Positions 1-12,534 of a stretch of 12,534 nt of DNA are shown in pieces (the stretch's first letter is position 1; each line of letters opens with the position of its first letter). The position numbers and the translations under genes are program-made. The stretch covers positions 1-12,534 of the forward strand of contig NZ_JAQFIQ010000056.1 in assembly GCF_029504745.1 (NCBI RefSeq), in the 5' to 3' direction. Below the pieces are notes generated by a model. The model searched no databases. It worked only from the letters and a program-made list of their open reading frames with translations, and had not been told where the DNA came from. Source of the stretch: Breznakia sp. PF5-3. Lineage in GTDB: Bacteria; Bacillota_I; Bacilli_A; Erysipelotrichales; Erysipelotrichaceae.

Positions 1-62
1 TGAATCAGTTGCTGATCAACGATAAAATCGCTGAACGTATCCGCAAATACTCAGCATTCTAA
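1..62 (+). CDS. 3' end of an unidentified CDS cut by the window edge (...NQLLINDKIAERIRKYSAF*)
   Basis: The frame starting at nt 3 is open to TAA at 60..62 and a strong hairpin terminator follows. About 40% GC versus the AT-rich remainder. Too short to assign a family. Confidence 0.45.
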   Translation, partial: NQLLINDKIAERIRKYSAF

Positions 63-93
63 AAACTACTTACACACTTTTCTTGACAAACCC

Positions 94-119
94 AGCCCCT
101 ATGATAGGGGCTCTTTTAT
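94..119 (+). terminator. Rho-independent terminator, possibly bidirectional
   Basis: AGCCCCT (94..100) / loop ATGAT / AGGGGCT (106..112), followed by CTTTTATT. On the minus strand the same stem is followed by GGGTTTG, so it may also end the PTS operon about 110 nt after the regulator stop. Confidence 0.7.
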
Positions 120-229
120 TCTTTCATAATCTCTATCTAGATATTTATAAAATCAGTAACTGACTTATAGATACTGCTCAAACAATATAGTATGGTTAAA
201 TTTAAAAACTTTTTTATATTCAACCATAT

Positions 230-2161
230 CTATTCACTTTTTAAGCATTTCACAAAATTGTCAACAAAATCAGTAATTGATTCACTTTTCATAACTAGAT
301 TTAAATTGGTTGGCTCTAACAATTGTACAACCAAATTATCAAACACATTAAAGAATATCGAACGCTCATTATGTTTAACCGCGAACAATAAAACTATATT
401 TACTTGATTTTCATCCCATTGTATTGGTTTCTCTGATAAAAAAACAAACATGTTTGTTTTTTTTGCGTCCATATTAAATGAATGAGGTATTGCAATTTTT
501 CCAAATGCAGTGGAAGATTCATTTTCACGTTCTAAGACTTCGTCAACATAAGATCCATCAACACAACCATTTTTTCTCATTTCATCACAGATAAAATAAA
601 TGATGTCTTTTTTACTTGTCATCGTTTTGTTTTTAAAAAATAAATTCTTATCCGTAATTTTAAGTAAATTGTTTTTAAGAAAATCACGTTTTCTTGAAAG
701 GTTAATCTTCTCAATTTCATTACTAATTGTAAGTTTATCATTTCTTGTTAAAAAAGGAGTTATTTGTACTTTTGGAATATCACAATTTAAATCATTGCTT
801 GGAATAGTAGAAATTAATAAATCAAATTTTGACCAGTCTATCTTTTCATCATTTGTAACAATATATGAAATCACCATTTCATTTTCAAACTCCGCATTAA
901 TACTTTTAACTAATTTATCTGAATAATCATAATATTGCGGAAATAAAAGAACACATTTAATTTGTTCATTAATAAAATTGCTTTCCCGAATCATATTACC
1001 AATATGCAAAGCTAAAAAGGCCGTTTCATGATCGCTTATCGACGACTGTGTAAACTGTTTGATTTGATTTGATAATTCTACGGCATGCTCAAAGATAAGT
1101 GGACATGACATCTTTATATTTTGAGTAAGTGGATTCTTTAATTCATACTTTCGTAAAATTCTTCTGCGAAGGTTTTTTATATGCAAAGCAAACTTCACAA
1201 TAAACCCCTCATTACTTAAATCAAAATAATCCCAAGCTTTCATATTATCTAATAATTGATTAACGAGCTGCATATCTTCTTCATCAATTAAATTAGACAA
1301 ATCATCCATTTTAATTTTTAAATAATCCATCTTTGTTAAACTGCTAATTAACGTATTTGAAAATTCTTCAAATTCAGATTCTGAGTATTCAATATTATAT
1401 TTTTTCTCAACAATATTCACTAATTCATTTGCAAGATTCACTTCACTATTTTCAGGATGTTTTATAGGTGCATGCCGTGAGATATGAATAAAATTATTCA
1501 TAATTCTATCCATACCAATGGATAATTCCAAAATTAAATTTACCAAGGCATACTCATTAATGAAAAAACCATGTTTTTTCGTGTTTTCTCGTATATCATC
1601 TGCCAATTCAGGGATATTAATCTTTGGAAATATTTTAGAGATAGAATCAATACTTAATACATTTTCTGTAAACTCTTCACACAGTAAAGAACTTAACATT
1701 TTTCGTTTTTGTTTTTCTGAACCTTCTACATAAATATCATCTTTTTCGATACGAACAAAAATATTATAATCTAACAACTTTTCCTTAACATCAATAAAAT
1801 CCTTTTTCACTGTTTCATAACTGATAAATAATTGATCGCAAAAATCTTGTAAATTAATACTTGAAGCATTACTTTTTTTAAGTAGCTTCATCAACATATA
1901 AGATACTCTTTCATTTTTTGTTTCTGGCAAATCATTACTATATTCAATATGTAAAAGATCTACTGCAAGTTCACGATCAACCGTATATCCTTTATTGGTA
2001 GAGTAAATACATTTCTTTATCTTATTGATTTCAGATACATAATTTCTTATAGACTTTGTCGAAACGCCCAAAAGAAGCGATAATTCATTTGCCTTTATCA
2101 CTTCTTTTGTATTGATTAATATTTCTAATAATTTAATTTCATTTTTATTCATTCTCATCAC
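230..2161 (-). CDS. PRD-domain transcriptional activator, LicR/MtlR type (HTH - PRD1 - PRD2 - EIIB(Gat)-like - EIIA(Mtl/Fru)-like)
   Basis: 643-aa ORF. N-terminal HTH (ELSLLLGVSTKSIRNYVSEI). PRD2 His motifs FALHIKN (~H327) and FLALHIGN (~H386). IKCVLL (~C403) in an EIIB-like segment. C-terminal EIIA signature GKIAIPHS (~H560). The ORF-track start at 2161 is GTG; in-frame ATGs at 2158 and 2152 overlap the EIIA stop (2145..2147), so the true start is ambiguous within 9 nt. Confidence 0.85.
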   Translation of the reverse strand: MMRMNKNEIKLLEILINTKEVIKANELSLLLGVSTKSIRNYVSEINKIKKCIYSTNKGYTVDRELAVDLLHIEYSNDLPETKNERVSYMLMKLLKKSNASSINLQDFCDQLFISYETVKKDFIDVKEKLLDYNIFVRIEKDDIYVEGSEKQKRKMLSSLLCEEFTENVLSIDSISKIFPKINIPELADDIRENTKKHGFFINEYALVNLILELSIGMDRIMNNFIHISRHAPIKHPENSEVNLANELVNIVEKKYNIEYSESEFEEFSNTLISSLTKMDYLKIKMDDLSNLIDEEDMQLVNQLLDNMKAWDYFDLSNEGFIVKFALHIKNLRRRILRKYELKNPLTQNIKMSCPLIFEHAVELSNQIKQFTQSSISDHETAFLALHIGNMIRESNFINEQIKCVLLFPQYYDYSDKLVKSINAEFENEMVISYIVTNDEKIDWSKFDLLISTIPSNDLNCDIPKVQITPFLTRNDKLTISNEIEKINLSRKRDFLKNNLLKITDKNLFFKNKTMTSKKDIIYFICDEMRKNGCVDGSYVDEVLERENESSTAFGKIAIPHSFNMDAKKTNMFVFLSEKPIQWDENQVNIVLLFAVKHNERSIFFNVFDNLVVQLLEPTNLNLVMKSESITDFVDNFVKCLKSE

Positions 2162-2519
2162 TCAATTTTAATACTTTCTCCTCTAATTCATTAATTTTAT
2201 TATAAACCGATTCAAAAGTTTTTATTAACTTTTCGCTCATAAGTATTTCACTATTTATTGTCATCAAAGTATCCTGCGCATGAGCAAACAACAATGAATA
2301 TTCACTTTTTTTACCACGCGTTTCATCTTGAATTTGATCTGTTTGCATCTTATGTGCAACTGTAATATTCGTTGTTGCATTCTCTAAATGCTTCTTTGCA
2401 CTTTCAAAATCAAATTCAGCAATTGCATCAATAGCCATTAAATTATTTTCTCTTGCATCACCAGCATGAAGGATGATTTCCATAGAAACATTCATAATAT
2501 TGGGTGTTTTCTCTTCCAT
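2145..2519 (-). CDS. PTS lactose/cellobiose-family EIIA subunit
   Basis: 124 aa. IILHAGDAR...AHKMQTDQI...LLFAHAQDTLMT matches the ChbA/LacF/LicA pattern, with the phospho-His in HAQD. The second His of the usual HAQDH is Thr here. Confidence 0.85.
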   Translation of the reverse strand: MEEKTPNIMNVSMEIILHAGDARENNLMAIDAIAEFDFESAKKHLENATTNITVAHKMQTDQIQDETRGKKSEYSLLFAHAQDTLMTINSEILMSEKLIKTFESVYNKINELEEKVLKLSDENE

Positions 2520-2528
2520 AACTTTACC

Positions 2529-3944
2529 TTATCTTTCTCTACCATTCGTTCTTATTAGTTTTTGATACCAATAAAAACTATCTTTCTTTATTCTTTTTCC
2601 AGTTCCATCACCTTCATCATCTAAATCCACATATATAAATCCATAACGTTTTGTCATCTCACTTGATGAGCAACTTACAATATCAATTGGTGACCATAAT
2701 AAATATCCAATTACATGACATCCATCTTTAATTGCTTCACCAATTTGTTCAATATGTTTACTTACATAGTTTTGACGATACATATCATGAACCTTTTCCT
2801 CTTCAACAACATCAACTGCACCAAATCCGTTTTCAGTAATGAAAAGAGGAAGCCCTGGGTAACGGTCATTATACGTATTCAATGCAACCCGTAACCCTGT
2901 AGGATCAATTTCCCAACCCCATTCACTCTTTTCCAAATAAGGATTTGTGCTTTTAACAAACATGTTATCCAAATCGTCTTTCGAAGCATCGTTTATTTTT
3001 GTGTAATAGTAACTAAACGATAAGTAATCCATTGTATTTTCTTTAAGAATTTGCTTCTCATCATCACTCATTTTAATTGCTATTCCTTTTTCTTTAAAAT
3101 ATCTCAAAGCATAACCTGGATACTCACCACGAATTTGAACATCTGGATAAAGAAATTGCATTTGGTTCTTTCTCAAATTAAATAAAATATCTTCTGGCTT
3201 ACATGATGCTGCATGAGCAATTTTATCACTTAACATTGTACCAATCATAACATCATACTTTAATGATTTTGCATATTTTTTTACTAAAGATGATGCAACA
3301 AACTGATTGTGTGATCCTTGATAAATTGCTTTATATGCATTTTCGTGTTTCGTGAAACGAATACCAAGTGAATCAAAATTCGCCATATTGATTTGATTAA
3401 AGGTAATCCAATATTTTACCCTATTTCCATATAAATCTAAGCAACACTTTGCATAGCGAACAAAATGATGAATTGTTTCTTTGCTATACCATCCATCAAG
3501 TTCTTCGACCAATGTCGTTGGCATCTCATAGTGCGATAATGTTATGATGGGTTCCATTCCATTCTTAATAATTTCATCAATGAGATTTCCAAAGAAAGAG
3601 ACTGCATTTTCATCTGGATGCTCTTCTTTTCCAGTTGGAAACATGTAAGACCAATCAATAGAAGTACGGAATGCTTTCATTCCCATCTCTTTCATCAATT
3701 GTAAATCTTCTTTATATGTTTCATGAAAATGAATTCCTCTTCGCTTTGGATAATTTGCAGTTATATCTTCATCAAAATCAATTTCCCCAAATTTAACAGA
3801 AGTGAATTCACCTCTATCATCACGCTGTGTTTTCTTTTCGAATTTCCGATAATCCGCAATAGATGTTCCTTTTTTATATTTGTATAAGCCATCAGCTTGG
3901 TTTGAAGCAATTGCTCCTCCCCATAAGAAATCTTTTATAAACAT
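2529..3944 (-). CDS. Glycoside hydrolase family 1, 6-phospho-beta-glucosidase-like; acid/base position is Gln
   Basis: 471 aa. FLWGGAIASNQ, FRTSIDWS, LSHYEMP, SFSYYY, nucleophile motif FITENGFG (Glu at 2832..2834), and phosphate-pocket-like WSPIDIVSCSSSEMTKRYGFIYVD. RBS GAGGT lies 7 nt upstream of ATG 3944. The NEP/NEIN motif reads WITFNQIN, with Q encoded by CAA at 3393..3395. Confidence 0.9.
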   Translation of the reverse strand: MFIKDFLWGGAIASNQADGLYKYKKGTSIADYRKFEKKTQRDDRGEFTSVKFGEIDFDEDITANYPKRRGIHFHETYKEDLQLMKEMGMKAFRTSIDWSYMFPTGKEEHPDENAVSFFGNLIDEIIKNGMEPIITLSHYEMPTTLVEELDGWYSKETIHHFVRYAKCCLDLYGNRVKYWITFNQINMANFDSLGIRFTKHENAYKAIYQGSHNQFVASSLVKKYAKSLKYDVMIGTMLSDKIAHAASCKPEDILFNLRKNQMQFLYPDVQIRGEYPGYALRYFKEKGIAIKMSDDEKQILKENTMDYLSFSYYYTKINDASKDDLDNMFVKSTNPYLEKSEWGWEIDPTGLRVALNTYNDRYPGLPLFITENGFGAVDVVEEEKVHDMYRQNYVSKHIEQIGEAIKDGCHVIGYLLWSPIDIVSCSSSEMTKRYGFIYVDLDDEGDGTGKRIKKDSFYWYQKLIRTNGRER

Positions 3945-3966
3945 TCATCTACCTCATAATAAATCT

Positions 3967-5202
3967 TTAGTCTTCATCTTCATCTGTATCATATAATTCA
4001 GGATTTTGTTCTTCCTCTAAACATTTATTGTCATATATTTTGAAGAATGGGTAATAGATTACACATCCAACAGCAAATACAATAGCAGTCAAGATTATCC
4101 CAGGTACACCTGCCACAAAGAATCCTTGTAAGAACTCTGGACAATACCACATTGAAAATACTTCAGTTGGTGGAGCTATAATCCCTAAACTCATAACTAC
4201 ATATACAATAATTACAGATGCTACTGCATTAATCCACATTGGAATCATTAACATTGGATTCCAAGCAACTGCTCCAAACACAAGTGGTTCATTAATGTTT
4301 AAAATACTTGGACCAATACATGTTTTTCCTAGCATACTTAAACGCTTAGATTTAGCTCTTAACATTACAAAGGATAATGGAAGTGTTCCCCCACGTCCAC
4401 CTAATGCTAAGAATGCATATACAACTTCATCAGTAAAGATATTTGCAGCACCTGCTTCTGCATTTGCAGTAATTGCAGCCAATGCAATTGGTGCTAAAAT
4501 TGGTGAGAATACCCATCCACTAATACCCATTGAATAGAAAATGGTTGGAATTAAATATAATAACAACATTCCAGGGAAAGTTTGTGCAATATCTGTCAAT
4601 GGTTGAAATAGCGAAATAATAAACTGATATAAATCAAAGTTACATTGAATTACGACAAACCATCCTATAAATACAACTAAGAAAATAGGAATTAACGAGT
4701 CAAACCATTGTTGTATAAATCCTGGCATTGCTGAATCATCTTTAAAGAAACTAAATCCACCAAATAAATTCATAAGGAAGGCAACAAATAGTCCAGCAAC
4801 AATTGCAACAAACATACCTCCTGCCCCAAAATAACTAAAATTAAAGAGATGTCCTGTTTCCGTAACCGCAGGCTTTGTAATCATTAAGAATAGTCCAATT
4901 CCTGACATTCCAGCAATGTATTTCATCTTTTCACGTTTCTTGTGTGTTAAGATAAAATACGGAATAAAGAATGCCATAAATATGGAAACAAGTCCAAAAC
5001 TATAACTTCTTATTTCTGTTAAATCTGGAATATCTGGCAAATAATTTCTCACTACATTATATACAGTAATAATCGAACCTACTAATATCATTGGTAGAAT
5101 CTTATTAATTGAGTCTTGCAATCCTGCAACCCAAGGGTTTTGAGCGACTTTGTCCATTCTTGGAGCAACTTTATCGCTCATCCAATTTAAAAATTTATCC
5201 AT
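3967..5202 (-). CDS. PTS lactose/cellobiose-family EIIC permease
   Basis: Polytopic membrane ORF with an EIIC type-3-like N-terminus (MDKFLNWMSDKVAPRMDKVAQNPWVAGLQDS) and an acidic C-terminal tail. The ORF track starts at 5208, but AGGAGG (5215..5210) is only 1 nt from that ATG and 7 nt from the ATG at 5202, so 5202 is preferred. Confidence 0.9.
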   Translation of the reverse strand: MDKFLNWMSDKVAPRMDKVAQNPWVAGLQDSINKILPMILVGSIITVYNVVRNYLPDIPDLTEIRSYSFGLVSIFMAFFIPYFILTHKKREKMKYIAGMSGIGLFLMITKPAVTETGHLFNFSYFGAGGMFVAIVAGLFVAFLMNLFGGFSFFKDDSAMPGFIQQWFDSLIPIFLVVFIGWFVVIQCNFDLYQFIISLFQPLTDIAQTFPGMLLLYLIPTIFYSMGISGWVFSPILAPIALAAITANAEAGAANIFTDEVVYAFLALGGRGGTLPLSFVMLRAKSKRLSMLGKTCIGPSILNINEPLVFGAVAWNPMLMIPMWINAVASVIIVYVVMSLGIIAPPTEVFSMWYCPEFLQGFFVAGVPGIILTAIVFAVGCVIYYPFFKIYDNKCLEEEQNPELYDTDEDED

Positions 5203-5213
5203 AAACATGCCTC

Positions 5214-5534
5214 CTAAGCCTTTTCTTCAAATTTTGATTGTATGTGTTCTAGTGCACTTTCTCCATCAAGTAGAGCATAGTACGACTTTTTCATTACTAC
5301 TACTTTTACATTTTTTCCTTCTACTTTTTCTTCTACTTCTGGTTTAATATGTTTCATATGTGGACCAATCATAATCATATCAACTGAATCTGCATATGAA
5401 TCAATCTCGCTTTTACTACGAGCAGTTATCGATATATCTATTCCTTTTTTCTTCGCTGCTTTACTGATGTTTGTAGCCATAAACCCACTTGAAGCACCAG
5501 ATCCACAAATAAGTAATACTTTTATTTTTTCCAT
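5214..5534 (-). CDS. PTS lactose/cellobiose-family EIIB subunit
   Basis: 106 aa. MEKIKVLLICGSGASSGFMA carries the active-site Cys10 as in ChbB/LicB. RBS AAGGAG (5545..5540) precedes ATG 5534. Confidence 0.85.
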   Translation of the reverse strand: MEKIKVLLICGSGASSGFMATNISKAAKKKGIDISITARSKSEIDSYADSVDMIMIGPHMKHIKPEVEEKVEGKNVKVVVMKKSYYALLDGESALEHIQSKFEEKA

Positions 5535-5579
5535 AAATTCTCCTTTAAAATAAACTCGAGTTATTTCTTATACAACTAC

Positions 5580-5608
5580 ATTATAGATTTTACCTTTTGT
5601 CCAAGCAA
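5580..5608 (-). promoter_or_regulatory. SigmaA-type promoter of the PTS operon
   Basis: Minus strand reads TTGCTT (5608..5603), 17-nt spacer, TATAAT (5585..5580). The predicted 5' UTR of ~38 nt contains no terminator hairpin. Confidence 0.5.
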
Positions 5609-5611
5609 ATA

Positions 5612-5667
5612 AGCTTTTTCCTACACACTAGGAACCATCAAATAGCTTTTTCCTACTTACTAGGAAA
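5612..5667. promoter_or_regulatory. Two tandem palindromic boxes, candidate operator for the PRD activator
   Basis: AGCTTTTTCCTAcacacTAGGAA (5612..5634) and AGCTTTTTCCTActtacTAGGAA (5644..5666). Each contains TTCCTA-N5-TAGGAA. Centres at 5626 and 5658 are 32 bp apart, directly upstream of the -35. Confidence 0.5.
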
Positions 5668-5735
5668 GCATCTTATAAATAAAAACATTCAATTATCTTC
5701 TTTGGTTTTCTTGGTAATAAATATTTTAAGATGAT

Positions 5736-5771
5736 AACAAGAACTGCAGTGTTAGTATTGCAGCTCTTGTT
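5736..5771. repeat. Imperfect 12-bp inverted repeat / stem-loop in the spacer, function unknown
   Basis: AACAAGA-a-CTGCA (5736..5748), 10-nt loop, TGCAG-c-TCTTGTT (5759..5771). No adjacent U-tract on either strand, so it is not a canonical terminator. Confidence 0.4.
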
Positions 5772-5885
5772 AAATTAAATGCTTTTTTTATTATAATGTT
5801 CAAAAGCATAAGAAAGTCCCATTCTCATGGAGTTGTTTTTTATCATGAACCACATTTACGAATTAATCATCTAATTATATATGAT

Positions 5886-5949
5886 GGGAGTGTCAAATAG
5901 GTATGAAAATAAAACCATAGTAATAAAGAGTAAGTAGATTAATTAAGAT
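5886..5949 (+). repeat. Degenerate direct repeat, copy A (contains mini-ORF MKIKP*, 5903..5920)
   Basis: Shares ordered blocks with copy B about 260 bp downstream: GGGAG, TATGAAAATA, AATAAAGAGTA, TAATTA(A)GAT. Confidence 0.4.
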
Positions 5950-6144
5950 GTTTCGTTTTATAGGCATATTGGAGCTATCATCTAATTCTTTTAAAAGAAC
6001 AGAAGGCTTATACATAGTTTCTTAGAAAATTAAAAGAAATAAATTATGCTATAACCTTAACCCTGGCAGATAATCTCCATGTGTTGAGTTATGACTTACA
6101 ATGTTTTTATTTATCTCTTTTCTATTGGCCAAGTTTCAATGAAA

Positions 6145-6214
6145 GGGAGAGAATAAGGATAAAATATGAAAATAGTGATAAATAAAGAGTAGTCAACTAT
6201 TTACCTAATTAGAT
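6145..6214 (+). repeat. Degenerate direct repeat, copy B (contains mini-ORF MKIVINKE*, 6166..6192, with AAGGA 6 nt upstream)
   Basis: Same ordered blocks as copy A, at offsets of +259 to +266. It ends 33 nt before the start of the 6247 CDS. Confidence 0.4.
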
Positions 6215-6246
6215 TTTGACACTACCTTATAAGAAGGAGGTAAAAT

Positions 6247-6714
6247 ATGAAAAAGAAGTTACATATAAATTTATACAGATATAGTAAATATATTGTAATT
6301 GGTGGTGCTCTTGCCGCATATCCACTTTATGTTATAATATTGCGCTTGTTGAATCAAAGTAAATATCAAAGCTTATTTCCAATGACAGATACTAGCAACT
6401 ATCTCTTTATTGGCTTATGTGCAATTGCAATTACAGGAATTGTTTCATGTATTTATGGAATTGTATCTTTGGTAATAAATAAAGCAGTTTTTTATTCTGA
6501 ACATTTGGAGTATAAAACATTATTTAAAAAATATTATATTAGCTATAAAGATATGGAAAGAATACAAGAGACAAGACAAACAAAAATGAATATTATTCCA
6601 TCAACAAAAACAATTTATAAAATTATATGTAAAAATGGAAGTTATGAATTAAATAGTTATGAATTTATTGGAATAGGAAAACAATTAGATAAAATTAAAG
6701 GAGAACGTAAATGA
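6247..6714 (+). CDS. Small membrane protein: 2 TM helices plus a C-terminal PH-like (YdbS/YdbT bPH2-like) domain; uncharacterised
   Basis: Strong RBS AAGGAGG 6 nt upstream of the ATG. Basic N-terminus, hydrophobic helices at ~15-35 and ~52-77, then AVFYSEHLEYKTLFKKYYISYKDMERIQE...IYKIICKNGSYEL. This resembles a membrane-flanked bacterial PH domain by eye. No catalytic motif. Confidence 0.75.
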   Translation: MKKKLHINLYRYSKYIVIGGALAAYPLYVIILRLLNQSKYQSLFPMTDTSNYLFIGLCAIAITGIVSCIYGIVSLVINKAVFYSEHLEYKTLFKKYYISYKDMERIQETRQTKMNIIPSTKTIYKIICKNGSYELNSYEFIGIGKQLDKIKGERK

Positions 6715-7127
6715 ATATAAAAAGAACATATTGGTATCAATCAAGTAAAAAAACAAGATTAGGAGATTTATTTATTGAAAATAATACGATTAGTTTTGTG
6801 AATGATGACACAGATTATTCAAAACCAGGTGTAAGGTATATGAGTAAAAGAGCTAGAAGAAATGAACTAGCAAATGATGCAATAAAAAAAGGATTTGGAT
6901 TTTTAAAGAAAAAAGCTACAAAAGAAGTTGACGGGTTTGAATTATCACTTGCATCTTTAGAAAATATAACTATTACTTCTAAAAGGGTAGAAAGCTATCA
7001 CAATAAAGGGAGTTTCTATTATTCAAATGATGTTCAATTTGATTGTAATGGTGAGCATTATAAATTAGGAGTACATGCAGATGAAGAAGATTTTTACAAA
7101 GAATTGGAAACAATGTTAAAAAAATAA
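6711..7127 (+). CDS. Small soluble Lys-rich protein with a PH/GRAM-like strand pattern; uncharacterised
   Basis: ATGA start/stop overlap with the upstream gene (6711..6714). RBS AAGGAGA 6 nt upstream. LGDLFIENNTISFV ... FELSLASLENITITSKR ... VQFDCNGEHYKLGV ... terminal helix EEDFYKELETMLKK. Confidence 0.75.
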   Translation: MNIKRTYWYQSSKKTRLGDLFIENNTISFVNDDTDYSKPGVRYMSKRARRNELANDAIKKGFGFLKKKATKEVDGFELSLASLENITITSKRVESYHNKGSFYYSNDVQFDCNGEHYKLGVHADEEDFYKELETMLKK

Positions 7128-7145
7128 TACAAAGAATTAAACCGT

Positions 7146-7170
7146 ACCCCCGGACTATCTGGGGGTTTTA
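7146..7170 (+). terminator. Rho-independent terminator of the two-gene cassette
   Basis: ACCCCCGG..CTGGGGGT stem (CCCCC 7147..7151 / GGGGG 7161..7165) followed by TTTT, 19 nt after the stop at 7127. Confidence 0.75.
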
Positions 7171-7173
7171 GTA

Positions 7174-7202
7174 ACAAAAAGGATGATATCTCATACCATC
7201 CT
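7174..7202 (-). terminator. Probable rho-independent terminator for the minus-strand ABC operon
   Basis: Minus strand reads AGGATGGTAT-gag-ATATCATCCT (10 bp with one G.U) followed by TTTTTGTT. It sits ~210 nt downstream of the permease stop, back to back with the plus-strand terminator. Confidence 0.45.
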
Positions 7203-7411
7203 GTACTATCCATACTTTCAATCGCCATAATTAACTATATAGTTTATTTATATCTTCCATTTTTTCACAAAAGTTTGCGGATCTTGTGAAAGCCTTTTAT
7301 GGTTAAATCTACTATATAAATTTTCCTATTCATCTTCATAAACTACTCTATACAATTAATGTTGATTTATATTTAACTGTTTTTTAATTGAACAAATTAA
7401 AACAAACTTGT

Positions 7412-9949
7412 TTATTCACTTAATCTTTCCACAATACTTTGCTTTTCTACTCTTCTATAAATAAGAATAGGCAACATGACAGAAATAATTGTAATAATTG
7501 CAACCAACATAATAACTGCGGTTGTTGGGTAAGTAAAAACTATTTTAGCTTGTCCTGCTTGAATAAAGTTACTAATAAAATATAAGAAACCACTTCCGAT
7601 ACTTATCAATAACGCAATCACAACAAGGCTGTATAGTATACCCTCCCATACTAATAGTTTTCGTAATTGCGTCCTTGTCATTCCAATGCTCTCTAGCATA
7701 ACCAATTCACGTCTTCTATTAGTCAGCGAAGTGTGCATAACATTGAAATAATTAAAAATTGCCATACCAAATAAAATAAAACTCATTGAATATAGTAAAA
7801 TTTTTATCGAGTTAATATAATCAATCGCTTCTTTCTCTGCAACATATTTTGCGAATACTTCGATTTTCGGAAGTGCCTCTTGGGTAAAATCTTTATTCTG
7901 TAATCTCATGATTTCATTGATAATATTATGAACTTCTATTTCTTTTCCTTCTTCAACAAAAATGTATACCCTATTAACTTCCTTATCAATTCCTAACTTT
8001 TCAAACCCTGATTCACTAATTAATATATATGGGTAATAAGTTGTGTTAGTAGACATATTTTTAAAATTAGGAAATCCTCGCATTTGTAAATCCAAATAAC
8101 CTCCAAATGTAAATTTTGCAAGCTCTTCATCTTTTCGATTATAGATTGTTACAAGTTCGCCATTCACTTCCTTTGCTTCTTTTTCCATTTTTTCCGAAAA
8201 GACATGGTGTTGCAAATTGAAGACTGTTTCACCTCGAACAAAACTTTCGATATCAATATCCAATTTATTTTCTTTTATAAATGATTCGAATTTTTGAATT
8301 TCATCATTGTCCACAATACGTAATCCGCTTACATATACTTGTCTTTCTTCTTCTATTTCTCCTTCTGCTTTTTGAAGTGGCTTCCAGACTTTATCATTTA
8401 TATTCAAATGTACATAAGCTTGATAAGTGGTGTCCATTGATGTAATTCCATCAATCTTCTTCAATTCATTTATAAATGATTCACTTAAATAAGTATCTTC
8501 TGAAATGAAATTTGAAGCATTCATATTCCATTCTGTCAAAGCAAAATCTGCTTCATTCTTATACATATTGGAATAATCTAAAATTTGAATTGCCATAATT
8601 GAACCAATACTTAATAAGCTAGCAACAAACAATGAAATGATTGTTTTAAAAAAGCGACCGCGATTCTTACTAATATTACGCCATGCCATTTTTCTAATTG
8701 AAATACTTTTCTTTGTCTGAATTTCTTTACTACTAATTTTATTTTTTCCATAAGTATAATACAATGCATCTTTTGGAGATATTGCATAGACTACCTTTAA
8801 CGGCAATAACATACTAATCATTGATATTATTCCTACAAACCCAATTACAATAAATAATAGCCACCATCGGATTGTAATAACTTCACCAATTGCAACACCT
8901 TCATTGGTTGTCAAACCGGATAATAAAAGAGGTAAAAGAAAGCGAACAATCATAAATGATAAACTACTTCCCAAAACTATTCCAGTTGCCACAATCCTTA
9001 TAATCTGTTTTTTTAGAATTAAGAAAATTTGTTTTTTTGTTGTTCCTATTGTTCGTAATAAACCTAATTCACGTACACTCTTTTCCAATGAAATTTGCAT
9101 AATATTATTGATTAATAGAAATACACTTATCACAATAATAGCACACAACATAATTGCTGTATCATAATTTCCATAAACAGTTTGCACTGCTGCATAAGTT
9201 AGTGTATCAGCAGCAACAAATTGCTGTATATCATCAATCGTTTCAATCTTCTCATACAAAATACTTTCTATTTCTTCAAACAATAAATGATCTTGTTGCT
9301 TCATTATCAATAAATCTGATTGATTTAATGATCTTCCACTTTTTTCCAAATAAGGGATTGAAAAGAAAGCACTTGGCAATGACATATGAGAATCTACATA
9401 CTCTTCAAAATATCCACTCAATATAAATATTTCATCCTTTGTATTATCTTTATCATCTCTCAATGTCAGTTCTATTTCCATTCCTATTTTGGGCTTTATA
9501 CCAAGCTCTTCTAACACTTTCATTGGTAACATAACTTCATTCTCTTGGGTAGGATAACCACCATGTATGTTGCTAAATGCTGGCCTATATAGCTCTTTAT
9601 AAGCAACATCATCAACAACTTTTCCTATAAATAGTTGATGATTATCTTTCTCTCCCATACCAACACTTGATTCTTTTCCAACGATTTCTAAGCAATCCAA
9701 TGTTTTCGCTTGTTTATACTGTTCTGCTGTCGGACGATCCAAATAAACAGTTGCTAAACTTCCCGATTTTCTTGCATACATTAAATACTCACTATCTACT
9801 TGCGCAAATGAAATACTAGTAATACAAAACAATAAAATTACTGCAAAACTAATTGCGCCAATTAGCAAACTATTTCGAGAACGATTATTTTTATAACTGT
9901 TTTTTGCAAGATTTAAAATCACTGATGTATTATTATTTTTAATCATCAT
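7412..9949 (-). CDS. ABC transporter permease, tandem FtsX/MacB-type (8 predicted TM, two large extracytoplasmic domains)
   Basis: 845 aa. Two repeated modules: basic N-terminal segment (NSYKNNRSRNSLL / RNISKNRGRFFKT), one TM, a ~215-aa or ~255-aa hydrophilic domain, then 3 TM. The FtsX loop signatures are RELGLLRTIGTTKKQ and RELVMLESIGMTRTQ. ATG 9949 lies 1 nt after the ATPase stop. Confidence 0.9.
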   Translation of the reverse strand: MMIKNNNTSVILNLAKNSYKNNRSRNSLLIGAISFAVILLFCITSISFAQVDSEYLMYARKSGSLATVYLDRPTAEQYKQAKTLDCLEIVGKESSVGMGEKDNHQLFIGKVVDDVAYKELYRPAFSNIHGGYPTQENEVMLPMKVLEELGIKPKIGMEIELTLRDDKDNTKDEIFILSGYFEEYVDSHMSLPSAFFSIPYLEKSGRSLNQSDLLIMKQQDHLLFEEIESILYEKIETIDDIQQFVAADTLTYAAVQTVYGNYDTAIMLCAIIVISVFLLINNIMQISLEKSVRELGLLRTIGTTKKQIFLILKKQIIRIVATGIVLGSSLSFMIVRFLLPLLLSGLTTNEGVAIGEVITIRWWLLFIVIGFVGIISMISMLLPLKVVYAISPKDALYYTYGKNKISSKEIQTKKSISIRKMAWRNISKNRGRFFKTIISLFVASLLSIGSIMAIQILDYSNMYKNEADFALTEWNMNASNFISEDTYLSESFINELKKIDGITSMDTTYQAYVHLNINDKVWKPLQKAEGEIEEERQVYVSGLRIVDNDEIQKFESFIKENKLDIDIESFVRGETVFNLQHHVFSEKMEKEAKEVNGELVTIYNRKDEELAKFTFGGYLDLQMRGFPNFKNMSTNTTYYPYILISESGFEKLGIDKEVNRVYIFVEEGKEIEVHNIINEIMRLQNKDFTQEALPKIEVFAKYVAEKEAIDYINSIKILLYSMSFILFGMAIFNYFNVMHTSLTNRRRELVMLESIGMTRTQLRKLLVWEGILYSLVVIALLISIGSGFLYFISNFIQAGQAKIVFTYPTTAVIMLVAIITIISVMLPILIYRRVEKQSIVERLSE

Positions 9950-9950
9950 C

Positions 9951-10616
9951 TTATCCTACCAATCCATCCTCAATACGAATAATACGATCACATAGTTGTG
10001 CAATTTCCTCACTATGTGTAACAACAATGATTGTTTGTTGATATTTTGCAGCACTCATCTTTAATAATTCAATTACTTCCATACTTGTTTTTGAATCTAA
10101 ATTTCCTGTTGGTTCATCGGCTAATATGATTGCCGGTTTATTAACCAAAGCCCTAGCAATTGCTACCCTTTGCTGTTGTCCTCCTGACAAATTCAAAGGA
10201 ACTGTATGTATCTTTTCCTTTAATTTCAATGTATCAATAATATTATCTACAAATTCTACATCTATTTGTTTTCCATCTAGTTGTAATGGCAACACAATAT
10301 TTTCATATACATTTAATGTAGATATTAAATTGTAATTTTGGAACACAAAGCCAATATTTCTTCTGCGAAAGATTGTCAATTCTTTATCCTTTAATGTTTC
10401 AATATCAGTATCTAATATCGTAACACTTCCTTTACTTGAATAATCCAATCCTCCTATCATATTTAATAATGTTGTTTTTCCACTTCCGGATGTTCCTACG
10501 ATTGCAACAAATTCACCCTGCTCAATTTCAATATCAACACCTTGTAATGCGTGTACTTCAACCTCACTTCCCTGCTGATATACTTTCTTCAAATCCTTCG
10601 TTTTTAGTACTATCAT
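9951..10616 (-). CDS. ABC transporter ATP-binding protein (MacB/LolD/BceA-like)
   Basis: Walker A GTSGSGKTT, Q-loop FVFQNYNL, signature LSGGQQQRVAIARAL, Walker B IILADEPTGNLD, H-loop VTHSEE. RBS AAGGAGA upstream of ATG 10616. Confidence 0.95.
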   Translation of the reverse strand: MIVLKTKDLKKVYQQGSEVEVHALQGVDIEIEQGEFVAIVGTSGSGKTTLLNMIGGLDYSSKGSVTILDTDIETLKDKELTIFRRRNIGFVFQNYNLISTLNVYENIVLPLQLDGKQIDVEFVDNIIDTLKLKEKIHTVPLNLSGGQQQRVAIARALVNKPAIILADEPTGNLDSKTSMEVIELLKMSAAKYQQTIIVVTHSEEIAQLCDRIIRIEDGLVG

Positions 10617-10645
10617 TATATAATCTCCTTCATTTTACTAACTTC

Positions 10646-10681
10646 ATTATAGAAGACAATTATTACAAACTTATAACAAAT
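10646..10681 (-). promoter_or_regulatory. Activator-type promoter of the ABC genes with an 11-bp direct repeat (candidate response-regulator box)
   Basis: Minus strand reads TTTGTTATAAG (10680..10670) and TTTGTAATAAT (10669..10659), identical at 9/11 positions. Seven nt follow, then TATAAT (10651..10646). The -35 position reads ATAAGT (poor), which fits activator dependence. Confidence 0.4.
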
Positions 10682-10705
10682 AAAAGGAAACTTTCAAAGT
10701 TTCCT
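10676..10705 (-). terminator. Rho-independent terminator after the histidine kinase gene
   Basis: Minus strand reads AGGAAACT-ttgaa-AGTTTCCT followed by TTTTATTTGTT. The stem overlaps the kinase TAG stop (10704..10706). Confidence 0.6.
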
Positions 10706-11696
10706 ATTTTGGTAACACAACTAAAAAAATTGTTCCTTTTTCTTTTCGCTTTACTTTTATATATCCCTCATGTGCTTGAACAATCATTCTTGTTATATAT
10801 AAGCCTAAACCAAAACCTTTTTGATTACTTACTCTATTTCCTCTATAAAAACGTTTAAATACTACCGCCTCTTCTTCTATATCAATTCCAATGCCATTGT
10901 CTTCAATTTGAATTTGGGTAAACATATCATTCTCATTTATTGAAATATATATTTCTTCATTTTCACTTGAATACTTAATTGCATTATCAATGATATTAAC
11001 AAGTGCTTCTTTCATCCATTGAAAATCATGAAATAGTTCATACGTATTTTTTTCATCAAAACAAAGCTGAATATTTTTACTATTCGCAAAATCATTCATT
11101 GATAAAATTGCTTCGCGAATTGTTAGTGTCAATGATTGCTTGTTTAATTTCAACTGAATAATTTTTCCTTCGATTCGTGACATTCTAATAAAATTTTCAC
11201 TTAAAAACGACATTGTCTGCATCGCTTTCTCAACGCTTTCAATATACTCTTGCTGTTCTTGGTTAAGTTCTTCCTTCTCCAATAATTCTAAGTATAATTT
11301 CATATTTGCCAATGGTGTTCTCATTTGATGAGCAATATCATTAATTAATAGTCGTATTTCATCGCGATCTTTTTCTATTTCTTCTTGTTTGGAAATAAAT
11401 AAGGTATTCATTTTTTCTAATTGATGGTGTATTTTAGAAGACATATATTCATCATTCAACAATCCAATTTTTATCTTCTCTTGATTTATCATTTGATCAA
11501 TTACAATTGATAATTCATTTAATTCCTTTTGCATAGTATTTCTTTCCACCAAAATCATAATAATCCCATAAGCAGTGATTGCAATACTAGCAAATATAAG
11601 TATTAAATTATGATACATTAATCCATAGATTACAATACCAACTAAAAGAAGTCCATATCCAAGAAGCATACCTTTCTCTTTTATCCACCTTATCAT
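10704..11696 (-). CDS. Intramembrane-sensing histidine kinase (BceS-like)
   Basis: Two N-terminal TM helices are joined by a ~3-residue loop (…GIVIYGLMY-HNL-ILIFASIAI…), with no extracytoplasmic sensor domain. H-box DIAHQMRTPLANM, N-box IIDNAIKYS, G1 IEDNGIGI, G2 GFGLGLYI. The preferred start is ATG 11696 (MIRWIKEKG) with GGTGA upstream, 1 nt after the RR stop. The ORF-track start at 11732 would overlap the RR gene by 35 nt. Confidence 0.9.
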   Translation of the reverse strand: MIRWIKEKGMLLGYGLLLVGIVIYGLMYHNLILIFASIAITAYGIIMILVERNTMQKELNELSIVIDQMINQEKIKIGLLNDEYMSSKIHHQLEKMNTLFISKQEEIEKDRDEIRLLINDIAHQMRTPLANMKLYLELLEKEELNQEQQEYIESVEKAMQTMSFLSENFIRMSRIEGKIIQLKLNKQSLTLTIREAILSMNDFANSKNIQLCFDEKNTYELFHDFQWMKEALVNIIDNAIKYSSENEEIYISINENDMFTQIQIEDNGIGIDIEEEAVVFKRFYRGNRVSNQKGFGLGLYITRMIVQAHEGYIKVKRKEKGTIFLVVLPK

Positions 11697-11697
11697 T

Positions 11698-12363
11698 TTA
11701 ATCACCAAAATGATATCCACTTCCAAATACATTTTTAATATATGCTTTGGAATTCTTATCTAATTTTTTTCGTAATCTACTAATCGTAACGGTAACGCTG
11801 CTTTCATCAACATATTGTTCTTTTGCATCCCATACACTTTCAAGAATTAATGTTTTACTTATTACACGGTTTTTATTCCTCATTAATAAATGCAACACAT
11901 CAAACTCATTGTTGGTTAACGCAATTGGTGTTCCTGAAACTTTTACTTCGCGACGATCAACATTCATCTCTAAATGATTATATTTCAATACATTACTTTT
12001 ATTTTCATTGCGCCGCAACACTACCTCAATTCGTTTTAATAGTATTTTCATTGAAAATGGTTTTACAATATAGTCTTCACATCCACTATCATATGCTTTT
12101 ATCATATCAACCTCATCATCTTTTGCAGTTAAAAAAATTACTGAAACATTGGTATCTTTTGAAAAGTATTTATATATTTCAAACCCCTCACCATCTGGCA
12201 AACCAATATCAAGTAATAATATTTGGATATTTTCTTGCTTAATCATCTGTATCCCCTCATGAACACAATATGCTTGAAACACTTTATATCCATTCTTTTC
12301 TAATAGCAATTTTATTGCATGATTTAATTGCTTATCATCTTCAATTATTCCTATTGTTGTCAT
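11698..12363 (-). CDS. OmpR/PhoB-family response regulator (BceR-like)
   Basis: Receiver motifs IIEDD, LLLDIGLPDGEG, FLTAKD, YIVKPF. C-terminal winged-helix domain (LTNNEFDVLHLLMRN...VTISRLRKKL...GSGYHF). The preferred start is ATG 12363 (MTTIGIIEDD) with GGTGA upstream. The ORF-track start at 12375 is a TTG. Confidence 0.9.
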   Translation of the reverse strand: MTTIGIIEDDKQLNHAIKLLLEKNGYKVFQAYCVHEGIQMIKQENIQILLLDIGLPDGEGFEIYKYFSKDTNVSVIFLTAKDDEVDMIKAYDSGCEDYIVKPFSMKILLKRIEVVLRRNENKSNVLKYNHLEMNVDRREVKVSGTPIALTNNEFDVLHLLMRNKNRVISKTLILESVWDAKEQYVDESSVTVTISRLRKKLDKNSKAYIKNVFGSGYHFGD

Positions 12364-12534
12364 TTTTATCACCAACCACTATAAACTCATCTTATCAAAT
12401 ACCTATTCTTATGTAAAATAATTATGTGAATTTCTATTAGGTAGTGTAAAATATCTTGTGTAAACTCCTAGGGCTACCAACCTAGGATAGATAGCTAATA
12501 TAGAAAAAGGGAGCCATTCCTAGTAGAATTAATT

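What the first reader, a model, noticed from the sequence alone, without database searches (positions are those of the whole stretch)
2529..3944. GH1 phospho-beta-glucosidase with the catalytic acid/base Glu replaced by Gln (TFNQIN)
Seen directly: the codon at 3393..3395 (minus strand) is CAA, giving W-I-T-F-N-Q-I-N where GH1 enzymes have T(F/L)NE(P/I)N with the acid/base Glu. The nucleophile motif ITENG (Glu at 2832..2834) is intact. So are the sugar-binding motifs and the Ser/Lys/Tyr phosphate-pocket region (SSSEMTKRYGF). The ORF is full length inside an intact PTS operon, so it does not look like a decaying pseudogene. Established knowledge: plant myrosinases (GH1 thioglucosidases) naturally carry Gln at this position because the glucosinolate aglycone needs no acid catalysis. 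Engineered acid/base mutants of retaining glycosidases still cleave substrates with activated leaving groups and can act as thioglycoligases. Inference: this may be a phospho-glycosidase specialised for S-glycosides or activated aryl/acyl beta-glucoside-6-phosphates taken up by the cognate PTS. Alternatively it may be a catalytically attenuated binding or transglycosylating protein. A second deviation is WSY in place of the usual W(S/T)R in the FRTSIxWxR motif.
Basis: partly seen in the sequence, partly recalled or inferred. Interest (0 to 1): 0.7.

Follow-up and report, generated by a model that had tools for sequence, protein, structure and literature searches.

The report
Phospho-glucosidase family missing its catalytic acid
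This sugar-splitting enzyme has glutamine where its relatives have the catalytic acid/base glutamate, and the change defines a large, apparently undescribed bacterial enzyme family (also in Listeria monocytogenes and Enterococcus faecalis) that travels with its own sugar-uptake system, so it probably cleaves an unusual, still unknown sugar compound.

Summary
ORF 2529..3944 (-) is a full-length GH1 protein of Breznakia sp. PF5-3. Codon 3395..3393 is CAA, giving W-I-T-F-N-Q-I-N, and it aligns without gaps to the acid/base N-E of five solved 6-phospho-beta-glucosidases. The nucleophile (ITENG), the sugar subsite and the Ser/Lys/Tyr phosphate pocket are intact.

The Gln is a clade trait, not a strain oddity. 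All 235 homologue clusters retrieved in two searches carry N-Q. In a neighbour-joining tree, 147 N-Q sequences form one clade with no N-E member inside it. Both Gln codons occur across genomes.

The clade also has remodelled aglycone-site positions (D240, N260, Y314, C425). It sits in a conserved five-gene cassette: lactose/cellobiose-family PTS IIB, IIC and IIA, the GH1, and a PRD/EIIA2 regulator. By gene order, L. monocytogenes lmo0914-0918 is a member, and E. faecalis has the same cassette.

My literature searches found no description of this clade and no substrate. The most likely reading is an active phospho-glycosidase for a PTS-imported glycoside that needs no enzymic proton donor. The myrosinase analogy is plausible but convergent and untested. 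The WSY deviation is real but limited to a sub-branch of 21 sequences.

The parts
2529..3944 (-). GH1 6-phospho-beta-glycosidase homologue (471 aa) with Gln at the acid/base position. It belongs to the N-Q clade.
   Evidence: Pfam PF00232 E 1.8e-104. It scores below every NCBIfam 6-P-beta-glucosidase cut-off (445 bits against 623). It is 100% identical to a protein of Breznakia sp. PF5-3. AF2 model: pLDDT 87, pTM 0.92, TM 0.91-0.93 to solved 6-P-beta-glucosidases.
3393..3395 (-). CAA codon for Gln184, at the position of the general acid/base Glu
   Evidence: Sequence read. Aligned to N-E of five crystal structures. Q in 235 of 235 clade clusters. Same position as the engineered Gan1D-E170Q mutant.
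2832..2834 (-). GAA codon for Glu371, the catalytic nucleophile in ITENG
   Evidence: Translation. E at this column in 99% of 147 N-Q sequences, the remainder being one gapped sequence, and in 116 of 116 in the second set.
3225..3227 (-). Codon for Asp240, a clade-typical acidic residue directly after strand beta-5, in the aglycone-site region
   Evidence: D in 88% and 97% of the two N-Q sets, against 2% in N-E relatives. Strand 233-239 in the model. Adjacent to the residue aligned with SmBgl Cys241, a +1-subsite residue. Absent from an N-Q sub-branch of about 18 sequences.
3003..3005 (-). Codon for Tyr314 (third Tyr of SYYY), a clade-typical residue at a +1-subsite position
   Evidence: Y in 91% of N-Q sequences against 1% of N-E (Met/Ser there). 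Aligns with SmBgl Met314, listed as a +1-subsite/entrance residue.
3645..3647 (-). Codon for Tyr100 (WSY in place of WSR)
   Evidence: Translation. Aromatic only in the sub-branch of 21 sequences that holds the window protein; R in 99% of N-E relatives.
2670..2672 (-). Codon for Cys425 in the glycone subsite (Ala in 6-P-beta-glucosidases, Trp in 6-P-beta-galactosidases)
   Evidence: C in 88% and 100% of the two N-Q sets; A in 47% of N-E. Role of this position taken from PMC3605045 and PMC10360150.
5214..5534 (-). PTS IIB, lactose/cellobiose family; first gene of the cassette
   Evidence: PF02302 E 1.5e-15. A homologue lies next to the N-Q GH1 in 22 of 30 loci.
3967..5208 (-). PTS IIC, lactose/cellobiose family; a divergent subfamily
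   Evidence: PF02378. TIGR00410 scores 170 bits, below its cut-off of 236. IIC proteins 34-70% identical lie in 26 of 30 N-Q loci; the few N-E loci with a Lac-family IIC show only 26-27%.
2145..2519 (-). PTS IIA, lactose/cellobiose family
   Evidence: PF02255 E 8e-27. Present in 21 of 30 N-Q loci.
230..2161 (-). Transcription regulator with HTH_11/Mga, PRD and EIIA2 domains (LicR/MtlR-type architecture). Its start overlaps the IIA gene by 17 bases.
   Evidence: Pfam domains. Homologues in 25 of 30 N-Q loci.

Best explanation
The gene encodes a member of a distinct, widespread subfamily of GH1 6-phospho-beta-glycosidase homologues in which the general acid/base Glu has been permanently replaced by Gln. 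It is the glycosidase of a self-contained five-gene cassette: PTS IIB, IIC and IIA of the lactose/cellobiose family, the GH1, and a PRD/EIIA2 regulator.

Proposed mechanism. The PTS imports a beta-glycoside and phosphorylates it at O6 (inferred). The enzyme binds the 6-phospho-glycone in an unchanged -1 subsite and phosphate pocket (shown by residue conservation). Glu371 attacks C1 to form a covalent glycosyl-enzyme (inferred from the strict conservation of the nucleophile).

Because no enzymic proton donor sits at the usual place, departure of the aglycone must not depend on one (inferred). Either the aglycone is a good or anionic leaving group, such as a thiohydroximate sulfate, a carboxylate ester or a low-pKa enol or phenol, or the substrate supplies the proton itself. 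Hydrolysis of the intermediate would then be assisted by the departing group, a small anion, or a neighbouring residue such as Asp240.

The remodelled, more polar aglycone site and the divergent IIC indicate a substrate different from those of characterised 6-phospho-beta-glucosidases. Its identity is unknown.
For: Q184 occupies the acid/base position. N-Q is invariant in 235 clusters at 90% identity. 147 N-Q sequences form one clade with no N-E member inside and an N-E sister group. Both CAA and CAG are used. This adds up to long-term selection for Gln.

The nucleophile and the -1 subsite residues Q16, H138, N183, Y313 and W417, together with S424, K432 and Y434, are 99-100% conserved in the clade. 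That is what a working active site looks like, not a decaying one.

Residues typical of the clade fall at positions that Michalska et al. list as +1-subsite or entrance determinants: D240/K241, Q263, Y314 and K316.

The N-Q GH1 is the only glycosidase in the cassette in most loci. The cassette recurs across Bacillota, Coriobacteriia and one Chloroflexota genome, whereas N-E relatives lack it.

The same E-to-Q change engineered in Gan1D is described in the PDB as a catalytic mutant and was crystallised with intact cellobiose-6-phosphate. Ordinary disaccharide-6-phosphates are therefore unlikely substrates.

From established knowledge: plant myrosinases carry Gln here, and acid/base mutants of retaining glycosidases still turn over substrates with activated leaving groups.
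Against: No enzyme of the clade has been assayed, and no substrate or inducer is known. No conserved neighbour gene processes an aglycone, so context gives no hint of chemistry. Asp240 directly after strand beta-5 could supply acid/base catalysis in most members, in which case ordinary substrates would be possible. Two loci carry a canonical N-E GH1 beside the N-Q one, which fits a non-catalytic or auxiliary role. I had no atomic coordinates, so no distances in the active site were measured.
Confidence: 0.5

Rival explanations
1. The enzyme is an ordinary 6-phospho-beta-glucosidase for common beta-glucosides. The acid/base function has moved from the end of strand beta-4 to another residue, most likely Asp240 at the end of the neighbouring strand beta-5, possibly helped by Tyr314 or Glu/Gln263.
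For: D240 is conserved in 88% and 97% of the two N-Q sets but in 2% of N-E relatives. In the model, strand beta-5 is residues 233-239 and strand beta-4 is 178-182, so D240 and Q184 both sit just past the ends of adjacent barrel strands. D240 neighbours the residue aligned with SmBgl Cys241, and Y314 aligns with SmBgl Met314; both are +1-subsite positions.
Against: An N-Q sub-branch of about 18 sequences has Gly, His or Asn at 240 yet keeps Q184, the nucleophile and the cassette. Position 263 is Glu in only 22-30% of members, and 314 is Phe in some. No acidic residue among the clade-specific positions is universal. No distances could be measured.
Confidence: 0.22
2. The protein is a catalytically dead or very slow pseudo-enzyme. 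It binds the phosphorylated glycoside as a sensor, sequestering protein or partner of the PRD regulator, or it acts as a transglycosylase rather than a hydrolase.
For: E-to-Q at this position is the standard way to inactivate GH1 enzymes; Gan1D-E170Q, CaBGL-E163Q and BglA-E166Q were crystallised with ligands. Two Lachnospiraceae/Eubacterium cassettes contain a canonical Gan1D-like N-E GH1 beside the N-Q gene. The cassette always carries a PRD regulator that must sense substrate availability.
Against: In most of the 30 N-Q loci no second glycosidase lies in or beside the cassette. PTS import without hydrolysis would accumulate a sugar phosphate. The nucleophile Glu and every -1 subsite residue are invariant over sequences as little as 36% identical, which binding alone would not require.
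Confidence: 0.15
3. The enzyme is specifically a bacterial phospho-myrosinase. The cassette imports glucosinolates, and the N-Q enzyme cleaves glucosinolate-6-phosphate.
For: Gln at the acid/base position as in plant myrosinases (established knowledge). Loss of a negative charge, together with conserved basic residues at 258, 259 and 316 in the window's branch, would suit an anionic aglycone. PTS-dependent sinigrin degradation by a GH1 exists in Companilactobacillus farciminis (PMC8660893). lmo0917 is induced in soil extract (PMC3179493).
Against: The relation to myrosinases is not phylogenetic; the best sequence and fold matches are bacterial 6-P-beta-glucosidases. The published sinigrin system uses a Bgl-type IIBCA PTS, not a lactose/cellobiose-type one, and its GH1 is reported as about 50% identical to E. 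coli BglA/AscB. The clade is common in hosts and habitats without obvious Brassicales input, such as L. monocytogenes, E. faecalis, Tetragenococcus and the marine Pelolinea. The basic residues are not conserved across the clade; position 316 is Gln in the Listeria branch.
Confidence: 0.1
4. The Gln is a sequencing error or a recent inactivating mutation in a decaying gene.
For: CAA differs from GAA by one base.
Against: Every one of 235 homologue clusters and 32 genomic loci has Gln, encoded by either codon. The ORF is full length and the operon is intact.
Confidence: 0.01

Closest known systems
GH1 6-phospho-beta-glucosidases (EC 3.2.1.86), e.g. B. licheniformis 6wgd, S. pneumoniae BglA-2 (4ipl), E. 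coli BglA (2xhy), L. plantarum Pbg1 (3qom), S. mutans Bgl (3pn8)
   Same: Same fold (TM 0.91-0.93), with 39-45% identity in the Foldseek alignments. The nucleophile motif, the -1 subsite and the Ser/Lys/Tyr phosphate pocket are the same. They are also PTS-coupled.
   Different: Gln replaces the acid/base Glu, which is invariant in the 133 N-E relatives examined. The +1 subsite is remodelled (D240, N260, Q263, Y314). Cys replaces Ala at 425. In the window's branch the loop after N-Q-I-N is shorter. The protein scores below all NCBIfam cut-offs for the named subfamilies. It has its own lactose/cellobiose-type PTS cassette rather than a Bgl-type one.
Plant myrosinases (GH1 thioglucosidases, EC 3.2.1.147)
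   Same: GH1 fold, an intact nucleophile, and Gln at the acid/base position (the last from established knowledge; no myrosinase was aligned here).
   Different: The window protein is not closely related to myrosinases. They do not appear among the 60 best PDB sequence matches or the 50 best fold matches. It has a 6-phosphate pocket, is cytoplasmic and is PTS-coupled. The sulfate- and ascorbate-binding residues of myrosinase were not compared.
Engineered acid/base mutants of GH1 enzymes (Gan1D-E170Q, CaBGL-E163Q, BglA-E166Q; thioglycoligases)
   Same: The identical substitution at the identical motif position: WVTLNEQNIF becomes WVTLNQQNIF in Gan1D.
   Different: Those are laboratory knock-downs used to trap substrates. 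Here the substitution is natural, ancient and selected, and it comes with other active-site changes.
Listeria monocytogenes lmo0914-lmo0918 (PTS IIB, IIC, IIA, 'beta-glucosidase' lmo0917, PRD regulator)
   Same: Same five-gene cassette. The GH1 is 50% identical to the window protein and carries W-I-V-I-N-Q-I-N. Transcriptome papers report lmo0917 induced in soil extract and lmo0915 induced in mouse spleen.
   Different: It belongs to a different sub-branch (WTR, Cys241, Gln316). I assigned the lmo numbers from gene order and neighbour annotation, not from the EGD-e record. No substrate or enzymology was found for it.

Membership tests
Glycoside hydrolase family 1 (Pfam PF00232) | Full-length match to the GH1 profile and a (beta/alpha)8 fold | tested here: met
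   PF00232 E 1.8e-104 over residues 2-468. AF2 model TM 0.91-0.93 to solved GH1 enzymes.
Glycoside hydrolase family 1 (retaining mechanism) | Catalytic nucleophile Glu in the (I/V)TENG motif | tested here: met
   E371 in ITENG, conserved in the clade.
Glycoside hydrolase family 1 (retaining mechanism) | General acid/base Glu in the T(F/L)NE(P/I) motif | tested here: not met
   Q184 aligns to this Glu in five crystal structures. E is 100% in the 133 N-E relatives.
6-phospho-beta-glucosidase (EC 3.2.1.86) subfamily | Ser/Lys/Tyr phosphate-binding pocket (S432, K438, Y440 of LpPbg1) | tested here: met
   The query segment S-C-S-S-S-E-M-T-K-R-Y-G aligns to the 3qom segment A-A-S-T-G-Q-M-S-K-R-Y-G, which holds LpPbg1's phosphate-binding S432, K438 and Y440. 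Query K432 and Y434 are the Lys and Tyr equivalents and are 99% conserved in the clade, as is S424.
6-phospho-beta-glucosidase (EC 3.2.1.86) subfamily | Score above the curated NCBIfam cut-off of a named subfamily model | tested here: not met
   Best hit NF007356 scores 444.8 bits against a cut-off of 623. All eight models are below cut-off. Sources name clade members only 'glycoside hydrolase family 1 protein'.
6-phospho-beta-glucosidase (EC 3.2.1.86) subfamily | Hydrolysis of cellobiose-6P or aryl-beta-glucoside-6P | not testable with these tools
   Needs enzyme assays.
Myrosinase (thioglucosidase, EC 3.2.1.147) | Gln at the acid/base position with an intact nucleophile | tested here: met
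   Q184 and E371. That myrosinases have this Gln is established knowledge and was not re-tested.
Myrosinase (thioglucosidase, EC 3.2.1.147) | Closest relationship to the plant or insect myrosinase lineage | tested here: not met
   The best PDB sequence and fold matches are bacterial 6-P-beta-glucosidases, and no myrosinase appears in the lists shown. The sister group in the tree is N-E bacterial enzymes.
Myrosinase (thioglucosidase, EC 3.2.1.147) | Sulfate- and ascorbate-binding Arg residues; glucosinolate hydrolysis | not tested
   No myrosinase sequence was available for a residue-level alignment, and activity needs assays.
Lactose/cellobiose-family PTS (cassette partners) | Separate IIA (PF02255), IIB (PF02302) and IIC (PF02378) proteins | tested here: met
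   The IIC scores below the NCBIfam cellobiose, lactose and chitobiose cut-offs, so its specificity is undefined.
PRD-containing PTS-controlled activators (LicR/MtlR type) | N-terminal HTH/Mga domains, a PRD and a C-terminal EIIA2 domain | tested here: met
   HTH_11, Mga, PRD and PTS_EIIA_2 in ORF 230..2161. DNA binding and phosphorylation were not testable.

The most novel reading that the evidence does not exclude
A large, unrecognised family of PTS-coupled GH1 enzymes in Bacillota, including L. monocytogenes Lmo0917 and an E. faecalis orthologue, works without an enzymic general acid/base. It cleaves a class of imported glycoside-6-phosphates with self-activating or anionic aglycones, for example thioglucosides such as glucosinolates, 1-O-acyl-glucose esters or similar plant or soil metabolites. 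This would be a bacterial, convergent counterpart of the myrosinase solution and would define a new substrate class for the phosphotransferase system.
Probability: 0.4. Interest if true: 0.8.

Novelty: new variant of a known kind. Interest (0 to 1): 0.66.

Why it matters
GH1 is one of the best-studied glycosidase families. Its two-glutamate mechanism is textbook, and the only widely cited natural loss of the acid/base is in plant myrosinases. A second, independent and much more widespread loss in cytoplasmic bacterial phospho-glycosidases would matter in three ways.

First, it would reveal a class of PTS substrates that current annotation ('6-phospho-beta-glucosidase' or 'GH1 protein') hides. 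Second, it would give a concrete candidate for unexplained bacterial metabolism of activated plant glycosides in gut and soil. Third, it would assign a testable function to a cassette of L. monocytogenes that transcriptome studies report as induced in soil extract and in infected mice.

It also provides a natural experiment on how a retaining glycosidase compensates for a missing acid/base. That is relevant to the design of thioglycoligases and glycosynthases.

Tried and rejected
1. **Singleton or sequencing error:** rejected, because every homologue cluster carries N-Q and both Gln codons occur.

2. **Universal replacement acid:** I screened clade-specific positions. D240 is the best candidate, but a sub-branch lacks it. 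E263 and Y314 are not universal. No single substitute residue can therefore be claimed.

3. **Clues from gene neighbours:** clustering all flanking ORFs of 30 N-Q loci found only the PTS genes, the regulator and, in six loci, an HPr-like gene. There is no aglycone-processing enzyme, sulfatase or beta-phosphoglucomutase. Neither the glucosinolate idea nor a phosphorolysis idea gains support.

4. **Literature:** ten full-text searches found no description of a bacterial N-Q GH1 clade. The ten L. plantarum GH1 proteins studied in PMC11978721 are all reported with the N-E motif. The J Agric Food Chem 2022 paper on the myrosinase-like activity of L. plantarum GH1 proteins is not held in the library.

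5. **Regulatory RNA or cre site:** there is no Rfam hit and no convincing cre box in the window. The promoter and terminator scans were uninformative.

6. **Active-site geometry:** the structure tool returns no coordinates, so no distances were measured.

7. **Genome scan:** It therefore samples the taxonomic distribution of the clade rather than listing it in full.
Full report
**What is in the window.** The window comes from Breznakia sp. PF5-3 (Erysipelotrichia). The product of ORF 2529..3944 on the minus strand is 100% identical to a protein deposited under that name, and the DNA is about 29% G+C. Five consecutive minus-strand genes form an operon-like block:
- PTS IIB, 5214..5534;
- PTS IIC, 3967..5208;
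- the GH1 gene, 2529..3944;
- PTS IIA of the lactose/cellobiose family, 2145..2519;
- a regulator with HTH_11/Mga, PRD and EIIA2 domains, 230..2161.

Upstream lie two small plus-strand ORFs with no family match. Beyond them, on the minus strand, is an ABC transporter with a two-component system. These appear unrelated to the finding.

The minus-strand read at 3430..3360 is ...tgg att acc ttt aat caa atc aat.... The CAA occupies 3395..3393 and encodes residue 184. The translation contains WITFNQIN, FRTSIDWSY, LSHYEMP, SYYY, ITENG and SCSSSEMTKRYGF. In phmmer alignments to five solved 6-phospho-beta-glucosidases (6wgd, 4ipl, 8ysv, 2xhy, 3qom), N183-Q184 lies opposite N-E with no gap in the motif. 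In LpPbg1 (3qom) that Glu is the residue the authors call Glu180, which deprotonates the water in the second step (PMC3605045).

The protein matches Pfam GH1 end to end. An AlphaFold2 model built on 15 clade members has pLDDT 87 and pTM 0.92. It superposes on solved 6-phospho-beta-glucosidases with TM 0.91-0.93.

**The Gln is a clade character.**
- The 120 best homologues of the window protein, 50-100% identical, all have Q at this column.
- A second search seeded with the Listeria member returned 115 further clusters, again all Q.
- Among about 90 full-length representatives of 50%-identity clusters, only three, the query among them, are N-Q. The rest are N-E or rare other variants.
- In a neighbour-joining tree of 297 sequences, the 147 N-Q sequences form one clade with no other sequence inside it. 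Its sister group is eleven N-E enzymes. Identity within the clade falls to 36%. The tree is a simple distance tree without bootstrap support.
- In genomic loci the codon is CAA 22 times and CAG 10 times.

Together these results rule out an error or a recent lesion. They show selection for Gln over a long time.

**What else marks the clade.** I compared 147 N-Q with 133 N-E sequences.
- The nucleophile and the glycone and phosphate-pocket residues are conserved at 99-100% in both groups.
- Residues that separate the groups are T94, D240, N260, M262, Y314, Y358 and C425.
- In the window's branch, basic residues at 241, 258, 259 and 316 are also typical.

I mapped these through the 3qom alignment onto the residue lists of Michalska et al.:
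- K241 aligns with SmBgl Cys241.
- Q263 aligns with LpPbg1 Arg267, which hydrogen-bonds the +1 glucose.
- Y314 aligns with SmBgl Met314.
- K316 aligns with SmBgl Phe316.

All four are named there as +1-subsite or entrance residues. C425 sits where 6-phospho-beta-glucosidases have Ala and 6-phospho-beta-galactosidases have Trp. So the change at 184 is accompanied by a rebuilt, more polar aglycone site and a small change next to O4 of the glycone.

**The WSY deviation.** It is real but limited to a sub-branch of 21 sequences that includes the window protein (F 11, Y 9, R 1). Another group of eight has Leu, and the rest of the clade keeps Arg. I have no explanation for it.

**Genomic context.** In 30 loci that carry an N-Q gene, clustering of all flanking ORFs found only four recurrent partners: IIC in 26 loci, the regulator in 25, IIB in 22 and IIA in 21. 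An HPr-like gene occurs in six. The IIC proteins are 34-70% identical to the window's in most loci. Three N-Q loci have a more distant lactose/cellobiose-type IIC. Of about 50 N-E loci from the same scan, only three have any lactose/cellobiose-type PTS nearby, with IIC identity of 26-27%.

The window IIC falls below the NCBIfam cut-offs for cellobiose, lactose and chitobiose transporters. The cassette occurs in Bacilli, Clostridia, Erysipelotrichia, Coriobacteriia (Collinsella, Atopobium) and Pelolinea submarina of the Chloroflexota. Two loci, one from a Lachnospiraceae genome and one from Eubacterium sp. TM05-53, carry an additional Gan1D-like GH1 with a normal N-E motif directly upstream of the N-Q gene.

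**Members in model organisms.** A record of L. monocytogenes NCTC7974 has the cassette between a succinate-semialdehyde dehydrogenase gene and the vga/lin ABC-F gene. Its GH1 reads WIVINQINLI. By gene order this is lmo0914-lmo0918, with lmo0917 as the GH1. This assignment is my inference. It fits the published descriptions of lmo0915 as a IIC and lmo0917 as a beta-glucosidase.

The protein cluster holds 2249 member sequences. lmo0917 rose within 15 minutes in soil extract, confirmed by qRT-PCR (PMC3179493). lmo0915 was induced in mouse spleen and is listed as specific to L. monocytogenes (PMC2679221). E. faecalis carries the same cassette between recA and rny. I found no substrate, enzymology or comment on the missing acid/base for any member.

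**How it most likely works.** Three things are shown:
- a complete, strongly conserved glycone and phosphate site with the nucleophile;
- no carboxylate at the acid/base position;
- a dedicated PTS and regulator.

From established glycosidase chemistry, an acid/base-less retaining enzyme forms the glycosyl-enzyme efficiently only when the leaving group needs no protonation. It then needs some help for the hydrolysis step. Ascorbate gives that help in myrosinase, and added anions do so in engineered mutants.

Direct support that this substitution disables ordinary substrates comes from the PDB. Gan1D-E170Q differs from wild type exactly at N-E to N-Q. It is titled a catalytic mutant and was solved with intact cellobiose-6-phosphate.

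I therefore favour an active enzyme for a PTS-imported glycoside with an activated, anionic or self-protonating aglycone (confidence about 0.5). Within that reading, glucosinolates are one candidate with no specific support (about 0.1).

The main rival is relocation of the acid/base to Asp240. This residue sits directly after strand beta-5, next to strand beta-4, which ends just before N183-Q184. It is conserved in 88-97% of members. A sub-branch of about 18 N-Q sequences has Gly, His or Asn there, so it cannot explain the clade as a whole (about 0.22).

A non-catalytic sensor or binding role (about 0.15) fits the two loci with an extra N-E enzyme. It fits poorly with the invariant nucleophile and with the N-Q protein being the only glycosidase in most cassettes.

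**Comparison with what is known.** The protein is a GH1 member by sequence and fold. It fails one defining mechanistic feature of the family, the acid/base Glu, and it fails the curated cut-offs of the named 6-phospho-beta-glucosidase subfamilies. It should not be filed as an ordinary EC 3.2.1.86 enzyme.

It resembles myrosinases in one residue only and is not related to them more closely than any bacterial GH1. I therefore rate it a new variant of a known kind: a natural, ancient, widespread acid/base-less lineage of phospho-glycosidases with its own transport cassette.

**Limits.**
- The literature check covered open-access full text and ten queries, so prior description in a subscription journal cannot be excluded.
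- No coordinates were available for distance measurements.
- The tree is neighbour-joining without support values.

Noticed in passing
window 7412..12375 (-): A four-gene module: a response regulator (11698..12375; Response_reg + Trans_reg_C), a histidine kinase (10704..11732), an ABC ATPase (9951..10616) and an 845-aa FtsX-type permease (7412..9949). The architecture recalls Bce-type peptide-antibiotic sensing and efflux modules (from memory). It appears unrelated to the GH1 cassette.
   Followed up: partly
window 6247..6714 and 6711..7127 (+): Two small ORFs (155 and 138 aa) that overlap by four bases lie on the opposite strand, between the PTS cassette and the ABC module. They have no match in Pfam, NCBIfam or PHROGs. 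GC skew turns positive here, in line with their opposite orientation.
   Followed up: partly
L014 5413..6834 and L018 5487..6908: In a Lachnospiraceae MAG and in Eubacterium sp. TM05-53, the cassette holds a second GH1 directly upstream of the N-Q gene. This second gene is Gan1D-like with a normal N-E motif (TTINEQSII, ITENG; E about 1e-146 to PDB 4ze4). It could mean sequential action on a substrate with two glycosidic bonds, or division of labour.
   Followed up: partly
L004 9513..9785 (Bacillus haynesii) and five other N-Q loci: A dedicated HPr-like gene (PF00381, E 9e-30) sits inside or beside the N-Q cassette in six of 30 loci.
   Followed up: partly
P0292: A protein 78% identical to the Listeria N-Q enzyme is deposited as a hypothetical protein of the moth Spodoptera exigua. 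This is most likely bacterial (Enterococcus-like) contamination of the insect assembly rather than an insect gene.
   Followed up: no
NZ_CP030101.1 (2.9 Mb) and NZ_LR134399.1 (394 kb) in the plasmid collection: These Listeria monocytogenes records are filed as plasmids but carry core chromosomal genes such as coaA and the lmo0912-0922 region. They look like chromosome or chromosome fragments labelled as plasmids.
   Followed up: no
window 3645..3647 (-), residue Y100: The Arg of the W-x-R motif is conserved in 99% of N-E relatives. It is Tyr or Phe in the 21-sequence sub-branch that includes the window protein, and Leu in another eight N-Q sequences. No explanation was found.
   Followed up: partly
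P0077 (560 aa): One N-Q clade member is annotated about 80 residues longer than the rest. This may be a mis-called start or an N-terminal extension.
   Followed up: no

Follow-up and report, generated by a model that had tools for sequence, protein, structure and literature searches.

A very rare and previously undescribed pair of small genes, here called geneA and geneB, was found in a 12,534-nucleotide stretch of DNA from Breznakia sp. PF5-3 (the window). The best explanation that we can offer, tentatively and on the basis of sequence comparisons, is a mobile membrane module of the conflict type; the product of geneA (protein A) would be the effector and that of geneB (protein B) its cytoplasmic partner.

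The two open reading frames (ORFs) lie on the + strand at exactly 6247 to 6714 and 6711 to 7127, and all nine other genes of the window lie on the − strand, so that the cassette is oriented against both flanking operons. Its features are the following.

5535..6233, no strand: long AT-rich noncoding spacer 5' of geneA, common to the divergent PTS operon (ORF, Rfam, and promoter scans)
6234..6240, + strand: Shine-Dalgarno sequence of geneA, AAGGAGG, 6 nt 5' of the ATG (direct sequence reading)
6247..6714, + strand: geneA, encoding a 155-amino-acid (aa) integral membrane protein (ORF, hydropathy, charge, and seven-homologue alignment)
6697..6703, + strand: Shine-Dalgarno sequence of geneB, AAAGGAG, within the 3' end of geneA, 7 nt 5' of the ATG (direct sequence reading)
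6711..6714, + strand: ATGA, overlap of the geneB start and the geneA stop, indicating translational coupling (sequence)
6711..7127, + strand: geneB, encoding a 138-aa soluble protein (ORF, hydropathy, eleven-member alignment, and low-confidence AF2 model)
7146..7169, + strand: terminator-like hairpin with a 9-bp stem, ACCCCCGGA/UCUGGGGGU, and a 3-nt loop (7146 to 7166), followed by UUUU (RNAfold, dG of −16.4 kcal/mol)

The sequence-only reading had described this anatomy (Shine-Dalgarno sites, ATGA overlap, terminator, opposite orientation, and gene sizes), all of which was confirmed, and the motifs that it quoted, FYSEHLEYKTLFKKYYISYKDMERIQE, G-D-L-F-I-E-N-N-T-I-S-F, ELSLASLENITIT, and the C-terminal helix EEDFYKELETMLKK, are all present in the translations. 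From this arrangement, both products are predicted to come from one coupled transcript. The promoter of the cassette should lie within the spacer, where the sole ORF preceded by a Shine-Dalgarno sequence is an 8-codon uORF at 6166 to 6192 and promoter-like matches were not more common than in shuffled sequence; Rfam identified no RNA family in the window, the spacer included. A simple consensus terminator scan did not list the hairpin; the same scan placed a terminator for the convergent permease operon, on the − strand, at 7202 to 7180.

The cassette occupies the lowest-GC stretch of the window and is a compositional outlier there, with a GC3 of 0.14 versus 0.19 to 0.23 across all nine other genes. 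The identical locus was present in independent samples, as a 12.7-kb contig in 4 samples and as a separate 997-nt Logan contig with 100% identity. No convincing flanking direct repeats, att sites, or tRNA genes were found around the cassette or around the integrase island that carries the pair in lineage L009.

Both genes had been called orphans, a description that holds when each protein is used by itself in word-indexed homology searches, which returned the query itself only, and that fails in a full HMMER scan combined with a profile search, which revealed a small family. Among 5.8 billion proteins, protein B has 10 relatives with 24 to 40% amino acid identity, giving a sparse and patchy family of 11 clusters. 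The pair is hosted by a few gut-type Firmicutes, in lineages that span 29 to 51% GC. The family was not found in 72,556 plasmids, 50,697 phage records, or IMG/VR: tblastn against plasmids and phages gave nothing for geneB and only noise from the transmembrane (TM) region for geneA, and neither the IMG/VR scans (run with the alignment of the family and with four individual members) nor two metagenome_contigs scans recovered a member.

The predicted pairing of homologues was borne out, as a geneA homologue lies directly 5' of geneB at 8 of the 11 loci (full length at 7 and, at the eighth, as a 3' end at the contig edge). At the remaining three, geneA is truncated (L012) or geneB stands alone (L015 and L017); pairing is therefore not strictly obligate. 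The junction is an overlap of 4 to 14 nt in six homologous loci and a gap of 13 to 15 nt with a Shine-Dalgarno sequence in two, and every homologous locus has a counterpart of the geneB Shine-Dalgarno sequence (GGAG/GGGGG) ahead of geneB. Purifying selection acts on both genes (dN/dS, 0.09 to 0.17), with values of 0.13 for geneA and 0.17 for geneB between L005 and L013 and of 0.085 for geneB between L011 and L012. Decay is one-sided: L012 has a truncated geneA and L015 and L017 have lost the gene altogether, and geneB is intact and constrained, with an omega of ~0.1. The loss of geneA and retention of geneB are expected if protein A is costly and protein B is harmless or protective. Selection on a solo protein B could equally mean that it has a function independent of protein A.

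Seven geneA homologues of about 152 to 160 aa were aligned, with 29 to 46% identity. The N terminus is rich in K/R (5 K/R and 0 D/E ahead of TM1) and has a conserved N-x-Y-R-Y-x-K motif; it is followed by TM1 (~14 to 35), a short outer loop, TM2 (~50 to 78), and a basic C-terminal domain of ~80 aa (78 to 155). Hydropathy and charge thus predict an N-in/C-in two-TM hairpin with its basic domain on the cytoplasmic side. The members of the geneB family are 137 to 147 aa long and have no TM segment (maximum 19-residue hydropathy, ≤1.0). A beta-rich N-terminal third is followed by a basic amphipathic helical segment (~40 to 72), a C-terminal half that is again beta-rich, and a helix at the C terminus. 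In the eleven-member alignment, K46, F62, and K67 of the helical segment are invariant, and the central helix has a high hydrophobic moment in family members. Protein B is therefore predicted to be cytoplasmic and to carry a conserved amphipathic helix of cationic character. By hhalign, no relationship was detectable between proteins A and B or between the C-terminal domain of A and the core of B.

PH- and GRAM-like folds had been proposed for the two proteins and were not established, all PH signals being subthreshold and GRAM giving no match; a PH-like fold for A and B may be taken as a weak lead. In protein A, the C-terminal domain aligned with bPH_4 at an E value of 0.012 for the full-length protein and 0.0035 for the domain alone (16.2 to 17.8 bits versus a cutoff of 22.9, in one of the seven members), and a further subthreshold PH-type match was to PH_TRF2_HOY1. 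DUF6585 (PF20226), itself an uncharacterized family, aligned weakly over TM2 and the C-terminal domain in two of the seven members (18.6 bits versus a cutoff of 27.7). bPH_2 (PF03703, COG3402) matched none of the seven, and the family consensus sequence matched no PH family. Native geneB-family sequences had no Pfam match. One of eight geneB constructs from which the central insert had been removed matched bPH_3 at an E value of 0.012 (16.5 versus 23 bits, profile positions 12 to 84 of 95) and the POB3_N PH domain at an E value of 0.06, both subthreshold; GRAM (PF02893) had no match at an E value of ≤10 to any geneB-family member or insert-deleted construct. Protein B resembles bPH_3 (PF14470, YokE-like) in size, in its G-x-L-x-I...F hairpin, in a later 'L..I.I' strand, and in its C-terminal helix and, unlike the bPH_3 profile, has a conserved basic helical insert of ~40 residues.

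The single-sequence AF2 models, run without an alignment, had a pLDDT of 58 for protein A, with the C-terminal domain below 50 and modeled as helices, and of 50 for protein B, in the order bbb-H-bbb-H, which is compatible with a PH fold. Foldseek found no match to the model of B in the PDB at an E value of ≤0.001, and sequence and profile searches of the PDB with B, A, the C-terminal domain of A, and insert-deleted B gave nothing below an E value of 0.18. Leaderless-bacteriocin plasmids supplied YdbS-like proteins and PHb2 domains for comparison by hhalign, which aligned the C-terminal domain of A in register with 12 PHb2 domains over 50 columns (P = 0.0047; probability of 7.5%, not significant); A with YdbS-like proteins (probability of 0.5%) and B with YdbS/YdbT-type domains (P = 0.07) were likewise not significant.

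Neighborhoods were compared across the 11 lineages, about 7 to 8 of which have informative flanks, and are unrelated, with the pair at a different locus in every lineage. A type I restriction-modification (R-M) system and an HTH gene lie beside it in L004. In L009 and L019, it lies beside gltX at the edge of an island with an integrase and HTH_17, and the PADLOC candidate PDC-S73 STAND protein (E value, 8e-121) is immediately 5'. A PIN/PhdYeFM toxin-antitoxin pair is divergent from the cassette in L012, and an integrase fragment lies directly 5' in L015. Defense, toxin-antitoxin, or integrase genes are thus direct neighbors in L004, L009, L012, and L015, 4 of some 8 informative lineages and a sample too small for statistics; no gene of these kinds adjoins the pair in the window, L005/L013, L011, or L017. 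The genes for 260- and 274-aa proteins downstream of the pair in L005/L013, considered as system members, were rejected as encoding lineage-specific paralogous lipoproteins.

These neighbors lend some support to the earlier suggestion of a defense or toxin-antitoxin-like pair, and neither protein had a match in PADLOC-DB 2.0 at an E value of ≤10. The claim that neither carries an enzymatic or nucleic-acid-binding motif was upheld, as no such family was found in Pfam, NCBIfam, PADLOC, or PHROGs, the NCBIfam and PHROGs searches giving no match at all; in the absence of any enzymatic, defense, or phage family match, the action of the pair is likely to be structural or membrane based. We suggest that geneA and geneB together make up a rare accessory module that moves horizontally and acts on the cytoplasmic side of the membrane. 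Protein A, probably oligomeric, would be a membrane-acting and potentially harmful effector; protein B would bind the cytoplasmic domain of A, the inner leaflet, or both and would act as a cytoplasmic neutralizer, regulator, or sensor of A. The pair would then be a toxin-antitoxin-like or abortive-infection-type conflict module that variable regions and defense islands carry as cargo, rather than an accessory of the Bce-like transporter.

Like type II toxin-antitoxin systems, the pair is a small coupled two-gene operon, with overlaps of 4 to 14 nt in most lineages. Classic type II antitoxins carry a DNA-binding domain; unlike them, the pair has no HTH, RHH, AbrB, or toxin family match in Pfam, NCBIfam, or PADLOC. 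The RexA/RexB system of lambda is a two-gene membrane-effector abortive-infection module and may offer a second likeness, in that both are compact, autonomous cassettes on mobile or variable DNA that pair a small membrane protein with a cytoplasmic partner, neither of them enzymatic. Unlike RexB, which has four TM segments, protein A has two TM segments and a folded cytoplasmic domain. Toxin-antitoxin and abortive-infection modules are usually common on plasmids and phages, and the geneA-geneB pair is not plasmid or phage borne in the collections searched.

The observations thus fall on both sides of a conflict module. Conserved pairing and coupling, purifying selection, membrane topology together with the amphipathic helix, the frequent conflict or mobility genes nearby, the GC3 outlier, and the one-sided decay of geneA speak for it. 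Its absence from plasmids, phages, and IMG/VR, the lack of a PADLOC match, a protein B without a DNA-binding domain, the small sample of lineages, and three defense-free contexts (the window, L005/L013, and L011) speak against it.

A somewhat doubtful alternative is a membrane scaffold outside conflict, in which A would anchor B for a lineage-specific role (lipid handling, signaling, or localization) and the defense and mobile neighbors would be coincidental. The lack of toxin, nuclease, NTPase, or sensor domains agrees with it, as do the ordinary metabolic and transport genes in about half of the informative contexts, and the retention of geneB under purifying selection without geneA in two lineages suggests an autonomous, nontoxic function. 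Against it stand the restriction to 11 clusters with another locus in each lineage, the outlier composition of the cassette in the window, and the repeated adjacency to integrases, R-M, and toxin-antitoxin genes; such sparse distribution, changing loci, composition, and neighbors are not typical of genes with a physiological housekeeping function.

It appears unlikely that the pair is an envelope module like YdbS/YdbT or DdE/DdF, with A as a diverged membrane-flanked PH protein and B as a soluble PH-like partner that protect against or export cationic peptides, possibly with ABC transporters. YdbS/YdbT of B. subtilis, DdE/DdF of enterocin DD14/L50, LnqC/D, and aureocin Orf7/8 are membrane-flanked bPH_2 (PF03703) pairs and, like geneA-geneB, accessory genes often found in mobile contexts. 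Protein A shares the size and architecture of YdbS (159 aa) and DdE (141 aa) (PMC8657885), with a two-TM hairpin followed by a single cytoplasmic domain of ~75 to 80 aa in about 140 to 160 aa, and the YdbS/YdbT-like pairs of two leaderless-bacteriocin plasmids (L020 and L022) are coupled, as are geneA and geneB, by a 4-nt overlap. The subthreshold matches (bPH_4 and PH_TRF2_HOY1 for A, bPH_3 and POB3_N for B) fall in PH-type families beyond chance expectation, and the in-register alignment with PHb2 domains points the same way. The DdE-like protein of the enterocin L50 cluster, which is homologous to the DdE on which experiments have been done, also lacks a Pfam match, which makes weak scores normal for this protein class. 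ydbST belongs to the sigmaW regulon (PMC3498285), and the neighbors include a Bce-like two-component system with an ABC/FtsX module adjoining the cassette in the window, histidine kinase and MatE exporter genes in L011, and, in L005, PadR/HAAS/PspC together with a CPBP protease within 5 kb.

Against an envelope module, no profile matched at the curated threshold, significant bPH_2 similarity being absent from A unlike in YdbS/YdbT-type pairs, and hhalign probabilities were 0.5 to 7.5%. The YdbT-like partner has 460 to 490 aa, six TM helices, and three PHb2 domains (PMC8657885); unlike it, B has 138 aa, is soluble, lacks TM segments and repeated PHb2 domains, and belongs to a family with no detectable relation to PHb2 domains. 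Unlike DdE/DdF-type clusters, geneA-geneB has no bacteriocin gene or conserved ABC transporter, and no small cationic ATG ORF (8 to 90 codons) preceded by a Shine-Dalgarno sequence, as expected of a bacteriocin-like core peptide, was found upstream of geneA at 8 loci. The neighborhood differs in each lineage, and the proposed link to the Bce-like module was not supported: the two adjoin in the window, and no other lineage has an FtsX permease near the pair. In Breznakia blatticola, the nearest genome, the homologue of this module (permease, 58% identical) lies in a different context, with no cassette 3' of it and no PTS operon.

That the ORFs arose at random in AT-rich intergenic sequence, or are pseudogenes in decay there, as their low GC, lack of a database family, and self-only word-indexed matches might have suggested, is extremely improbable and is refuted by full-length homologues of both genes in lineages of 29 to 51% GC with low dN/dS, conserved Shine-Dalgarno sites and start/stop coupling, and the identical locus in independent samples.

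Returning to the conflict module, its most specific form is one that we consider quite unlikely as a whole: an undescribed anti-phage, abortive, or addiction pair of gut Firmicutes, carried as cargo of integrase-borne defense islands, in which a cytoplasmic PH-like B, as sensor or regulator, would control an oligomeric, PH-like two-TM A that collapses the membrane. The extreme rarity of the family limits its general importance unless its mechanism is new. Two "orphan" ORFs have now become a defined family with alignments, topology, motifs, a series of geneA losses, and neighborhoods. If the conflict reading is true, the pair would represent a new minimal membrane-acting defense or addiction system built from two nonenzymatic proteins and would extend the role of membrane-flanked, PH-like proteins of bacteria beyond bacteriocin export.

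GeneA and geneB, two small overlapping genes encoding proteins A and B, form a cassette oriented opposite to all nine other window genes, which are on the minus strand. The features of the cassette and of its right-hand flank are as follows.

6234-6240, plus strand: SD AAGGAGG of geneA, 6 nt 5' of the ATG, read from the sequence
6247-6714, plus strand: geneA, ORF of 155 aa
6697-6703, plus strand: SD AAAGGAG of geneB, 7 nt 5' of the ATG, read from the sequence
6711-6714, plus strand: ATGA overlap of the geneB start and geneA stop, read from the sequence
6711-7127, plus strand: geneB, ORF of 138 aa
7146-7169, plus strand: terminator hairpin (7146-7166) and UUUU, dG -16.4 kcal/mol, 19 nt past the geneB stop
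7202-7180, minus strand: terminator hairpin of the permease operon from a simple scan, convergent with the cassette
7412-12375, minus strand: module of OmpR-type response regulator (RR), histidine kinase (HK), MacB/LolD-like ABC ATPase, and duplicated 845-aa FtsX permease

This anatomy is as described in the sequence-only reading, whose quoted motifs were all found in the translations. The hairpin at 7146-7166 is absent from the simple terminator scan that listed the permease-operon terminator; the two convergent terminators lie back-to-back and divide the cassette from the ABC permease operon. In base composition, geneA and geneB are outliers within the window, with a GC3 of 0.14 versus 0.19 to 0.23 for each of the nine other genes. 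The lowest-GC part of the contig is 6401-6800 (GC, 0.22), and the spacers on either side of the cassette are unusually long (712 and 284 nt). An eight-codon uORF (MKIVINKE) with its own SD was found at 6166-6192, 55 nt 5' of geneA, and a 13-nt initiation context, TAAAATATGAAAA, is exactly common to the uORF and geneA starts (6160-6172 and 6241-6253), which could be a coincidence in AT-rich sequence or mark a leader peptide. The window corresponds to contig JAQFIR010000060.1 (assembly GCA_029504775.1), which is recorded in four samples; a further Logan contig, of 997 nt, matches at 100% identity.

Word-indexed homology searches with A and B returned only the queries themselves. An exhaustive phmmer search of 1.84 billion representatives recovered four full-length geneB relatives (29 to 39% identity; E values, 1.6e-17 to 4.5e-6), a fifth, eukaryotic low-complexity match being discarded as spurious, and a profile search among 5.8 billion proteins yielded a geneB family of 11 proteins of 137 to 147 aa. 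The pair is therefore not the orphan that it had been called. Its predicted pairing was borne out in most loci with geneB homologues: a geneA homologue lies immediately 5' of geneB in L004, L005 (with L006 to L008), L013, L009/L010, L014, and L011, and its 3' end is seen at the contig edge of L016, leaving three exceptions. The junctions overlap by 4, 4, 10, 14, 10, or 8 nt or have a gap of 13 to 15 nt with an SD, and the A-family proteins can be aligned from end to end, at 29 to 46% identity. The called ATG of geneA in L011 is wrong; the true start is a TTG 42 nt upstream, with which the N-terminal motif is restored. At about 880-930 in L011, 5' of the geneA homologue, a near-consensus promoter (TTGACA-17-TACACT) sits within the inverted repeat TTTTGTCTGTTTGTCAAAAAAGCTTGACAAAAGACAAAA, operator-like in appearance.

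The three exceptions form a natural decay series, in which geneA is lost or shortened and geneB is intact and constrained throughout. In L012 (785-1069), geneA is shortened to 94 aa by a clean deletion of the entire C-terminal domain that retains the geneB SD; in L015 (530-588), an integrase fragment precedes geneB and about 20 nt of the former geneA 3' end remain; and in L017 (507-555), geneA is deleted and an EtfA-like gene precedes geneB. Decay is thus one-sided, A being lost and B kept. The dN/dS ratios clearly point to purifying selection on both genes, with 0.13 for A and 0.17 for B between L005 and L013, 0.085 for B between L011 and L012, and 0.09 to 0.17 among the B genes, solo ones included. 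That geneA and geneB are chance ORFs is excluded.

Members of the A family have four or five K/R and at most one D/E ahead of TM1. Their two hydrophobic segments are joined by a short loop with little charge, and the C-terminal domain is basic. This charge pattern, together with the hydrophobic segments, predicts an N-in/C-in topology with the domain of about 80 aa in the cytoplasm. Conserved motifs are N-x-Y-R-Y-x-K before TM1 and N-K/R-A-V-F after TM2, followed by Y-R/K-T-L, I-x-Y-x-D/E-I, and E-F-x-G-L/I-x-K. Hydropathy gave no TM segment in B, which is most conserved in its center (D-x-D-Y..G-G-V-R-x-M-x-K and F-x-S-K-L-F-K-K-A). This stretch forms an amphipathic, cationic helix whose hydrophobic moment over 11 residues is 0.7 to 0.8 in several members. 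The helix is reminiscent of the in-plane helices that target proteins such as MinD to the membrane, a likeness that may serve as a lead. In both families, the invariant positions are mainly aromatic, aliphatic, Gly, and Lys, and neither alignment contains a catalysis-type constellation of conserved His, Cys, or acidic residues. The pair consists of coupled nonenzymatic proteins, A forming a hairpin in the membrane and carrying a cytoplasmic domain, B lying in the cytoplasm and carrying a basic amphipathic helix.

To the left of the cassette are genes for a LicR/Mga-type PRD regulator, PTS IIA, a GH1 6-phospho-beta-glucosidase, PTS IIC, and PTS IIB. A tandem 23-nt direct repeat (5612-5634 and 5644-5666; 91% identity), each copy containing the palindrome TTCCTA-N5-TAGGAA, lies about 80 to 130 nt 5' of the minus-strand PTS IIB start and is a candidate operator of the PRD regulator (gene 230-2161). 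To the right is the 7412-12375 module, which is Bce-like in architecture only: its intramembrane-type HK has a pair of N-terminal TM helices with hardly any extracellular loop, and none of its proteins reached an NCBIfam equivalog. The RR ORF as listed (TTG at 12375) overlaps the HK ORF; in the assembly gene calls, the two are adjacent without overlap. The permease, which we take to be about 200 aa longer than a typical BceB, has its closest sequenced relative (58% identity) in Breznakia blatticola, which makes the host probably an Erysipelotrichales-like Firmicute. The Bce link proposed earlier is not supported, since Bce-like neighbors occur in the window alone among the loci compared and the B. 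blatticola module has different genes downstream.

The distribution of the pair is extremely sparse and patchy, and its locus differs in every lineage, with integrase, R-M, TA, or STAND genes as frequent neighbors. In L004, which comes from a bacterium of the Oscillospiraceae, the neighbors are a Type I R-M system (MTase_I E value, 4e-122) and an HTH gene divergent from the pair. An island common to L009, L010, L018, and L019 carries a tyrosine integrase, an HTH_17 excisionase-like gene, and, directly 5' of the pair, a 781-aa nSTAND3 NTPase (L009 3041-5386, L018 3261-5606, L019 5291-7636) that is a full-length match to PADLOC candidate PDC-S73 (E value, 8e-121); 146 nt separate this gene from the pair, which lies downstream of it at the island edge adjoining gltX. 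The N-terminal 220 aa or so of the NTPase match argonaute-associated TIR/REase-type models. L012 has a PIN/PhdYeFM TA pair on the upstream side and TraX on the downstream side, and L011 has a histidine kinase together with a MatE exporter. L005 and L013 have PEPCK upstream and two paralogous lipoproteins and a CPBP protease downstream. These lipoproteins, of 260 and 274 aa (L005 6467-7249 and 7493-8317; likewise in L006, L007, and L013), have the lipobox F-T/A-G-C and no family match and are directly 3' of geneB with no intervening terminator; the intramembrane CPBP protease comes after them. No bacteriocin-like small ORF was found 5' of geneA in any locus examined, and the family was not found in PLSDB plasmids, INPHARED phages, or IMG/VR.

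Taken together, the coupling, anatomy, selection, patchy distribution, neighboring genes, and one-sided decay tentatively suggest a mobile conflict-type module. A would be a membrane-acting effector, potentially costly to the cell, and B its cytoplasmic partner, acting as a neutralizer, regulator, or sensor. A scaffold role outside conflict, with which the continued constraint on solo B agrees, is less likely.

The main rival to a conflict-type module is an envelope or peptide-export role like that of YdbS/YdbT or DdE/DdF, which we consider unlikely. Export of leaderless enterocin DD14 depends on DdE and DdF (PMC8657885), leaderless-bacteriocin-type clusters commonly hold PH-domain proteins (PMC11580447), and ydbST is under sigmaW control (PMC3498285). 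As in these pairs, including the YdbS/YdbT-like (DdE/DdF-like) pairs with 4-nt overlaps on the leaderless-bacteriocin plasmid loci L020 (3151-4961) and L022 (1065-2863), the cassette combines an A-type architecture with 4-nt coupling, and its architecture is a variant of the YdbS/YdbT theme of a small 2-TM protein plus a coupled partner. However, its partner is of a different nature and its context is not conserved.

The fold was examined by profile and structure comparisons. Against Pfam, A gave sub-threshold matches to bPH_4 (E value, 0.012, or 0.0035 with the C-domain alone; one of seven members), DUF6585 (two of seven), and PH_TRF2_HOY1 (one of seven). Native B sequences had no Pfam match; with the central insert removed, one of eight constructs matched bPH_3 (E value, 0.012; profile 12-84 of 95) and the POB3_N PH domain (E value, 0.06). 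PDB sequence and profile searches with A and B were empty, and a Foldseek search returned only noise. AF2 without an alignment gave a pLDDT of 58 for A (below 50 in the C-domain) and 50 for B, whose modeled order, bbb-H-bbb-H, is compatible with a PH-like sandwich with a helical insert. In hhalign comparisons with genuine YdbS/YdbT-type pairs encoded on leaderless-bacteriocin plasmids (from the enterocin L50 cluster and from two clusters of the aureocin-A53 type), A matched three YdbS-like proteins at a probability of 0.5%, its C-domain aligned with 12 PHb2 domains over 50 columns in the expected register (P, 0.0047; probability, 7.5%), and the B core gave a P of 0.07 against the same domains; A and B showed no detectable relation to each other. 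Weak profile scores are typical of the YdbS-like class, since no Pfam match exists for the DdE-like protein encoded in the enterocin L50 cluster, which is homologous to the DdE studied by experiment, and a second YdbS-like protein reaches 21.6 where the cutoff is 22. The class is also systematically under-annotated, as the small partners in L020 and L022 are called merely hypothetical and the DdE-like one lacks a Pfam match. The PH/GRAM fold of the sequence-only reading stands as a lead: PH-type families recur suggestively among the few weak matches obtained from 24,736 library models, but none reaches a curated threshold, and no member of the A family had a bPH_2 match. A PH-like fold of the pair is plausible but unproven.

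A and B fall outside all families of Pfam, NCBIfam, PADLOC, and PHROG, and no mention of DUF6585, the closest weak match, was found in the literature searched; the pair therefore represents an undescribed family. Although the sample is small and the functional evidence circumstantial, the pair is well defined, rare, and testable.
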